Sequence record: MK327941.1
DNA length: 64,000 nucleotides
Source of the DNA: Escherichia phage vB_EcoM_G37-3
Direction: 5' to 3' (one strand)
In this document: positions 1 through 64,000 of the stretch, piece after piece
Layout: every line of letters begins with the position of its first letter
Numbering within the stretch: position 1 is the stretch's first letter
Position numbers and translations under genes: made by a program
The notes under the pieces: model-generated
The model's input: only the letters and a program-made list of their open reading frames with translations
Told to the model about the DNA's origin: nothing
Databases searched by the model: none

Positions 1-743
1 CGCATTACCAATTTTGTTTTTAGCATTCCTCTATACTCACCGCCAACAAAATCAACAAATGTATCACCTTTATCAATCGCCTTATCTGTTATTTCCTTTA
101 CTACTTGCTCAGTTGACTTCTTGTTTTTACCTGAACATAGTTTACATCTAGATCCATTAACTAAAAACGAGTGACCGGATGCAGTATATTCATGTCCATT
201 AGGGCATTTAACTAAGATATTTCTTTCATAAAAATCTTTATAATCAGACACATAGTCAATGACTTCGTGGTCTTTTTGGTTATTCCTCATCTCTGTTAGC
301 AACTCTTCGCTATTCCAGCGTTTACCCTTAACGCAGAGACAACCATGACCTTGATAAAGATATATAAATTTCTTAGTAAAGTTTTTGTTGCAATCAGGAC
401 AATGCATTAGTAATTCTGTCATTTGACCTGTATATCCTTTAGGAATATCGATCAATGTGTATTTTCCGCATATTGTCTTTAATGCATCATCTATTCTTTC
501 TTTGGTCCAGCGTAAGCGACCAGTGCATTCATGACATTTTACACCCAGTCTAAGAGTATCTAAACTAAATATAGTTGACGTATGTCCTTTATCACATTTT
601 AACTTAAATCTAGTATCCTTTGCGTTGGTGTATTCTCCGACTAGACCATACCATTCATAACCACATGGGATATGTTCTTTTACCTTCTCTAGATATACAC
701 CGAACGGTCTAGGAACTGAATTAGGTTTTCTTTCTTTAGTCAT
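1..743 (-). CDS. hypothetical Cys/His-rich protein with three tandem zinc-ribbon-like repeats (first 247 codons only; gene runs past window start)
   Basis: Manual reverse translation from ATG at 743..741 (AGGAT SD upstream), open to position 1: MTKERKPNSVPRPFGVY...; repeats CDKGHT..CHEC, CPDCNK..GHGCLC, CPNGHE..CKLCSG. Not in ORF track because truncated. Confidence 0.5.
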   Translation of the reverse strand, partial: MTKERKPNSVPRPFGVYLEKVKEHIPCGYEWYGLVGEYTNAKDTRFKLKCDKGHTSTIFSLDTLRLGVKCHECTGRLRWTKERIDDALKTICGKYTLIDIPKGYTGQMTELLMHCPDCNKNFTKKFIYLYQGHGCLCVKGKRWNSEELLTEMRNNQKDHEVIDYVSDYKDFYERNILVKCPNGHEYTASGHSFLVNGSRCKLCSGKNKKSTEQVVKEITDKAIDKGDTFVDFVGGEYRGMLKTKLVM

Positions 744-766
744 ATTTTTATATCCTGTAAATTAAA

Positions 767-785
767 GCGCCGTCACCAGCGGCGC
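767..785 (-). terminator. GC hairpin gcgccg-N7-cggcgc with flanking U-rich tract, downstream of gene 2
   Basis: Inverted repeat read in sequence, between gene 2 stop and next reverse ORF. Confidence 0.4.
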
Positions 786-799
786 TATTTTTATAATCA

Positions 800-1621
800 T
801 TAAAACAATTTCCACACCTTACGAGCATCATATTTCTTGTCTTTGCTCATAAACTGGTAGGTCGGAAGATACACAACCGTGCTCCAATCTTTTGGTGCGA
901 TCTCAATCAGTTTTGTTTGGATGTGTCCAGGCAAATATGCTTTGATCATGTGGTCTGCGCCTCTCATACCTTTAACATCACTCCATTTAATTTTTAAACG
1001 AGTTTTATTACTAAGAGTAGGTGTACTCGCGTATTGTCGCAACAACGCTTCTAAGAACTGCTGGCGAGCTTTAGGTGGCGCATAGTGCAAGTTCAAACCT
1101 AGCATAATCTCGTTTCCCGCTTTAGATGTACCAAATCCTAGACAGATAATCAAGGGGTATCGGTCAAAGAATGGCAAAGAATCCCGATATTTTGGGTTAT
1201 ACGCATAAGTATAGATCCGTCCCACTTGTGGTTTTACTACCTGATGACCTTTTACACCATCCTTGATGGTCTTCATAAACCACTCCTGTGATTTTTCTTT
1301 AGGACGACTCTTTGATACAGCACGCATAGACGCACGAAAATCATTAATCATCATCATTGCGCGTTGCTGCTTATTGAGACCCTTTGCGCCTTTCCCTTTT
1401 AGTTTTTCAACTTCTATTGCTGTTTTAATTTCGCTGGCATAACGAGACATACTTTTAGTGAAAGTCGCATAGGCTATTCCCTTAGAATCTGCAAATGCTT
1501 TAGCTGTCATTCCTTTGGCTTTTGCTTTCGCAAATTCTACACCCAATTCGACCCACTGTTTAGACTTTCGTTTTTTGGGAGACGGCTTTTCGTCTTCTGT
1601 GATTATTTCAAATACGCTCAT
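800..1621 (-). CDS. 2: DNA end protector protein gp2
   Basis: ORF track 273 aa; length and position next to gene 4 match T4 gp2 (274 aa, from memory). Confidence 0.8.
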   Translation of the reverse strand: MSVFEIITEDEKPSPKKRKSKQWVELGVEFAKAKAKGMTAKAFADSKGIAYATFTKSMSRYASEIKTAIEVEKLKGKGAKGLNKQQRAMMMINDFRASMRAVSKSRPKEKSQEWFMKTIKDGVKGHQVVKPQVGRIYTYAYNPKYRDSLPFFDRYPLIICLGFGTSKAGNEIMLGLNLHYAPPKARQQFLEALLRQYASTPTLSNKTRLKIKWSDVKGMRGADHMIKAYLPGHIQTKLIEIAPKDWSTVVYLPTYQFMSKDKKYDARKVWKLF

Positions 1622-1632
1622 AATATTATCCT

Positions 1633-2106
1633 CTATTTGTTAAGCCCTTTAAAGCCAAACACTTTCTTTAATGCATGTTCGGTGATGATCTTAAACTCCA
1701 TGTTATGCTTTTGGCATAATTTCACGGCAGCTAACCATTTTTCAGTATTTTTTGTGTATGTCCATACTTCATGCATATATCGTTGCTTTGTCTTCGCGGT
1801 CATTCTTTTTGGCTTTTCCGGTGGCCTTGTCTCTTTAGCTGGTTTAACTTCCCATAAATGCTCCTTGCCATCATCAAACTTAACGTAAAAATCCATAAAG
1901 TATCTGTGTCTTTTCCCGTCTGTTGATGACTCATAAGGAATTACTACGGTCTCAGATCCCCATTTTGAAACTCTAGGATTGCGGTCTAGCCACTGCATGA
2001 TCCATCTTTCCCAGCTTGAACGGTATGTGATCTTACGTATATCCCCTTTATACTTTTCCTTATTCTCAGGAACATACTTGCCCTTATAAGTGTTAGATCC
2101 TCCCAT
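1633..2106 (-). CDS. 4: head completion protein gp4
   Basis: ORF track 157 aa; position between gene 2 and divergent gene 53; T4 gp4 is ~150 aa (from memory). Confidence 0.75.
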   Translation of the reverse strand: MGGSNTYKGKYVPENKEKYKGDIRKITYRSSWERWIMQWLDRNPRVSKWGSETVVIPYESSTDGKRHRYFMDFYVKFDDGKEHLWEVKPAKETRPPEKPKRMTAKTKQRYMHEVWTYTKNTEKWLAAVKLCQKHNMEFKIITEHALKKVFGFKGLNK

Positions 2107-2121
2107 TTTAGCACCCTTTAT

Positions 2122-2129
2122 TATAAATA
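2122..2129 (+). promoter_or_regulatory. T4-type late promoter motif TATAAATA upstream of gene 53
   Basis: Exact TATAAATA about 33 nt upstream of ATG 2162. Confidence 0.5.
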
Positions 2130-2161
2130 CATAATACTATTTATCAATTGAGGGTGCTAAA

Positions 2162-2716
2162 ATGCTCTTTTCTTTCTTCCCTGCCATTGAATACAACGGC
2201 AAGATGATTACTGACATTGTGCGCAATTACCGCGCCTATTTCAACGCAATAATTTCTGATTATAACATACAAACATATTACATTCAAGGTAGTCCACGAC
2301 CGGAACAAGTTGCATATGAAGTATACGGAAACCAACAACTTTATTGGATCTTGCTGATGCTTAATGACGTATACGATCCGTTCCATGACTGGATCACCGA
2401 TCAAGAGACAGCATATGAATCAGCCGAACAGCGATATGCAAATGTAGGAGGAAATCAAGTATTATACCACGTTGATATTGACGGAAACAAGTATTGGAAT
2501 CTTACCGAATATCCGAAAGGATCAAGCAATTGGTATGATAAAGGGGATATTCATCATCGTCATTTGCAGTTTCAAGGTGCACTATCGGCAGTAGACACAC
2601 TGGAAGATGCGATCCTCCGTAATGAGGAACGACGCAAGATCAAGATCATAGATCCTACACAAATTAAACAATTTATTAACGCATTCATTCGAGAAATGGA
2701 AAAGGCTGATGTGTAA
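2162..2716 (+). CDS. 53: baseplate wedge protein gp53
   Basis: ORF track 184 aa; first gene of forward baseplate cluster, directly upstream of gene 5. Confidence 0.7.
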   Translation: MLFSFFPAIEYNGKMITDIVRNYRAYFNAIISDYNIQTYYIQGSPRPEQVAYEVYGNQQLYWILLMLNDVYDPFHDWITDQETAYESAEQRYANVGGNQVLYHVDIDGNKYWNLTEYPKGSSNWYDKGDIHHRHLQFQGALSAVDTLEDAILRNEERRKIKIIDPTQIKQFINAFIREMEKADV

Positions 2717-2727
2717 GGTGATTAATT

Positions 2728-4527
2728 ATGCTAATGTTTAATAACTCCGTTAAATGGTTTACCGGAATTGTAGAAAACAGGGAAGACCCATTAATGCTGG
2801 GTCGTGTTCAGGTTAGGATTCATGGTATACATCCCTCGCTATCCGCACACGGTGACATTCAAGGTCTTCCAACCGAAGATCTATTATGGATTACGCCAGT
2901 ACAAGATATTACAAGCGCGGCGATCTCCGGTATAGGTCAAAGCCCTACTGGTATTGTTGAAGGTTCAATGGTATTTGGTTTGGCTTTAGATGAACGTTAT
3001 TTAAACTGCGTTATTCTTGGTACTATTGCCGGACAATATACAGAGAAACCACTCACTACAGAGGGTTTTTGTGACCCTTCTGGTGCATATCCTCGTTATA
3101 TTGGTAATGATGTTAATATTCTTGCTCGTGGCGGTATTAACCCAGAAACCGGACAAACAACAAAACCTGATAGTGTCTATATTCGAGATGAAAACACTGG
3201 AGTTGCAGTAAATCCAGACGACGAGCCATTAGACCAAATTCCGGTTGATGATAATCCTGATTTTACAATAGAAAAAATGCTGCGGGGCGATGAGGGATAT
3301 CGCGAGAAATGGTATCTTGATTCAGAAGGATATCCGACAATAGGCATCGGGCATTTGATCATTTATAAGAAAACCAGTGATCTTGGTATTATCAATAATG
3401 AACTTTCTAAGCTGGTAGGGCGTGAAGTTACAAACGGAAGACTTACCGCCGAAGAAGTTAGTAAAGTATTTGCCGACGATATAGAAAAGACTCGTCGTGA
3501 TATGCGCAAACATCCACGAATTGCACCTGTCTATAATAAATGTAATGCCTCTCGTCGCATGGCATTAGAAAATATGGCGTTTCAAATGGGTGTTGGTGGA
3601 TTGGGTAAATTTAAGAATAGTCTTGCTGCGATGTTAGCGGAAGAATGGAAACAAGCCTATGATGGATTACGTCAATCGGTATGGGCTAACCAAACTCCAG
3701 GACGCTCCAGCCGTGTTTCTAAAATTATTTTAACTGGTAACTTAGAATCATATGGCGTAATTGCTCCAAAGAAAGAGGAATCAATTTCTGATGATCCGCG
3801 AGAACGTTTGAGAAATGCCCGTATTGCTGCCTATAAGACGCAGAGAGCAGAAGAAGACCCAGAAGCACCGTTTACCCCACAAGACACACGAATCATGTTT
3901 AAAGAGCCTAAGAGTTCGTATTCTGCAAGGTATCCATATAACCATGTGTACGAGTCAGAGAGCGGTCATATTATCGAGATTGATGATACTCCTTCTCATG
4001 AGCGATATCATCGTAAACATCCTTCTGGTACATTTGAAGAAACCAGACCGGACGGAACGAGGGTAGAAAAGATTGAAGGCGATGATTATCTGATCGTTAA
4101 ACAAGGCCGGAAAGTAAACGTCAAGGGTAATTTGCAAGTTGTTGTTGAAGGTGACGCGCAAGTTTATTATATGGGTAATGTGATGCAAACCGTTGATGGT
4201 AACGTCACTGAATTTATTCGTGGCAATGTTAATCAGACCGTTGAAGGTACTGCTAACATGCATGTTGTTGGTGATGTTATCGCACAGCTTGACGCTAATT
4301 TGACGGCTAACGTCAAGGGTAATGCTGAATTAATGATCGAGGGTAACACTACCGAAACAATTAAAGGTAACTATGATTTAACCGTTGAGGGTAATTTTAA
4401 TATGACAGTCAATGGCACTAAATCAGATCAGGTTAATGGTGACTGGTCCCGTAATTGTGGTGCAAGCGTTAAAGATATTGCATCTGGTACAGTTAAAATT
4501 GATGGTAGCCGTATTGATCTTGGGTGA
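2728..4527 (+). CDS. 5: baseplate hub subunit and tail lysozyme gp5
   Basis: 599 aa; central lysozyme domain (EGYREKWYLDSEGYPTIGIGHLI resembles T4 lysozyme catalytic region); C-terminal 8-residue beta-helix repeats (VxGxxxxx: VEGDAQVY, VDGNVTEF, VEGTANMH...). Confidence 0.9.
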   Translation: MLMFNNSVKWFTGIVENREDPLMLGRVQVRIHGIHPSLSAHGDIQGLPTEDLLWITPVQDITSAAISGIGQSPTGIVEGSMVFGLALDERYLNCVILGTIAGQYTEKPLTTEGFCDPSGAYPRYIGNDVNILARGGINPETGQTTKPDSVYIRDENTGVAVNPDDEPLDQIPVDDNPDFTIEKMLRGDEGYREKWYLDSEGYPTIGIGHLIIYKKTSDLGIINNELSKLVGREVTNGRLTAEEVSKVFADDIEKTRRDMRKHPRIAPVYNKCNASRRMALENMAFQMGVGGLGKFKNSLAAMLAEEWKQAYDGLRQSVWANQTPGRSSRVSKIILTGNLESYGVIAPKKEESISDDPRERLRNARIAAYKTQRAEEDPEAPFTPQDTRIMFKEPKSSYSARYPYNHVYESESGHIIEIDDTPSHERYHRKHPSGTFEETRPDGTRVEKIEGDDYLIVKQGRKVNVKGNLQVVVEGDAQVYYMGNVMQTVDGNVTEFIRGNVNQTVEGTANMHVVGDVIAQLDANLTANVKGNAELMIEGNTTETIKGNYDLTVEGNFNMTVNGTKSDQVNGDWSRNCGASVKDIASGTVKIDGSRIDLG

Positions 4528-4535
4528 GGTAACTA

Positions 4536-5105
4536 ATGGTTGAAATTCTTCCGATGAGTTCAAAATTGGAGGATATCAGCGAGCGAGAAATCTTTGAGGT
4601 GGTGTTCTCTTATAAAGCAACGCCACCGGATGCAAATACCACATACACGATTAAAGAGTTTAAGATCAGCGAGTATCGCCCTAATAAGGGCGTTACCGTT
4701 GAAGAAACTAAAATATCTGGTGAGTATCGGGATAGTTTTTCGCTTGGCGCGGATTCTCTTAAATATATAACGAAAGATAGAATTAAAAAATCTGCCGGAA
4801 GTTTTGATGATTTACCAGATCCAACTACCGCAGATCTATATTATTTTAACGCTCCTACACGTCTACAGGAGGTTTATACTTATAAAGTAACCCTAACCTA
4901 TATCCAATCTGTTTCAGAGTCTTCTGGTGGTTCTGGTGAAGGAAATAGTGGTGGTTCCAGTAGCCGAGAGGGTGCTGGTGAAACTAATCCGCCTCCGGTA
5001 GTAACCGAGCACACAATAGAGAAAGTTTATACTCAAACCGTTTTTGGAAATTGGGATGTGTGGAGTAAACAGTTAAGAGATTATGTTAGAAGAAGTGAGG
5101 GATAA
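4536..5105 (+). CDS. hypothetical protein at the T4 5.1 position, Gly/Ser-rich segment
   Basis: ORF track 189 aa, SD before ATG, coupled to gene 5; no recognisable motif. Confidence 0.55.
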   Translation: MVEILPMSSKLEDISEREIFEVVFSYKATPPDANTTYTIKEFKISEYRPNKGVTVEETKISGEYRDSFSLGADSLKYITKDRIKKSAGSFDDLPDPTTADLYYFNAPTRLQEVYTYKVTLTYIQSVSESSGGSGEGNSGGSSSREGAGETNPPPVVTEHTIEKVYTQTVFGNWDVWSKQLRDYVRRSEG

Positions 5106-5106
5106 T

Positions 5107-5646
5107 ATGATTGAAGTAATTCATTACACCAAAGAAGATGAAATTTTATATAATAGACTACATGAACTATTTTATGAAGTTGACGGAAAGGTTTATAGAA
5201 GGTTCTCTCGTGGACGTTCTAAAGCCGGAAGTCTAGTTGGTGGATTGAAGATAAATCCATGTGGATATAGATATTGGAGACTTGCTGTTGATGGTAAAGA
5301 GTTTCAGAGGTCTCATGTTGTTTATCATATGCATCACGGACACACTCCAAAAAAACCACTACAAATAGATCATATTAACACAAACTCCCTTGACGACCGA
5401 GTTAGCAATTTAAGACCAGTAACAGTTACTCAACAAATGTACAACCAAAATAAACAATCCGATTGCACATCTTCATATATTGGTGTTAATTGGAATAAAA
5501 ATTCCAAAAAATGGGAAGCTAGAATTAGAGCTAATGGAAAACGAATCCGTTTAGGTCTATTTGATAATGAAATTGACGCTGCGATTGCCTATAACACCGC
5601 TGCATTATCTAGAGATTCAAAAGTTAACAAATTAAACGATGTATGA
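5107..5646 (+). CDS. HNH homing-endonuclease-like protein with C-terminal AP2 DNA-binding domain
   Basis: HNH motif HHGHTPKKPLQIDHINTN..DDRVSNLRPVT; AP2-like YIGVNWNKNSKKWEARIRANGKRIRLGLFDNEIDAAIAYNTAA; start taken at ATG 5107 (GAGGGA SD) rather than track ATG 5083. Confidence 0.75.
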   Translation: MIEVIHYTKEDEILYNRLHELFYEVDGKVYRRFSRGRSKAGSLVGGLKINPCGYRYWRLAVDGKEFQRSHVVYHMHHGHTPKKPLQIDHINTNSLDDRVSNLRPVTVTQQMYNQNKQSDCTSSYIGVNWNKNSKKWEARIRANGKRIRLGLFDNEIDAAIAYNTAALSRDSKVNKLNDV

Positions 5647-5661
5647 GGATGGGGGTGTTTA

Positions 5662-5955
5662 ATGGCTGGATTATCCTACGATAAAGCTAAAACTACAGGG
5701 CACGGAAACTACCCACCTACTGTAATTAATGCAACTCAATCGAAGGTATTTGTTGAGGGTATCCCTGTATTAGTAGAAGGAGACCCAATTACACCACACA
5801 CAAAAACAACAAAGCCTTATGATACACACGGGGGAACTACGGTCGCCAGTACCCCGAAAGTCTTTGTTACCGGAAAGAAAGCAATTCAAATGGCAGATCG
5901 TATTAGCTGTGGCGATACCGTCGCTATGGCATCACCGAAGGTTTATATCAAATGA
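5662..5955 (+). CDS. 5.4: PAAR-repeat tail-spike tip protein gp5.4
   Basis: 97 aa, same length as T4 gp5.4 (from memory); overlaps gene 6 start (ATGA). Confidence 0.8.
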
Positions 5956-7854
5956 CAAAGCAAAAGATTACACAAATTCCTGATATTTTTAATGCTGCTA
6001 CATTCGATGAAATTAAAAGCGCATTAACAGACTGGATGAGAAACCAGGAAGAATTTAAAGATTTTGATTTTAATGGTGCTGGTATTAACGTATTGATGGA
6101 CTTGCTCGCATATAATACCCTTTATATTCAGCAATTCGCCAACGCCGCGCTATATGAATCTTTTATCAGAACGGCAATTAAGCGTAGTTCAGTTGTTCAA
6201 GCCGCGCAAGATTTAGGATATTTGCCAGCAAGTAAAACTAGTGCATCAACTACAATTATGTTGCATGTATCACATCCACGAAATCCGGCAAGTATTCGAA
6301 TCCCACGAGGAACTAAATTTATTGCAAGTGTGGACCGCCAGACGTCTTATCCGTTTGTTACTACAGAAGACGTTGTGAGCGTTTTAGGTTCAAATGGTTT
6401 ATATACTCCTATGCTTAAAGTCGCACAAGGTCGTATTGTTCGTACAGAAATGTTATTTGATCCGAAGAAACAAATTCTGATCCGCGATCCTGATATTGAC
6501 CGCGCTCAGGTTAAATTGTGGGTGGATGGGGCTGAATGGAAAGACTGGACGCGAGAAAGTATTGTTAATGCAACTGGCGCCAGTAATATTTTCTATATGC
6601 GTGAAACCGTAGACGGTCATACAGAAATCTTCTTTGGTGAAGGTGAATCAACTTTATCTGCTGCTGGCGGTGCACTGGAAGCAAATTATATTGGTGGACT
6701 TAAGCCGTCAACTGGTGCTAATATTGTTATTGAATATATTAGCACTAAAGGCGCGGAAGCAAACGGATCTGTCAATTTCACATACGCGGATACCCTTGCA
6801 TCTATCTCTATTGTTAAAATTATTGAGAATCCGACAAATGATCGTGATTATGTCGGTGCAGATGGTGGTGGTGATCCTGAATCAATCGAACGTATTCGTG
6901 AACTTGCTCCGGTAATGCGTGAATCTCAGCGTCGTTGTGTTACTGCTTCCGACTATGAGGCTTTTGTATCTAGCCGTTTTGGTAGTATTGTTCAGGCGGT
7001 ACAATGTTTCACCGATCGAGAAAAACCAGGTTATGCTTTTGTTGCTGTTAAGCCTAAATCTGGTTTGCGATTGACAACTATTCAAAAAGAAGATATGCGG
7101 GATTATCTGGCAAAATATAACCTTGCCCCTATCACACCGAGCATCATTGACCCTAACTATCTGTATATTAAACAGAATATTAAAGTTTCCTATTCAATCA
7201 ATGACTTATCAGAATCAGAGCAGTGGTTGCGCGGTGCGGTTATTGATCAGATTGATGCATATTATACCGACGAAGTGGAAATTTTTAACCAGACCTTTAG
7301 TAAGTCTAAAATGCTTGCGCGTATTGACAAAGCTGATGTATCTGTGATAGGTTCTAGTGCAGAAATAGAGATGGTTCGAGAGATCGACAACTTCTATAAA
7401 GCACCTATGGCGGGAATCAAGTTTTTAAACCAGTATAAGAGCGGAATCAAGTCTAGTTCGTTCAACTTCGAAAAGGACGGTAAACAATACCCGATCCATT
7501 ATGTAAGTACAGAAATGAACAAAGAATCCGGTTTAGCTAAATTGCTGGTTGGACCTTTCCCTGTTGATTCTACAATCGCTTTACCGCACTTCCGGCACTG
7601 ATTTTGATAAAGAGGTTATTGACGGTGCGGACCTATACTTTGAGGTTGGAGAGGTTCAGCATTATGACGACCTTATTTCATGGGATCTGGGTAAACTGAA
7701 TATCAATAGCGATCGCTTTACTGGTTCATATATTGAGTTGACAGCTAAACCGATTGCTGATAACATCTTTACTAAAGACGGTTCTTTGATCGTGTTTGAA
7801 AACGATCTCCGTCCTCAGTACACAACTATTAGTCTGGAGGCAATTGCTCAATGA
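5952..7854 (+). CDS. 6: baseplate wedge protein gp6, interrupted by an apparent +1 frameshift near 7550-7600
   Basis: Track ORF 5952..7601 (549 aa) continues in +1 frame as 7549..7854 (track start is TTG, i.e. not a real start); combined ~635 aa vs T4 gp6 660 aa; 3' end overlaps gene 7 start. Confidence 0.75.
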
Positions 7855-10800
7855 TTAAAGCGCCTAGTGTAACTAGCTTGACAATAGAAAAATTGTCTGC
7901 TAATCAGGCGTATATCACATGGGATGACGTAGGCGAAAACTTCTTTTATTTTGTGGAGTTAGCCGAAACCAGAACACGAGACGGGGAGATCATCCCCGTC
8001 GATGAGTTAAGCTGGGTAAACCTGGGATATACTGCCGAACAAAACTGGTTTGAGGATAAAAACCTTTTTCCAGAATATTATTACAAGTTTCGTGTAGCAG
8101 TAGCCGCAGAAGGATTTGAACAAAGTAAATGGGTTGAGACAGAAGAGTTTCAGACATTTAAAACAAACGCATATAATTTTTCTATGATGCGAGAGTTCAA
8201 CCTTGCAAACGAGTTTATAAAGGAAAAATTTACATACGATAATCGAGAGTATGTCAAGTTTAATACCGACCTTATTCAAGCATCATTGATGAAGGAAGAT
8301 TTTGTCTTTAGTCCTGAATATGCAAACATGACAAATATCTCAAACTACATTGTAGTTGATGAGAACTTTCATGAAATACAGGACCACATAGAAAAAGTTT
8401 GTACTGATATAAACCACACTATGTTAGCGGAAATGAACGGTGTTTTGTACCTTTTCGAACGGTTCCAGCCGATCGTGAAAGTGTCAAATGATAAAGGCCA
8501 ATCATGGAAGGCATACAAGGCTTTTAATGACCGTGTAGGCAATCCGGTTTCCCGTACATGCGTTTATCAGTCTAAAACCACTACTTACGTTTTAGGATAT
8601 GACCGAATCTTTTACGGACGACAAGCGAGCGATACTCGATGGAGCGCGGACGATGTTCGATTTAGTGATGATACGATCACTTTTGCAAAGGTCGGTGACG
8701 AAAACGATTTAGGCTTTGACGTTGAGGTCTTTGGTGTATTTTCCAGATTAACAGGTGATACCACAAAATACGCCGAAGCTATGGCGTGTAGTGATGACTA
8801 TTTGTGGGTTGGTGCTAAAGATGTTATTCGCCGGATTCGTCTTAAGAATACTCCTGTTGATACCGTACAGGGTTCGCCTACGTTTGGAGAAAAAATATTC
8901 GATCCTGATGTTATCCGAGTAACAGGAAATGATAAAGCTGTCATTCAGAAAATGGATGTGGTCGACGGTAAATTGCTTGTATTTGTTACGGGTGAAGTTA
9001 AACAGCGTTATCAAGATCCAACTAAACCAGAAAACGTTGTTCCGTCAGATGATGCGGGTGTATACTTAATAGGGAGTGATGGTCTGTCTTTTCAGAGAGT
9101 ATTTGGCAACACTCCGCAGGAAAGGGAATATATTCAGCATGGGTTCAGTAATATGTCAACCAATGGTGATGAGGTGTTCATAAGCCATTATAATCATCAC
9201 TTCGAAAGCATTTTACCTGATCCAGAAACTGCCGAGAAATATGAATTGGGAGAAGCTGTAAAATATTCTCATGAGCCAACTTATCTAACTGATAAGAAAA
9301 TACATCAAACTACTTTCAGAGCAAGTTATGATGATTTGCGTATTTGGGAGTTAGGACCGCAAGCGTATTATAATGAGGCCGATTATACATGGATGCGTCG
9401 AAACGGTGTCCGTGTGTGGATCACAAATGATAATCGCCCGTTGGTTGTTTATCCAGAGGTTATCTATACTCAAGAAGTTGATACATCTGGCATTCTTGAC
9501 CAAAATAGGATCAACCGAGAAGTTTATGATAAAGGGACCGTGACCTGTTATCTTAACAATGTTAAATTTGAAGGATTCAAACAATATGCATCCGGTGTAA
9601 TGTTCCATAAAAACACAGGAGAGATCATAGGATTCTATCAATTTAATTATCGTGTTCGTGATCAGGTTGGTGTATATTGGAAACCTACAAATGTAGCATT
9701 TGTTGCTGAATTGCAAAATCAGGTTCGAGAGGTTCCCTGGGTTCCGGTTCACTACGATCGAGAGCAAGATCCAGATTTGCGGCCTTTACTGAATAAGATG
9801 ACCCCTGATAGCTTTTTACTTGAGAACGAAAATTTCAGAAAATTCTCTGAATATTATCTGCAATTCTTAAGCGATGGTTCAGGAACATATTATAATAAAC
9901 TAAAAAATCTGATTAAAAACAAATATCCACGCGAGAAAGATGCATATGAGTATCTTTGGTCAGAGATGAACAAACGAAACATCTATGCAGATAAAAACAA
10001 GCGAGATGCGGTAGTAAGATTCTTTGAATCCCGCAAATCAGATTTTTATTCCACTAAGGGCGTGGAGGCTTCTTATAAGTTCTTGTTTAAGTTACTTTAT
10101 AATGAAGATGTGGAAATTGAGGTTGAATCACAAGCCGGACTAGAGTATGATATTGTTGTTAGTTCAACGAACATTGACGAGGATATCGTAGGTCGCACGA
10201 TTTATACTCCAACCGGACGGGCTAACGTGACGTATCTTGAAAGGGAATATGAAGGTGGTCGCCTACGCTGGCGAGTAACCATTCATAACCTGATCGGGCG
10301 GTTCGAAGAAGGTCAAGTGATCAAATCAGAGAAAACAGCGTTTGAAGGGATGATCCTTGTTGGTGTACGTGGTAAAGAGTTGTTGAGTAGTTCAATCGAC
10401 TATATCAACCGCTCACGAAGCCAATACACCATGAAGATTAAAAGTGCATTGCCAGTTTCGCGCTATGCAAATGATGTAATGCGATTCGTTCATCCTGTCG
10501 GCTTTGGGTTTATCGGTGTTACCCTGCTTACGATGTTCATTAACAGCGGGTTGAGCATGAAGCACACCGAGACGATAATTCAATCTCTGAAAAATTATAA
10601 GTTTGACAGCGGATTGCCTAGCGTGTATCCTGATCGGGTGGCAGACCTTGACGTTGACGGAAACATTAAGAAAGACCCGCTTACCGGAAAAGCATTATAT
10701 TTGACTTCACCTTTAATCGGTGATGAATTTCCGGTTCCTCCTGAATATGATCAGGAGAACAGCGAATTGTTCCACGGACTTAAAGCAAGCGAACGAAGAT

Positions 10801-10937
10801 TTGCAATGAGTCCACTGTTTGACCAGTCGGCGGTAACATTCTCTATGTTCCGTGAGCTTGTGGATAAACGGTTGAAGGATAATATAGGGAATCCACGCGA
10901 TCCGAAGAATCCGACACAGAGGAAAATTAATGGCTAA
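7851..10937 (+). CDS. 7: baseplate wedge protein gp7
   Basis: 1028 aa (T4 gp7 1032 aa from memory); position. Confidence 0.8.
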   Translation: MIKAPSVTSLTIEKLSANQAYITWDDVGENFFYFVELAETRTRDGEIIPVDELSWVNLGYTAEQNWFEDKNLFPEYYYKFRVAVAAEGFEQSKWVETEEFQTFKTNAYNFSMMREFNLANEFIKEKFTYDNREYVKFNTDLIQASLMKEDFVFSPEYANMTNISNYIVVDENFHEIQDHIEKVCTDINHTMLAEMNGVLYLFERFQPIVKVSNDKGQSWKAYKAFNDRVGNPVSRTCVYQSKTTTYVLGYDRIFYGRQASDTRWSADDVRFSDDTITFAKVGDENDLGFDVEVFGVFSRLTGDTTKYAEAMACSDDYLWVGAKDVIRRIRLKNTPVDTVQGSPTFGEKIFDPDVIRVTGNDKAVIQKMDVVDGKLLVFVTGEVKQRYQDPTKPENVVPSDDAGVYLIGSDGLSFQRVFGNTPQEREYIQHGFSNMSTNGDEVFISHYNHHFESILPDPETAEKYELGEAVKYSHEPTYLTDKKIHQTTFRASYDDLRIWELGPQAYYNEADYTWMRRNGVRVWITNDNRPLVVYPEVIYTQEVDTSGILDQNRINREVYDKGTVTCYLNNVKFEGFKQYASGVMFHKNTGEIIGFYQFNYRVRDQVGVYWKPTNVAFVAELQNQVREVPWVPVHYDREQDPDLRPLLNKMTPDSFLLENENFRKFSEYYLQFLSDGSGTYYNKLKNLIKNKYPREKDAYEYLWSEMNKRNIYADKNKRDAVVRFFESRKSDFYSTKGVEASYKFLFKLLYNEDVEIEVESQAGLEYDIVVSSTNIDEDIVGRTIYTPTGRANVTYLEREYEGGRLRWRVTIHNLIGRFEEGQVIKSEKTAFEGMILVGVRGKELLSSSIDYINRSRSQYTMKIKSALPVSRYANDVMRFVHPVGFGFIGVTLLTMFINSGLSMKHTETIIQSLKNYKFDSGLPSVYPDRVADLDVDGNIKKDPLTGKALYLTSPLIGDEFPVPPEYDQENSELFHGLKASERRFAMSPLFDQSAVTFSMFRELVDKRLKDNIGNPRDPKNPTQRKING

Positions 10938-11925
10938 TGAAAATAGTGTGATCTATCGCTCAATCATTACTAGTAAATTCAGAACGGAAAAACTTCTGAA
11001 TTTCTATAATTCTGTAGGCGATGGGGCAAATCAAATTACAATTTATGGAACGTTTGGACGTTCGGAGCCGTGGTCAGAAAACGAAAAAGAGGTGGGCTTT
11101 GCCCCACCTTATCCGACCGATTCAACGGCTGGTGTTGTTGACATGTGGACCCATATGATGGGGGCGGTTAAGATTAACAAATCACTTCTTGATGCGGTTA
11201 TCCCTCGTAAAGATTGGGGTGATACCGGACAGGATAACCCGCGCACATTCTTTATCAATGACATTGTTGTTGTCAACTCAGCACCATATAACCGAACTGA
11301 TGTTGGTAGCGGCTGGATGGTGTATCGCGTAACCGATGTTCCTGATCGCGGTTACTGCTCGATTTCAAGCATTGACGCTAAAGTAGAGTGTTTGAAGTTG
11401 GGCGGAAAGTGGACACCCACTCATGAATCAATTGCGCCACCTGTAGGAAAGGGCGATTCTATTGATATGGGTGATGGGTATCGTTGGGAATATCTGTACA
11501 CAATTCCACCTGATGCGGCGATCAACCGTTGCACCAATGAACATATTGTTGTACCGTTCCCCGATGAACTGCGACAAGATCCGGCGCGTTGGGGTTATGA
11601 CAATGTGATCACCTGGTATAATGACTATAATCTGCTTTATCGGCTGAAAGTAGTAACTTTGCGTTTTCAGGCTTATATGGACTCTGCGCAATTCCCAACT
11701 ACCGCGTTAGTGGGTAATACTGGTTTCCGTCAGTTAAGCATTATCCTTAACCCATTGGAAAAGAAAGCACGCCCTAGCGATCCAGACGTTAAAGCGGTTG
11801 AAGATAAGTACCGACCGCAAGACTTAGAGCCACACTCAGGCGAAATGATCTACATGGAAAACCGACAACCTATCGTTCGGTCATTAGATCAAACAGAACT
11901 TGTTTCTGTATTGTTTGAGTTCTAA
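10930..11925 (+). CDS. 8: baseplate wedge protein gp8
   Basis: 331 aa (T4 gp8 334 aa from memory); overlaps gene 7 stop. Confidence 0.8.
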   Translation: MANENSVIYRSIITSKFRTEKLLNFYNSVGDGANQITIYGTFGRSEPWSENEKEVGFAPPYPTDSTAGVVDMWTHMMGAVKINKSLLDAVIPRKDWGDTGQDNPRTFFINDIVVVNSAPYNRTDVGSGWMVYRVTDVPDRGYCSISSIDAKVECLKLGGKWTPTHESIAPPVGKGDSIDMGDGYRWEYLYTIPPDAAINRCTNEHIVVPFPDELRQDPARWGYDNVITWYNDYNLLYRLKVVTLRFQAYMDSAQFPTTALVGNTGFRQLSIILNPLEKKARPSDPDVKAVEDKYRPQDLEPHSGEMIYMENRQPIVRSLDQTELVSVLFEF

Positions 11926-11940
11926 GTGTATGATTTAAAA

Positions 11941-11966
11941 AGCCAATTCTAGAGAGTTGGCTTTTT
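11941..11966 (+). terminator. rho-independent terminator after gene 8
   Basis: agccaa-N10-ttggct hairpin followed by TTTT. Confidence 0.6.
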
Positions 11967-11978
11967 CTATTTTGGGTG

Positions 11979-12006
11979 TTGACAATCTTGTCTGATAAGG
12001 TATAAT
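11979..12006 (+). promoter_or_regulatory. sigma70-type early promoter TTGACA-N16-TATAAT
   Basis: Consensus hexamers read in sequence; about 30 nt upstream of ATG 12036 with GGAGG SD. Confidence 0.6.
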
Positions 12007-12035
12007 GCTCACATCTAAACAACGGAGGATAAATT

Positions 12036-12293
12036 ATGGCACGTCGTAAATTTACAGATAATTGTGAAGCAATTCAGGTATCCCCTTGCGGTTGGGATGT
12101 GATCGCGAACGGTGAAAAGATCGGAGAGATCATCGATCATACTCATTCATCACTAGCCGATTACACCGATGAACTATGGGAGGGTATCAACTTCATGAAT
12201 GACACTAAACGATTCAAGACTATCGACGAAGCTATCTATTTTGTGTATAATCCAACTTTCGGTATGTGGGGAACTAGAAAATGGCACGCGTAA
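12036..12293 (+). CDS. hypothetical protein (85 aa), first gene of inserted early cassette
   Basis: ORF track; strong SD; begins MARRKF; overlaps next ORF. Confidence 0.55.
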   Translation: MARRKFTDNCEAIQVSPCGWDVIANGEKIGEIIDHTHSSLADYTDELWEGINFMNDTKRFKTIDEAIYFVYNPTFGMWGTRKWHA

Positions 12294-12613
12294 ACATTAA
12301 ACTACACTACACAATGGGTAAAGCTAAGTTCCCAATGCAAAAGCATTACTATGGTCTACGTGCACAAGATCCAAAACTCTATGGTACTCATTGGTTTTGT
12401 AAACATGATAACCAATGGCACACATACGAAGAAATGCACGAGATGATGAAACAGGGTATTGAATTGAGTTATTCTAATTATGACCATCGTATAACTTGCA
12501 TTCGAAAATTGAAACGATGGATTCGTAAGAATCCGCAATTTAAAAACTTTGTGTTCTTTATGTCTCATGTTTATTTGGGACATAGCGTTACCGTCACAGC
12601 AAAGGTTAAATAA
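12281..12613 (+). CDS. hypothetical His/Cys/Trp-rich protein (110 aa)
   Basis: ORF track; begins MARVNI; stop overlaps next start (TAATG). Confidence 0.55.
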   Translation: MARVNIKLHYTMGKAKFPMQKHYYGLRAQDPKLYGTHWFCKHDNQWHTYEEMHEMMKQGIELSYSNYDHRITCIRKLKRWIRKNPQFKNFVFFMSHVYLGHSVTVTAKVK

Positions 12614-13452
12614 TGGCACGACTTTCTAAACAAGAACAAAAATTACACGATCGGGTGATGGAGTTGATTAATTCAGATCGCCCATTGACATATGAAGAAA
12701 AAGAATTTTGCTATAATAACTATCATGGCGATGGTCTAGGCGGTTCAGGTGCATTCTTTACCCCAGAAGGGCTTGCATGGGATTTTACCATCGATGCACA
12801 TTGCACAGGAAAAGTATTAGATCTTTGTGCTGGGATCGGTCGCTTATCTTTTTGTATGTTACATCGTTGTAAGCCAGAAAAGATCGTATGCGTCGAACTC
12901 AATCCAGAATTTGCGCGGATTGGCAAGCGACTATTACCGGAGGCAGAATGGATCACCAGCGATGTATTCGAATTTGAGTCAAACGAAAAATTCGATGTGG
13001 TGATCAGCAATCCACCCTTCGGGAAAATCAATACAACCGACACAAAGGATGTATTTGAGTACACTGGTGGCGAATTTGAATTTAAGGTTATGACATTAGG
13101 CCAGAAGTTTGCCGATGTAGGTTATTTTATTGTTCCTTCTGGTTCCGCTGGTTTTGCCTATTCCGGCAGACCTTATTATGACGGGACCATGAAGTCTAAT
13201 AAATATCTAAAATGGAGCAAACAAACTGGTTTGGTGACTTATGCCGGATGTGGGATCGATACATCAATCTATCGTGATGAATGGCATAGTACCAACGTTT
13301 TAACAGAAGTGGTTGAGGTTCGGTATTACGAGAAAGAAGCCGTAGAAGCGCCTAAATCACGTCCTAACGAACAAATAGAAGAAAGTAAGGAGATTACCTT
13401 ACCGAAACAGGAAAGCGAGTCTGGGACGCTCTCAGATTTGTTTGACATTTAA
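12613..13452 (+). CDS. AdoMet-dependent amino-methyltransferase, gamma-class N6-adenine DNA MTase-like
   Basis: 279 aa; motif X-like GAFFTPEG, motif I VLDLCAGIGRLS, motif IV VISNPPFGK in gamma-class order. Confidence 0.7.
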   Translation: MARLSKQEQKLHDRVMELINSDRPLTYEEKEFCYNNYHGDGLGGSGAFFTPEGLAWDFTIDAHCTGKVLDLCAGIGRLSFCMLHRCKPEKIVCVELNPEFARIGKRLLPEAEWITSDVFEFESNEKFDVVISNPPFGKINTTDTKDVFEYTGGEFEFKVMTLGQKFADVGYFIVPSGSAGFAYSGRPYYDGTMKSNKYLKWSKQTGLVTYAGCGIDTSIYRDEWHSTNVLTEVVEVRYYEKEAVEAPKSRPNEQIEESKEITLPKQESESGTLSDLFDI

Positions 13453-13457
13453 TTATA

Positions 13458-13483
13458 AGCCGTCCTTGTGGACGGCTTTTTTG
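13458..13483 (+). terminator. rho-independent terminator after MTase gene
   Basis: agccgtcc-ttgtg-ggacggct followed by TTTTT. Confidence 0.6.
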
Positions 13484-13492
13484 TATGTGTTT

Positions 13493-13500
13493 TATAAATA
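13493..13500 (+). promoter_or_regulatory. late promoter motif TATAAATA upstream of gene 9
   Basis: Exact TATAAATA about 27 nt upstream of ATG 13528. Confidence 0.55.
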
Positions 13501-13527
13501 ATACATCATAACATGAGGAATTAAACA

Positions 13528-14382
13528 ATGGCACAAGTTCCAAAGAAAAGAATAGACACAGGTACTGTCGGCAATCCATCGACTGGCGATATCTTATATG
13601 ATGGCGGTAATAAAATTAACGATAACTTTGATTCAATATATGACGCATTTGCTGATCAACGTCTAAAAGAGATTGATCATGGTGCTGGTCGAATGGTTAT
13701 TCATGCCACGGGATACTATCAGAAACACCCACGACAAAGCTATGCAGGGTCGGCGGTAGAGATTGGTAGCTTACATGATATTGACACAACTCAAGGCGCA
13801 TTAATAGCAATTCTTCCTAAAGCTAAAGTCGGTGAGGGTGTTGTGTTCATAAATAGTAACGGTAGCTTTTCGGCAACAACACCACTAAACATTAGAACTC
13901 AAGCAGGAGATTCTATTAGCGGGTATTCCGGTGACGCGGTAATAACTCAACCTTTCTCAAAAGTCACCGTCTGGTGTACTGCCGTCGAAGGTAGTAGAGT
14001 TACCTGGCGGCTAGGCATCGAAAGTATGTTTACCGACACAACCACACCACTAGATAGGACAGTTAATGTAACTGGAGTTGCAACCAACGTTGCTATTGCA
14101 GCAAAAACAGAATATGTATCAATTAAACTATTAACAACCGCTAGCAATACGACGGGTTCAAAAATGCGCTCAAGCGAAACTCTATTGATGATTGATGCCA
14201 GAGCCGGAAAAGTTTACGCGACAGAATATGCGGTTTTACAGAAAACAGAAGACGAATTATACACGGTTCGTTATTTCATTGGTTCCGGCGATAAAGTATA
14301 TGCAGAGTATAAGGCTACTGGCGAAAATATTCGTTTAGCAGTTAAAGCCACAGACACTATTAAAATCGGGGTTGCTACATGA
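13528..14382 (+). CDS. 9: baseplate wedge / long-tail-fibre socket protein gp9
   Basis: 284 aa; N-terminus PKKRIDTGTVGNPSTGDILYDGGNKIN resembles T4 gp9 (from memory). Confidence 0.8.
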   Translation: MAQVPKKRIDTGTVGNPSTGDILYDGGNKINDNFDSIYDAFADQRLKEIDHGAGRMVIHATGYYQKHPRQSYAGSAVEIGSLHDIDTTQGALIAILPKAKVGEGVVFINSNGSFSATTPLNIRTQAGDSISGYSGDAVITQPFSKVTVWCTAVEGSRVTWRLGIESMFTDTTTPLDRTVNVTGVATNVAIAAKTEYVSIKLLTTASNTTGSKMRSSETLLMIDARAGKVYATEYAVLQKTEDELYTVRYFIGSGDKVYAEYKATGENIRLAVKATDTIKIGVAT

Positions 14383-16181
14383 AACAATTAATTAATATCG
14401 GTAACGTTGTAGATGACGGTACTGGTGATTATCTAAGAAAAGGCGGTCAAAAGATCAACGACAACTTTTCTGAACTTTATACTAAGCTGGGGGATGGAGA
14501 TACCCCCCACGCATCCGGTGCATGGAAAACGCATACAGATCCATTATTAAAGCCTAATTTTGGTGATGCGTGGGCTATCAATACAACAAACAACGCGGTG
14601 TCGGTAGAGCTTCCTAAAGGTGGCGTTGGTGATTATAACAAGACAATTAAACTTCGTGATGTTTGGCGCTCGTGGGCGTCTCATAACGTAACACTTAAGC
14701 CAGCACAAGGTGATACCATTAAGGGATCTCCAATCGACCGTGAGTTGTATAAAGATTTTATGGATGTTGAATTGGTTTATTGTGCGCCTGGACGCTGGGA
14801 ATATATCGAAAATAAGCGAGTTGACACGATCACCACGTCTGACCTAAGCACAGTAGCTAAGGAAGTTTATATTGCCACAGAAGGGCAAACAGATTTCCCT
14901 AATGTATTTGGTTCTAACACATATAACACTCGAAATGTTGAAGTATATTATCGAGGAAACCTTTTATATTATGGCAAGTCTTTTAGTAATGACTCTAACT
15001 ACGGTTCAATCGGTGAGGATGGATCACTTGTTGAACTTGATGGCAAAAGCATAAAACTTCGTTTTCCTTGTTCGGCTGGGGACACCGTTCAAATTATTAC
15101 ATATATGGACGGAATTGCATCATTCCGGTCTAGTTATATCACACACACAATTAGAGTGTATGATACCGGAATGACAGCACTAGAAACTATTCCGGGTGAA
15201 GTGTGGGTAGGTGATTTATCGACGAAAAAAGAATTTACCAATGCTGATTTGGGAGTTAGTAAACGTGATATAATTAACCCAAATTCATTTGAGTTATTAA
15301 TAAATGGTACTCAAATGATTAAAGCTGGTGATGCTGATCTTCCTTCGTTTGTTTGTGAAGGTGCTGACGGAGAAACCGAAGAGAGTTGCGCACTTGCTGG
15401 CGGTCAGTGGGTACAGTCTGGAGAAGATTATTCACTGGTATTTGATGAGAATAGCATTGTAACAGGGATTAAATTAGCTAAAGCGTTGGACAATAGAGAT
15501 ACTATCACAATTCGTTGGTTTAATAACGATATCGGAACTCTATTAGAATGGGATGGTGTCGGCGGAATTAAAGAAAAAGCAGACAAGATTTATCTCAATA
15601 ACGAAGACGAAGTTAATTTAACAAAACAAATTGAATATACCGACTTCCAGAATCCCAGCCAGAAAAACACTCGTCCGGCAGAAGAGTATTCAGGTCGAAT
15701 TATGGATATATATGCACTGTTTGATATTTTCCATCCGATCGGCACGATATACGAAAACGCACATAACCCAGCTAACCCAGCGACCTATATGGGTATTGGT
15801 ATCTGGGTTCGGTATGCGGAAGGAGAATTTCTTGCTGGTTGGTCTTCCGATGCCAGCGACCAGAATTTTGCATTAAACAATAACGATCTTGATATTCATG
15901 GACAACCTACACACACCGCTGGTGGTACTGGTGGTGAAGTTGCCTATCAAATCAAGAAAGATATGATTCCTGAATTACAATCCAGCGATCGTGTTTTGGT
16001 GAAAGACGATACAGGGTCAATTATCATTGGTGGTTGTCAAGTTGATCCCGATGCGGCAGGTCCAGCGTTTACGAAATATAGAGAGGATATCGTAAAAGTT
16101 AATTCTGGAAATGCTGATCCATCAATGATGGGCATTCTTCCTCCATATCGCACCGTTCATCGCTGGTTAAGGGTAGGTTAA
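14379..16181 (+). CDS. 10: baseplate wedge subunit and tail pin gp10
   Basis: 600 aa (T4 602); overlaps gene 9 stop. Confidence 0.8.
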   Translation: MKQLINIGNVVDDGTGDYLRKGGQKINDNFSELYTKLGDGDTPHASGAWKTHTDPLLKPNFGDAWAINTTNNAVSVELPKGGVGDYNKTIKLRDVWRSWASHNVTLKPAQGDTIKGSPIDRELYKDFMDVELVYCAPGRWEYIENKRVDTITTSDLSTVAKEVYIATEGQTDFPNVFGSNTYNTRNVEVYYRGNLLYYGKSFSNDSNYGSIGEDGSLVELDGKSIKLRFPCSAGDTVQIITYMDGIASFRSSYITHTIRVYDTGMTALETIPGEVWVGDLSTKKEFTNADLGVSKRDIINPNSFELLINGTQMIKAGDADLPSFVCEGADGETEESCALAGGQWVQSGEDYSLVFDENSIVTGIKLAKALDNRDTITIRWFNNDIGTLLEWDGVGGIKEKADKIYLNNEDEVNLTKQIEYTDFQNPSQKNTRPAEEYSGRIMDIYALFDIFHPIGTIYENAHNPANPATYMGIGIWVRYAEGEFLAGWSSDASDQNFALNNNDLDIHGQPTHTAGGTGGEVAYQIKKDMIPELQSSDRVLVKDDTGSIIIGGCQVDPDAAGPAFTKYREDIVKVNSGNADPSMMGILPPYRTVHRWLRVG

Positions 16182-16182
16182 T

Positions 16183-16827
16183 ATGATTTCTAAAACACGT
16201 TCTAAAGCAAGCGTATTTTCTAGCGACGCAGCATTCATTTCATACGATCCGGGGTCGAAAGACCCCATTATTGGTGACATTCGCCCAATTGGTGGATTAA
16301 ACGTAGACCAATCTCGCAAAGGTTCTTTTATTAACAACGTACAATCAGCCATTGATGATTTGTATAGCATTTCTATGCTTAATGTCGGTGATGTATTGGT
16401 AACTACAAATTCAACTCCACCGGAAGCGGCTGGACAAATAGAAACTCTTTCTTTCACTGGAACGGTAACAAATAAACACGATCCAGCCGCGACAAAAGTT
16501 GTAATTGAAGTTTTGGGTTATCCATTTGTTGTTAATGTTGGAACATCGAATGTTGCATTATGCGAAATGGTCACAACAAAATTTACTGAATTGAAAGACA
16601 AAAGTATCTTATTCTCTAAAGTTGAGAGGAAAGGTACTGGCAACGATAAAATAGAGATTCAGTATATTGATTCAAACGCACACGAAGCAACGGTCGTAGA
16701 AAAATATGGTATTAGCGTTCGTGGGGAAATAAATTCCCCTGCTCGTTATGGTTATGGTGCATGGTCCAGATTGGGAACGGAAGAAAAATTTGATTCAACA
16801 CTATTTTATTTTAAGCGTATTGCGTAA
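16183..16827 (+). CDS. 11: baseplate wedge subunit and tail pin gp11
   Basis: 214 aa (T4 219); position. Confidence 0.8.
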   Translation: MISKTRSKASVFSSDAAFISYDPGSKDPIIGDIRPIGGLNVDQSRKGSFINNVQSAIDDLYSISMLNVGDVLVTTNSTPPEAAGQIETLSFTGTVTNKHDPAATKVVIEVLGYPFVVNVGTSNVALCEMVTTKFTELKDKSILFSKVERKGTGNDKIEIQYIDSNAHEATVVEKYGISVRGEINSPARYGYGAWSRLGTEEKFDSTLFYFKRIA

Positions 16828-16838
16828 GGTGTAAAATT

Positions 16839-18242
16839 ATGAATAACACTATTAATCACGTAAAAGACGATGCACAGTATGTTAAGTTTGACCCTACCGG
16901 AAATTGGCCTAGCAATATAAAAAACGTACAAGCGGCATTAGCCGCTATTCAGGGATTTGCGATTGCAGGTCTTCCAACGGCAACCGAAGAAACAGCGGGT
17001 ATTGCTGAAATTGCTACTCAACAAGAAGTAGATGATGGGTTGGATGGAACGAAAATTGTTACCCCAAAAACATTGGCTGTTAAGCTGTCAAGACCGGACG
17101 CAACAAAACTTGTCAAAGGGATCACTCGCTATGCTAATAACGATGAAGCTATGGGCGATACTCCAAATATTGCAATTGGTCCTGATACATTAACCCATGT
17201 ATTCGAGAACAAGAAAGCAACGGAAACCGTACAGGGTACAATTAAAATCTGTTCTATGGATGCGGCAAAAATAGGTAGCGATGACACTATGGCAGTAACG
17301 CCTAAAAAGATGCACGCTGCTATTGCTCAGATTGTTCCAGGGTTGATTCCAGAACAAAACACGGCGACCGAGTCCCGTGAGGGTTTAGTTAGACTGGCGA
17401 CAAGCCAACAAACGCTTGCTGGTACTATCAGAGAAGGATTTGCCGTTAGTCCATATGCATTTTCCAACGCAAGAGCCAATGAAAATCAGGCGGGTACTGT
17501 TAAAATTGCCTCATCCCAACAAATGATTGACGGCAATGACAACACAGTAGTAGTATCAGCACAAAAATTTGCGAACACTAAAGCAACCACTGGACAATTC
17601 GGTGTTGTTAAGCTAACAGATAACCCAGGATCAGGCGAGGCAAACACAGCACTGTCGGCAAACGCTCGTGTATTGCCTCTAAGTGGTGGTGTCGTTACTG
17701 GTGATGTGTATCGTCATAGCGGAGGCGACGGAAACCAGTTTATCATTAAAAATGAACTGGATGGTCTTTGTATGCCTATTGGTGGCATCATTCTTACAGC
17801 ATTTAACAGTTTCGACCACGCACAATTCAAAATCTGTAACGGTCAATGGTTAAATAAACACCAATATCCAGTATTATTTTCACGAATCGGTTTCACTTAT
17901 GGCGGAGATGGTGGAGACAACTTTGCTCTACCCGATATGCGAGGGCTTGTTGCTAGAGGATGCGACCACGGTCGAGGACTAGACCCAGGTCGTGGATTTG
18001 GTACTTATCAAGACGACACCATGCAACATATGACAGGTAACTTCCCTGTAGCTAACCGTTGGCGCGGTTGGACTGGTGGTGCATTTGCCATCACAGGCGG
18101 TCAATGGAGCACGAACTATAAAAACGGTGGTGGCGATGATTGGGGTAGTATTGTTAACTTTGACAGCGCAAGACAGGTTAGAACGTCTGGCGAAACTCGC
18201 GTTAAAAGCCTTGCATTAAACTACATGATAAGGGTACAATAA
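16839..18242 (+). CDS. 12: short tail fibre protein gp12
   Basis: 467 aa; repetitive G-T-x-K/AG-x-A-x-IA segments and position after gene 11. Confidence 0.85.
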   Translation: MNNTINHVKDDAQYVKFDPTGNWPSNIKNVQAALAAIQGFAIAGLPTATEETAGIAEIATQQEVDDGLDGTKIVTPKTLAVKLSRPDATKLVKGITRYANNDEAMGDTPNIAIGPDTLTHVFENKKATETVQGTIKICSMDAAKIGSDDTMAVTPKKMHAAIAQIVPGLIPEQNTATESREGLVRLATSQQTLAGTIREGFAVSPYAFSNARANENQAGTVKIASSQQMIDGNDNTVVVSAQKFANTKATTGQFGVVKLTDNPGSGEANTALSANARVLPLSGGVVTGDVYRHSGGDGNQFIIKNELDGLCMPIGGIILTAFNSFDHAQFKICNGQWLNKHQYPVLFSRIGFTYGGDGGDNFALPDMRGLVARGCDHGRGLDPGRGFGTYQDDTMQHMTGNFPVANRWRGWTGGAFAITGGQWSTNYKNGGGDDWGSIVNFDSARQVRTSGETRVKSLALNYMIRVQ

Positions 18243-20011
18243 TGATCGAACAGTTAAACATTCGAAAGATCCCTAACGTCGATGGTGTCCCTGGAGAGGG
18301 ACAGCATTCTATTAGCTGGATTAAAAATGGTGAATGTCTAAGCGCAGCAACCACAGAAACAGGACACGAGGGGACGCTTAACCGCGCCCCTTATGCGATT
18401 CAAGAAAATATTGTTCGTCTGGATGAAAATTCTAAGACAACGGTAACAAAAGTTAACGAAGTTGTTACAGCAGTTAATGATATTAAAACTACTTTAGGCG
18501 CGGTTGCTGATGGTAGTATTATTGATATTGTCAATCAAACTATTGCAAAGGTTGAGTCTGTAGAAGAAAATTTAGGAGAAACTTCAAGGACATTACAAAC
18601 CACAGTAGATGAACTGGCGGAGACAGGAAAGAAAATTGGTGTTCGTCCGGCAGCAGATCCGAGTACACGAACAATATATGATGATATTTCTTTCATCAAA
18701 CAAGAATTGGGCGCTTTCCCTAACTTCAATATCAACGGTTCTCCAGATCCGGGTAGTTCCGGTTCCGGTATCAAATATCGAGTTATCCAGAATACGGAAG
18801 CATTAAACAACCACGGTCAGCGAATCCGCCAACTAGAAAACGACTGGCAAGATTCTGACGTTGGAGAGCTAACAAAACAAGTTAACAAAATGCGAAGCGA
18901 GCTAGGCGATACATCACTAGCAACACAGGACAATGTTTATCTTCGTCTTCGCACAAATACTCGCAATATCGCTAGTATATCAAACGAAGTTCAGGAAGTA
19001 AAGAAAGCGATTCTATTTGAATCAATTCCTGATATCGGGACTAAAGTAACTAAGCTACAATCTGATTATACACAGCTTAATGATGAAGTCAACGGCGTTG
19101 ACGCTGGTATCCGTCCTCGTTTAACTCTTCTGGAAAATAATATTGGCAATCCTCAAGCCGCTGGAAGTATTGATTATCGATTGACTAATCAAGAACGGGA
19201 ATGTGTAGATCTTAAATCTGTTGTCGGTGTTAGTGGTGCTGATGGCCTACGTGGTGAGGTTGCACGAATATCTAACACAGTTGGTACTGATAGTGAGCGT
19301 CATACTATCGCAGGTCGTCTAAAAATTGTAGAAAACACACAGGGACGACTAGAAGCTAGCGTACAGGATATCGAGCAAATGATCGGCGATCGAGATTCCG
19401 GTCTAACCGCCGGGGTTATTAAGCTGTCAAGCGACATGTACGGTAATCCAGAAGGAAGCACGCAGCTTGAACAAGATGGGATCGTGAAAACTGTTAAGGA
19501 ATTGAGCACATCCAATGCAAGTAAGGTAACAGACGTTCCTGATGATGGTTTCCATTATCTACGTAAGCACGGGGAATGGGTTCAGGTCGCATGGGCGGCT
19601 GGTGCATTTAAAAACACCGCTCAGATTGATATTACTCTCGACGGACAAGATCAATACAAAGGAATCCCGCTAAACGATATGACCGAAGAAGTTCCTGCGC
19701 GTGGAATGGTTAAGAGCGAATCTATTGTTACGGTTAACGACAAAGGCTTATTCCGTTGTGTTTTCCGTTGTTCTGTACATGCTGCACATAACGCTACTTT
19801 CGTAGTCGGTATTGCTAAAAATGGTCAGATTGTACATGAGGTACGAAATGGTCAGTATGGAACTGATGATTTAATTAGCTATTCTACCAGTGCTTTCCTA
19901 AATATTGAAAAGGGCGACCGGATCGATATTCGCATTAAGGGCGTATCCGAAGAAACATTAGCGCAACAGCTACAAATTAAAGAGTTCCTCTTTGGAATTT
20001 CTCCGGTATAA
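18242..20011 (+). CDS. wac: fibritin (whisker) with foldon-like segment plus ~120-aa extra C-terminal domain
   Basis: 589 aa; coiled-coil-like repeats; DGFHYLRKHGEWVQV resembles T4 foldon DGQAYVRKDGEWVLL; T4 fibritin (487 aa) ends right after the foldon. Confidence 0.8.
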   Translation: MIEQLNIRKIPNVDGVPGEGQHSISWIKNGECLSAATTETGHEGTLNRAPYAIQENIVRLDENSKTTVTKVNEVVTAVNDIKTTLGAVADGSIIDIVNQTIAKVESVEENLGETSRTLQTTVDELAETGKKIGVRPAADPSTRTIYDDISFIKQELGAFPNFNINGSPDPGSSGSGIKYRVIQNTEALNNHGQRIRQLENDWQDSDVGELTKQVNKMRSELGDTSLATQDNVYLRLRTNTRNIASISNEVQEVKKAILFESIPDIGTKVTKLQSDYTQLNDEVNGVDAGIRPRLTLLENNIGNPQAAGSIDYRLTNQERECVDLKSVVGVSGADGLRGEVARISNTVGTDSERHTIAGRLKIVENTQGRLEASVQDIEQMIGDRDSGLTAGVIKLSSDMYGNPEGSTQLEQDGIVKTVKELSTSNASKVTDVPDDGFHYLRKHGEWVQVAWAAGAFKNTAQIDITLDGQDQYKGIPLNDMTEEVPARGMVKSESIVTVNDKGLFRCVFRCSVHAAHNATFVVGIAKNGQIVHEVRNGQYGTDDLISYSTSAFLNIEKGDRIDIRIKGVSEETLAQQLQIKEFLFGISPV

Positions 20012-20017
20012 GAAATT

Positions 20018-20040
20018 AAAGGGGCGTTAAGCCCCTTTTC
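20018..20040 (+). terminator. rho-independent terminator after wac
   Basis: aggggc-gttaa-gcccct followed by TTTT. Confidence 0.6.
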
Positions 20041-20057
20041 CGTTTATAGGTGATATT

Positions 20058-20990
20058 ATGTCAGGATATGTAACCAATAACCCAAGAGAATTAAAAGACG
20101 CTATTCTGCGTCGTTTAGGCGCACCAGTAATTAACGTAGAAGTCACAGAAGACCAGATTTACGATTGTATTCAGAGAGCACTAGAACTCTATGGGGAATA
20201 TCATTTCGATGGTGTGAATAAAGGATATAAAGTATTTCGTGTTAGTGCAGAGCAAGCGCAACACGGGGTATTTGATTTAAGCGATTCTGGAGTATTCGCA
20301 GTAACTAAAATAATTCGAACAAACGTAGGTAGCGCGGCTACGATGGATGGTACTGCCGTTTATCCGTGGTTTACTGACTTTCTGTTGGGTTTAGCGGGTG
20401 TAAATGGCGGTTTAGGATCTGGCTGTAGTAAATTTTATGGTCCAAATGCAATGGGCGGTGATCTGGGATATTTCGAACAGCTTATGAGCTATCGCGCAAC
20501 TATGCAAAATATGCTCAATCCGCTTCCAGATTATTGGTATAATAGCGCAAACGGACAACTTAAGATTACAGGAAACTTCCGAGAAGGTGATCTCATTGTT
20601 GTTGAATTATATGTTAAAAGCTATATAGACGTTCCTGATATGATCGGTGCGGTTGCTGGTTATGCTCATGCGGGAGGATGTTCTACCGCTGGCGGGATTA
20701 GCGCCGTTTATGATAACCCAACTGCTGGTTTAAGCGGGATTGTTGCTGGCATGGGACCGATCCGTGATAACAAGCAGGGCGCATATAATAACCGTTGGGT
20801 TAAAGACATGGCAACCGCTTTCACTAAGGAGGTGTGGGGGTCCATCATGGCTAAACATCAAGGTCTGCAATTACCCGGAGGTGTCACTGTTGATGGTATC
20901 CGAATCATTGAAGAAGCACGCGCCGACATTGAGAAATTGCGACAAGAACTACTTGACTTAGATCCACCATTTGGTATACTAATGATTTGA
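20058..20990 (+). CDS. 13: neck protein gp13
   Basis: 310 aa (T4 309); position. Confidence 0.8.
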
Positions 20991-21007
20991 TTTATTGGGG
21001 GAGTATT

Positions 21008-21652
21008 ATGAAAAGACGAAACACATTTTTACGATTGTATGTTACCGAATTTTTATCATCCTCCGGCAAAAAGATATATGGAGGGAAACGACACTCTCCA
21101 TATAAAAATTTCGAATCAGACCCGTATGTCGGGTCTGGAGTGATTATAAAACGAGCAATAGAAAAATATGGAAAGGATTGTGTAATTTCCATATCTTGGT
21201 CAAAACCATTTGAAACACCAGAATTATTGAAAGAGGCCGAAGAATTATTAATAGACGAACTCAAAGACAAATATTCCTATTTTTGCGCTAATTTGGTTAA
21301 AGGTGGACAAGGTGGTTCATATTATGACAAAGACAAAAATCCACGCGTAGGAAAAAAGAGAACTAAAGAAAGTCGAAATAAAATGTCAGAGGCAGCAAAA
21401 AATAGAAAATGGACAGAAGAAGGGTTGAAACGTAGAATCGAAGCAACAATTAAAATGAAAAAAACAGCAAAAGTCCCAGATTTTTCTGGCGACAAAAATC
21501 CAGCCGCAAAGAAAATACAGGTAGGAGATCTTATTTTTAATACTGGAAAAGAATGCGCGAAATATTTTAATATATGTCAAGCAACGGTCATAGATAGGTG
21601 CAAAAATCAACGTCCTAAATGGAAAGAATGGAGATATTATGATTCAATATAA
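21008..21652 (+). CDS. putative Seg-like homing endonuclease (degenerate GIY-YIG N-terminus, NUMOD3/HTH-like C-terminus)
   Basis: Start taken at ATG 21008 (GGGGGAG SD; track start 20987 is TTG); LYV..GKKIYGG..YVGSG N-terminal pattern; [15 protein letters not shown] and [24 protein letters not shown]-binding-like motifs; inserted between genes 13 and 14. Confidence 0.5.
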
Positions 21653-22385
21653 TTCTAACTTATTCGCAAGACTAGAAAATGGTAGCGGATATGATAAAAC
21701 ATACGCGACGGAGATTTTAAATCCGTGGGTGAATTTTAATTCACATACAAACACCCAGACGTTAGCCGACGTTATGGTCGCCGAAGCTATTCAGATGCGA
21801 GGTGTAGAATTATATTACATCCCTCGTGAATTTGTCAAACCAGATATGATATTTGGTGAGGATGTTCAAAGCAAATTTACTAAAGCATGGAAATTTGCGG
21901 CTTATATTAACTCATTTGATGGGTATGAAGGAGCGGGTAACTTCTTCTCTAGTTTCGGTTATCAAGCCAATGATGAACTAACTTTTACGGTTAACCCCAA
22001 CCTATTCAAGCATCAAGTAGATGATCAAGAGCCAAAATCAGGTGACTTGATTTATATTCCAATGAGTAATGATTTATTTGAAATCTCATATGTAGAGCCA
22101 TATCAGCCGTTTTTTCAGGCTGGCAAAAATGCCATGCGTAAAATTATTGCAGAGAAATTCGTGTATAGCGGCGAGGAATTGCGACCAGAATTACAACGCA
22201 ATGAGGGAATTAATGTTGATGAGTTTGCGGATCTGGACCTTGCACCGATCACTAATCTGGACGGATTAACAGATATCAACTTAGAACAGTACAAAGAAGA
22301 TAAGCAATTCAGAAGCGAAGGACAAGATTTTATTGACCCGTTTGATCCTATTAATGGCAAGGGTTCACCTTTTGCTAATTTTTGA
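21639..22385 (+). CDS. 14: neck protein gp14
   Basis: 248 aa (T4 256); position. Confidence 0.75.
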
Positions 22386-22411
22386 TAAATACTCATAAAC
22401 AAGGGGGTCAA

Positions 22412-23245
22412 ATGTTCGGTTGGCACTATAATTCGTCAATTAGACGGTATATTGTATTGCTGGGTAATTTATTCTCCGGCGTACAAATTAAAAGGGTGCG
22501 TAGTGACGGTGAGCGTTTTATTAAAGTTCCTATCACCTACGCAAAGAAAGAAAAATTCATGATGAGTCTGGACAAATATAACAATATCTCAAGCGAGGAA
22601 GACGTAGCAAAGGTAGAAACTATTTTACCGCGTATGTGTCTTTCTTTGATTGATATGACATACGCCCAGAACTTTAAAACAAATATTGCAAATAAGACAG
22701 TACCAAAATATACGGCTGATGGAATCAGGAGTGTGACACAATATAATCCTGTACCATATAAGTTTACTTTCGAGTTGGGGATTTATACACGTAACGAAGA
22801 TGATATGTTTCAGATAATTGAACAGATTCTCCCTTACTTCCAGCCTCATTTTAACTGTAAGATTAAAGAACTACACGGCAATGATGTATGGATTGATCGA
22901 GATATTCAGGTCACAATTAGTTCTATTACTCCAGATGAACAGGTAGGCGAAGATAAGTTTTCTCGTCGTCGTCTTGAGTGGACCATCATGTTTGAGTTCA
23001 TCGGGTTTATCTATCCTCCAGCTACCGACGTTAAGGGGGAAATCAGAACGATTTATCTCGATTTTCATGCTAATTCTCGTGAATTAAATCCTAGCGGTAA
23101 TTTTGAATCTGTGGATCATGAGGTCGTTAAACGTGATGTTGAGCAAGAAGAATGGGATGGAACAATCAAAGAATCATATTCTAGTGATATTCCAATACCA
23201 GTTGCACCAACTCCACCGGGTCCACGTATTGTAAGAGAATTTTAA
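22412..23245 (+). CDS. 15: tail sheath stabilizer and completion protein gp15
   Basis: Start at ATG 22412 (AGGGGG SD); MFGWHYNSSIRRYIVLLGNLFSGVQIKR resembles T4 gp15 N-terminus (from memory). Confidence 0.8.
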   Translation: MFGWHYNSSIRRYIVLLGNLFSGVQIKRVRSDGERFIKVPITYAKKEKFMMSLDKYNNISSEEDVAKVETILPRMCLSLIDMTYAQNFKTNIANKTVPKYTADGIRSVTQYNPVPYKFTFELGIYTRNEDDMFQIIEQILPYFQPHFNCKIKELHGNDVWIDRDIQVTISSITPDEQVGEDKFSRRRLEWTIMFEFIGFIYPPATDVKGEIRTIYLDFHANSRELNPSGNFESVDHEVVKRDVEQEEWDGTIKESYSSDIPIPVAPTPPGPRIVREF

Positions 23246-23258
23246 GAGGTAATTTATT

Positions 23259-25579
<2,321 letters not shown>

Positions 25580-25610
25580 CGATAATGCATAAAAAGATGA
25601 GGAAATTCTA

Positions 25611-27608
25611 ATGACTCTATTATCACCGGGTTTCGAAACGAAAGAAACTACTCTCTCCACTACCATTGTGCAATCTGCGACTGGTCGCGCGGCACTGGTG
25701 GGTAAATTCCAATGGGGTCCAGCTTTCCAGATTGTTCAAGTAACTAATGAAGTTGAATTAGTTAATAAATTTGGTCAGCCGGATAATAACACCGCAGACT
25801 ATTTCATGAGCGGGGCTAACTTCCTCCAGTATGGCAATGACCTGCGTGTTGTTCGTGTACTCAATAAAGAAAAAGCAAAAAACGCAACTGTCCTAGCTGG
25901 TAACGTAGAGTTTGAAATCACAAACGAAGGTTCTAACTACAAAGTAGGCGATTCAATTAAAGTAAAATACAATCGTCAGGATGTTGAAACCGCTGGCAAA
26001 GTAACCAAAGTAGATACCGAAGGTAAAATTAAAGGTATTTTCATCCCAACCGGGAAAATCATTTCTCTGGCTAAATCCATTGGTGTTTACCCTAATCTGG
26101 ATGGGTTTACCGTAGAAATCACTTCCGGCACTGGTAACTCAACTGCGGCAATTACCATTTCCAAAATTGTAACCGATTCCGGTCTTCTCTTAACGGATCT
26201 GGAAACTTCCCGTGCCAATATCACAAATCAAACTTTCTTGACTAAACTCAAGAAATATGATATGCCAGCGGTAAGTGCAATCTATGCGGGTGAGATCGGG
26301 GACTCTCTGGAAGTCGAGATCCTAGCACGTAGTGCGTTTAAGAACACCGCACCGGATCTGACAATGTATCCTTACGGCGGTACTCGCACCGCAGCACGCA
26401 ACCTGATTCCATATGCACCGCAGAATGATAATCAATATGCGTTTATTGTTCGTCGTGATGGTGTTGTGGTAGAATCCTATGTACTGTCTACTCTGAAAGG
26501 GGATAAAGACGTATACGGCAATTCTATCTATATGGACGACTTCTTTGCTCGTGGTTCTAGCCAGTACATCTATGCAACCGCTCAGGGCTGGGTAGATGGT
26601 TTCAGTGGTATTATCTCTCTTGCTGGTGGTGTGTCTGCTAACGAAGCAACGATCGGTGGAGTTGGTGCTGATCCGTTCATCGGTGCGATGATGCAAGGTT
26701 GGGATCTGTTTGCTGAACGAGAATCTATTCACGTAAACCTGTTGATTGCTGGTGCATGTGCTGGCGAAGGCGATGCGTTCTCTACCGTACAGAAACATGC
26801 TGTTTCCATCGGTGATGAGCGTCAGGATTGCTTAGTAATGGTTTCTCCGCCGCGTAGCACTGTTGTTAATATTCCGGTGACTACTGCAATTGATAACCTG
26901 ATTGCATGGCGCGAAGGTTCAGGAAACTATAATGAAAACAACATGAACATTAATACCACTTACGCGGTTATTGATGGTAACTACAAATATCAGTATGACA
27001 AATACAACGACGTAAACCGTTGGGTTCCGTTGGCTGCTGATATTGCTGGTTTGTGCGCTCGTACTGATGCTGTATCCCAGCCGTGGATGAGTCCGGCAGG
27101 TTATAACCGTGGTCAGATCATGAACGTGGTTAAACTGGCAATTGAGCCTCGTAAGGCGCACCGCGATCGTCTGTATCAGGCCGCAATTAACCCGGTAATC
27201 GGTGCTGGCGGTGAAGGGTTTATCCTAATGGGTGATAAAACCGCTACGACTGTTCCTAGCCCGTTTGACCGCATTAACGTTCGTCGTCTGTTTAACATGC
27301 TGAAAAAGAATATCGGCGATTCAAGCAAATACAAACTGTTTGAAAACAACGATAACTTTACTCGCGCTTCCTTCCGTATGGAGGTTTCGCAATATCTCAG
27401 CACGATTCGCTCTCTGGGTGGCATTTATGACTTCCGAGTACAATGCGACACCACGAATAACACGCCGGATGTAATTGATCGTAACGAATTTGTTGCTAGT
27501 ATGTTCATCAAACCAGCAAAATCGATCAACTATATCATGCTCAATTTCACTGCTGTTGCAACTGGTTCTGATTTTGACGAAATTATCGGTCCAGCTAACC
27601 AGGCATAA
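25611..27608 (+). CDS. 18: tail sheath protein gp18
   Basis: 665 aa (T4 659); position. Confidence 0.9.
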   Translation: MTLLSPGFETKETTLSTTIVQSATGRAALVGKFQWGPAFQIVQVTNEVELVNKFGQPDNNTADYFMSGANFLQYGNDLRVVRVLNKEKAKNATVLAGNVEFEITNEGSNYKVGDSIKVKYNRQDVETAGKVTKVDTEGKIKGIFIPTGKIISLAKSIGVYPNLDGFTVEITSGTGNSTAAITISKIVTDSGLLLTDLETSRANITNQTFLTKLKKYDMPAVSAIYAGEIGDSLEVEILARSAFKNTAPDLTMYPYGGTRTAARNLIPYAPQNDNQYAFIVRRDGVVVESYVLSTLKGDKDVYGNSIYMDDFFARGSSQYIYATAQGWVDGFSGIISLAGGVSANEATIGGVGADPFIGAMMQGWDLFAERESIHVNLLIAGACAGEGDAFSTVQKHAVSIGDERQDCLVMVSPPRSTVVNIPVTTAIDNLIAWREGSGNYNENNMNINTTYAVIDGNYKYQYDKYNDVNRWVPLAADIAGLCARTDAVSQPWMSPAGYNRGQIMNVVKLAIEPRKAHRDRLYQAAINPVIGAGGEGFILMGDKTATTVPSPFDRINVRRLFNMLKKNIGDSSKYKLFENNDNFTRASFRMEVSQYLSTIRSLGGIYDFRVQCDTTNNTPDVIDRNEFVASMFIKPAKSINYIMLNFTAVATGSDFDEIIGPANQA

Positions 27609-27641
27609 TCAGTAAATTAGCATAGATTAAAAGTTAAATCA

Positions 27642-27662
27642 AGCGGGGAGAAAATCCCCGCT
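27642..27662 (+). terminator. stem-loop gcggggag-aaaa-tccccgc after gene 18 (weak terminator or RNA-stability hairpin)
   Basis: Perfect inverted repeat; no strong U-run. Confidence 0.4.
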
Positions 27663-27681
27663 CTATTAAGGAATATCAATT

Positions 27682-28176
27682 ATGGCACTCGATTTGAATG
27701 ATATTACACGCGGTTTCGAGTCTGGCGATTTTGCTCGTCCTAACCTGTTTGAAGTTGAGATACCGTATCTGGGGCAAAACTTTAAGCTGATGTGTAAGGC
27801 TGCGACTGTCCCGGCTGCTACCGTAGAAAAAATTGCTGTAGGCTATCAAAACCGTAAAATTAACATCGCTGGCGACCGTGTATACGACGACTGGACCATC
27901 ACTGTATTCAACGATGACGCACACAAGATCCGTGATGCTATCGTTGCATGGAGCGATCAGACACACGGCACTGGTTCGGCGATCACTGGTGCAACTCCTG
28001 CACAATATAAGAAACAAGCTATTGTTCGTCAACTTAACCGTAACACCGAATCAACTAGCGAAAAAACATTGTACGGTATTTTCCCAACCAACGTTGGTGA
28101 AGTAACCCTCGATTGGGAACAAAACAACGAAGTTGAAACGTTTGAAGTTACTTTTGCTATCGATTGGGTAGAATAA
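27682..28176 (+). CDS. 19: tail tube protein gp19
   Basis: 164 aa (T4 163); position. Confidence 0.85.
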   Translation: MALDLNDITRGFESGDFARPNLFEVEIPYLGQNFKLMCKAATVPAATVEKIAVGYQNRKINIAGDRVYDDWTITVFNDDAHKIRDAIVAWSDQTHGTGSAITGATPAQYKKQAIVRQLNRNTESTSEKTLYGIFPTNVGEVTLDWEQNNEVETFEVTFAIDWVE

Positions 28177-28188
28177 ATATATTATCAT

Positions 28189-28207
28189 GCGGGGAGAAGT
28201 TCCCCGC
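28189..28207 (+). terminator. stem-loop gcggggag-aag-ttccccgc after gene 19, near-identical to the one at 27642
   Basis: Perfect inverted repeat read in sequence. Confidence 0.4.
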
Positions 28208-28234
28208 CTAATTTCTCCCAATTCGAGGTGAATA

Positions 28235-29800
28235 ATGTTTAGTAGATTAAAAATGCTTGCGCGTTGGGCTGATTTTGACAACGACAAATACGAAGAACAA
28301 ATTAAAGATAAAGCAGAGTCTATCGCCGCACCTAAAAACAATGATGGTGCTACGGAAGTAGAAATTAATGATAATTCACCTGCTAGCTCGTGGAACTCTC
28401 TTACCCAGCAATTTTACAGCACCGACCAGAAAATCAGCACAACTAAGCAATTAGTTAACACATATCGCGGTTTGATGAATAACCATGAAGTCGAAAACGC
28501 TGTACAAAATATCGTTAACGATGCGATTGTATTTGAAGAAGGTCATGAAGTTGTTTCATTAAATCTTGAGGCGACTGGCTTTAGTGAATCTGTAAAAGAG
28601 CGCATTCATGAAGAATTTAAAGATCTTTTAAACACTATCCAGTTTGATAGACGCGGTCAGGATATGTTCCGTCGCTGGTATGTCGATTCTCGTATTTTCT
28701 TCCATAAAATCATCGGCAAAAATCCAAAAGATGGTATCATAGAATTACGCCAGCTTGACCCACGTAATCTTGAATACGTTCGAGAGATCATTACAGAAGA
28801 CACACCGGAAGGTAAAATTTATAAAGCAACGAAAGAATATTTCATTTACACTGTAGGCAATAGCTCTTATTGCGCAGGTGGTCAAGTATTCTCTCCTAAT
28901 AGTCGCGTTAAAATCCCGCGTAGTGCTATTACATACGCTCACAGCGGCTTGATGGATTGCGATGATAAATATATCATTGGTTATTTGCATCGGGCTGTTA
29001 AGCCAGCAAACCAGCTTAAATTGTTGGAAGACGCAATGGTCGTTTATCGTATCACGCGTGCACCGGAACGCCGAGTGTTCTTTATTGATACCGGAAACAT
29101 GAACAACCGCAAGGCTGCACAGCACATGAACTCAGTGGCACAGTCTTTTAAAAACCGCGTTGTTTATGATGCATCGACTGGTAAACTTAAAAACCAGCAA
29201 GCAAATCTATCAATGACAGAGGACTACTGGTTACAGCGTCGAGATGGTAAAGCAATCACCGACGTTACTACTTTACCAGGTGCATCCGGTATGAGTGATA
29301 TCGATGATATTCGCTACTTTAACCGTAAATTGTATGAAGCGTTGCGTGTGCCATTGTCACGTAGCAATCTCTCCGATGCAAATATGGTGATCGGTGGTGA
29401 CGGTTCAGAAATTACTCGCGATGAGTTGGAATTTTCGAAATTCATTAGAACTCTGCAATCACAGTTTTCGGAAGTATTGCGCGATCCGCTTAAATATAAT
29501 CTGATTCTCAAAAATGTAATTACGGAAGACGATTGGGATCGTGAAATAAATAATATCAAGGTGGTTTTCCATCGGGACTCTTACTATACAGAAGTTAAAG
29601 ACGCGGAAATTTTAGAGCGTCGAATCGGTCTAATCGAACGTATTACACCTTACATTGGTAAATATTTCTCTAACCAGACAGTGATGCGTGACATTCTGAA
29701 ATATACCGATGACCAGATGGACACCGAGAAGAAACAGATCGAAGAAGAAGCGAACGATCCGCGCTTTAAACAAACTCCCGATGAAATAGAGGATTTTTAA
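28235..29800 (+). CDS. 20: portal vertex protein gp20
   Basis: 521 aa (T4 524); position. Confidence 0.9.
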   Translation: MFSRLKMLARWADFDNDKYEEQIKDKAESIAAPKNNDGATEVEINDNSPASSWNSLTQQFYSTDQKISTTKQLVNTYRGLMNNHEVENAVQNIVNDAIVFEEGHEVVSLNLEATGFSESVKERIHEEFKDLLNTIQFDRRGQDMFRRWYVDSRIFFHKIIGKNPKDGIIELRQLDPRNLEYVREIITEDTPEGKIYKATKEYFIYTVGNSSYCAGGQVFSPNSRVKIPRSAITYAHSGLMDCDDKYIIGYLHRAVKPANQLKLLEDAMVVYRITRAPERRVFFIDTGNMNNRKAAQHMNSVAQSFKNRVVYDASTGKLKNQQANLSMTEDYWLQRRDGKAITDVTTLPGASGMSDIDDIRYFNRKLYEALRVPLSRSNLSDANMVIGGDGSEITRDELEFSKFIRTLQSQFSEVLRDPLKYNLILKNVITEDDWDREINNIKVVFHRDSYYTEVKDAEILERRIGLIERITPYIGKYFSNQTVMRDILKYTDDQMDTEKKQIEEEANDPRFKQTPDEIEDF

Positions 29801-30043
29801 ATGAAACAATTTATCGAAGCAATTGAAACTCGCGATCTAACGCTGATCGAAAAAGAATTTGATAAGATCATGGAGGCTAAAAAAGCCCAGATCATCGAAT
29901 CCCAGCGTGTCGAAATCGCATCCAGTATCATGATCGAAGGTGAAGAAGAAAAAGACCGCGATGATGAAAAAGATATGGATGATGAGGACGACGAAGACGA
30001 AGATCGCAAAGACGATAAAAAAGACAAAGAAGACGACGAATAA
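29801..30043 (+). CDS. 67: prohead core protein gp67
   Basis: 80 aa with poly-acidic C-terminus (DDEDDEDEDRKDDKKDKEDDE); same length as T4 gp67. Confidence 0.75.
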   Translation: MKQFIEAIETRDLTLIEKEFDKIMEAKKAQIIESQRVEIASSIMIEGEEEKDRDDEKDMDDEDDEDEDRKDDKKDKEDDE

Positions 30044-30055
30044 TAGGAAGCCAAC

Positions 30056-30463
30056 ATGATTAAAGATTTTACTCCTAAAGCTGACTTAGAAACTTTTCTG
30101 CCGGAAGCACAGGAAAAATTGGACATGTTGGCTATGTTTGAGTCAGAAGAACTATTGAAAATCGTTGAAGGTATCTCCGAGGATGAGCCGGAACTGGCGG
30201 TAGCAATGCTGTCTATCATCGACGGAATTACTGTAAATGAAGCAATGGTTAAACATGTAAACGCACGCGGGGAAGTTGCACGTAAGAAAGATCGCAAAAC
30301 CCGTGAGCGTAATGCTTACATGACTACTGGCCTAAGCAAAGCTAAACGCCGTCAAATTGCCCGTCGTGCTGCAAAAACCAAACGCGCAAATCCATCTATC
30401 GAACGTCATGCGGAACGTAAGCGCAAAAAAGCAATGCGTAAACGTAAGGCGTTAGGATTATAA
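30056..30463 (+). CDS. 68: prohead core protein gp68
   Basis: 135 aa, basic C-terminus; position between 67 and 21. Confidence 0.7.
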   Translation: MIKDFTPKADLETFLPEAQEKLDMLAMFESEELLKIVEGISEDEPELAVAMLSIIDGITVNEAMVKHVNARGEVARKKDRKTRERNAYMTTGLSKAKRRQIARRAAKTKRANPSIERHAERKRKKAMRKRKALGL

Positions 30464-30474
30464 CAGGAAACAAC

Positions 30475-31170
30475 ATGGAAAAGAACGAATTACTGATCGA
30501 ACAATGGGGCGTTCCTGGTGCTCGCGGTAGTTCGTCATTGCTTGAATCATTTGATGATAAGGCTACAGGAAATCTCTATATTCAAGGGATTTTCCTGCAA
30601 GCCGAAACGGTAAACCGCAATAAACGCTGGTATCCTCGCAGTGTTCTAGAAAATGCGGTTACTAAATACATACATGAACAAGTTGAGACACATCAAGCTC
30701 TAGGCGAACTTAATCACCCAGCAAGAGCAATGCCAGATCCATCTAATGCTTGCATCATAATTGAAAAATTATGGTGGGAAGGTAATAACGTGATGGGTAA
30801 AGCCCGTGTTATTGAAGGGGATAAAGGCGCAGGTGATAAACTTGCGGCACTGATTCGCGCTGGCTGGATTCCTGGCGTTTCCTCCCGTGGGTTGGGTCGG
30901 TTGAAAGACTCTGGTCGCGGATACAATATTGTACAGGAAGGTTTTGTGTTGACGGTTGGTGTTGATGTTGTATGGGGTCCGAGCGCACCAGATGCGTGGG
31001 TAACTCCGGTGGTTGAGTCAACGGATAGCGATTCTAGCGCGTCAGACGCACCAGAAATCGATAAAACCGAAAAAGTGACTAACCCTACAGCCTCACAACA
31101 AAACATCGTAGAATTGAATAATAGCGCGTTTATGGCGCTCGCAGAAGCGTTATCTAAACGCTATAAATAA
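30475..31170 (+). CDS. 21: prohead core scaffold protein and protease gp21
   Basis: 231 aa; GELNHPA and GVSSRGLG segments consistent with T4 gp21 serine protease. Confidence 0.85.
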   Translation: MEKNELLIEQWGVPGARGSSSLLESFDDKATGNLYIQGIFLQAETVNRNKRWYPRSVLENAVTKYIHEQVETHQALGELNHPARAMPDPSNACIIIEKLWWEGNNVMGKARVIEGDKGAGDKLAALIRAGWIPGVSSRGLGRLKDSGRGYNIVQEGFVLTVGVDVVWGPSAPDAWVTPVVESTDSDSSASDAPEIDKTEKVTNPTASQQNIVELNNSAFMALAEALSKRYK

Positions 31171-31201
31171 TAACGTCGTTATCAACAAGAAGGTTATAAC
31201 C

Positions 31202-31996
31202 ATGCTTAAAGAAATGCTGCTCGAAGAAGCAAAACAGATCACCGTAGACGTTGCTCTCGATGACCTGTTTGAATCCGTCGAACTGTCGCCGGAAGTAAAA
31301 GAAAATTTTGGTACTATCTACGCTCAGGCGGTAAAAGCTAATGCTGTTGCTCTGGCAGAAAGCCACATTGAAAAAATCGCCGCTAAAGCCGATGAACTGG
31401 TAGAATCAAAGGTCGAAGAAGCACGCACCGAGATTGAAACCAAACTGTACGAAGATGCAGATAAATTCCTGAATCACTTAGGCGCTAAATGGCTGGCAGA
31501 AAATAAAGAAGCCGTTACCCGTAATATTAAAGCGGATCTGTGCGAATCCCTGATTGGTTCTCTGAAAGATGTTTTCGTTACTCACAATGTTGTAGTACCG
31601 GAAGAATCTGTAGACGTTGTTGCTGAACTTGACGAAGCACTCAAAGAAGAAAAAGAAAAAACCTCTGAACTCTTTGATGCCAAACTGCAACTTGAAAGCG
31701 AAATTCGTGGCATGAAGCGCGAACAAGCGATCAATGAAAGCACTCGTGATCTTTCCGATACTCAGAAAGAAAAAGTAACCGCGCTGATTGAAGGTCTGGA
31801 ATATAGCGAAACTTTCGATAAGAAATTAACTGCAATTGTCGAAATGGTTGCTAAGAAAGAAGACAAACCAGCGAAGATTGAAGAATCACTAAATACTGAT
31901 GCCGACAAGCTGAATGTTATTGCAGAAGCTGTCGAAGAATCAGAGAAAAAGGCAACTGTAGATTCCGGCGTATCCCGCTACCTGAATTTCATCTAA
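31202..31996 (+). CDS. 22: prohead core scaffold protein gp22
   Basis: 264 aa, acidic, helical; position. Confidence 0.8.
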   Translation: MLKEMLLEEAKQITVDVALDDLFESVELSPEVKENFGTIYAQAVKANAVALAESHIEKIAAKADELVESKVEEARTEIETKLYEDADKFLNHLGAKWLAENKEAVTRNIKADLCESLIGSLKDVFVTHNVVVPEESVDVVAELDEALKEEKEKTSELFDAKLQLESEIRGMKREQAINESTRDLSDTQKEKVTALIEGLEYSETFDKKLTAIVEMVAKKEDKPAKIEESLNTDADKLNVIAEAVEESEKKATVDSGVSRYLNFI

Positions 31997-32014
31997 TGTA
32001 ATTCAAATCTACTT

Positions 32015-32022
32015 TATAAATA
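32015..32022 (+). promoter_or_regulatory. late promoter motif TATAAATA upstream of gene 23
   Basis: Exact motif about 34 nt upstream of ATG 32056. Confidence 0.55.
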
Positions 32023-32055
32023 CTTTAGGTTAACAACAAACAAGGTTTAAAGAAC

Positions 32056-33642
32056 ATGAAAACTACCAAAGAACTGATGGAAAAATGGTCCCCGCTGCTG
32101 GAGAACGAAAAACTGCCGGAAATCGCAACTGCGTCTAAGCAGAAACTGGTTGCTAAAATTCTGGAATCTCAGGAAGCGGATTTTGCTGTAGACCCGATCT
32201 ATAAGGATGAAAAAGTTGTTGAAGCATTCGGTGGCTTTATCGCAGAAGCCGAAGTTGCTGGCGACCACGGTTATGACGCATCTAATATCGCGGCTGGTCA
32301 GACTACCGGTGCAATCACCAACGTAGGTCCGGCTGTTATCGGTATGGTTCGCCGTGCTATCCCTAACCTGATCGCATTTGATATTTGTGGTGTTCAGCCG
32401 ATGAGCACTCCGACTAGCCAGATCTTTGCAATCCGTTCTGTATACGGTGGCGATCCGCTGAAATCTGGTGCTCGCGAAGCATTCCACCCGATGTATGCAC
32501 CTGATGCGTTCCATAGCTCTCTTGCTGCTAAAGGTGCAACCGTAGGTTCACCAACTGGTACTGCATTCGCTAAACTAACTCTTTCCCAGGCTATCGCTGC
32601 TGGTGATATCGTATATCACACCTTCGCAGAAACTGGTATTGCGTATCTGCAAAACGTAACTGGTGATTCTGTAACCCCTACCAAAGCAGGTCAAGAAACC
32701 GAAGACGAAACTGTTATGAAACTGATCGAAGAAGGTAAATTGGCTGAAATCGCTTATGGTATGGCTACTTCCATTGCCGAAATTCAGGAAGGCTTTAACG
32801 GTTCCAGCAATAACCCGTGGGCTGAAATGTCAATGCGTATTGACAAACAGGTTGTTGAAGCGAAATCTCGCCAACTGAAAGCCCGTTACTCTATCGAAGT
32901 TGCGCAGGATCTGCGTGCTGTACACGGTATGGATGCTGACGCTGAACTGAATGCTATCCTGGCTAACGAAGTTCTGCTGGAAATCAACCGTGAAATCGTT
33001 GACGTCATCAACTTTACCGCTCAGGTTGGTAAGACTGGTATGACTCAGACCGTTGGTTCTAAAGCTGGTGTATTTGACCTGCAAGACCCGATCGATACTC
33101 GCGGTGCTCGTTGGGCTGGTGAATCCTTCAAATCTCTGATCTACCAGATCGACAAAGAAGCTGCTGAAATCGCTCGTCAGACTGGTCGCGGTGCGGGTAA
33201 CTTTGTTATCGCTTCCCGTAACGTTGTAAACATCCTGGCTTCTGCTGATCAGGGTATCAGTCTTGCTATGCAGGGTGCTGCAAAAGGTCTGAATACCGAC
33301 ACCACTAAAGCTGTTTTCGCTGGTGTTCTGGCTGGTAAGTACAAAGTGTTCATCGACCAGTATGCTCGTCAGGACTACTTCACTGTAGGTTACAAAGGCG
33401 ACAACGAAATGGATGCTGGTATCTACTATGCTCCGTATGTTGCTCTGACTCCGCTGCGTGCAACTGACCCGCAGTCTTTCCACCCGGTTCTGGGCTTCAA
33501 GACTCGCTATGGCATCGGTATTAACCCGTTTGCAGACAGCAAATCCCAGGCACCGTCCGCTCGCATCACCTCCGGTATGTTGAGCAAAGACAGCGTAGGT
33601 AAAAACGCATACTTCCGTCGTGTATGGGTTAAAGGTTGCTAA
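32056..33642 (+). CDS. 23: major capsid protein gp23
   Basis: 528 aa (T4 521); position and size. Confidence 0.95.
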   Translation: MKTTKELMEKWSPLLENEKLPEIATASKQKLVAKILESQEADFAVDPIYKDEKVVEAFGGFIAEAEVAGDHGYDASNIAAGQTTGAITNVGPAVIGMVRRAIPNLIAFDICGVQPMSTPTSQIFAIRSVYGGDPLKSGAREAFHPMYAPDAFHSSLAAKGATVGSPTGTAFAKLTLSQAIAAGDIVYHTFAETGIAYLQNVTGDSVTPTKAGQETEDETVMKLIEEGKLAEIAYGMATSIAEIQEGFNGSSNNPWAEMSMRIDKQVVEAKSRQLKARYSIEVAQDLRAVHGMDADAELNAILANEVLLEINREIVDVINFTAQVGKTGMTQTVGSKAGVFDLQDPIDTRGARWAGESFKSLIYQIDKEAAEIARQTGRGAGNFVIASRNVVNILASADQGISLAMQGAAKGLNTDTTKAVFAGVLAGKYKVFIDQYARQDYFTVGYKGDNEMDAGIYYAPYVALTPLRATDPQSFHPVLGFKTRYGIGINPFADSKSQAPSARITSGMLSKDSVGKNAYFRRVWVKGC

Positions 33643-33727
33643 TATAAGCCATTCCTGAAAAACTTCGGTCGGGTGCAATACCCGACTTATCATAAACCTT
33701 ATGACAGTGTAAAGTGTTAATTCCAAA

Positions 33728-33755
33728 GGGAAGACTCGAAAGGGTCTTCCCTTTT
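33728..33755 (+). terminator. rho-independent terminator after gene 23
   Basis: gggaagac-N8-gtcttccc followed by TTTT; a second hairpin gtcgggt-gcaat-acccgac lies at 33668-33686. Confidence 0.6.
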
Positions 33756-33771
33756 GCGTATTATATCCCGT

Positions 33772-33779
33772 TATAAATA
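33772..33779 (+). promoter_or_regulatory. late promoter motif TATAAATA in the 23-24 spacer
   Basis: Exact motif; no ORF immediately downstream. Confidence 0.4.
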
Positions 33780-34142
33780 AGGTTGCAAGCCTATATTCTA
33801 TTTGGAGCGAAAATAGATACACACAACAAAGACAGGAAGATGCAGAACATCGGTGGGTTGCGATCCTAAATCCGGTGGCTATGATATGTGATTGATTTTG
33901 ATGCGGGATTTATTAAAACACAACAAACAATTCCACCAATTTTCGTAGTAACTGCATGGCAAAGGACCAATGAATGAGATGAGCGTTCATGCTGTGATAT
34001 TGGGTCGGATAGATTTGGTAGATATACAGATCTGGTGTATGCCGACCTTGTTATGACATTCCAGCGTGACGCTAGCGGTAATTTTTTGGTTTTGGTACGC
34101 TGTTCCCTGAATTAACCCAAAATTCTCCATAAGGAGGAATGC

Positions 34143-34295
34143 ATGAGTAAGAAAGAAAACAGCTATGTTATGACTCGTAAGGAATACAACGAATTGATGT
34201 TAGCATTAGCTTATGCAATTATTCGTTCTGATCATGCAATTAATCTGGTAAACAAAGTTAACCGTAGCGTTGATAATGTTTCTAGGAAGAAGTAA
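34143..34295 (+). CDS. hypothetical small protein (50 aa)
   Basis: AAGGAGG SD 6 nt upstream of ATG; MSKKENSYVMTRKEYNELML...; below the ORF-track length cutoff. Confidence 0.5.
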   Translation: MSKKENSYVMTRKEYNELMLALAYAIIRSDHAINLVNKVNRSVDNVSRKK

Positions 34296-34334
34296 GTTTA
34301 TTTTTGGAATCCTTTGGATTCCTTTTTCTTTTTG

Positions 34335-34342
34335 TATAAATA
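34335..34342 (+). promoter_or_regulatory. late promoter motif TATAAATA upstream of gene 24
   Basis: Exact motif about 38 nt upstream of ATG 34380; preceded by hairpin ggaatcc-ttt-ggattcc. Confidence 0.55.
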
Positions 34343-34379
34343 TGATATATCCATTAAGGCAAATACAGGATTCATAAAC

Positions 34380-35621
34380 ATGACTCATATTTTTACTGAA
34401 CTGTTGCGGGAATCTACTTCCTCAGTAGCTAACCAGACAGCGCGACCGCAACTATTATCATTAACTCGCGCGGTAAACAACCTGATTTTCTCTGATCTGG
34501 TAGCAATCCAGCCAACGGATCAACCAGTATCTGCATTGTACGGCCTACGTTATCTTAATCATGATGGTCAGATGACTTTCCGAACTGCTGCAACCTACGG
34601 TGGCGCGGTTGGTGATCGCACAGAGATTGAAGAGTTTTCAAAAGAAAAATCTTATGACGAAGGCGCACTATTCAAATCAGGCGATGTTGTATACGAAGTT
34701 GTGACCGCTGGTACAGTCGGTGAAGATGCCGAAACTCCAGAAGCTGCGATCTTTAAAGGCGTAATGACAAACAAAATTCGTTTCTATAGCGATTGTGCAT
34801 CGGTAGAATACTTTGAAGATAAAAACACCGAAATTGCGTCTACCTCTATGCAGTTTGACAAGTGGCAAGTTAATGTAGGTTCTCGTAAACTGAAAACCTC
34901 GTTCACCACTGAATTAATGCAGGATCTTGAGGCAAGCCAAATCAACTCTGAAAACTCTGTAATTGATCTTCTGGCTACTGTTGCTTCCGAAGAGATCAAC
35001 AAAGATATTATTCAGAAGTTGATCACTGTATCATCTCGCTATAAAATTAAAGGGATCACCCCTGATGGCGTACTTTCTCTCGTTAGCGTTCAGGATGCAC
35101 CAACACAAGCGCGTGAACTTTACCGCTATGCTTGCGAGATGAGCAATCAAATGTTGCGGACTTCCTCCTTTGCTGGTACATACGTTTTGGCGTCTTCTCG
35201 CGTGGTTGGCCTCCTGCAATCATCCGGTTGGATGGAAGAAACCGACAATGCTCTAAGCGAAGGTCGTCTGCGTTGCGGTCTGGAAGTGTACGCAGACACG
35301 ACAACACCTTTCGATTATATGCTCGTTGGTTGTAAGCACATGATCGGTGATATGGAGAGTGTAGGTTCTCTGTTCTACTCCCCATATACAGAAGCCGACG
35401 GCGCTGGCGCGTATAAGAGCGTAATTGACCCTAATAGCTTCCAGCATCATGTAGCTATTATGAATCGTTATTCACTCTCTGTCAACCCATACACATCAAA
35501 AGTTGATCAGGAAGAACACCAGGTCATCAAGGGTGACGATTGGGGTAAAATGGCTGGGCGTTCAGAAATGTCCTACATTTTAGGAATCGAACTGCCACCG
35601 CTTGAGATTGACAACGCTTAA
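34380..35621 (+). CDS. 24: capsid vertex protein gp24
   Basis: Start at ATG 34380 (MTHIFTELLRESTSS..), which resembles T4 gp24 N-terminus; track start 34314 lies upstream of the late promoter. Confidence 0.85.
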   Translation: MTHIFTELLRESTSSVANQTARPQLLSLTRAVNNLIFSDLVAIQPTDQPVSALYGLRYLNHDGQMTFRTAATYGGAVGDRTEIEEFSKEKSYDEGALFKSGDVVYEVVTAGTVGEDAETPEAAIFKGVMTNKIRFYSDCASVEYFEDKNTEIASTSMQFDKWQVNVGSRKLKTSFTTELMQDLEASQINSENSVIDLLATVASEEINKDIIQKLITVSSRYKIKGITPDGVLSLVSVQDAPTQARELYRYACEMSNQMLRTSSFAGTYVLASSRVVGLLQSSGWMEETDNALSEGRLRCGLEVYADTTTPFDYMLVGCKHMIGDMESVGSLFYSPYTEADGAGAYKSVIDPNSFQHHVAIMNRYSLSVNPYTSKVDQEEHQVIKGDDWGKMAGRSEMSYILGIELPPLEIDNA

Positions 35622-36209
35622 CTAAATATCTAACCAAGACAAGTCAGATCCGCCAAAGATTTTTTCGACGGCGGATCTATTTTCTTGATGATATAAGTTA
35701 AAACATGGTATCCCATGTCTACGGGCAACATAAACAGCAATTCGAGTTCCTCCCGAAACGATTCCATTAACTTCTTTCGCCCAGAATATCACACAATCTA
35801 CAGGGTCATCAAGTGTCTCACCTAAGACTTGAGCGACATTTCTAGAAAACAGATTTTGCATGTATAACGGTATAGAACGAGGATTATCATAAACGTGTTC
35901 TAATTCATCCATCGCCAGATTTTTTTGTTCTAAGGTTTGCCATGCAATCACATCATGACCGTTATGCTTGTGGTCATAAAACTTCCAATTTGGAATGAAA
36001 ATTTTTCTATAATCTGGATCGTAATACTTCATGAAAGCATTGTCCATACCGTAAGCCCCTCCAGAATGCGCTACAACGCGATTTTCTGACAATACCCTCC
36101 CAATGGTACTAGCCATTATCAAAATGTCGCTAGGCGCTTTTCTAGAGCCGATTAAAGCACATCTACGAAGTGGTTTTACTCCAAATAGATCTTGTAACTG
36201 GTCAAACAT
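35622..36209 (-). CDS. DprA/Smf-like Rossmann-fold (SLOG) protein
   Basis: 195 aa; LIGSRKAPSD..VVAHSGGAYGMDNA and GIVSGGTRIAVYVARRHGIPCFNL resemble DprA core; GGAGGA SD; convergent with gene 24. Confidence 0.5.
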   Translation of the reverse strand: MFDQLQDLFGVKPLRRCALIGSRKAPSDILIMASTIGRVLSENRVVAHSGGAYGMDNAFMKYYDPDYRKIFIPNWKFYDHKHNGHDVIAWQTLEQKNLAMDELEHVYDNPRSIPLYMQNLFSRNVAQVLGETLDDPVDCVIFWAKEVNGIVSGGTRIAVYVARRHGIPCFNLYHQENRSAVEKIFGGSDLSWLDI

Positions 36210-36361
36210 AATATTTCCTCCATAGAAAGCAATATCATACTACAAGTTAATAACAAATACAAGTATCCGCGTAGCGGAAGCGAGCACAGCGAGCAATAAA
36301 ACACTTCCAGTAATTGATTAATAAATGTTCGAAACAAATTTTTATTATTCTATAAGATAAG

Positions 36362-36387
36362 TCTTCGTTTTGATCATAATTTAATCA
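36362..36387. repeat. 26-bp direct repeat copy 1 (tcttcgttttgatcataatttaatca)
   Basis: Exact match to copy at 36511-36536. Confidence 0.7.
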
Positions 36388-36510
36388 TACATGTAAAAAC
36401 TACACAAAAGGATATCGCTTCGCGAACTCCTACGGAGTATAACATTTGTGTTACAATATGTAGTGATTAATAATTAACCAAAGATACATTTTCTATGTTC
36501 TAAAGATCTT

Positions 36511-36536
36511 TCTTCGTTTTGATCATAATTTAATCA
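36511..36536. repeat. 26-bp direct repeat copy 2
   Basis: Exact match to copy at 36362-36387; both within an ORF-free AT-rich spacer. Confidence 0.7.
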
Positions 36537-36588
36537 AACAGTATTAATATTGTGCACATGTAAACTAAAATTATGTTAATAACAGATA

Positions 36589-36616
36589 CAAAAAAGCCGC
36601 CCCGAAGGACGGCTAA
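36589..36616 (-). terminator. rho-independent terminator after reverse gene 36623..37060
   Basis: Reverse strand agccgtcc-ttcg-gggcggct then U-run. Confidence 0.6.
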
Positions 36617-36622
36617 TGTTAA

Positions 36623-37060
36623 TTATTTGTTGATAACGATCTGATTTCGGCGAATGGTAACATTACTCTTAGAGATGATCAGATCATCCGGCACTACGTT
36701 AGTTTTGTATGGTTGGAAGCGAACAAGCATCTGATTGCGTTTAGACCCTTCCTTAATCTTGATTTCCATCTGAATATTGTTGCCTACGTGAGCAACCGCA
36801 ATTTCACCTTTATTCTCATAGACCCACTTGCTGGTAACGTCTCCAGCAAAAGCCTTAATAACTTGCAATGCTTCGTCGTATGCGGTAGAGCTGTGAACTT
36901 TCAGAAGGCCAGCCGTAGCAAGACGGGAGCAGGTGATCGCCGGAGATTGCCAAACATCAACATTAATTTGCTCAATCAGAGTAACACCGCCCTGGTCAAC
37001 TGCTTTGAATGCTTCAAACATTGTCTTTTTCATTGCTACGTGGTTTTTACGGAATTTCAT
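36623..37060 (-). CDS. hypothetical protein (145 aa)
   Basis: ORF track; GAGGTG SD upstream of ATG 37060. Confidence 0.6.
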   Translation of the reverse strand: MKFRKNHVAMKKTMFEAFKAVDQGGVTLIEQINVDVWQSPAITCSRLATAGLLKVHSSTAYDEALQVIKAFAGDVTSKWVYENKGEIAVAHVGNNIQMEIKIKEGSKRNQMLVRFQPYKTNVVPDDLIISKSNVTIRRNQIVINK

Positions 37061-37106
37061 AATTAGTCACCTCTATTGATTAGTTATTCAGAATATTAAT
37101 TACAAA

Positions 37107-37382
37107 TCAGGACATTGCCCGTTTGAATGCGTCCATTATAACAGTGTTATTTGGCTTGTCAACACGTTTTTGAACTTTATTTTTAAATTTTTTGTTGATG
37201 TGGTGTTTACGATAAACAACCTTTTCACGGTTGGCGTAAGCCTCTCGTGCATCTTTTACCATCAACCATGCCTTAGCCGCATCTTGTCCGCTGATCCCGC
37301 CAATCTTCTTAGCAATATCAACAAAATTAAGACCGTGGTCTTCGCGTAGCATGTAAACCATTAACGCTGTTTTCTTGTCCAT
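37107..37382 (-). CDS. hypothetical protein with HTH-like segment (91 aa from internal Met)
   Basis: Track ORF 37107..37490; start preferred at ATG 37382 (MDKKTALMV..) to avoid a 108-nt overlap with the upstream ORF; LNFVDIAKKIGGISGQDAAKAW is HTH-like. Confidence 0.5.
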   Translation of the reverse strand: MDKKTALMVYMLREDHGLNFVDIAKKIGGISGQDAAKAWLMVKDAREAYANREKVVYRKHHINKKFKNKVQKRVDKPNNTVIMDAFKRAMS

Positions 37383-37579
37383 CACTTCGCCCCATTGACG
37401 ATTAACAGGATAGTGATCAGCACCGGAAACTGGATCATGATAGTGCCAATAAACCGGATAAATGCATTTTCTGACTTCCACACATGACATGCGACTAGCT
37501 GATAGACCATTGTTGAAACCAGAACTAGGATATAAACCGAAAGCGGTGTAACTTCGATTAGTCGGGAAATCTCATTCAT
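37382..37579 (-). CDS. small hydrophobic (membrane) protein, 65 aa
   Basis: ORF track; GAGGTG SD; two hydrophobic stretches. Confidence 0.45.
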   Translation of the reverse strand: MNEISRLIEVTPLSVYILVLVSTMVYQLVACHVWKSENAFIRFIGTIMIQFPVLITILLIVNGAK

Positions 37580-37706
37580 ACTTCACCTCATACATTCATA
37601 AACACAACAACGAATAATACAGTAACAGTTATCAACGCCATTTTCAACCCCATATTCATAATATTTTCTTCGCCTCACTATGGACAGTAGCAGGTCGATG
37701 CGTGCC

Positions 37707-37734
37707 ATTATAGGCATCTAAATCGCTCTGTCAA
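37707..37734 (-). promoter_or_regulatory. sigma70-type promoter (reverse strand) TTGACA-N16-TATAAT
   Basis: Reverse complement of tgtcaa (37729-37734) and attata (37707-37712). Confidence 0.5.
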
Positions 37735-37744
37735 GCACAAAAAC

Positions 37745-37768
37745 AAAAAGCCACCCCGAAGGATGGCT
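37745..37768 (-). terminator. rho-independent terminator after hoc
   Basis: Reverse strand agccatcc-ttcg-gggtggct followed by U-run. Confidence 0.55.
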
Positions 37769-37779
37769 GATAGATTTCA

Positions 37780-38990
37780 TTAAGCAGGATGCGTTTCACG
37801 AATGCGTAGAACTCGCTCTAACGTCGCTCGGTCCAGCTTATGTAACTCTTTGGAATGATACATGAAACCATTGCGAGATTCCATGCAAGTGCAATCACTA
37901 TATTTTTCTTCCGCTGCCGCGATCGTCTCCAGATCTTTGGCGTACTTGCTGGTTGAATAAACTTCTCGATCACGCCACTCTAACCCAGCCTCATTGAATT
38001 TAACAATCTCGTCAAATACCCACCATCCAATGTAGATAAATGAAGTTTTGCGCCACGGGATCGGGTGTACGTAACGAAACATTTTAACAACTTCCATTGA
38101 ACATTTTCGGCTTGTACTTGCTGCAACTTCTACTGTTTCATCTTCGATCTGTTGATATAGTTTAGCAACACACCAGAATTTGGCTGTGTCATCGTAAGTA
38201 GCACTCTCTTTGAACAGATGACCGTCTGGCATGATAGAAAATCCTTCCAGTGCTTCGCCGACCTCACTACCGATTAGAGTCGGTGACGGTTGCCCTTCGC
38301 GCTGCAAATACCAGTTATATTTGATCGTCAATTAGGCATACCGCTAGAATCGCCTACAATGTCCTCTGACACAACATAATTAAGTGATATCTCATTACCT
38401 AGTGCCACGGTCTTTGATTCCACCACATCCTGATCTACGTTCATTGTTGCCAGCATGATTTTAGTCGATGCGCTAGCGGCTGAATCTTCCGACTCGCCCC
38501 ACTTTTACAGTATACACGCCGTTTTTATCTGCTGTAAATTCTTGGATCGTAATATCCTTTTTTGTGTCTATAACGTCATCGCCCTTACTCCAACTATAAT
38601 GTAGTTCATAGTTGTCTGCTGGAGTCTTCCCACCAGAAAAATTGACTGTTGCATGTAATTCTACGTCTGTTTGTGATGATACGTAGAATGCTGCGGTTCG
38701 GTGATATTTACGATTAATGCAGCTTCTTCCATGAGGAAAACTTCAGATTCTACTGATGTCATCGTATCGGTATCTTGTACCGTTACTTTATAGCTACCCG
38801 CATTTTCACTTGTTGCGTCTGCTACAGTTAGCGTAGCTGTGCTATTTTCATGCGGTTGGTCGTCTTTTGTCCATGTATATGTCAAATTGCTGGGTAATGG
38901 TTCGTCACCCGCTACAGTCGCCGTTAAGGTGAAACCATCTCCAGCAAGAAAACATCTTTTGTTAGATTGTATTGATACTGTGAAAGCCAT
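37780..38990 (-). pseudogene. hoc: hoc (outer capsid decoration protein) split over four reading-frame segments
   Basis: Track ORFs 38661..38990 (Ig-like: LTYTWTKDDQ..SYKVTV) and 37780..38331 (FRYVHPIPWRKTSFIYIGWWVFDEI..ESRNGF resembles T4 Hoc C-terminal capsid-binding domain); the 330-bp gap translates as further Ig-like segments in two other frames. Confidence 0.7.
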
Positions 38991-39085
38991 ATAAAGCCAC
39001 TCCCATCGAAAATCCGAATTTAATTAATTGAAATAGTTGATTGTCATCAACCAGATAACCATTGCGAGATTCCAATACATGAGTA

Positions 39086-39250
39086 TTAGAATAGTGATGC
39101 AACGAGGCCGAAATAGTATCGATCTCGTCTGGGTATTTGTTCTGCTATAAAGTCTGCTGTACTAACAACAATCTTTAACAGAAGTGGATGACCAACGGAG
39201 CCATAAACCGGATCTTCTGTTTGATGTAATACATTGATTTTGTTAGACAT
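39086..39250 (-). CDS. hypothetical small protein (54 aa from internal ATG)
   Basis: Track ORF 39086..39274; GGGAG SD before ATG 39250. Confidence 0.4.
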   Translation of the reverse strand: MSNKINVLHQTEDPVYGSVGHPLLLKIVVSTADFIAEQIPRRDRYYFGLVASLF

Positions 39251-39330
39251 GTAGTTCTCCCTTTTTAATTGCATAACGGAACTACAATTAAAATTATAAC
39301 AAATATTTCACAACTTTTATCACCCAAAAA

Positions 39331-40056
39331 TTACTTGAGTGTGTGGAATTGGCTATGTTTAGTCTCTCGCACCTTGACAGACCCATCGCGTTTGATATAA
39401 TAGATCAGTGACTTGAGGGTGTCGTGTACATACGCGTGTGGGAAACGCTCTGGATACTTCTTCCAATCTGGAGTATTAACGATCCAGTCGAAAATCCACC
39501 ACGGGCAGGAGTAGTAACCACGACCGCCACCGATCAAACAAATGGTTGGACGGAAACCAGTAAGATCGCAAAATGAATCAGTGTCATGTGCAGGAGAACG
39601 ATGTTCGGCTTCGTCAGAGAAAATGTTTGCTACCGGAGATTTCACTTTAACTTCCGGTGCTTCTTCAACATCTGACTTAACTTCTTCGACCACTGGTTCA
39701 ACTGCTGGAGATTCTTCTTTTGTTTCTTCAATGACGATCTCAGGTTCTTTCATTGCTTCAACCAGAGACGGATCAACTTCGTCGAATACTACTTTATCAT
39801 CTGCGGTGTCTGCTGCCAGAATAAGATCGTTAATACTGGTTCCTTCTGCCGGAGTTTCTTCTTCCATTTCGGAAGCCAGTTTAGTTAATTCGGTTTCTAC
39901 GAACTCGATCATGTTCTCTAGTGAGAACGTCTTTTTGACCTTAATATCAAATTGTTTTGCGTAGTCCGCTAATTCTGTTTTAGCGGTTTTCTGTGCTTCT
40001 TTGTCGTCGGACGCCGCAATAGCGCGGAGTTCTTCGAAATATTCTTTATCAAACAT
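39331..40056 (-). CDS. acidic protein at the T4 inh position (possible inhibitor of prohead protease)
   Basis: 241 aa; Glu-rich middle; position upstream of hoc as inh in T4 (from memory); identity not verified. Confidence 0.4.
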   Translation of the reverse strand: MFDKEYFEELRAIAASDDKEAQKTAKTELADYAKQFDIKVKKTFSLENMIEFVETELTKLASEMEEETPAEGTSINDLILAADTADDKVVFDEVDPSLVEAMKEPEIVIEETKEESPAVEPVVEEVKSDVEEAPEVKVKSPVANIFSDEAEHRSPAHDTDSFCDLTGFRPTICLIGGGRGYYSCPWWIFDWIVNTPDWKKYPERFPHAYVHDTLKSLIYYIKRDGSVKVRETKHSQFHTLK

Positions 40057-40082
40057 GTTATTCTCCTGATTGGGGGTGTTTG

Positions 40083-40090
40083 TATAAATA
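40083..40090 (+). promoter_or_regulatory. late promoter motif TATAAATA upstream of uvsW
   Basis: Exact motif about 37 nt upstream of ATG 40127. Confidence 0.5.
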
Positions 40091-40126
40091 TTTGTATACT
40101 GTATTTATTGAGTGAGGCTATTCGCT

Positions 40127-41814
40127 ATGCAAGATATTAAATTCACTTTCTGAACTACTCCCATGTTCAAATTGAATGTAGCGATTCAATTTTATTAGAA
40201 ATGCGAGATTATTTTAGTTTTGAAGTCGAGGGAGCGCGGTTTCAAAAAAGATTTAAGTATGGTGGATGGGATGGGCGTATTCGTCTTTTAGATTACAACG
40301 GAAAGCTGCCAATCGGTCTAACTAAAACCGTGGGAATCTTCGCTAAAAATATGGGCTATAGCGTATGGGTAGATCCTCGCTTATTCGAAAAAGAACAAGT
40401 TACAGAAGAAGAAATTACAAAATGGTGTAATAACTTAGAATTATATTCCGGTGCTAACAGGATCACCCCTCATTGGTATCAATCAAAGGCCGTCTTTGAA
40501 GGTATTTCATCATAAACGCCGTATGTTAGTTTTGCCTACGTCCGCTGGTAAATCTGCGATTGCTTGTATGTTGTCTCGTTGGTACTTAGAGAATTACGAA
40601 GGGAAAGTGTTGATCATCGTTCCTACCACGTCGCTAGTGCTGCAAATGCGTGATGACTTTGTTGATTATCGCCAGTTTCCTTATGAAGCAATTCATACTA
40701 TCATGAGCGGTACTAGTAAACACGTAGGTGATCGCCTGATCGTTGTTAGTACGTGGCAATCTGCATGTAAACAACCTAGTGAGTGGTTCCAACAATTCGG
40801 GATGGTTATTGTTGACGAATGTCACAAGGCCACTGCTAAAACCTGCTAAACATCGTTACTGATATGGATCATTGTCAATTTAAGATCGGCATGACTGGTT
40901 CCCCTCGTGACGGGAAAGCTAACATGATGCAGTATGTCGGGCTTTTCGGTGATATTTCTAAGATCGTGAGTATTGACCGCCTGATGGAAGAAGGGCAGGT
41001 GACAAAACTGAAAATTAACTGTCTTTTCCTTCGTTATACCGATGAGGAATAGCGCGGTTAAGGGGCGAGAATATGCGGAAGAGATCAAGTACATTACATC
41101 TAACCCACGACGAAATAAGTTTGCTTGTAATTTGGCGCTAAAACTCGCTAAGAAGGGCGAAAACGTATTCCTGATGTTCCGCAACACTAAGCACTGAAAA
41201 TTAACTGTCTTTTCCTTCGTTATACCGATGAGGAATGTAGCGCGGTTAAGGGGCGAGAATATGCGGAAGAGATCAAGTACATTACATCTAACCCACGACG
41301 AAATAAGTTTGCTTGTAATTTGGCGCTAAAACTCGCTAAGAAGGGCGAAAACGTATTCCTGATGTTCCGCAACACTAAGCACGGAAAACTTATGTATGAT
41401 GCGTTACAGAAGGTACACGACAAGGTTTATTATATTGACGGTGGAGTTAAGACAGAAGAACGTGATGAATTTAAGAAATTAGCGGAAGGGGAAACCGGGA
41501 TCATTTGCGTTGCATCCTATGGTGTGTTCTCTACTGGTGTTTCCATCAAGAATTTGCATCATGTTATTTTCGGTCATCCAGTGAAGGAATCAACTATCGT
41601 TCGTCAGAGTATCGGTCGTGCATTGCGTAAACATGGTTCTAAGGATATTGCAACGGTCTGGGATCTTATAGATCATCTGGCGGTGAAGACAAAGAGCAAT
41701 AATGCTAAGAAACAGTTTAGCCACCTTAATTATGCTCTTAAACATGCGCTTGAAAGAATAAAAATTTACAACACCGATCGATTCGAATATGTCACGAAAA
41801 CAATCGAGATTTAA
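40127..41814 (+). pseudogene. uvsW: uvsW (RNA-DNA/DNA-DNA helicase) disrupted by at least three frameshifts and an internal tandem duplication
   Basis: Pieces MQDIK (40127), frame A to 40515, frame B to 40849, frame C 40840..41052, frame C 41191..41814; each aligns to consecutive segments of T4 UvsW as recalled (FSFE..RF..RFKYGGWDGRIRLLDYN, LPTSAGKS, DECH, SPRDGKANMMQYVG, HGSKDIATVWDLID). Confidence 0.75.
41007..41380 (+). repeat. perfect tandem duplication inside uvsW (copy 1 41007-41192, 186 bp; copy 2 41193-41380, 188 bp)
   Basis: Copies identical except a 2-bp (gt) deletion in copy 1 that creates TAG at 41050-41052. Confidence 0.85.
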
Positions 41815-41818
41815 TAAA

Positions 41819-41842
41819 TAGGGGCTTTAATGCCCCTTTATT
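41819..41842 (+). terminator. rho-independent terminator after uvsW
   Basis: aggggc-tttaat-gcccct followed by T-rich tract. Confidence 0.55.
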
Positions 41843-41857
41843 CTACGGAGATTAAAA

Positions 41858-42094
41858 ATGATTAGCTTTAAACGTTTTTTGGTTGAGGCCGCTATTGACG
41901 GTTTCATGCGTAAGATTTATTCTTGTAATACTATCGAGGGATTAAATGAACTTGAGGCATATTATGAGAAGCGCAAGAAAGAAACAGAATTGAAACCTGC
42001 TGATGATATTTCGATCCGTGATGCCATCGCTGGACGCCGTAAGCAATTGGAAGCGGACAACGAGCCAGAAGAGGAGCCGGAAGAGGATTTTTAA
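41858..42094 (+). CDS. hypothetical acidic protein at the uvsW.1 position
   Basis: 78 aa ORF track; GGAG SD; position matches T4 uvsW.1. Confidence 0.5.
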   Translation: MISFKRFLVEAAIDGFMRKIYSCNTIEGLNELEAYYEKRKKETELKPADDISIRDAIAGRRKQLEADNEPEEEPEEDF

Positions 42095-42100
42095 GATATA

Positions 42101-42130
42101 AAAAAGCCCCATCAATGATGGGGCAAAATA
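42101..42130. terminator. bidirectional terminator hairpin gcccc-atcaatgat-ggggc flanked by A/T runs
   Basis: Lies between convergent forward and reverse genes. Confidence 0.55.
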
Positions 42131-42157
42131 AACCAATTAAAATCGGTTATCAACAAA

Positions 42158-42334
42158 TTACATTAACAGCATTGTTTGCTCTACGAGTTGTTCTTGTTCT
42201 TCGCCGTTCGCATCTTCACTAATCGAACGTTCTGTTACTAGCTGTAAGCAGTAGCCAGTGTGAACAACGCCGTTTTCTGTCTGGACGGATAACGCATCCT
42301 CGACAGGTTGTTTACAACAAATACAGATTTTCAT
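42158..42334 (-). CDS. hypothetical small Cys-rich protein (58 aa), downstream of uvsY
   Basis: GGAGGA SD before ATG 42334; MKICICCKQPVEDALSVQ...; below track cutoff. Confidence 0.45.
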   Translation of the reverse strand: MKICICCKQPVEDALSVQTENGVVHTGYCLQLVTERSISEDANGEEQEQLVEQTMLLM

Positions 42335-42355
42335 AAAAATTCCTCCTGCATGTAT

Positions 42356-42763
42356 TTAGCGACCAGATTCCAGCATACGCAATTCTATAGCATTCTTGAT
42401 CGCAAAGCCACGAGATTTAACGATATCAAGTGCGCGACCAGCGAAATCCATTACCATCTGGTAATATGCAATTTTCGTATCAAGCGGTAAGATCTCGTCG
42501 TCTGCTGCCATGACAACTTTCAATTCTGATTTCTCATATTCAGCACGACACCAGTCATCACTACGGTTAGTGTAAAAGTCAAGACGATTTTTCATAGCCT
42601 TTTTCTTTTTAGCCTCAAGAGCAATCGTCTCTCTTTTCGCCTCGCTGTAAATCCTTAACCACTTTGAGTATACTACCGGATTATTCAGCGCCTCCCATTG
42701 CAACTTAGTCGCATCGATCTTCATGTCAGATTCTAATTGTTCTTTCAAATCGTTTAGGTCCAT
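42356..42763 (-). CDS. uvsY: recombination mediator protein UvsY
   Basis: 135 aa; ATKLQWEALNNPVVYSKWL and KSRGFAIKNAIELRMLESG resemble T4 UvsY. Confidence 0.9.
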   Translation of the reverse strand: MDLNDLKEQLESDMKIDATKLQWEALNNPVVYSKWLRIYSEAKRETIALEAKKKKAMKNRLDFYTNRSDDWCRAEYEKSELKVVMAADDEILPLDTKIAYYQMVMDFAGRALDIVKSRGFAIKNAIELRMLESGR

Positions 42764-42810
42764 AATATCCCCTTATTCACACTAAGACCTATATCATATC
42801 ACACACAAAA

Positions 42811-43197
42811 TCACTTTGCAAGTCTTATGCGTAGTTGTTCAAGATCATCTGGGTTATCTATTACTGAAAAGTAGATTGATACTATGATTGAGTTATCGTC
42901 GTACTGCGGAGTTACTTCTACTGTCAGGTTTCGGACCCGTGGTTCATAGTTTCGGATCGCCTCATTGATGTTTTTTGATAAGGTATCCACCGTCAGTGGG
43001 TTCATGTTCTCAAACAGTGATTTATTGAGATCGCATCCAAACAGTGGATCAAATGGACGAGATCCCTTGCGAGTAGTCACGATCAGTAGAATAGAATCTT
43101 TAACCGCTTTAATCCCTATGTTCTTTTTAACGTCGTTATTCCACGATCTGGATATATTGAGATCCAAATCAGTATACATCTGATTAATAGTTGCCAT
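42811..43197 (-). CDS. 25: baseplate wedge protein gp25
   Basis: Start at ATG 43197 (track start 43209 is TTG); TTRKGSRPFDP.FGCDL and FSVIDNPDD resemble T4 gp25. Confidence 0.85.
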   Translation of the reverse strand: MATINQMYTDLDLNISRSWNNDVKKNIGIKAVKDSILLIVTTRKGSRPFDPLFGCDLNKSLFENMNPLTVDTLSKNINEAIRNYEPRVRNLTVEVTPQYDDNSIIVSIYFSVIDNPDDLEQLRIRLAK

Positions 43198-43205
43198 GTT
43201 ATACC

Positions 43206-43835
43206 TCAAAGAATTTTAAGGAAACTGGATAGACCTGATAATGAATATACACCAGATTCCCCGCATTCGCACTTGATCGGTACTGCCAGCGTGATTTGAT
43301 TTCTTGTTAGCTCGTCGATCACTTCTTCCACTTTATCCGTGGTAAGCATATCCAGCACGCGGTCAAAGTCCTGTGCGTTCAGGTCGTCTATATTGAATTG
43401 CTGATCGCCGATCACGATATATTCGATACATGCAATTACCATCTGCATAATATCAACATCTTCTGTAAACTTAGGTTGACGAAATTTGATTTTTACTTGC
43501 CCTAAGTCCAGAATATACGGTTCAACTTCTGGTATCTGTGTGCGTGAAACATCAAGAGAGTATACTTTCTCTTTATTGCATACACCACACACCCAAGTAG
43601 CATCAATTTTCATCTTATTGAGGCTGTGACACCATAAGAGAAGAAAAATATATTCTGCTTCGCATTTCTCTAGCTCTAATGCATTGATCCCCGTACATTC
43701 ATGTATGATCTCTATAACAACCTCTGACAGCTTGCCAGTCTCTTTTGCTGCTACCAGTTTTTGAAATTCGCCGAAGGTGAAAGCACGGGCGTGTATCAAC
43801 TTTTCGCCTAATTGGATCTTGAAAAAGTATTGCAT
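43206..43835 (-). CDS. 26: baseplate hub subunit gp26
   Basis: 209 aa (T4 208); position. Confidence 0.75.
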   Translation of the reverse strand: MQYFFKIQLGEKLIHARAFTFGEFQKLVAAKETGKLSEVVIEIIHECTGINALELEKCEAEYIFLLLWCHSLNKMKIDATWVCGVCNKEKVYSLDVSRTQIPEVEPYILDLGQVKIKFRQPKFTEDVDIMQMVIACIEYIVIGDQQFNIDDLNAQDFDRVLDMLTTDKVEEVIDELTRNQITLAVPIKCECGESGVYSLSGLSSFLKIL

Positions 43836-43877
43836 AATAAAACACCCTTTATAAACACATAGAATTATTTAGTATTT

Positions 43878-43885
43878 TATAAATA
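43878..43885 (+). promoter_or_regulatory. late promoter motif TATAAATA upstream of gene 51
   Basis: Exact motif about 21 nt upstream of ATG 43906 in the divergent 26/51 spacer. Confidence 0.5.
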
Positions 43886-43905
43886 CCCGAAAGGGGGATT
43901 ATACC

Positions 43906-44676
43906 ATGAATATTATCCGAATAAAACTACCGGAAGGTGTGCAGAGATTTAAACCATTCACGGTAAAAGATTATAGAGATTTCCTTCTGGTGTCAACTGA
44001 AATTAAGATGAATCCAGAAGAAGAACAAACGATTCTTGATGAGCTATTAGAAGAAATATATCCAGACGTAGATCCGGCATTTCGTGAATATATTTTCCTG
44101 AATGTCTTTACTAGTTCAATTGGTAAAACTAAGATACCGCTTTGTTTTACTTGCCCGACTTGCAACAAAGAAAGAAGAATGTTGCTTAACTTACAGGTTG
44201 AAGCACTAAAACCAATCGTTCTAGAGGCCGCAGGGCTTAAAATAACTTTCCGGTATGTTAAACCATCAACCGACTATGCAAAAACGTTTCTGGATGCGAT
44301 AGAGCGTGTATCTGATGGTATTAATGACTATCTATGGACTGAATTGCCGGAAGAAGTTAGAGAACAGGTTATCGATTCAATCTCATTTTCTGAATTTGAA
44401 GAAGTTGTTAAGCAGATGCACACAATCAAGATCGAACAAAAGATATCTTGTTGTGAGAGTCATGACCTGAAATACATAGGTCTTCTTCCATTATTCAAAT
44501 TGTTGTTGAATCCAGATGAGTTATTCATCTTTTATCGAATAAACCATCTATTGGCAAAATCAAATTATTCTATCAGTGATCTTATGGACATGTTACCCGT
44601 CGAGAGAAACATTGCACTGACACTGGTCGAGAAAGACGTAAAAGAGGCAAACAATGCAAAGAACGGGGTTTCCTAA
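43906..44676 (+). CDS. 51: baseplate hub assembly protein gp51
   Basis: 256 aa (T4 249); position. Confidence 0.7.
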   Translation: MNIIRIKLPEGVQRFKPFTVKDYRDFLLVSTEIKMNPEEEQTILDELLEEIYPDVDPAFREYIFLNVFTSSIGKTKIPLCFTCPTCNKERRMLLNLQVEALKPIVLEAAGLKITFRYVKPSTDYAKTFLDAIERVSDGINDYLWTELPEEVREQVIDSISFSEFEEVVKQMHTIKIEQKISCCESHDLKYIGLLPLFKLLLNPDELFIFYRINHLLAKSNYSISDLMDMLPVERNIALTLVEKDVKEANNAKNGVS

Positions 44677-45763
44677 TGTCTCAATAAAACTTTATCAGGA
44701 TTATGAGGCATTTCTAAATCATCGCTTTATAGAATTGGGTGCTACCTTTGTTACAATGACTCTGCGTGATTCGATTCGTGGGGTGAACGAAGGATTGTTG
44801 CAATTCTATGATAATAAGGCGATGCATACAAAATTAAACGGGAGAGAGATCATTCAGATTTCGCTATCCACTGCTAATACAGATGAAGTGTTTAACCGAA
44901 TCTATGGGATCTCTCATAGTAATGTAACAATTGACCAAAAATCCGACAACATTTTAACATTCCAGTTAAAGAGCTATCACGAATCATTAAACCTTAAATT
45001 TTCTCGCTCATTGACAAATAACGCGGTTAATAACGTAACTAGCATGATTGATGCCATCTATAAGGAAGTTCCTTTATGGAAACCTACTATAAAGGGTGAT
45101 AACGTTGTTATTCCTCGTTGTCCGTGGGTTAGTACCATAAATGACTATATGGATTTTGTGAGGGCATACGGGCAAAGCGTAGAAACCGAGTCTTTCGTGT
45201 ATTGCTGGGAAGATTTTGATGGTATAACGATCGCTGGACACGATACAATATTAAAAAATGAGCCAATACCAGCTATAATCTGTGAGCCTAGACTCATGGG
45301 GCAGTTTATTGATATGTCGCCTAATCTGATGGTTTTTAATTTCGAGTGGCAGACTAAGAGCAATGCTAAAGTTAAAAATTCATTTAGCAATGTGACATAC
45401 ACAACTATTGATTTTGTTACTAAGCAGTATAATAAAATTATTGTTGGTAATGGGGATAACATTGCACACTTTGCTCATGGTGGCGCTTATGGCGATTTAA
45501 CTTATAAGAATGCGTTTTTGGAAGGTTCTAAACTTGCCACAATAGAACAATATGATTCATATGCTACCGCCGTGTGTCACGGTAATTTTTCGTTGCGCCC
45601 CGGTATGGTTATTCGATTCTTTGATGAGAAGCAACAAGCACGCAATGATTTTATTGTTGACGAAGTTGTGCATGAAATTAGCCGAGAGCAATCATTAACT
45701 CACCTGTATATGATCGGTAACAGCGAAGAATTACAGGAAGTCAAATTTGAAGGTAAGATATAA
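44654..45763 (+). CDS. 27: baseplate hub subunit gp27
   Basis: 369 aa; MQRTGFPNVSIKLYQDYEAF.NHRFIELGAT..TMTLRDS resembles T4 gp27 N-terminus. Confidence 0.8.
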   Translation: MQRTGFPNVSIKLYQDYEAFLNHRFIELGATFVTMTLRDSIRGVNEGLLQFYDNKAMHTKLNGREIIQISLSTANTDEVFNRIYGISHSNVTIDQKSDNILTFQLKSYHESLNLKFSRSLTNNAVNNVTSMIDAIYKEVPLWKPTIKGDNVVIPRCPWVSTINDYMDFVRAYGQSVETESFVYCWEDFDGITIAGHDTILKNEPIPAIICEPRLMGQFIDMSPNLMVFNFEWQTKSNAKVKNSFSNVTYTTIDFVTKQYNKIIVGNGDNIAHFAHGGAYGDLTYKNAFLEGSKLATIEQYDSYATAVCHGNFSLRPGMVIRFFDEKQQARNDFIVDEVVHEISREQSLTHLYMIGNSEELQEVKFEGKI

Positions 45764-46281
45764 TGACAGAAACTAAACCTATGTTAAAATTTGTTGTTCC
45801 TGTAAAAAAATTAGAGATAAACGGGAAACATATCAAGATCCCAAAAATGGGGATTAAGCAACATCGATTATTAAAAGATGTTCGTAGCTGTGATGAAACA
45901 TTAAAGATTCTTCTTGATTCAATCTGTCCTGGGTTAAACGCTGCCGAGTCTGAATTGGTTATGCTTAACCTTTGTGCGTTTAATGGTAAGTGTCTGGAAG
46001 AAAAAGATGGTCTTAAGCTGTCTGATGTGTATATTTGTACAGAGACTGAATTTACTTTAAATGGTAAAGTCTTTAAATTTAAAAATCCAATGTATACTTC
46101 TGACCCCATTATCGATGACGCTGATTTCTTGAGTCATCATTATCACGATCCTAGTGTAGACTTCCATGATTTCCCAGCTTTTATTATGGATTGGGCTACA
46201 GGATTAAGAAAAACTATTGCACTGGATACACCGGAAGGTACTATCTATGGTGGAATTAACATATTGGATCGCCTATCATGA
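45763..46281 (+). CDS. 28: baseplate hub distal subunit gp28
   Basis: 172 aa (T4 177); position. Confidence 0.7.
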   Translation: MTETKPMLKFVVPVKKLEINGKHIKIPKMGIKQHRLLKDVRSCDETLKILLDSICPGLNAAESELVMLNLCAFNGKCLEEKDGLKLSDVYICTETEFTLNGKVFKFKNPMYTSDPIIDDADFLSHHYHDPSVDFHDFPAFIMDWATGLRKTIALDTPEGTIYGGINILDRLS

Positions 46282-46305
46282 ATGACGCATTAACATCATT
46301 TCGGG

Positions 46306-48009
46306 ATGCGCAAGGAAGCGGAAGAAAACCCGATTGATAAACTTAACAAATTAGATAAACTTGATTCTATTGATAATTTGCAAGCCGCTACCGAATTGGT
46401 GGCGGAGACAGTGGAACAAAAATCTAATGAAGTTGTTGGTGCGGTAGAGGATAACACCGCAGCCAATGAATTGACGGCAGAAAATACACAATCTACCGCT
46501 GGCAATACCCAAAAAACTTATGAAGAATTGCAAAAACTCAATAATTTCTCTTCTCAGATGAATGAGAAATTACGTGGTTTTGGTGTTATGATGGAACGTA
46601 GATTTGGTGTTGTCAGTAAAATGGCTAGCGGTATTGGTGCGATTGAAGAAGCATTGAAAAAACCGGAACAACCGCAAACAATGCCATCACCTCAGCCAGT
46701 TTTGCCTACTGTGCCGGAACAGCCTAATAATGACAACTATCAAGGTCTTCCAAAGAAAAAACCAGATGTTGAGGAACGGAAGAAAAAGAACGCCACAGAT
46801 AAGCGTAATGCAGATTCTATGGAAAATCTTCTTAAAGTTGTTCGTGGAGGATTTAAAGAAACCATAGGTATCTCTAATAAGGTCTTAGGGATGTTATTTA
46901 AGATCACTTTGACCGCTATGGCAGAAGCCGCAAAATGGGGTGCTATTTTGATGGGTATTGTTTTTGTCATTGATACCCTGATGGTTCATTTCAGATATTG
47001 GAGCGATTTATTCGAGACAAAGTTCAGTGAATTTATGGATAAGGCCGGAGAATGGGCTGGTCCTATTAGCGATATTTTAACTACTGTTCGTCAGGTTCGA
47101 GATTATTGGTCTAAAGGCGAATATGGGGAGTTAATTAAATCTCTTGTTATGGGTATTGGTGATGCATTCTATAAAACCTTTATCCAACTTGATCGAATTA
47201 TCACTACTGGTATTGCTAAAATTCTTCGCATGATCCCTGGTATGGGTGATTATGCCGATAAGTTAGAATATGGTGCTTTAAAATCTGCTGTCGCTCAAGG
47301 CTATACGCCAAATGAAAGAGAACTCGAATTAATGGATAAGATCGAGTCTGAACACGAAGAAGACAAATATGGAGAGCGCACAGGATGGACAGGAAAAGCC
47401 CGTGATATTGGCGAAGCTATTGGGGATTCTATTAAGGATAAAGTTAACGAAGGTCTTGTTAGTCTGGGCTGGAGAGATCAAAAGGATGTTGACGCAGAGA
47501 AACGACAAGAAGAATTAAAACGCGGGGAATATAAGTCTGTTTCTGCTGAACAACGATCTGCTAGTCGTAAACTTAGAATTAAAAGCGAGGGCGCGATCAA
47601 TAATATTAATGAAGTTATGGAGAATTTGAGCGGTGACTATGACAAAGAAAGAATGGGAGAGTTGAAAAAGGATATTGATGTTTACCGTGAGCAAGTTCAA
47701 GATCCTACATTAGTTGAAAGTGATCGTTCTCAGTTAGAGCGTCTTATTGAAAAATTTGATGAGATGTATGCTGATAAAACTAAGGGTGTGGTTCCAACTA
47801 ATCCTGTTCCTGCAACTGAAACGGAAACAGCAAAACAAGCGGAACGTACTGAACAAATGCAGAAACAAGCTGCAATCCAGCAACAAACGACAAATCAGAC
47901 CTCAAACGTAAATAATACACAAATTGTAACAAACAATAGAACTATTAAACAGGGTGCACCAACAACTAGAATTGATGCTCCCGGTACAATTAATATGGGG
48001 AACTTTTAA
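46306..48009 (+). CDS. 29: baseplate hub / tail length determinator gp29
   Basis: 567 aa (T4 590); hydrophobic segment and position. Confidence 0.7.
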   Translation: MRKEAEENPIDKLNKLDKLDSIDNLQAATELVAETVEQKSNEVVGAVEDNTAANELTAENTQSTAGNTQKTYEELQKLNNFSSQMNEKLRGFGVMMERRFGVVSKMASGIGAIEEALKKPEQPQTMPSPQPVLPTVPEQPNNDNYQGLPKKKPDVEERKKKNATDKRNADSMENLLKVVRGGFKETIGISNKVLGMLFKITLTAMAEAAKWGAILMGIVFVIDTLMVHFRYWSDLFETKFSEFMDKAGEWAGPISDILTTVRQVRDYWSKGEYGELIKSLVMGIGDAFYKTFIQLDRIITTGIAKILRMIPGMGDYADKLEYGALKSAVAQGYTPNERELELMDKIESEHEEDKYGERTGWTGKARDIGEAIGDSIKDKVNEGLVSLGWRDQKDVDAEKRQEELKRGEYKSVSAEQRSASRKLRIKSEGAINNINEVMENLSGDYDKERMGELKKDIDVYREQVQDPTLVESDRSQLERLIEKFDEMYADKTKGVVPTNPVPATETETAKQAERTEQMQKQAAIQQQTTNQTSNVNNTQIVTNNRTIKQGAPTTRIDAPGTINMGNF

Positions 48010-49067
48010 TGAAAATTAGTGTTATCAATGATGCCGTTGATAGCTTTAAAGCGGGGGTTAAAACCTCCGCTGGTTTTACCTCAAAAAATAAAGGGAAAAC
48101 ATTAACCGCTCAATTCCCCGCTGAACGTGCTAGCGGTAATGATGCTAGCGGTTATTATATCAACGACTTATATAATAATGGTCTGTTATTCACTGCATAC
48201 GATTATACATCTCGTACTACTGGTTCGTTGCGTGATTTCAGGAAAAAGAAAAATGTTGCTAGCGGTTTTGGCGGTAGCGTTAATATCGCTGGTTTTGATT
48301 TAAATTTGGGTGGGAGAAATGCTGCATTTGACCGAGAGGCAATTGCTAATATTCTTCTTCCTCGTAGTCAATCTGACGTTGACGCTGCTAGCCATAAGTT
48401 TAATGATGTTGGTGAATCTGTTATTTCTCGCGGTGGTGGTACTTTAGGCGGTGCTCTTTCTAATATGGCATCTACTGCCGTTTTTGGCGGTATCGAAAGT
48501 ATTACTGGTGGATACCTTGCCGATCACGGTGAGCAGATTTATAATACTGCGCGAAGTATGTATGCTGGTGCTGACGCACGAACTAAAAACTACGTATGGC
48601 ATCTAACCCCACGTAGTATTGAAGACCTTCGCAATATTCTGATCATATACGAAACGTTTTTAGAATTGTCTTATGGTTCTAGTGGTATTTCCAGCACCGC
48701 AAAAGAATTAAAAGCGGAAGTTGATGCGTGGTATAAAAATACACTATTGAGAAAATCCACCCCAGAGGAAGCGAAGAGAAATGATACTCTGTTTGAAGGG
48801 ATCACCGATTTTCTATCAAACGTAATTACTGTATCTAACCCGACAATATGGATGATCTCTAACTTCGGCAAGCGTACATCGTTTGAAGGGCGTAGCGATG
48901 CATTTGGTCCCGCTCAGATCTCAAGTGTACGTCTGGACAAGTCGCCTGATGGTAAGTTTAATGGCCTTGCTATTTCTCCTAACTTGCCGAGTACCTTTGT
49001 TCTGGAAGTATCATTTAGAGAGATCTTGACACTTTCCCGTGGTACTATATTTGGGAGTGCGGCATAA
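48009..49067 (+). CDS. 48: baseplate tail tube cap gp48
   Basis: 352 aa (T4 364); position. Confidence 0.75.
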   Translation: MKISVINDAVDSFKAGVKTSAGFTSKNKGKTLTAQFPAERASGNDASGYYINDLYNNGLLFTAYDYTSRTTGSLRDFRKKKNVASGFGGSVNIAGFDLNLGGRNAAFDREAIANILLPRSQSDVDAASHKFNDVGESVISRGGGTLGGALSNMASTAVFGGIESITGGYLADHGEQIYNTARSMYAGADARTKNYVWHLTPRSIEDLRNILIIYETFLELSYGSSGISSTAKELKAEVDAWYKNTLLRKSTPEEAKRNDTLFEGITDFLSNVITVSNPTIWMISNFGKRTSFEGRSDAFGPAQISSVRLDKSPDGKFNGLAISPNLPSTFVLEVSFREILTLSRGTIFGSAA

Positions 49068-49999
49068 TGTTTGATTTAAATGATTTTAACGAACAAGCCG
49101 CTAACCTTGACTTTCAGCGATCTAACTTATTCAGCGTGGCATTTGCCACCACTCCAAGTAATAAGACACAAGCGATCCTAGAAAGTATGGGTGGTGCGGT
49201 ATATGATATTATACCAAATGCATTAAATGACTATTTCGGGATTACTCGTGGTGATTATACTGACGCATTAACAAATCTTGCTGTACAGGGTGTTAGGCGT
49301 GCTGTTGATTCATCTGGTGTCAAAAAGTATCTTTTAGGTGCAATGTCATCCCGCGTAGTTCAATCTCTTCTGGGGCAATTTGATGTTGGTACATATGCGC
49401 TTGACTGGTTCAATATGGCATATAAGACAAGCGGTCTTCTGGTGTATGCTGTTAAGGTTCCAGAAAACAGATTGAATTATGAAATGGACCGTAACCACAA
49501 TGCGCCAAACATTCGAATTACCGGACGTGATTTTGATCCGCTTGTATTGAGCTTTAGAATGGACTCTAGCGCATCAAACTATAGAGCAATGCAGGATTGG
49601 GTTAACTCAGTAGAAGACCCCGTTACAGGGCTTCGTGCGCTTCCTGTTGACGTTGAAGCAGATATTCAGGTTAACTTACATAACCGAATGGGAGTTCCTC
49701 ACACGATCATGATGTTTAATGGTTGTGTTCCTGTTGGTGTGAGTGCACCGGAATTAACCTATGAAAATAACAACGAAATTACAACATTCGATGTTACTTT
49801 TGCGTATAGGACTATGCAAACTGGTGCTGTAGGAGAGCAAGCCGCGCGAGAATGGATTGAGGATAAGGCAATAAACGCAATAACAAACACTTTCGGTAAT
49901 AATTTACTTGATAGTGGGTTATCTGCTGCTGGTAATGCTTTATCGCGTCTAAATGGCGTTGGTGGGCGTGTGGTGAATACTGTCACTAACTGGTTCTGA
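49067..49999 (+). CDS. 54: baseplate tail tube initiator gp54
   Basis: 310 aa (T4 320); position. Confidence 0.75.
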   Translation: MFDLNDFNEQAANLDFQRSNLFSVAFATTPSNKTQAILESMGGAVYDIIPNALNDYFGITRGDYTDALTNLAVQGVRRAVDSSGVKKYLLGAMSSRVVQSLLGQFDVGTYALDWFNMAYKTSGLLVYAVKVPENRLNYEMDRNHNAPNIRITGRDFDPLVLSFRMDSSASNYRAMQDWVNSVEDPVTGLRALPVDVEADIQVNLHNRMGVPHTIMMFNGCVPVGVSAPELTYENNNEITTFDVTFAYRTMQTGAVGEQAAREWIEDKAINAITNTFGNNLLDSGLSAAGNALSRLNGVGGRVVNTVTNWF

Positions 50000-50007
50000 T
50001 AAACGAA

Positions 50008-50033
50008 AGGCGGGGATTATCCCCGCCTTTTTA
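50008..50033. terminator. bidirectional terminator aggcgggga-tta-tccccgcct with flanking T/A runs
   Basis: Between convergent gene 54 and reverse lipoprotein gene. Confidence 0.65.
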
Positions 50034-50543
50034 TTTGATTAAATCATCACATTGTTTGCGTAGTTTATAGCGATACTGTTTTGATTGTAGCAATTGAAGT
50101 TTTTCATAATCCCCTTCCTCATATGCAGCCGAAAGATCATCTTGATATGCTGCTTCCGTCCCGATTACACATACTCCAAATTTTCTACGACGGTCGGCAT
50201 CTTCCATTGCTTTGCGATTCATTTCTTCAATTGAATTTTCATGACCATAATAATATTCGTAAATGCGTTTCTTCTCTGCTTCTTTATCTGCCTTAATCTT
50301 TGCGATCTGTTCTGCTGATTCCGGTTGACGACCTAAACGCTGTAATGAGGCGTCTTTCTTTTCAAGGTAGTCAATCACGCAATCTTCAACGCTATTAAAT
50401 GGAAAACGTGACTCTTTCTGCCATCGTTCACATGACCGTACAAACTCGTGTGTATTCTTAGATGCAAGTGCCAGATCATGCACAGCGCACCCATTAAGCA
50501 TAGCCACTAAAGCCGCAAGACCAATCAGTTTAATCATTTTCAT
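50031..50543 (-). CDS. predicted lipoprotein
   Basis: 170 aa; signal peptide MKMIKLIGLAALVAMLNGC with lipobox L-N-G-C. Confidence 0.6.
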   Translation of the reverse strand: MKMIKLIGLAALVAMLNGCAVHDLALASKNTHEFVRSCERWQKESRFPFNSVEDCVIDYLEKKDASLQRLGRQPESAEQIAKIKADKEAEKKRIYEYYYGHENSIEEMNRKAMEDADRRRKFGVCVIGTEAAYQDDLSAAYEEGDYEKLQLLQSKQYRYKLRKQCDDLIK

Positions 50544-51364
50544 TTAGTCACCTCACCGAAAATTGTAAATTGTCTACGATTCTCATCGCCGAAAGATTCT
50601 ACTACGTCGTTTACCTTGACGCAAGTCCCGCGCGGTAAAATTACTTCACATTCGCAAGGGTTCCATGCAATTGACCCAACAACAAAACCTTTATGATCTT
50701 TTACGTCAATTACCCATGATACATTACAAGAATGTTGCATCTTTCCGGTCATTGATTCATATCGATTCTCACAATAAAGGCTAGTGCTGTTTGATAGCCA
50801 TCCTCCAAAGATGATTGGTGTCATGCTGGTAGATACAAAGTTTTTAAAGGTAAACTCCTTATCTTCAATGATACGCTCTATTGTCTGAATGTCAAGATGT
50901 TGACCGCGATAAAGAGTACCGTTTAACTTTTCGGTTTTATCCATGACGCAATCCATCAAATCGACAATCTCTGATATCTCATCGGTCATGTCTTCTTCCC
51001 CTAAGAGAGCACCATTTACCCATTCGTATTGTTCAGACACATAATCACAGATTGCATTATATTCTGCTGGGGTTATGTTGTTATGTTTGTAATGTTTGAA
51101 TACATTATCTCCAAAGTCTTCGGAGTGTACTTCATACATCACATTAATGATTTTCTTGACAAATCCATAATCTTGTGTCTCACGCTCAAGGAAGCGGATA
51201 ACCTTCACATAATCATCAAAGTTAATCTGATCGCTAATCATCTCAGTGATCATGTAACCATTAATCCCCTCAATGTCATATGTTTCAATATAATTGTCCA
51301 TACGTTCCATCATTGATTCGCGTGATTCTTCCGAAAGACGAAAATCCTGTAATTTCTTGAACAT
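50540..51364 (-). CDS. mono-ADP-ribosyltransferase, Alt/Mod-family paralogue
   Basis: 274 aa; R-S-E triad motifs LYRGQ, FVSTSMTP, CECEVILPRG. Confidence 0.65.
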   Translation of the reverse strand: MFKKLQDFRLSEESRESMMERMDNYIETYDIEGINGYMITEMISDQINFDDYVKVIRFLERETQDYGFVKKIINVMYEVHSEDFGDNVFKHYKHNNITPAEYNAICDYVSEQYEWVNGALLGEEDMTDEISEIVDLMDCVMDKTEKLNGTLYRGQHLDIQTIERIIEDKEFTFKNFVSTSMTPIIFGGWLSNSTSLYCENRYESMTGKMQHSCNVSWVIDVKDHKGFVVGSIAWNPCECEVILPRGTCVKVNDVVESFGDENRRQFTIFGEVTK

Positions 51365-51442
51365 TTTAAACCTCCCATATAACAGAAAACGGGGCTAGTA
51401 TAAAACTAGTCCCCGTTTGAGTCAACCATTATTTCTTAAAAA

Positions 51443-53494
51443 TTACATTTTAAATTTATCTGGCATTGCGTCTACAGATACCAGATCAGCGATAAGCTGA
51501 CGTAGAGTTGCCTTATCTGCTTTCTTACGTTCGGTTTTAGCTTCGCTAATGAAGCTGGAGAAAGACAGGTCAGAAGCAGGTTTAACAACACCTTCACGGA
51601 TGAATGCATCGCCGTCCGCGATCATCTCGCCAGATTCTTGTAATGCTGCCAGTTCATTTTTGTTCATAATATGTGCCTCAATGTAATAAGTTTCTTGTGA
51701 ATCCGTCGATGCCGTAGCACGAGTTACCGTATCAAAGGATAACACAACACCGCGAGGAAGTAAAATCTCGCATTCTTTGTAAGCAAATGCTTTGTTACCT
51801 ACTGGCAAGACAGGGATGTTTTCCGCGCCAGCAATGGAGAAAGCAACATTAGCGCCACCTTCACCGCGAGAGCCAGCCATAGAATCAACACCAGCAACGG
51901 CACTAGCCACGTTTGCATTCCAGCCGCCAAAAATGTTAGGTGCAAGGGAAGTGCTCACATAGTTTTTAAAGTAAAACGCTTTTTGCTTACGTGCAGTTTC
52001 CCACATTTGCGACCGGAAGTCCATACCACGATACAGAATAGTACCAGGATCAAGTTTAACGCCATAGTTAGAGAAGGCATTATCCAGTGCATCGCACATC
52101 TTGACCAATTCTTCTGGATCTGCGATTCCCTCAAACTCTTCCAGCTTACGGTCGGTTAGGAAGTTGTTCATATTGATGTATGCTGCATCGGCATATTCGC
52201 TCAACACAAAACCTTCCGCGCCTGGTAGATCAAGATCAATATCTGCCATCATTTCACCCATGTTGCTAGCAATTGCTTCAAACATACCGGAAGCAACATT
52301 ACGTAGGGCATCGGTTTTAATCTGGGTGATATGACTACGCAGCATTTCAGCTTTTACATCTGCTGGCATAGACTGGTCTACTCGATCCATTGCCAGGGCG
52401 GTGATCTTGTTTTCGAATACTTCCTCGCTCATGATTTCTTTTAAGCGTTTGATTGATGCTGCGATAACTTCCGCAGACAATGGATCATATTGATCCTGAA
52501 CTTTTACCAGTTCGCTTACTGCGTATTTTGCATCGGCTTCGCTTTCAAAAATAGTACGCATGAAACCATAGCGAGTGATAATATCACTTGTCCAGTCATT
52601 CAGAGAACGGGCGGTTGAACGTTCTAAGGCTTGACGATCAATCAGAGTATTAAACTGTTTCTTAGGTTCGGCTTCGGTGATATCTTCTTCCGGTTTAAGA
52701 TTAATTTTTTCTGGATGATTCACATAGTCGCTGTTATAGGTCGCTTGAGTTTTCAGCATTTCTTCTTTAGTCAAACGAGATTTAGCCGCTACGCGTTGTT
52801 CCGCTTCCGCGTTTCGTTCTTCTTCTGACACCAGACTAGCCGCATACGCCTCATCTTTAGTCAGAGATTCACCAGTAGCCTTAGATACCCAGCGATCACC
52901 TAAATCACTTTCTACTTTAGTGAACAAGGAATCATCAAGTTTAATCCCTTTAATCTTATCAATCGCCATACCGCGACGCTTGACAACAACTAAAGCGATC
53001 TTTTTGCTGGTCATTACTTCCTGCTGGAATACTTCAAACTTCGGTGTACGACGCACCAAACGCTCTATAACGCGCTTAACCAGTTCGGTCTTACCTTTCA
53101 TGCGGGATACGTTAAAACGGAACATAACAGCGTCTAATTGCGCTTTACGGGCTGTTTCCATAACCACATCAAAAGCACTTGCCATAACTGCAATCGGGTT
53201 ATCGCCTAGACCATTTTTAAGCTGTACAATACGACCGCTTTTGTTCATTTCGCACAGTACAACATGCGCTGTCTTGTCACCCATACGAATGATTTTAGGT
53301 GTTTTGTTGGTGAAGTTACAAAGACGGACAATCACATCTTTATCGCGTGTCTGTACTGCAAAAAGCTGTTTAGGATTCTGCTTAGGCTTTAAGCACTGTA
53401 CCGGAGCAATACTACCAAAGTTTTCTTCCTCTTCCGTCAACAGCCATTTCTCGAAAGATTCAATCATTAGGTCGTCGATTTCTAAGTTAAACAT
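51443..53494 (-). CDS. alt: ADP-ribosyltransferase Alt
   Basis: 683 aa (T4 Alt 682); LYRGMDF, YVSTSLAPNIFGGW, ECEILLPRG. Confidence 0.8.
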   Translation of the reverse strand: MFNLEIDDLMIESFEKWLLTEEEENFGSIAPVQCLKPKQNPKQLFAVQTRDKDVIVRLCNFTNKTPKIIRMGDKTAHVVLCEMNKSGRIVQLKNGLGDNPIAVMASAFDVVMETARKAQLDAVMFRFNVSRMKGKTELVKRVIERLVRRTPKFEVFQQEVMTSKKIALVVVKRRGMAIDKIKGIKLDDSLFTKVESDLGDRWVSKATGESLTKDEAYAASLVSEEERNAEAEQRVAAKSRLTKEEMLKTQATYNSDYVNHPEKINLKPEEDITEAEPKKQFNTLIDRQALERSTARSLNDWTSDIITRYGFMRTIFESEADAKYAVSELVKVQDQYDPLSAEVIAASIKRLKEIMSEEVFENKITALAMDRVDQSMPADVKAEMLRSHITQIKTDALRNVASGMFEAIASNMGEMMADIDLDLPGAEGFVLSEYADAAYINMNNFLTDRKLEEFEGIADPEELVKMCDALDNAFSNYGVKLDPGTILYRGMDFRSQMWETARKQKAFYFKNYVSTSLAPNIFGGWNANVASAVAGVDSMAGSRGEGGANVAFSIAGAENIPVLPVGNKAFAYKECEILLPRGVVLSFDTVTRATASTDSQETYYIEAHIMNKNELAALQESGEMIADGDAFIREGVVKPASDLSFSSFISEAKTERKKADKATLRQLIADLVSVDAMPDKFKM

Positions 53495-53562
53495 TTTATA
53501 TCCTCTAGTTGATAACCTATAAACCTATATTTATGAAAACGGGGCTTAACGCCCCCTTTTTA

Positions 53563-53775
53563 TTATAATGCACCATCGAGCAATTGCTCTAAGGTGTATC
53601 CTGAATAGTCTTTTTCAATCAGGATATATTTTCCTACTCGTTTAATACAACCGCGCATTTCAACATATTCTGCGTAGTTGATGGTGCGAGTTGTTCCATC
53701 TTCTAGCAAAGCAGTACCGATTTCGTTAATGCGGTCATAAGTTACGTAGGTAATGATGATTTCGATGTTAGCCAT
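53563..53775 (-). CDS. hypothetical protein (70 aa from ATG 53775)
   Basis: Track ORF 53563..53841; start moved to internal ATG with AAGGAG SD because the upstream codons overlap the promoter element. Confidence 0.5.
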   Translation of the reverse strand: MANIEIIITYVTYDRINEIGTALLEDGTTRTINYAEYVEMRGCIKRVGKYILIEKDYSGYTLEQLLDGAL

Positions 53776-53809
53776 TTGATACTCCTTAGTAGTTCGTTTC
53801 GGTATGTGT

Positions 53810-53838
53810 ATTATAGGGGATCGATGATCCCCTGTCAA
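53810..53838 (-). promoter_or_regulatory. PeSL-like early promoter cassette: TTGACA, 17-nt palindromic spacer (ggggatc..gatcccc), TATAAT, conserved leader
   Basis: Reverse complement gives TTGACAggggatcatcgatccccTATAAT; A-tract upstream. Confidence 0.6.
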
Positions 53839-53846
53839 CAACTTTT

Positions 53847-54365
53847 TTAGTTATTTTTTAATTGCTCATCTTGCAATAGGGCAATCACATGCTGGCGATG
53901 TTCTTCCGATTGAGGCACACCGAAAAAGTTTGTTTTGTAGAAATACTCTAATCGGTCTTCTCGTGTGCTCTCTTCCATCATGATCGCGGGTAGTCCGAGA
54001 TTTCGGAAACGTCGCTTTTCTGCTGGCGTAAAATCACTGTAATACAACATAGAATCATCATTACCAGCAATGCTAAACTCATCTTTCATAAAGGAGAATA
54101 TTGCGTTTAAACGCTGTTTACCGTCCACGATTTCGATCTCATAGCGAGAGCCATCATCAATCTTAGCCATTGCGATAGCACCAACCGGAAAATCATTAAT
54201 CAGGTTTTCGATAAACATACGTTTGTTTTCGGTGTCCCATACCAAAGGACGCTGATAATCTGGGTTCATGTTGATATATCCATCTTCTAACCACGCCTCA
54301 TAAACAGAGATGACAAAGTTTTTAGTATTGGTATAGTAACGGCGTTTAGGCGTTAAACGGTTCAT
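53847..54365 (-). CDS. DUF262 / ParB-like nucleotide-binding domain protein
   Basis: Start at ATG 54365 (AGGAG SD); DYQRPLVWD..FIENL and VDGKQRLNAI match DUF262 hallmarks (QR, DGQQR-like). Confidence 0.55.
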   Translation of the reverse strand: MNRLTPKRRYYTNTKNFVISVYEAWLEDGYINMNPDYQRPLVWDTENKRMFIENLINDFPVGAIAMAKIDDGSRYEIEIVDGKQRLNAIFSFMKDEFSIAGNDDSMLYYSDFTPAEKRRFRNLGLPAIMMEESTREDRLEYFYKTNFFGVPQSEEHRQHVIALLQDEQLKNN

Positions 54366-54366
54366 G

Positions 54367-54699
54367 TTATAGTCTCCTGAATGGATCATCACGTAAATCA
54401 ATATCTTTTAAGAACTCATCCCATGAATGGCGGATATTGTTCTTAATTCTCCAGATAAGCGCAGGGATTGAACGCTCTCCCATCTGGAAGTATGGATCAT
54501 ATGATCCGTATGCCCAATATGCTACTACAATTCCACAATCAGAGCAATAGTATTCTATTTCACTTGCTGGCGACCAAAGTCCATCAATATGATCGGTGAT
54601 CTTGCTTTCGATGTTATGGCTATGACAATCAGGGCAACGGATGCAATGACCTTGTTTATCGTAATTTGACGTTAGCGAATACTTAAACAATCTCATCAT
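54367..54699 (-). CDS. hypothetical zinc-ribbon protein
   Basis: 110 aa; CIRCPDC..H and CSDCG Cys pairs; coupled to flanking genes. Confidence 0.55.
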   Translation of the reverse strand: MMRLFKYSLTSNYDKQGHCIRCPDCHSHNIESKITDHIDGLWSPASEIEYYCSDCGIVVAYWAYGSYDPYFQMGERSIPALIWRIKNNIRHSWDEFLKDIDLRDDPFRRL

Positions 54700-55412
54700 A
54701 GATCCTTATTGGCTTCAAATACTGCCTTTGCGAATCCTCGCGGGGTAAGTGACCTTATAGTCTTTGTTTTCGTTCCTTTCCCGCCTAGCTTAGAATGCTG
54801 TTTACTGTACCCTTTATTAATCTGCAAAGGTTTCTTTTCTGGCATCATAAAGCCTTGTCCGGTCCATAAGCAAGTCTTTTTCGGGTACATATCACGGGCG
54901 GCAATATACTCAGGAAACGTAGGATGCTTATCATCTTCCGGCAAATAACCGCCATATTCCCACGGATGAAACATATAATCAGGCTTACGCCACATGCTAG
55001 AGATAACGCTTACAGGATTCTCTATCATGTAGGGAACTCCTAGCCATTCACCCAAATAAGCGGTTATTTTAGCTGCCCGTACATCATGAACTTGAATCAA
55101 TGGTCCTTGTTCTCGTTTCTTTCGTTCAAAGTGCGCAGCGCCACTAACAGCTAAATTGGTGCACGGTGGGAATGCAAAGATAATATCCGGTTTCCCCCAT
55201 TCAAGGTCCATTGCTCTTTCCAGCCAGTTCAAATCAATCCATGTGTTTACATAGGTAATGTTTGGATGTTCAAATCTGGTATTATACTTTTTGTATGTGC
55301 CGTGGTCGCCATCATCAGCATTAAAGCAGATCACCTTATGACCTGCTTTAGCCCATTCTAGCCCCATTATCCCCGATCCGTCAAAGTTACAGAATATTAA
55401 TTTTTGTTTCAT
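54696..55412 (-). CDS. compact DNA (cytosine-5)-methyltransferase-like protein
   Basis: 238 aa; motif I-like FDGSGIMG, PC motif FAFPPCTNLAVSG, ENV-like YMIENPV, C-terminal RSLTPRGFAKAV. Confidence 0.55.
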   Translation of the reverse strand: MKQKLIFCNFDGSGIMGLEWAKAGHKVICFNADDGDHGTYKKYNTRFEHPNITYVNTWIDLNWLERAMDLEWGKPDIIFAFPPCTNLAVSGAAHFERKKREQGPLIQVHDVRAAKITAYLGEWLGVPYMIENPVSVISSMWRKPDYMFHPWEYGGYLPEDDKHPTFPEYIAARDMYPKKTCLWTGQGFMMPEKKPLQINKGYSKQHSKLGGKGTKTKTIRSLTPRGFAKAVFEANKDL

Positions 55413-55654
55413 ATACGCCCCTTTAATCCAACACAGATTTTAGAAGGTTCTTTGCCGTGCCACATTAAGTAAAGTCCGTTAATGCGGCCTTGTTTTGTAT
55501 ATGATTCTTTTCTGATCTTCTTATAGTGTCGTGTTTCCTCAGCCGATTGTTTAGAATACCAATCATAAAGGAAGATGAACAAAGGCCACCCATTAGCGGC
55601 CTTAATGCAGTTATTCAAAAATTCCTTATTGCGTTTAATTAATTTTCTTTTCAC
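55409..55654 (-). CDS. hypothetical protein (81 aa)
   Basis: ORF track; coupled overlaps. Confidence 0.5.
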   Translation of the reverse strand: MKRKLIKRNKEFLNNCIKAANGWPLFIFLYDWYSKQSAEETRHYKKIRKESYTKQGRINGLYLMWHGKEPSKICVGLKGRI

Positions 55655-55902
55655 GCTGCCCCCATTGGTTTGATAGTAACAGAATCTAAAAGACCTTTGT
55701 TAGCCAGTTCGCGGCAAGTTTTCAGATCCGCAACTTCCCAACCAGCCGCAATCAGGTTATCAATCAGGCTGTTAGCAACTTCTTCGCTCATGAAAGAGCA
55801 CTGTTTGCCGATGGTGTAGCGTACACGCTGTAATTTCAGTTTACGGAAGCCTTTAACGTTCAGGTCTTTAGCGATTTTCTTTGCGGTTTCGATGTTAGCC
55901 AT
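55651..55902 (-). CDS. hypothetical protein (83 aa)
   Basis: ORF track; GGAG SD; first gene after promoter cassette. Confidence 0.55.
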   Translation of the reverse strand: MANIETAKKIAKDLNVKGFRKLKLQRVRYTIGKQCSFMSEEVANSLIDNLIAAGWEVADLKTCRELANKGLLDSVTIKPMGAA

Positions 55903-55942
55903 TGTTTGATTCTCCTAAGTGGTATCTCGTCTTGATGGTTGT

Positions 55943-55971
55943 ATTGTAGGGGAGTTATCCTCCCCTGTCAA
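55943..55971 (-). promoter_or_regulatory. PeSL-like early promoter cassette (TTGACA, ggggag..ctcccc spacer, TACAAT)
   Basis: Read in sequence. Confidence 0.55.
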
Positions 55972-55985
55972 CACTTTTTATAAAA

Positions 55986-56153
55986 TTATTTGTTAATTTC
56001 TGGTGCGTTGCTAGGATAGTAACCTTCTTTAACACCCAGATATTTTGCAACCATCCCTACAATCTTCTGTGCTACTACAATGTCAAATTTCAGATAATCT
56101 TCGCCGTGGGTTTCAATGATATATGCTTCACATGCTGCTTTAGTCTCGAACAT
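55986..56153 (-). CDS. hypothetical small protein (55 aa), copy 1 of a duplicated gene
   Basis: MFETKAACEAYIIETHGEDYLKFDIVVAQKIVGMVAKYLGVKEGYYPSNAPEINK; about 89% identical to 59246..59413. Confidence 0.55.
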   Translation of the reverse strand: MFETKAACEAYIIETHGEDYLKFDIVVAQKIVGMVAKYLGVKEGYYPSNAPEINK

Positions 56154-56186
56154 TTTGATTCTCCTATTTCGTTTCGTTATGTGTGT

Positions 56187-56215
56187 ATTATAGGGGATCT
56201 CCCGATCCCCGTCAA
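56187..56215 (-). promoter_or_regulatory. PeSL-like early promoter cassette (TTGACG, ggggatc..gatcccc spacer, TATAAT)
   Basis: Read in sequence. Confidence 0.55.
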
Positions 56216-56229
56216 CAACTTTTTTAAAA

Positions 56230-56511
56230 TTATTCGTGATTAGTTTCGATGTTGTGCATTTTGCACCAGTTCAGCCAATCACCCAGATCCTGATAGTTAA
56301 TGCTTTTATCTGCTGCCATCGTTTTTGTCTTGATACCCATATGTGCGTTATGAGTAAGCATTTTTACAGTGAACTCAATTTTATCACCTTTAGCTTTAAC
56401 ATCAACCAGTTTGGTCCACTGGCTACCAGCGCCGCGAATGTTCATACCAACGATGTTTCCGATGTATGCTTCTTTGTTTTTCAGGATTTCGGTTGCTTTG
56501 ATGAATTTCAT
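56230..56511 (-). CDS. hypothetical protein (93 aa)
   Basis: ORF track; SD. Confidence 0.55.
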   Translation of the reverse strand: MKFIKATEILKNKEAYIGNIVGMNIRGAGSQWTKLVDVKAKGDKIEFTVKMLTHNAHMGIKTKTMAADKSINYQDLGDWLNWCKMHNIETNHE

Positions 56512-56544
56512 TTTTGATTCTCCAGTTCGTTTCGGTATGTGTGT

Positions 56545-56573
56545 ATTATGCTATGTTCTTACTTTGGTGTCAA
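56545..56573 (-). promoter_or_regulatory. early promoter cassette without palindrome (TTGACA-N17-CATAAT)
   Basis: Read in sequence; same leader as the PeSL-like elements. Confidence 0.5.
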
Positions 56574-56581
56574 CAACTTTT

Positions 56582-56851
56582 TTAGATATTTTCAGAAATA
56601 AATTTTAAAACTTGACGTAAATGTTTCTCATCTTTGATAGTCGCCGGAAGTTCTTCTTTTACTTCCTGTGCAAGATAGATATTTCCGTTCCAAGTGAAAG
56701 ATCCGTCTTCGTTTACGCGATAGCTGAACATCCACTCGCAATCATTTTCGATTTCATATACACACAGAAGGGTGTAATCGTTAAAGCTATTGATTTCAAG
56801 GTCGAAGCCGTGACGTTTTGCAAAGTTGGTAGTGGTTTTAGTCAGAGCCAT
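56582..56851 (-). CDS. hypothetical protein (89 aa)
   Basis: ORF track; SD. Confidence 0.55.
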   Translation of the reverse strand: MALTKTTTNFAKRHGFDLEINSFNDYTLLCVYEIENDCEWMFSYRVNEDGSFTWNGNIYLAQEVKEELPATIKDEKHLRQVLKFISENI

Positions 56852-56891
56852 TGTTTGATTCTCCTAAATGGTATCTCGTTTCGATGTGTGT

Positions 56892-56920
56892 ATTATGCTA
56901 TAGGCCGGATCTGGTGTCAA
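56892..56920 (-). promoter_or_regulatory. early promoter cassette (TTGACA-N17-CATAAT)
   Basis: Read in sequence. Confidence 0.5.
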
Positions 56921-56935
56921 TGCCTTTTTTAAAAA

Positions 56936-56955
56936 AGCCGACACTAAGGTCGGCT
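56936..56955 (-). terminator. rho-independent terminator after reverse gene 56963..57271
   Basis: agccgac-ctta-gtcggct followed by U-run on reverse strand. Confidence 0.55.
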
Positions 56956-56962
56956 AATAAAA

Positions 56963-57271
56963 TCATTTAGACAAGTAATCATTCTGTGCAATACGGTCGG
57001 CGTATGCTGGTGTTATGTCAATCGCCAGCACTTTAACGCGTGCTTTCTTGCGACCTGGGTTTTCTCGTAACCAGTGCTCATGACCGTGAACATTTTTATA
57101 CTTTGATGCTTCTTCAAATGTACGGATCGGACCTGGGTAATCAGCGTAAAGGATCTCTAGGTCTTCGGTGATGTAAAAATATACATCGTAATTACTGTTC
57201 TCTAGTTTAAGCAGAGAGTTGCGAAATTGTGGTAAATTCTCGCGGGTAAATTCAACTACAAGATTTTTCAT
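56963..57271 (-). CDS. hypothetical protein, paralogue family A (YxYITED..HGHEHW..VLAIDI)
   Basis: 102 aa ORF track; shared motifs with six other ORFs. Confidence 0.55.
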   Translation of the reverse strand: MKNLVVEFTRENLPQFRNSLLKLENSNYDVYFYITEDLEILYADYPGPIRTFEEASKYKNVHGHEHWLRENPGRKKARVKVLAIDITPAYADRIAQNDYLSK

Positions 57272-57296
57272 AGTGATATCCTCATTCAGATAGATT

Positions 57297-57316
57297 AAAA
57301 GGGGGCTTAACGCCCC
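57297..57316 (-). terminator. hairpin plus U-run after reverse gene 57322..57609
   Basis: Reverse strand ggggcg-ttaa-gccccc then TTTT. Confidence 0.45.
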
Positions 57317-57321
57317 GTATA

Positions 57322-57609
57322 TTAAAACAGTCCTTCCTGTACACCGTAGTAGAGTTCATCGCTGATAATTTCATTAATGCGACGGTGTGCATATTCCTGA
57401 TTTGCGAAGTTATCAGCAAGTTCTACTTTAGTTTCGCCGTCATGAGTCCATTTAGTGATAACTTTACCATCTGCAAATTTGAAGTTGAACTCTTTAGCTA
57501 CTGCATCGCGTACCAGACGTGCGAACTTGTTGTTACGGATTGCATTATCGGTTTCGTGTGCAGCGTGAGCGAATTTGTTAACTTTCAGAGTGATAGTAAT
57601 GTATGCCAT
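57322..57609 (-). CDS. hypothetical protein, paralogue family B
   Basis: 95 aa; shares N..A.R..V.KA.AKEFN.K with 60851..61162. Confidence 0.55.
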   Translation of the reverse strand: MAYITITLKVNKFAHAAHETDNAIRNNKFARLVRDAVAKEFNFKFADGKVITKWTHDGETKVELADNFANQEYAHRRINEIISDELYYGVQEGLF

Positions 57610-57655
57610 AATTTGATTCTCCTAGTTAGAAAGTGTATCTCGTTTCGATGGGGAT

Positions 57656-57684
57656 ATTATGCTATATCCCCGATCCGGTGTCAA
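57656..57684 (-). promoter_or_regulatory. PeSL-like early promoter cassette
   Basis: TTGACA, 17-nt spacer, CATAAT on reverse strand. Confidence 0.5.
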
Positions 57685-57690
57685 CACTTT

Positions 57691-57969
57691 TTATAAAATA
57701 ATTTTTTGATATTTTTCTATGATGTTCGTGTAAGTCACATCAACCGCTAGCACCGTTGCTTCGAATCCACCGTTTAGCCAATGGCTATGATCATGATCGT
57801 GAAAGAAACCTAGACCAGTACGAAGACCTTCTTTATATTCTGCGCGTACATTCAGTTTGTCGTCGATAAACAGATAAAACCATGAATTTTTACTAGGATT
57901 GATGATACAACCTTTCAGATTAGGGAGAATATCACGACTAAGAATAAACTTATCACCTACTTTGAGCAT
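57691..57969 (-). CDS. hypothetical protein, paralogue family A
   Basis: Start at internal ATG 57969 (GAGGAAA SD); FYLFIDDKLNV..HDHDHSHW..VLAVDV. Confidence 0.5.
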   Translation of the reverse strand: MLKVGDKFILSRDILPNLKGCIINPSKNSWFYLFIDDKLNVRAEYKEGLRTGLGFFHDHDHSHWLNGGFEATVLAVDVTYTNIIEKYQKIIL

Positions 57970-57983
57970 AATATTTTCCTCAC

Positions 57984-58291
57984 TTATAAAGTTTGACCGT
58001 TGTTTTTCGCGTAATGCTGAATGCGTGCTTGATCTGCTTCCGCTGGTGATAGATTCCATGCGATCACTACAACTTCTGACGCATCATGATCATTATCACT
58101 TACCCAATGATTATGATTCATACAATTGTTTGCTATCGCGTGAGCAAATGATCTCATTACCGGAGACGTATAATCATAGTAACGGATTTTCAGATTTTCA
58201 TCAACGTACAAGTAGATCGTATACGGCTTATATTCAGTAACCAGTAACAGACAGTTACGCAATTCTGGGAAAATCTTTTTAGTTAATTTCA
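57984..58291 (-). CDS. hypothetical protein, paralogue family A
   Basis: Start at internal ATG 58291 (GAGGAT SD); YLYVDENLKI..NHNHW..VVIAWNL. Confidence 0.5.
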
Positions 58292-58293
58292 TT

Positions 58294-58512
58294 TTATAAT
58301 CCTCGGTCGCGGCTATAGTACACGGTACGCCATACAATTTCATGTTTCGTGTCGCTCCAGCACACGATCTCATTTACTCTTAAATCTTTGTTATCAACAA
58401 AAGATGAACATTGTGACGCTTCTTTCATCATTTTATCTGCTGTTTTCTCATCAAATACAGCACAGATTTCTTTATACACTCGATAATCTTTGAATTGACT
58501 CTGGATACTCAT
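58294..58512 (-). CDS. hypothetical protein, paralogue family C
   Basis: Start at ATG 58512; FKDYRVYKEI..ADKMMKEASQCSSF. Confidence 0.45.
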   Translation of the reverse strand: MSIQSQFKDYRVYKEICAVFDEKTADKMMKEASQCSSFVDNKDLRVNEIVCWSDTKHEIVWRTVYYSRDRGL

Positions 58513-58514
58513 AA

Positions 58515-58730
58515 TTAACACCAATCAAGAGTTTTTGAGAAAACCTCTATCCATTGTTGAGTATATGCGGTTTCTTTCCATGATACAATACCAGTAGAAT
58601 AATGGTTTTTGTTTCCAGAAAAGGACGGGCATTTTGATGCATCTTCCATCATCTTTTCGGCGAACTCTGGTTCGTATACCCGCAAAATCTGTTGATATGC
58701 TTTGTATTCTTTAAATTTGCTCATAATCAT
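58515..58730 (-). CDS. hypothetical protein, paralogue family C
   Basis: ORF track 71 aa; FKEYKAYQQI..AEKMMEDASKCPSF. Confidence 0.5.
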   Translation of the reverse strand: MIMSKFKEYKAYQQILRVYEPEFAEKMMEDASKCPSFSGNKNHYSTGIVSWKETAYTQQWIEVFSKTLDWC

Positions 58731-58989
58731 TCACTACCTTATCAGCTTCTTTTGTTGTTTTTACATCAACTGCGATAACCCGTAAAGGTTCGTCATGGTT
58801 CCACCAATGATCGTGAATATCGGCTTGTGATTTATCACCAAAGGAATCACGAATATCATTTTTACATTTATAGCTAATGTGACCGTCATAGTCAACATAA
58901 AGGTAATTATCGAAAATCGGCGTTTTTAAGATCATACCGAAAAATCTTTCTTTGTGTGTCTTATCCAGTGTTGCAGTAATTCGCATCAT
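58711..58989 (-). CDS. hypothetical protein, paralogue family A
   Basis: 92 aa; NYLYVDYDG..DIHDHWW..RVIAVDV. Confidence 0.55.
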   Translation of the reverse strand: MMRITATLDKTHKERFFGMILKTPIFDNYLYVDYDGHISYKCKNDIRDSFGDKSQADIHDHWWNHDEPLRVIAVDVKTTKEADKVVNDYEQI

Positions 58990-59001
58990 AATATATTCCT
59001 C

Positions 59002-59181
59002 TTAGAAAGGGATGGTCATTTCTTGAGCTTGTACATTCTCGTTAGGATTAAACTTCATCCAACCGATATTGTCTACCAGCATATGTACATTTTTATCATA
59101 TCCTACGTGAGTAGTCAACACTAAATGTGCTTTACCTTCAACGATGATTTCCATGTACTTCTGAACTTCGATAGCTTTCAT
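59002..59181 (-). CDS. hypothetical small protein (59 aa)
   Basis: GGAGAATC SD before ATG 59181; MKAIEVQKYMEIIVEGKAHLVL...; below track cutoff. Confidence 0.45.
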   Translation of the reverse strand: MKAIEVQKYMEIIVEGKAHLVLTTHVGYDKNVHMLVDNIGWMKFNPNENVQAQEMTIPF

Positions 59182-59213
59182 TTTGATTCTCCGTTTGTTG
59201 TCTTGATGGGAGT

Positions 59214-59242
59214 ATCTTACTACTCCCTTTAATCATTGTCAA
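59214..59242 (-). promoter_or_regulatory. PeSL-like early promoter cassette (TTGACA, gggagta..tactccc spacer, TAAGAT)
   Basis: Read in sequence. Confidence 0.5.
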
Positions 59243-59245
59243 CGA

Positions 59246-59413
59246 TTATTTGTTAATTTCCGGTGCGTTGCTTGGATAGTAGCCTTCTTTAACACCCAGA
59301 TATTTTGCAACCATTCCGGTGATCTTCTGTGCTACTACGATATCGAATTTCAGGTAGTCTTCACCGTGGTTTGCTACAATGTATGCTTCGCATTCTGCTT
59401 TAGTCTGGAACAT
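59246..59413 (-). CDS. hypothetical small protein (55 aa), copy 2 of duplicated gene
   Basis: MFQTKAECEAYIVANHGEDYLKFDIVVAQKITGMVAKYLGVKEGYYPSNAPEINK. Confidence 0.55.
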   Translation of the reverse strand: MFQTKAECEAYIVANHGEDYLKFDIVVAQKITGMVAKYLGVKEGYYPSNAPEINK

Positions 59414-59447
59414 TTTTGATTCTCCTATATCTCGTTGGTATGTGTGT

Positions 59448-59476
59448 AGTATAGGGGATCACCGATCCCCTGTCAA
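59448..59476 (-). promoter_or_regulatory. PeSL-like early promoter cassette (TTGACA, ggggatc..gatcccc spacer, TATACT)
   Basis: Read in sequence. Confidence 0.55.
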
Positions 59477-59484
59477 CAACTTTT

Positions 59485-59775
59485 TTATTCTTTATACGCA
59501 TATTTCATAAATTTGTCTGCTACTTCATCGGCATGTTCCGATTCTACGCCGGATTCGAGAACAATAGCAAGGTCGGTTTCGTCGTGACCTTCGTACCAGT
59601 GATTATGTGTGTCGTTTGAATCAATATAGAATTTATCACCTTCGTAAGTTCGAGCAAATACATCTAAATTCTCGTCGATGTAAAAGATCCAATCTTCATA
59701 AAGAATAACCGTATTAGCAAGGTTCTTATTACCTTCAACGAAAGGTTCGGCTACAAACAAATCAGTACGTTCCAT
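59485..59775 (-). CDS. hypothetical protein, paralogue family A
   Basis: 96 aa; WIFYIDENLDV..THNHWYEGHDE. Confidence 0.55.
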   Translation of the reverse strand: MERTDLFVAEPFVEGNKNLANTVILYEDWIFYIDENLDVFARTYEGDKFYIDSNDTHNHWYEGHDETDLAIVLESGVESEHADEVADKFMKYAYKE

Positions 59776-59790
59776 AGTATTTTCCTCAAA

Positions 59791-59952
59791 TTAAGAAAAA
59801 GCGTTGAAAACACCCGCCAACACAACTACGTTAGCGATAAGGCTTAAAAAGCATTTCTTGATACTTTCAGTGCAGATACCAATACTGGCAGGAATTACAC
59901 CGATCACGATAGCATAAAGAATAACTGCGATTTCTTGAAATACACCGTTCAT
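59791..59952 (-). CDS. hypothetical small membrane protein (53 aa)
   Basis: GAGGATAAT SD before ATG 59952; hydrophobic MNGVFQEIAVILYAIVIGVIPASIGI... Confidence 0.4.
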   Translation of the reverse strand: MNGVFQEIAVILYAIVIGVIPASIGICTESIKKCFLSLIANVVVLAGVFNAFS

Positions 59953-60000
59953 AATATTATCCTCAATTTGTGGGAGAGTATTACCCTCCCGATTATTGTT

Positions 60001-60029
60001 ATACTACATTACGCAAAATGGCGTGTCAA
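60001..60029 (-). promoter_or_regulatory. early promoter TTGACA-N17-TAGTAT overlapping the 3' end of the upstream ORF
   Basis: Read in sequence; followed by hairpin gggag..ctccc in leader. Confidence 0.45.
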
Positions 60030-60311
60030 TACTTCTTTTGCTGTTCCGCTAAGATTCTCGATCTCTCCTGGCATAACATCAACCGCCAGAACTTCTACAA
60101 CATCCTCTGATCCTAACCAGTGAGTATGACCTTTGTAGAACTTGATATCCCATTTATCGCTATCGCTAGCCCACCACACATCACCGTCTATAAAGTTGAT
60201 GTAAAGCACACTACGACACATTGAATTAGTTACTTTCAATACTGCGCCTTTCATCTCTTCCACGGTATGGTCTTCCATTTTGAAGACCTCGCCTACCTTA
60301 ACTTTTGCCAT
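60009..60311 (-). CDS. hypothetical protein, paralogue family A
   Basis: Start at ATG 60311 (MAKVKVGEVF..); YINFIDGDVWW..GHTHW..VLAVDV. Confidence 0.5.
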   Translation of the reverse strand: MAKVKVGEVFKMEDHTVEEMKGAVLKVTNSMCRSVLYINFIDGDVWWASDSDKWDIKFYKGHTHWLGSEDVVEVLAVDVMPGEIENLSGTAKEVLTRHFA

Positions 60312-60312
60312 G

Positions 60313-60579
60313 TTACATGCTCCGAATATGTTTAGATGCATCTTCCAGTTCGTCGATAGTGACACTGTGAGCCAGTAAGTGTACTGGTTGTGGTTCTTCA
60401 CCTTCCATAGTATTGATCAGATGACCGTTTCCTGGGTGGAATGTATCGTTGCCGTTCCAAATAGCATACACATCATCTTCTGTTACGTAGATAATAAGTC
60501 CAATCGGTGATTCTGGTAATTGAAAAATTTTACCCACTGCATCTTTGCGATTGTTTACGATATCTTTTACTGTCTTCAT
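60313..60579 (-). CDS. hypothetical protein, distant family A member
   Basis: 88 aa ORF track; LIIYVTEDDVYAIW. Confidence 0.5.
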   Translation of the reverse strand: MKTVKDIVNNRKDAVGKIFQLPESPIGLIIYVTEDDVYAIWNGNDTFHPGNGHLINTMEGEEPQPVHLLAHSVTIDELEDASKHIRSM

Positions 60580-60598
60580 TTAGTTACCTCTCGTTAAA

Positions 60599-60778
60599 TT
60601 ACATCACAATCACGCCAGCCGTTGAAAGTTGATGTTTCAACTGAGCATTTTCTGCTACTGTCAAATCAATGATTTCTTGTGACGCTGCAATCATATAGCC
60701 ATTGGTGATATTGTTTTGCATCAGTTCAATGGTTTCTTCGTTGTAGCGGATTTTAGCGATGATTTCGTTGAAGTTCAT
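60599..60778 (-). CDS. hypothetical small protein (59 aa)
   Basis: GGAGAATCAAAC leader-SD before ATG 60778; MNFNEIIAKIRYNEETIELMQ...; below track cutoff. Confidence 0.45.
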   Translation of the reverse strand: MNFNEIIAKIRYNEETIELMQNNITNGYMIAASQEIIDLTVAENAQLKHQLSTAGVIVM

Positions 60779-60812
60779 GTTTGATTCTCCTAGTTCGTTT
60801 CGGTATGTGTGT

Positions 60813-60842
60813 ATTATAGGGGAGTTTAACCTCCCTTGTCAA
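60813..60842 (-). promoter_or_regulatory. PeSL-like early promoter cassette (TTGACA, ggggag..ctccc spacer, TATAAT)
   Basis: Read in sequence. Confidence 0.55.
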
Positions 60843-60850
60843 CAACTTTT

Positions 60851-61162
60851 TTAAAGTTTTTCCATGATAACGGTCATAATTACATCTTCTGCGCGGGCGG
60901 TCAGATTATCAGCGTCAGCATGTGGGCGGTTGGTTGTTACAGAGATAACACCGTTGCGCACTGGTTTGATATTGATATCAAGATGATCCGCGAAACGTTC
61001 GCCAGTTACAGAATGAATTTTGGTGTTAAATTCTTTTGCCAGTGCCTTGCGAACTTCACGAATCAGGATAGCGTTTTTCAGTTGGTTCTCCGCGCTCATG
61101 GTCTTCTGGGTGTTCATGGTTCCGTCGAAGTCAATCATTGGCAGCGTTACGATGTATTTCAT
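60851..61162 (-). CDS. hypothetical protein, paralogue family B
   Basis: 103 aa ORF track. Confidence 0.55.
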   Translation of the reverse strand: MKYIVTLPMIDFDGTMNTQKTMSAENQLKNAILIREVRKALAKEFNTKIHSVTGERFADHLDINIKPVRNGVISVTTNRPHADADNLTARAEDVIMTVIMEKL

Positions 61163-61207
61163 TTTTGATTCTCCGTTTAAGAAAGTGTGTTTCGTTTTGA
61201 TGTGTGT

Positions 61208-61236
61208 AGTATAGGGGATACGTGATCCCCTGTCAA
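61208..61236 (-). promoter_or_regulatory. PeSL-like early promoter cassette (TTGACA, ggggata..gatcccc spacer, TATACT)
   Basis: Read in sequence. Confidence 0.55.
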
Positions 61237-61249
61237 CAACTTTTTTGAA

Positions 61250-61594
61250 TTATTTTTTCATGAGCTTAATGGCTTCTTCCATAGCCAGCACATTTCGATA
61301 GTTAGGGTATCGTGTTAGATCGTCATACATTCGCTTAAGGGTGGAAACTTCCTCAAACTCTGGGTTTTCTAGATACAGTTGAACAAATTGTTTCTCTACC
61401 ATCTCGGCTTTTAGCTTGTCTGCTTGTTCCTGTTCATATGATTTCGTTGGACCCAACACCAACAAAATGATAAAGGTGATCAACGGGCTAATGATCAATG
61501 ATAGGATAACATAACCGATAACGCTACGGTTTAAACGGCTTGCGTACATGCCTACCAGGAAAACAAAAAGGATATAGATAAACAGAAAGAACAT
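61250..61594 (-). CDS. hypothetical membrane protein (two predicted TM helices)
   Basis: 114 aa; hydrophobic N-terminal half; AAGGAG SD. Confidence 0.55.
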   Translation of the reverse strand: MFFLFIYILFVFLVGMYASRLNRSVIGYVILSLIISPLITFIILLVLGPTKSYEQEQADKLKAEMVEKQFVQLYLENPEFEEVSTLKRMYDDLTRYPNYRNVLAMEEAIKLMKK

Positions 61595-61601
61595 ATAATG
61601 G

Positions 61602-62075
61602 TTACTCCTTATTTTCGCGCTCGTACTTTTCGAAATAAAATTCTACTGGCTGGTCATGAATTGACAGCAAGCCAAAGCGTTTAGCCGCTCGCAATCCCAT
61701 ATTGCGCTGAATGTACTTCTGGAAGTTCTCGCGTATACACTTACGCCAGTATTCTAAGCCCATACAGCTTTTATAAAGATTGCATTGCACACACGCCGGA
61801 TTCATGTTATCAAGTATATCATGTTCCGGTTTATGCATTCCTACAACCTTATACTTCCACGATCCATCATCATTACGGGCAATTCGTCCATTTTCATCAT
61901 AGACTACCTTTGAGCGTCGCAATACTGGTTTGATGTGGTCTGCGTGCCAGCGATCCCCTAGTTCCTCGCCACAATAGGCACAACGTCCACCATATTTCAT
62001 TTTCAGGATCTGGCGTTGCTCTTTCTTTGACAATTTTTTAGGTTTAGGGGCTTTCGCCCCTTCATTATCACACAT
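61602..62075 (-). CDS. HNH endonuclease-domain protein
   Basis: 157 aa; CAYCGEELGDRWHADHIKP ... NMNPACVQCN zinc-HNH motif; start overlaps DNA ligase stop by 8 nt. Confidence 0.65.
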   Translation of the reverse strand: MCDNEGAKAPKPKKLSKKEQRQILKMKYGGRCAYCGEELGDRWHADHIKPVLRRSKVVYDENGRIARNDDGSWKYKVVGMHKPEHDILDNMNPACVQCNLYKSCMGLEYWRKCIRENFQKYIQRNMGLRAAKRFGLLSIHDQPVEFYFEKYERENKE

Positions 62076-63570
62076 CGAATACCTCTTTTACTGTATTTGC
62101 AGTGGTCTTGTCGTAGCGAATACGTTTGATGATCGGGAGAAATAAAGAGAACTCCGGTTCATCTTCTTTACGTGATTTGCTGCGGATATACCCGTTGCAT
62201 GTCATCTCAATGACTTTTCCAATCAGGTTATGACGGTCAGCCCATAACATTTCTCGGTCGAGTTCATTTCGACGATCGAACGGAATTACACGTTCAATAC
62301 CATCATCACCTTTTTCGGTTGTAGTGTCGGTTAATCCCGATCCGGTGTTAGTCATCATTCGTCCGCACGCACTACGGACAGTAAAACCGCCTACCTTATT
62401 GGGGTCTTTACTATGCGGATATACATCAACAATTTCCGCGTCGAAGTCAATCACTTCTTTAAATTTAACCTGATCTTTACTACGGCGATCTTCAAATACA
62501 CCATGTAAATTTTTAAGGATAATACCTTCTAAGCCCATGTTTACATAGCGATGATATACTTCGCGAGCTTCATCTATATTGTTAACTACAGTGTTTTCGA
62601 TTATCTGAACACGAGGATCGTTAAGTTCTTCAACAATCTGTTTTAGTTCTTCGAATCGATCTTTATATTGCTTCGTTGCTTTCTCGTTTCCGTAATACAC
62701 ATCACGGTCGATAACATCCCAGACAGTATAAACAATACATTGGGCTTCTTCTTTTGGAATAGTTCCTTTAAGTGATTTGTTGAGGATACCATTTCCGGTC
62801 TGACGGTCTGCAACAACGGATTCTTTTACTGCTTCCGCTACTGGCGTTAATGGCATTTCCTCTTCTTCAAATATCCATGACAGAGTACCATCATAAACGC
62901 TTTCAACGAAGTTCTGCGCTGGTGTTTGCGAAAGGGTAGGCATATATACCAATTCGCCATCTAGAACAATTCCACGGCCTCGTAGACGCTCTAAAACCGC
63001 AAACAAATCATCAAGTCCCTGATAGGTATTACCTGAACGGGTATAGATTGCTAATGTTTCCCCGTCAATATCAGCCATACCACGAGCACCATCGCTTTTA
63101 AGTTGTGCATACGCCGGATACTTGATATTAGCAATAGCCTTATCAGAATATGACGATGCAAGGTGACACGGTTGCTGGGGGATCAGTTTCTTCCATACCT
63201 TGTTTGCAGTGGTAGCGGAACAACCACATTCCAGATCACGATTCAGGACCATCATTGCAACTTTAGCATCATCTTCTGACAAGCAAGTCAGAGTATCGGT
63301 AACTAGCTGTAATGCTGCGTTACCAGTTACTTGACGCGTGGCAAGTTTATTTTTAAAGACCTGTAATGCACCGGATAAAGACAATACAGACGAATAACGC
63401 GATGGTTTATCGTATTTCTTTACGCCAAACGTAACCTGTTTGCAATATGCCAGATAAAAGCATTCTTTCAGTGTTTCATTGCTTGCAGATTCTTTCAGGA
63501 TCTTTTCTTTCAGCGATGTTTTGTCTGTTGCTGCAAGCTGGTTAATGATATTAAGAATTGACATTTTCAC
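62068..63570 (-). CDS. 30: ATP-dependent DNA ligase gp30
   Basis: 500 aa; QLKSDGARGMADI (adenylation Lys motif), NKSLKGTIPKEEAQC, EGIILKNL resemble T4 DNA ligase. Confidence 0.9.
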   Translation of the reverse strand: MKMSILNIINQLAATDKTSLKEKILKESASNETLKECFYLAYCKQVTFGVKKYDKPSRYSSVLSLSGALQVFKNKLATRQVTGNAALQLVTDTLTCLSEDDAKVAMMVLNRDLECGCSATTANKVWKKLIPQQPCHLASSYSDKAIANIKYPAYAQLKSDGARGMADIDGETLAIYTRSGNTYQGLDDLFAVLERLRGRGIVLDGELVYMPTLSQTPAQNFVESVYDGTLSWIFEEEEMPLTPVAEAVKESVVADRQTGNGILNKSLKGTIPKEEAQCIVYTVWDVIDRDVYYGNEKATKQYKDRFEELKQIVEELNDPRVQIIENTVVNNIDEAREVYHRYVNMGLEGIILKNLHGVFEDRRSKDQVKFKEVIDFDAEIVDVYPHSKDPNKVGGFTVRSACGRMMTNTGSGLTDTTTEKGDDGIERVIPFDRRNELDREMLWADRHNLIGKVIEMTCNGYIRSKSRKEDEPEFSLFLPIIKRIRYDKTTANTVKEVFDV

Positions 63571-64000
63571 CTCGTTTTGTTAAACGTTCACGAATATCAT
63601 TGAGGATACTACAAAATTCCGATTCAGTCAATATAGTCTTTAACGGATCAGTTCCACCTATGCTATGACGTAATTTCTTATTTCCTGTAGCGAGTAATGC
63701 TTTACAAAATTCTGGGTTATTCCGTGCCATCGTAACAAATGCCAGATGTACCAGTCTGTAATAATGCTCACTCATTCGATGAATCGGGCGACCCTGAAAA
63801 TATAACATGTGATTCTCAATCTTTTCAGTTCTTCCGGTTCTTTTTGCTTTGCCACCGTGCATCAAAAAGATTTCTCTTTGTCTCTGAGGGTTCTTAAATC
63901 TTAGCCCCTGTAAAAATCCTTCTGTGCTGTTAATATCGCAACCAAATAGACGGAATGGTCTTTTATTGAAATTACTCAATTCACCAGATGGATAAGGTCC
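63551..64000 (-). CDS. NADAR (YbiA-like) domain protein, 3' part only (gene starts beyond window end)
   Basis: Reading frame open through position 64000 (track start 63979 is TTG); C-terminal NPEFCKALLATGNKKLRHSIGGTDP matches NADAR family hallmarks. Confidence 0.45.
   Translation of the reverse strand, partial: GPYPSGELSNFNKRPFRLFGCDINSTEGFLQGLRFKNPQRQREIFLMHGGKAKRTGRTEKIENHMLYFQGRPIHRMSEHYYRLVHLAFVTMARNNPEFCKALLATGNKKLRHSIGGTDPLKTILTESEFCSILNDIRERLTKRGENVNS

Follow-up and report, generated by a model that had tools for sequence, protein, structure and literature searches.

The window analysed here, 64,000 nucleotides of record MK327941.1 (Escherichia phage vB_EcoM_G37-3), is about 98% identical to RB49, Sf20, TB34 and SAP, which identifies it as DNA of an RB49-like Krischvirus. 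Its minus strand carries five consecutive ORFs, originally described from the sequence alone, whose coordinates were all confirmed and which are homologues of annotated RB49 genes (Table 1). Each of them matches a PHROG family (E 1e-34 to 2e-90), 56 of the 63 Krischvirus-type records that match retain the whole block, and TB34, whose DNA is 98.6% identical to the window, has the same operon. The five-gene early operon of this RB49-like (Krischvirus) coliphage is real; it is also ordinary phage accessory cargo, already annotated in public RB49-like genomes. Differences from RB49 are mostly synonymous, with 15 synonymous and 3 non-synonymous changes in the methyltransferase gene (ORF3) and 9 and 2, respectively, in the DUF262 gene (ORF5). 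Judged against RB49, ORF3 is under purifying selection.

Table 1. Genes and flanking regulatory cassettes of the operon, in the coordinates of the window.
Feature	Coordinates	Strand	Description
Upstream PeSL cassette	55903..55985	-	sigma-70 early promoter, spacer stem-loop and ORF1 Shine-Dalgarno
ORF1	55651..55902	-	83 aa; RB49p190 homologue; PHROG 14908, E 5e-59
ORF2	55409..55654	-	81 aa, GTG start; RB49p189.1 homologue; PHROG 7065, E 6e-38
ORF3	54696..55412	-	238 aa, compact DNA (cytosine-5) methyltransferase-fold protein; RB49p189 homologue; PHROG 757 'DNA methyltransferase', E 2e-90
ORF4	54367..54699	-	110 aa, putative zinc-ribbon protein; RB49p188 homologue; PHROG 2993, E 8e-34
ORF5	53847..54365	-	172 aa, stand-alone DUF262 protein (ParB/Srx-fold, GmrS-like); RB49p187 homologue
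Downstream PeSL cassette	53776..53846	-	TTGACA-17-TATAAT at 53838-53810; stem GGGGATC/GATCCCC

The proposal that the genes are coupled behind a single early promoter cassette holds at every junction. The GTG start of ORF2 overlaps the end of ORF1 (GTGA, 55654/55651), ATGA overlaps join ORF2 to ORF3 (55412/55409) and ORF3 to ORF4 (54699/54696), and one base separates the ORF4 stop from the ATG of ORF5 at 54365. A mechanical reading of ORF5 reaches a TTG at 54401; the ATG, which a CAGGAGA Shine-Dalgarno sequence serves and which the RB49 annotation uses, is preferred. Purine-rich Shine-Dalgarno sequences lie ahead of all five ORFs. In the upstream cassette, a -35 hexamer TTGACA (55971-55966) and a -10 hexamer TACAAT (55948-55943), scoring 11/12 in the promoter scan, enclose a 17-nt spacer (55965-55949) that holds a stem-loop with the inverted repeat GGGGAG/CTCCCC, and the Shine-Dalgarno sequence of ORF1, TAGGAGA, follows at 55917-55911. 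The RNA fold of this cassette has an energy of -19.4 kcal/mol (z -5.1 vs shuffles), and that of the downstream cassette gives z -4.1 on the same comparison. The downstream element probably attenuates or terminates the operon transcript and serves as promoter for the next gene (53563-53775). Throughout the window the promoter-plus-stem pattern occurs in five copies, as against 0.00 expected. Promoter-like and terminator-like matches also occur within the operon; shuffles yield them at least as often, and they were disregarded.

Both flanking elements have the composition by which PeSL cassettes are defined (PMC2839356). As in the PeSLs of RB49 and phi1 (PMC2839356; PMC4122927), an AT-rich upstream region is followed by sigma-70 -35 and -10 hexamers with a stem-loop of G-run and C-run between them, and a Shine-Dalgarno sequence and a start codon come after the promoter and stem-loop. 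There is no material difference; the cassette here comprises five genes, and the published examples are single ORFans. Promoter and terminator functions of the RB49 and phi1 elements have been measured, their stem-loops stopped transcription in a reporter assay, and PeSL shuffling readily brings unrelated genes side by side (PMC2839356). The isolates compared here differ in neighbouring gene content exactly at PeSLs.

The preliminary description singled out three hallmarks of C5-cytosine methyltransferases in the 238-aa protein, and these are present: motif I as F10-D-G-S-G14 within FDGSGIMG, Cys84 in the FPPC of FPPCTNLAVSG, and Glu131 in IENPV. A C-terminal segment R220-S-L-T-P-R-G226 completes the set. 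When ORF3 is aligned by profile with M.HaeIII and E. coli Dcm, its motifs I, IV and VI fall in register, FDGSG aligning with LFSGAGG of M.HaeIII, FPPC84T with the Pro-Cys of M.HaeIII and Dcm, and IE131NPV with LENV of Dcm; such alignments to PDB sequences serve only to show the motif register. The hhalign comparison with Dcm is weak (E 0.018). Pfam DNA_methylase (PF00145) scores 14.6 bits (cut-off 22) and covers residues 10-100 only, no NCBIfam model matches any of the five proteins, and phmmer and hmmsearch searches of PDB sequences with ORF3 and two family profiles returned nothing significant. The AlphaFold model (pLDDT 87.9) has an intact fold, predicted to be a class I Rossmann-like methyltransferase nearest to the known C5-methyltransferases.

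Conservation across 51 diverse family members (29-52% identity) follows the same motifs. C84, E131 and P133 are invariant, F81, P82, N132 and R142 are nearly so, and the Asn of motif VI is found in 48 of the 51. Residue 31 is Asp in 47 of the 51 relatives, where it probably contacts the cofactor ribose; the Krischvirus group has Asn at this position. From motif VI to the C-terminal helix there is only a conserved insert, some 75 residues long (about 145-220), and no sizeable target-recognition domain; its P150, Y176, W183 and P191 are family-specific and invariant, and this short segment may stand in for the usual domain. The order of motifs, namely I, IV with its Pro-Cys, VI and a C-terminal motif X-like helix, is that of M.HhaI, M.HaeIII, Dcm and the catalytic domain of DNMT3A/B, and DNMT3 likewise has a very small target-recognition region. 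In contrast to the bacterial C5-methyltransferases of about 320-480 aa, ORF3 has 238 aa, and its motif IV reads FPPCT(D/N)LAVSG instead of the canonical GxPCQxFSxAG and its motif VI ENP instead of ENV. Taken together, the model, the profile alignments and the conservation bear out the description of ORF3 as a compact protein with a C5-cytosine methyltransferase fold, its catalytic motifs and a minimal target-recognition domain.

The family to which ORF3 belongs is large. It comprises 7,309 clusters at 90% identity and 1,987 representatives at 50% identity, and is found in 1,581 phage genomes. Nearly all of the listed relatives have 200-260 aa; among ten longer members there is one informative fusion, to a D12 Dam DNA methyltransferase, which would point to DNA as the substrate of ORF3. 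The gene stands alone in Seunavirus and Phagiculus-like contexts and is an orphan in the other phages examined. ORF3 resembles other phage orphan methyltransferases in having no cognate nuclease: searches with Pfam, PHROG, NCBIfam and PADLOC for a Type II restriction partner found no nuclease-like gene beside it in the cassette. Neither a characterised member of the compact family nor one with demonstrated activity turned up in our literature searches. Klebsiella phage KP36 encodes a member 47% identical to ORF3, and its DNA is left uncut by EcoRII despite 155 CCWGG sites (PMC3620542). These sites are not depleted in KP36 (O/E 0.99), and we regard its resistance as circumstantial support for an anti-restriction role of the family.

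The last gene of the operon encodes a true DUF262 domain, as had been proposed, with a Pfam GmrSD_N score of 73 bits against a cut-off of 33 (E 4e-20) and a DGQQR-type motif, D81-G-K-Q-R85. Both this motif and the AlphaFold model (pLDDT 87.6) match BrxU and SspE in their N-terminal NTPase domain, and PADLOC gives matches to the defence proteins NsnA (E 1e-20) and PD-T4-2_A (E 5e-12). The analogy with GmrSD nucleases, however, does not extend beyond this domain. A GmrSD-type enzyme has a DUF1524/HNH nuclease domain, either fused or encoded by an adjacent GmrD gene, whereas ORF5 is a single domain of 172 aa with neither that nor any second domain, and searches with Pfam, NCBIfam and PADLOC found no nuclease family among the five cassette proteins. 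ORF5 is not a GmrSD enzyme because the nuclease domain is absent; it is probably a nucleotide-binding protein rather than a nuclease. It differs from GmrSD, BrxU and SspE also in being phage-encoded and presumably early-expressed, and its clade consists of stand-alone proteins, about 160-180 aa long, from RB16, Slopekvirus PMBT1, ST64B and metagenomes, some of which are called a DefenseFinder protein in deposited records.

For the protein encoded between ORF3 and ORF5, the zinc-ribbon assignment is weakly supported. The two CxxC-type clusters on which it was based (CxxCxxC ... CxxC) are present, but all matches to Pfam zinc-ribbon families fall under the cut-off, the top one being Zn_Ribbon_TF (E 5e-4), so that the call remains a putative one.

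The operon had been suggested to form a modification or anti-defence module, which the data do not support. Outside Krischvirus, its three recognisable genes occur apart. None of 80 diverse IMG/VR viral loci with a compact methyltransferase, scanned up to 8 kb and with positive controls that worked, carries relatives of the DUF262, zinc-ribbon, p190 or p189.1 genes, and the compact methyltransferase is absent from all six scanned DUF262 loci of other origin (RB16, Slopekvirus PMBT1, ST64B and three metagenomic contigs). Homologues of ORF4 are found in Nonagvirus and Felixounavirus, again with no methyltransferase nearby. The ORFs of about 110 aa upstream of DUF262 in RB16 and in one of the metagenomic contigs were tested as diverged zinc-ribbon homologues and are not homologous. 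In the same contig, a 357-aa protein upstream of DUF262 was tested as a compact-family methyltransferase and is not a member, its only resemblance being weak matches to N6_N4 methyltransferases (Pfam E 1e-3, PHROG E 4e-4).

These distributions weigh against the possibility that a methyltransferase with no target-recognition domain needs the DUF262 protein, and perhaps the zinc-ribbon protein, for loading onto double-stranded DNA or for activation. The translational coupling of the genes and the retention of the block in Krischvirus are what such cooperation would lead one to expect. There are also parallels among phages in which a ParB-superfamily nucleotide-binding domain is encoded beside a DNA base-modifying enzyme, as with the ParB-dependent 5mYOX thymine dioxygenases and the ParB-N6_N4 methyltransferase fusions: among phages, fusion of ParB-fold domains to DNA methyltransferase domains is common (PMC12704722), and a phage thymine dioxygenase depends on a ParB-like partner on double-stranded DNA (PMC13229309). 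In the contig mentioned above, moreover, the DUF262 gene (46% identical) and the end of the gene for the 357-aa protein overlap. The domain here, however, is DUF262 (PF03235) and not ParBc (PF02195), it is encoded by a separate gene, and its pairing with the methyltransferase is confined to Krischvirus. With the methyltransferase solitary in Seunavirus and Phagiculus-like contexts and PeSL shuffling able to juxtapose unrelated genes with ease, we consider the cooperative arrangement, which would resemble the ParB-like activators, unlikely.

The idea that the phage relies on methylation of its DNA is unproven. Virion DNA of RB49 is cut by HpaII and NheI (PMC4041780), and no modified nucleoside is detectable by HPLC-MS in DNA of TB34 (PMC13390438). 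Since TB34 has the operon, any methylation must be sparse, transient or directed elsewhere than at virion DNA. Instead, restriction sites are avoided: a dozen six-base restriction sites are missing from the genome altogether, and CCWGG shows a 2.5-fold depletion, which argues that at least CCWGG is not reliably protected in this phage. We searched for a footprint of 5mC deamination that could reveal the target; the deamination products of CCWGG are not in excess, and its depletion therefore looks like restriction avoidance. A different state has been reported for the near-identical Krischvirus SAP, whose DNA has 5hmdC and glucosylated 5hmdC by a pathway that is unexplained (PMC13390438). The operon coding sequences of SAP and TB34 are identical, and we therefore reject the operon sequence as the cause of the SAP hypermodification; the two phages differ locally only by a 79-bp tandem duplication of the PeSL just past the DUF262 stop and by four single-T indels outside the operon genes. 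SAP has neither a dCMP hydroxymethylase nor known glucosyltransferases.

On balance, we lean towards the view that PeSLs delimit an early-gene cassette here, within a hyperplastic region of an RB49-like phage of the T4 type. In this view, ORF3 belongs to a compact phage-borne clade and acts autonomously as an orphan anti-restriction C5-methyltransferase, and the p190, p189.1, zinc-ribbon and DUF262 genes are independent accessory passengers sharing its transcript. The structure of the genes, the fold, the conserved motifs, the spread of the family and the absence of linkage are shown by the data, and the timing of expression, the enzymatic activity, DNA as the substrate and the part played against restriction are inferred from them. 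Soon after infection, the host sigma-70 RNA polymerase would read all five genes from the upstream PeSL, the overlaps of stop and start codons would couple their translation, and the stem-loop of the next PeSL would attenuate the transcript. By analogy with the canonical C5-methyltransferase mechanism, FDGSG of motif I, together with residue 31, may hold S-adenosylmethionine, the cysteine of the Pro-Cys motif (Cys84) may attack C6 of a flipped-out cytosine while Glu131 of the ENV-type motif protonates N3, and the methyl group would then be transferred to C5. ORF3 would probably serve to methylate phage DNA pre-emptively at specific sites, so that it escapes a subset of the host restriction enzymes. 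The sub-threshold Pfam score, the absence of an NCBIfam match, the insignificant PDB searches and Asn31 all count against this reading, as do the cutting of RB49 virion DNA, the lack of detectable modification in TB34, the avoidance of restriction sites and the failure to find a family member with demonstrated activity.

An improbable alternative, which can coexist with the orphan-methyltransferase reading, places the DUF262 protein at the centre, either as a nuclease-less decoy that poisons modification-dependent host enzymes of the GmrSD/BrxU type, to which methylated phage DNA would otherwise fall prey, or as a phage-borne exclusion component. Its fold and motif, its PADLOC and DefenseFinder labels and the conservation of the stand-alone clade in several T4-type and temperate phages fit such a role, as does the cleavage of 5mC DNA by BrxU (PMC13390438); yet no partner nuclease is present in the cassette, linkage to the methyltransferase is limited to Krischvirus, and for TB34, which carries the gene, unmodified DNA simply explains its resistance to BrxU (PMC13390438). 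It is decidedly unlikely that ORF3 applies the C5-methyltransferase mechanism to tRNA or other RNA, as Dnmt2 does, or to host DNA, or begins a hypermodification by transferring a non-methyl group, as the carboxymethyltransferase CmoX does. Bulk 5mC has not been reported for virion DNA of RB49 or TB34, and the modified bases reported for SAP would agree with such an activity, but the operon is the same in modified SAP and unmodified TB34, the cassette has no cofactor-synthesis, dioxygenase or glycosyltransferase genes by Pfam, PHROG or NCBIfam, ORF3 has the DNA-type PC and ENV in motifs IV and VI rather than those of the RNA m5C type, and the fusion partner of one family member is a DNA methyltransferase. 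Very doubtful, too, is a module for post-replicative cytosine modification or against Type IV systems, active only under certain conditions, in which an ORF3 that acts broadly and not at a specific site joins the DUF262 and zinc-ribbon proteins, and which could be the entry point to the 5hmC and glucosyl-5hmC of SAP. As for the gene being an inactive relic carried along in the hyperplastic region, the low Pfam score, the Asn in place of the usual Asp at position 31 and the undetected modification in TB34 could be taken in that sense; the invariant catalytic Cys and Glu, the excess of synonymous changes from RB49, the retention of the gene across Krischvirus isolates and the confident, intact predicted fold make it highly improbable.

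It is the enzyme family, rather than the operon, that deserves attention. Its members, C5-methyltransferase-fold proteins of only some 230 residues, number in the thousands and come from phages of enterobacteria, Klebsiella and Vibrio, among others; no Pfam or NCBIfam model passes its threshold for them, and there is no solved structure. Knowledge of the target sequence would help to explain restriction escape in the therapeutic genera and groups Dhillonvirus, Webervirus, Drexlerviridae, Vequintavirus and Krischvirus, and so compact an enzyme would show the minimum of protein needed for sequence-specific or non-specific cytosine methylation. No other cytosine-C5-directed enzyme was identified in the 64-kb window, which also makes ORF3 the natural first candidate for the hypermodification puzzle of SAP.

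A minor observation concerns the first gene of the operon. ORF1 differs from RB49p190 by two synonymous and no non-synonymous changes, and in PADLOC its product weakly matches RT_UG35 over a local stretch (E 2.6e-5).

The operon finding is real, and its architecture is as first described. All five minus-strand ORFs are present (see the table), ORF1 and ORF2 overlap by GTGA (ORF2 starts with GTG), ORF2/ORF3 and ORF3/ORF4 overlap by ATGA, ORF4 and ORF5 abut with a one-base spacer, and a purine-rich Shine-Dalgarno sequence lies upstream of all five starts. The predicted promoter cassette reads TTGACA-17-TACAAT, and an inverted repeat, GGGGAG/CTCCCC, occupies the 17-nt spacer. On its minus strand the window has five copies of the promoter-plus-stem pattern (0.00 expected), and the pair bordering the operon is far more stably folded than shuffled controls (z -5.1 and -4.1). 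These elements are promoter-early stem-loop (PeSL) cassettes of the RB49/phi1 kind; in those phages they were shown to be strong sigma-70 promoters, to serve also as terminators or attenuators, and to bring about the shuffling of genes within hyperplastic regions (PMC2839356). Each ORF matches a PHROG family (E 1e-34 to 2e-90) and changes relative to RB49 are mainly synonymous (15 synonymous and 3 non-synonymous in the methyltransferase gene, 9 and 2 in the DUF262 gene); all five are real genes.

Coordinates of the operon and of related features
Feature	Sequence	Position	Strand	Product or remark
ORF1 (RB49p190)	window	55651..55902	-	83 aa
ORF2 (RB49p189.1)	window	55409..55654	-	
ORF3 (RB49p189)	window	54696..55412	-	238 aa, compact C5-MTase-like
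ORF4 (RB49p188)	window	54367..54699	-	110 aa, putative zinc-ribbon
ORF5 (RB49p187)	window	53847..54365	-	172 aa, stand-alone DUF262 (ParB-fold)
PeSL before ORF1	window	55903..55985	-	promoter 55971-55943
PeSL after ORF5	window	53776..53846	-	RB49p186 missing
PeSL junction	window	56154-56229		RB49p192 missing
RB49p143 homologue	window	12613-13452	+	279 aa
PeSL duplication	SAP (L003)	2528-2606		79 bp; window about 53776-53846
DUF262 and 357-aa genes	metagenomic phage contig L015	3453-5007		
gp74	Klebsiella phage KP36 (L099)	47552-48244		230 aa

We lean slightly towards reading the operon as an early cassette that would be driven by its PeSL promoter and would encode, as its only recognisable enzyme, p189, an orphan C5-cytosine DNA methyltransferase that would work autonomously and belongs to a compact phage clade; the other four proteins (the stand-alone DUF262, the putative zinc-ribbon and the two small ones) would be unrelated passengers. 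Public databases already contain all operon sequences in annotated form. Krischvirus genomes (Straboviridae; RB49, Sf20, TB34, SAP, KFS-EC and others) share 97.5-98.7% identity with region 53500-56200, which 63 phage records match, 56 of them covering at least 80% of it. RefSeq RB49 carries all five ORFs, with p189 annotated as "DNA methyltransferase"; there the block sits next to a gene for an Alt-like ADP-ribosyltransferase that has the same orientation. Novelty is confined to the compact clade, which is very widespread and for which literature searches found no paper characterising any member.

Two RB49 ORFans are missing from this isolate at PeSL junctions: the DUF262 gene is followed by the p185 homologue with no RB49p186, and the junction that separates the homologues of p191 and p193 has no RB49p192. 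The RB49p192 case is the same presence/absence polymorphism that illustrated PeSL-mediated shuffling between RB49 and phi1 (PMC2839356).

The domain calls of the preliminary description were largely right. For ORF3, fold and conservation support a C5-cytosine methyltransferase, but family membership is incomplete because the Pfam DNA_methylase match (residues 10-100) reaches 14.6 bits against a cut-off of 22 and a target-recognition domain is absent. NCBIfam gave no match, PADLOC Type II methyltransferase matches were weak, and the sole strong profile match was PHROG 757 ("DNA methyltransferase", 2e-90). In statistically weak family-profile alignments, FDGSG faces LFSGAGG and FPPC faces PPCQ of M.HaeIII, while FPPC...IENPV faces FPCQ...LENV of E. 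coli Dcm. Across 51 diverse members, 29-52% identical to ORF3, C84, E131, P133, P150, Y176, W183 and P191 are invariant, and F81, P82, T85, G91, K99, N132, R142, K178, T180, R220, S221, T223, P224 and G226 nearly so. Residue 31, Asp in 47 of the 51 and Asn in the Krischvirus group, is probably the acidic contact to the cofactor ribose.

The zinc-ribbon call for ORF4 is weak, resting on CxxCxxC and CxxC motifs and on Pfam zinc-ribbon matches that were all sub-threshold; the protein belongs to PHROG 2993, found also in Nonagvirus and Felixounavirus. ORF1 and ORF2 had no informative match in Pfam, PHROG or NCBIfam. Residues 12-75 of ORF1 gave a weak local PADLOC match (E 2.6e-5) to positions 722-785 of RT_UG35, a defence-associated reverse transcriptase.

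The proposal that the operon forms a modification or anti-defence module is not borne out by gene linkage. The compact methyltransferase stands without the other operon genes in the replication region of Seunavirus SSE121, and without partners between tail tube and tail assembly chaperone in Phagiculus-like siphovirus contigs. Conversely, no compact methyltransferase lies near the zinc-ribbon homologues of JenP2 and SP116, or near the DUF262 homologues of RB16, PMBT1, ST64B and three metagenomic contigs. Six-frame ORFs of 80 diverse IMG/VR methyltransferase loci (44-64% identity, median 11.3 kb, 0.91 Mb in total), searched with a DUF262 profile and the four other proteins, yielded no match to these partners, while the same profiles recovered all positive controls. 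A hint towards a module comes from contig L015, where a stand-alone DUF262 gene (46% identical) overlaps the end of a gene whose 357-aa product has weak N6_N4 DNA methyltransferase matches. This second, independent arrangement echoes the ParB-methyltransferase fusions enriched in phages (PMC12704722) and a ParB-dependent phage DNA dioxygenase (PMC13229309). On balance, the linkage of methyltransferase, DUF262 and zinc-ribbon genes is Krischvirus-specific and most plausibly reflects independent accessory genes brought together by PeSLs.

In a related alternative, which we regard as very improbable, the methyltransferase and its ParB-fold neighbour form a conditional cytosine-modification module tied to the unexplained hypermodification reported for SAP. 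SAP, 99.96% identical to TB34, was reported to contain 5hmdC and alpha-glucosyl-5hmdC by an unexplained pathway, and published SNP analysis of the pair gave no leads (PMC13390438). Within 7 kb around the operon, the two differ only by a 79-bp tandem PeSL duplication directly after the DUF262 stop in SAP, which places two promoters ahead of the next gene, and by four single-base indels that lie outside the genes of the operon. As all five coding sequences are the same in both phages, the operon sequence does not account for the modification difference.

Nor do the data support the suggestion that the phage relies on methylation in place of hmC-type modification. RB49 has no hydroxymethylase pathway, and HpaII and NheI digest its DNA (PMC4041780). 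In TB34, whose operon region is 98.6% identical in DNA to the window, HPLC-MS detected no modified nucleosides after growth on DH5-alpha (PMC13390438); the measurement was evidently blind to host Dam/Dcm marks, and sparse site-specific methylation is therefore still compatible with it. Instead, the genome shows an extreme avoidance of restriction sites. GAATTC, AAGCTT, GGATCC, CCGCGG, AGTACT, CAGCTG, GGTACC, CCATGG, GCATGC and GGSCC are absent from both the window and the closest full genome, OZ035808.1 (162 kb; L100-L103), which also lacks ACCGGT, with 17-45 copies of each absent site expected in that genome. There, TCCGGA is found 3 times where 64 copies would be expected, and observed/expected ratios are 0.40 for CCWGG, about 0.4 for CCSGG and 0.48 for GGCC, whereas CCGG and GATC are undepleted; the window shows the same pattern, consistent with a T4-type phage whose cytosine is unmodified. 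CCWGG deamination products are not in excess in this genome, which points to avoidance rather than methylation-driven decay. Site avoidance is thus the phage's main passive anti-restriction strategy, and any methylation by p189 can only be an adjunct.

The compact methyltransferase is no peculiarity of vB_EcoM_G37-3. Its family comprises 7,309 clusters at 90% identity and 1,987 representatives at 50% (E up to 1e-3), nearly all listed members being 200-260 aa long. With ORF3, tblastn retrieved 1,581 phage records, usually annotated "DNA methyltransferase" or "Dcm", from Dhillonvirus, Webervirus and other Drexlerviridae, Vequintavirus-like and Seunavirus-like myoviruses, and Vibrio, Flavobacterium, Rhizobium and Xanthomonas phages. 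DNA as the substrate is supported by a natural fusion, metagenomic protein P0259 (563 aa), in which the compact domain precedes a C-terminal D12-class Dam adenine methyltransferase. KP36 gp74 is also a member (47% identical, E 4e-70). KP36 DNA, with 155 CCWGG sites, resisted EcoRII in a 2013 study, whose authors reported that the phage has no cytosine methyltransferase and ascribed the resistance to host Dcm (PMC3620542). CCWGG is undepleted in KP36 (observed/expected 0.99), while GGWCC, GGCGCC and CCCGGG are absent; the EcoRII result is possibly a circumstantial clue to compact-family specificity.

A second methyltransferase gene, the RB49p143 homologue, lies among late baseplate genes in the gp8-gp9 interval. 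Its Pfam matches (MTS, 1e-9; Methyltransf_25 and Eco57I, 1e-6) suggest an amino-methyltransferase-like enzyme that may act on DNA or rRNA.

Follow-up and report, generated by a model that had tools for sequence, protein, structure and literature searches.

The repeated small genes between 55.6 and 62 kb of Escherichia phage vB_EcoM_G37-3 (MK327941.1) are most probably ancient paralogues in a hyperplastic region rich in PeSLs (promoter-early stem-loops). One unit, called A here, is likely to have been duplicated long ago, with its copies and the PeSLs still recombining, and two other families, C and H, to have expanded by local tandem duplication. A total of 13 of the 20 genes in the array belong to four paralogue families, with two members each in A, B and C and seven in H. 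Judged by their sequence similarity, the A, B and C pairs are true paralogues and none is a chance match.

The window, meaning the whole 64,000-nucleotide stretch that was analysed, is from a Krischvirus, an RB49/phi1-like T4-type coliphage, and has 96.6% nucleotide identity to phage FL15. The region from 55.6 to 62 kb corresponds to the RB49 ORF190-212 hyperplastic region, and the genes of the locus match RB49p190-213 and phi1 ORF190-213 one for one. The array is flanked by a DNA ligase gene on one side and a methyltransferase gene on the other, and its 20 small genes are accompanied by approximately 11 strong sigma-70 promoter/stem-loop cassettes, the PeSLs. The genes are early-expressed accessory genes. 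Their functional assignment was abandoned because there was no Pfam match, except for one below threshold; the PHROGs matched are all labelled 'unknown function'.

PeSLs and PeSL mini-circles were first described at RB49 ORF190-212 (Arbiol 2010, PMC2839356), and PeSL-mediated modular shuffling has been reported in RB49 and phi1 (Arbiol et al. 2010, PMC2839356; Comeau et al. 2014, PMC4122927). The neighbourhood of ORF210 and ORF191-194 is the one used for the mini-circle experiments, in which ORF210 yields mini-circles, and these are packaged into virions (PMC2839356). The words 'duplication' and 'paralogue' are absent from both papers, and nothing relevant emerged when the literature was searched for gene duplications reported earlier in RB49.

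From 55.9 to 61.3 kb the minus strand has ten sites that agree with the sigma-70 consensus at 10-12 of 12 positions, their spacers being 17-18 nt long. At the PeSL sites an A/T run lies upstream of a near-consensus promoter (TTGACA-N17-TATAAT), and these sites have G/C stem-loops and a common SD, GGAGAATCAA, which is matched exactly at nine sites, each 5-8 nt 5' of an ATG. The stems of the six PeSLs tested are 7-8 bp, with energies of -11 to -19 kcal/mol and z-scores of -1.6 to -4.8. In the PeSL 5' of B1 the stem changes are compensatory between phages. The cassettes are as follows.

55903..55985, minus: PeSL 3' of A1, predicted to drive 55651-55902; right edge of the A repeat; z -4.8
56154..56229, minus: PeSL 5' of A1; AT-rich tract, TTGACG, stem-loop GGGGATC-GGGA-GATCCCC, TATAAT, leader and SD GGAG; stem -14.9 kcal/mol, z -3.1
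56512..56584, minus: PeSL with no clear stem and no strong stem-loop; upstream of 56230-56511
56852..56955, minus: intrinsic terminator (56936-56955), then PeSL 5' of 56582-56851
57610..57704, minus: PeSL 5' of B1; stem-loop overlaps the -10 box; ACACTTTCT in leader
59182..59245, minus: short PeSL 3' of A2; stem-loop overlaps the -10 box; predicted to drive 59002-59181
59414..59490, minus: PeSL 5' of A2 (= PeSL206/205); experiments in phi1/RB49 show promoter activity, approximately 13,000 Miller units (PMC2839356)
60779..60850, minus: PeSL 3' of B2; sigma-70 consensus 12/12; stem-loop varies among relatives
61163..61249, minus: PeSL 5' of B2 (= PeSL211/210); terminator activity shown experimentally (PMC2839356); ACACTTTCT in leader

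Four paralogue families

The first-pass annotation had placed duplicates at the A, B and C genes; their coordinates and all three duplications are real. It had not included family H, the largest of the array.

55986..56153, minus: A1, 55 aa, orthologue of RB49p191 / phi1 ORF191, phrog_8009
59246..59413, minus: A2, 55 aa, orthologue of RB49p205 / phi1 ORF205
57322..57609, minus: B1, 95 aa, RB49p198, phrog_7474
60851..61162, minus: B2, 103 aa, RB49p210 = ORFan210, phrog_7474; the gene of the mini-circle experiments (PMC2839356)
58294..58512, minus: C1, 72 aa, RB49p201, phrog_8471
58515..58730, minus: C2, 71 aa, RB49p202, phrog_8471; in tandem with C1
56963..57271, minus: H1, 102 aa, RB49p197
57691..57969, minus: H2, 92 aa, RB49p199; AF2 model pLDDT 89
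57984..58292, minus: H3, 102 aa, RB49p200; 34% identity to H1
58711..58989, minus: H4, 92 aa, RB49p203
59485..59775, minus: H5, 96 aa, RB49p206
60009..60311, minus: H6, 100 aa, RB49p208
60313..60579, minus: H7, 88 aa, divergent H member; among ten loci only in the window, FL15 and UPWr_E1

The A proteins are identical at 49 of 55 residues (89%), differing at exactly the six that had been counted before, and 23 of 168 nucleotides differ between the genes (86% identity). Their Smith-Waterman score is 263, against 23 +/- 4.5 for shuffled sequences. The [PeSL-leader-ORF] unit of approximately 245 bp is present twice, 3,260 bp apart. The similarity extends from the AT-rich margin of the PeSL upstream to the stop codon, where the next PeSL starts; it is limited to PeSL and ORF, with no duplicated unique flank. 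The genes upstream of the two copies are unrelated to each other, as are the PeSLs downstream of them. Flanks without extended similarity, together with copies that are ancient orthologues of distinct T4 genes, had been proposed as grounds for discarding the duplication. The flanks do lack extended similarity, but the genes are not T4 orthologues: A has no Pfam match and its homologues are only in Krischvirus and a few siphoviruses. The A protein carries an invariant tail, GYYPSNAPEINK, and its structure model is of low confidence (pLDDT 67).

B1 and B2 are only remotely similar (approximately 30-34% identity) and can therefore be called duplicates solely in the sense of ancient paralogues. 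C1 and C2 share 39.7% identity over 63 aa (z=24) and are separated by a spacer of 2 nt with no PeSL in between. An alternative C1 allele, 62% identical, occupies the C1 site in phi1, MIZ4 and JK32.

Family H is recognised by the motif Y-I-D-E-x-L ... H-x-H-W ... V-L-A-V-D-V. It has a predicted fold from a confident model, without a relative among solved structures. There is no PeSL between the H paralogues; the claim that cassette and gene were copied together thus fails for C, as it does for H, since no promoter cassette separates the copies. No further paralogues were found elsewhere in the window. Two other candidate pairs, 55651-55902 with 56582-56851 and 59002-59181 with 60599-60778, were rejected, their similarity not being significant.

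Recombination at PeSLs in related phages

The A copies and PeSLs remain recombination substrates, as is shown by natural relatives in which modules have been lost precisely or 3.26 kb deleted. In Cognac and FL04 the order is ORF206-PeSL-A-PeSL-ORF190 and the 3.26-kb interval has been lost. The Cognac crossover joins an A2-type leader to the A1 coding sequence; that of FL04 differs, having an A1-type leader. With different crossover points, these are two independent deletions between the A repeats. JK32, Brandy and UPWr_E1 have no A1 and contain a single chimeric PeSL, whose 5' half is that of the A1 PeSL and whose leader is that of the ORF190 PeSL; the ORF210 module is also missing from these phages, with one PeSL remaining. 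In MIZ4 a deletion extends from the A1 PeSL to the ORF185 PeSL. The A1, ORF210 and MIZ4 cases are instances of PeSL-PeSL recombination inserting or deleting the enclosed ORF or ORFs.

The chimeric PeSL of the JK32-type phages is equally compatible with an insertion and with a deletion.

It is also shown that A1 and A2 occasionally patch each other by gene conversion. The A2 of Brandy has six consecutive A1-type sites, and four sites set the A1 of the window apart from other A1 orthologues, all of them identical to A2.

That promoter-gene modules move as units, as the first-pass annotation proposed, is upheld by the gain and loss of PeSL-bounded modules in relatives and by the published model for the same locus (PMC2839356). 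Such mobile modules are real, but they were published for this locus in 2010 and open no new question. The claim that the cassette and gene of A were copied together is borne out in part, in that the A repeat runs from PeSL to PeSL. Against it, PeSL(A1) has 84% identity to PeSL(A2) and 85% to an unrelated PeSL, and the promoter/stem-loop halves have been exchanged between sites across phages. PeSL similarity was rejected as proof of co-duplication, the A1 and A2 PeSLs not being mutual nearest neighbours and stem-loops being swapped among sites. Since these halves are swapped, only the leader goes with its gene. In all ten loci ACACTTTCT is found only in the B1 and B2 leaders and is missing wherever the gene is missing; the stem-loop upstream of it is variable. 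The unit moving with a gene is thus the leader, not the whole promoter cassette.

Age and origin of the copies

The A, B and C pairs had been described as young and as copied with their promoter cassettes. The 89% identity of the A proteins, the position of both genes directly behind very similar PeSLs and the PeSL-bounded A repeat would agree with this. However, dS between A1 and A2 is 0.75-1.04 (omega 0.05-0.07), albeit with the wide error of a 55-codon gene, whereas orthologues from nine relatives have a dS of 0.02-0.17 and ligase 0.08-0.15. The A1/A2 value is approximately 1.45-1.47 in codons 1-33 and 0.26 in codons 34-55, and gene conversion makes this divergence an unreliable clock in both directions. 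Of 58 Krischvirus records, 51 have A1 as well as A2, each fixed at its conserved position, and the second copy is not lineage-restricted. In the sampled genomes there is no young A copy or copy at a new site, with two places per record at most. The dS and the genus-wide presence of both copies make 'recent' wrong; the dN/dS and copy number checks proposed at the outset have gone against it. B, C and H are at 20-40% amino acid identity (only approximately 30% for B, 40% for C and 20-34% among H members), no cassette lies between the copies of C or of H, and PeSL(A1) is no nearer to PeSL(A2) than to another PeSL. A recent intragenomic duplication is therefore highly improbable. Both A1 and A2 have been kept under strong purifying selection since the duplication, as is shown here, and the amino acid sequence of A1 is 100% identical in 43 phage records.

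The copies might instead be xenologues: A1 and A2, and the B genes too, could each have been acquired from another phage, either on a PeSL cassette or through allelic exchange in co-infection. Mini-circles packaged in virions (PMC2839356) could provide for this, and A-family genes with a non-PeSL promoter are found at 72-74% identity in unrelated 45-47 kb siphoviruses (swi2, Salmonella phages D10 and SeSz-2). Divergent alleles at one site in different Krischviruses (C1, 62% aa; H4, 56% aa; dS >1) indicate that foreign alleles have been imported. Yet the identity of A1 to A2 (89%) exceeds that of either to homologues outside both orthologue groups (72-83%), B, C and H are essentially restricted to Krischvirus-sized contigs, and no donor lineage was identified. 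Separate acquisition is unlikely on this evidence. A search of 5.8 billion proteins gave four clusters for A and three for B, too few for a rooted tree to separate duplication from double acquisition, and this approach was rejected. Where the similarity is weaker, in B1/B2 and between H7 and the rest of family H, chance or convergence among short, compositionally similar early proteins might be considered, given that the B1/B2 local alignment covers just 24 residues (50% identity, z=6.1, Gumbel P ~2e-4) and that none of the pairwise scores of H7 with H2-H5 is significant. Against this, none of 2000 shuffles reaches the B1/B2 score, the global alignment is colinear at 34%, and both proteins match phrog_7474 over their full length (E ~1e-43). 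The hmmsearch E of 2e-26 for H7 is by construction, the profile alignment having held H7 and its orthologue, but LLAVDV/LLATDV motifs in H7-type relatives bridge to the H consensus and an H7-type BFVD model superposes on the H2 model with a TM of 0.67-0.69. Such coincidence is scarcely credible.

Under the favoured reading of ancient paralogy, the A [PeSL-leader-ORF] unit would have been doubled through homologous recombination at conserved PeSL sequences, well before the divergence of the sampled Krischvirus genomes. This may have been by unequal exchange, in which PeSLs of replicating or concatemeric phage genomes recombined, or through an excised PeSL mini-circle re-inserted at another PeSL. 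In the later module losses and deletions of relatives the leader has stayed with its gene, the promoter/stem-loop half being freely exchanged. The C and H families would have grown by local tandem duplication within transcription units, with no role for PeSLs. The A duplication event itself is not observed in the sampled genomes.

More tentatively, and with the odds somewhat against it, the 'ORFans' of the region could be largely home-grown, as birth-and-death paralogue families, the PeSL array being mainly a nursery for duplication and divergence rather than a place where foreign ORFans land. Under such a reading single sites carry segregating alleles of high divergence, and the products of the nursery are early accessory proteins that may serve in host takeover or anti-defence. 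An old segmental duplication could have left its trace in the recurring order B - H - A (B2..H7 H6 H5..A2; B1 H1..A1).

Comparison with known systems

The system is that of the PeSLs of RB49 and phi1 (PMC2839356, PMC4122927), being in the same genus and at the same locus, ORF190-212. It shares the AT-rich tract, TTGACA-N17-TATAAT, G(n)-loop-C(n) stem and SD, and its crossovers likewise fall either in the AT-rich part or from the -10 box to the SD/ATG. In those papers the cassette genes are ORFans subject to insertion, deletion or replacement, whereas 13 of the 20 genes here are in four paralogue families; that many cassette genes are old paralogues, not unrelated ORFans, is new. Also unlike those reports, the two A cassettes act as long direct repeats deleting the 3.26 kb between them, and only the leader half of the PeSL co-segregates with its gene. 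The leader as travelling unit is new, as are the scars in natural genomes, the chimeric PeSLs and two A-A deletions, which are those predicted by the mini-circle model. These details help in the annotation of Krischvirus genomes and in picking phage early-gene targets, such as the H family and the A protein tail.

The cassettes resemble the 'morons' of lambdoid phages (Hendrix et al. 2000, discussed in PMC2839356), accessory genes with their own promoter and terminator between other genes. The swi2 siphovirus A homologue is moron-like, with its own promoter and on the strand opposite to its neighbours. In the window, unlike in morons, the genes are oriented as their neighbours and the flanking regulatory elements are conserved repeats serving as recombination sites. 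Integron cassettes, an analogy made by Arbiol et al. (PMC2839356), are likewise small, promoter-dependent and arranged in arrays, with circular intermediates and gain or loss at conserved boundaries. No recombinase is annotated in the 16-kb neighbourhoods of relatives, and Arbiol et al. found no recombinase in whole genomes (PMC2839356). Unlike integrons, the PeSL array appears to lack an integrase and attC/attI sites, every cassette comes with a promoter of its own, and exchange is attributed to the general homologous recombination of the phage.

The early-gene array and its promoter stem-loops

The 6.1-kb stretch around the duplicated genes is 96.6% identical to Escherichia phage FL15, and identity to 58 Krischvirus records (RB49-like T4-type coliphages) is 91-97%. 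The array corresponds gene for gene to RB49p190-p213 and to ORF190-213 of phage phi1. This hyperplastic region is flanked by a DNA methyltransferase gene on one side and by HNH endonuclease/DNA ligase (gp30) genes on the other, and all of the array genes are on the minus strand. In the interval from the HNH gene to ORF189.1, 13 of the 20 genes belong to four paralogue families.

Members of the four paralogue families
55986-56153, minus strand, A1
59246-59413, minus strand, A2
57322-57609, minus strand, B1
60851-61162, minus strand, B2 (ORF210)
58294-58512, minus strand, C1
58515-58730, minus strand, C2
56963-57271, minus strand, H1
57691-57969, minus strand, H2
57984-58292, minus strand, H3
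58711-58989, minus strand, H4
59485-59775, minus strand, H5
60009-60311, minus strand, H6
60313-60579, minus strand, H7

The gene content is a mosaic that differs from that of every sequenced relative. RB49 ORFan192 is missing, as it is from phi1 (window 56154-56229 and 56852-56962 compared with locus L001), and by the same comparison RB49 ORF195, ORF196 and ORF196.1 are missing too, while H7 is an extra gene that most relatives do not have. The order of the families is repeated along 55986-61162, as B2 ... H7 H6 H5 ... A2 and then B1 H1 ... A1, a repetition that may be accidental or may go back to an ancient segmental duplication.

What the first-pass annotation called palindromic promoter cassettes are promoter-early stem-loops (PeSLs), defined in this very region of RB49 and phi1 (Arbiol et al. 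2010, PMC2839356) and extended to further T4-like phages (Comeau et al. 2014, PMC4122927). Their anatomy is clear: between 55.9 and 61.3 kb the minus strand carries ten sites with 10-12 of the 12 positions of TTGACA-N17/18-TATAAT, and these have in common an A-rich tract upstream and the SD GGAGAATCAA, an exact match at nine of them. Promoter activity has been demonstrated for PeSL206/205, the cassette ahead of A2 here, terminator activity for PeSL211/210, ahead of B2, and excised mini-circles for ORF210, which is B2 itself (PMC2839356).

The stem-loop of the B1 PeSL overlaps the -10 box (window 57640-57680; around 9720-9760 in loci L006-L009). Two compensatory pair changes distinguish its stem between phages (GGGGATAT/ATATCCCC versus GGGTGTAT/ATACACCC), with the CATAAT -10 box in the loop constant despite them; this covariation supports a hairpin under selection. 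Behind the PeSLs at 53838 and 55971 are two genes identical over their first 16 nt (ATGGCTAACATCGAAA, MANIE; window 53760-53775 and 55887-55902) and unrelated thereafter, so PeSL homology seems to reach into the first codons. The 3' end of H6 contains an eleventh promoter-like site, TTGACA-17-TAGTAT (window 60001-60029 and 59975-59995), with a GGGAGGG...CTCTCCC stem-loop after it and then a 53-aa hydrophobic ORF (59791-59952). It would represent a PeSL subtype in which the stem-loop comes downstream of the -10 box.

Four paralogous families

The three pairs already proposed as duplicates are real paralogues, as judged from their identities, the shuffle statistics and, for B, a shared protein-family match. 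A1 and A2 differ at 6 of 55 residues and 23 of 168 nucleotides. C1 and C2 have 39.7% identity across 63 residues (shuffle z = 24) and lie 2 nt apart, with no promoter between them. B1 and B2 are related, though remotely: their global alignment is colinear with 34% identity, and the best local alignment has 50% over 24 residues (z = 6.1; P about 2e-4), a score reached by 0 of 2000 shuffles. Each matches phrog_7474 end to end (E about 1e-43).

The largest family of the array, H, had been overlooked. Its seven genes have the common pattern Y-I-D-E-x-L ... H-x-H-W ... V-L-A-V-D-V. Of the 15 pairs within H1-H6, 10 have clearly significant scores (z 5.4-23) and the remaining five marginal ones (z 2.6-4.6). 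None of the pairwise scores of H7 against the other members is significant; it is colinear with them when aligned, and LLAVDV/LLATDV motifs in H7-type relatives bridge to the H consensus. An H HMM matches exactly seven of the 582 ORFs in the window (E <= 2e-24; next match 0.1) and, being built from an alignment with all seven, shows that the window has no further member rather than that H7 belongs. The AlphaFold model of H2 is confident (pLDDT 89) and gives TM 0.65-0.73 against independently predicted structures of other subtypes, including the 88-aa H7 type. In PHROGs the family is spread over at least four groups.

At some syntenic sites, different Krischviruses have very divergent alleles, with flanking genes 93-100% identical (loci L003 and L006-L009). 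Alternative alleles of C1 (58294-58512) have 62% amino acid identity and dS of 1.1-1.5, H4 (58711-58989) has 56% amino acid identity in phi1, and alleles of H5 (59485-59775) are 71-85% identical. These point to allelic cassette replacement or to long-lived polymorphism.

Age and extent of the A repeat

The duplication of A had been taken as recent, which its divergence contradicts. By the Nei-Gojobori method, dS between A1 and A2 is 0.75 for the window and reaches 0.93-1.04 in FL15, RB49 and phi1 (dN about 0.05, omega 0.05-0.07). Orthologues of 20 genes from this region, taken from nine relatives, mostly have dS of only 0.02-0.17 (ligase 0.08-0.15). A tblastn search gave 116 places in 65 records overall, with two copies in 51 of the 58 from Krischvirus, and in the ten loci examined they are at the same two sites wherever present. 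Nucleotide identity is 97-99% among A1 orthologues and 96-99% among A2 orthologues, versus 84-90% between A1 and A2. The copies are therefore old, and their 89% protein identity reflects strong purifying selection, not youth. The B, C and H duplications are far older still.

The proposal that cassette and gene were copied together fits the extent of the A repeat but not the PeSL sequences themselves. Similarity between the two loci runs from the A-rich edge of the upstream PeSL to the stop codon, beyond which lies a PeSL of another subtype; nucleotide alignment of both loci found the neighbouring genes to be unrelated. The repeat is thus a PeSL-to-PeSL unit of about 245 bp, as the PeSL model would predict. 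However, the A1 PeSL is 84% identical to that of A2 and 85% identical to an unrelated PeSL at 60779-60850. Promoter and stem-loop halves also switch between sites across phages: FL15 has an A1-type loop in its A2 PeSL, and the PeSL ahead of ORF209 has four different stem-loops among phages, two of them shared exactly with the A1 and A2 PeSLs. The 9-mer ACACTTTCT, by comparison, is confined to the B1 and B2 leaders across all ten loci (3 occurrences in the whole window versus 0.7 expected), and its presence or absence tracks its gene. The part of the PeSL that stays with the gene is the leader, which fits the crossover zones mapped experimentally from the -10 box to the SD/ATG (PMC2839356).

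Families C and H are not promoter-gene modules. Most of their members have no PeSL between them (H7-H6, C2-C1, H3-H2), which makes them local duplications of the ordinary kind within operons.

Recombination in natural genomes and the origin of the copies

Crossovers between PeSLs, and between A copies, have occurred in natural genomes. A1 is missing from JK32, Brandy and UPWr_E1, where a single chimeric PeSL between ORF193 and ORF190 joins the 5' half of the A1 PeSL (with the GGGGATCGGGAGATCCCC stem-loop and -10 box) to the leader of the ORF190 PeSL. The ORF210 (B2) module is also gone from these three phages, and one PeSL remains there. In MIZ4 a deletion between two PeSLs has removed A1 through ORF186, so that ORF185 comes straight after ORF193. 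The whole 3.26 kb (11 genes) between the A copies is gone from Cognac and FL04, which keep one A gene behind ORF206.

Deletions between the A copies
L004 7640-8503, Cognac deletion
L005 7412-8503, FL04 deletion

Cognac has an A2-type PeSL leader and A1-type coding sequence from codon 3 on, placing its crossover in the SD/ATG zone; that of FL04 was further upstream, since its leader is already A1-type. Both points fall inside the PeSL/A repeat, and because they differ the deletions are two independent events. Gene-conversion patches between A1 and A2 are also present. In Brandy, which is now without A1, six A1-type sites stand in a row in A2, the window A1 is the same as A2 at the four sites where it departs from other A1 orthologues, and A1/A2 dS is 0.26 in codons 34-55 versus 1.47 in codons 1-33.

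The A duplication probably arose through recombination at PeSLs by the phage's own homologous recombination system, either as unequal exchange in concatemeric replicating DNA or through re-integration of a mini-circle. C and H probably arose by tandem duplication. Beside duplication in place, a less likely origin of A1 and A2 is that they were imported twice: homologues with 72-74% identity are found in 45-47 kb siphoviruses (swi2 and Salmonella phages D10 and SeSz-2) behind a non-PeSL promoter of their own, yet A1 and A2 are still each other's closest relatives.

The siphovirus gene is on the opposite strand to its neighbours and looks like a moron; in vB_EcoS_swi2 it adjoins the terminase gene (L010 4001-4156). 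Such homologues imply horizontal transfer across phage families. Salmonella phage Pu29 and E. coli phage Bas81 are further carriers, and the C-terminal motif KEGYYPSNA is conserved throughout, siphovirus homologues included.

The duplications first annotated here are therefore real and were under-counted, their proposed mechanism holds in part and their recent timing does not. The shuffling mechanism is already published for this locus; the array's paralogue structure and the scars of recombination in natural genomes add to it modestly.
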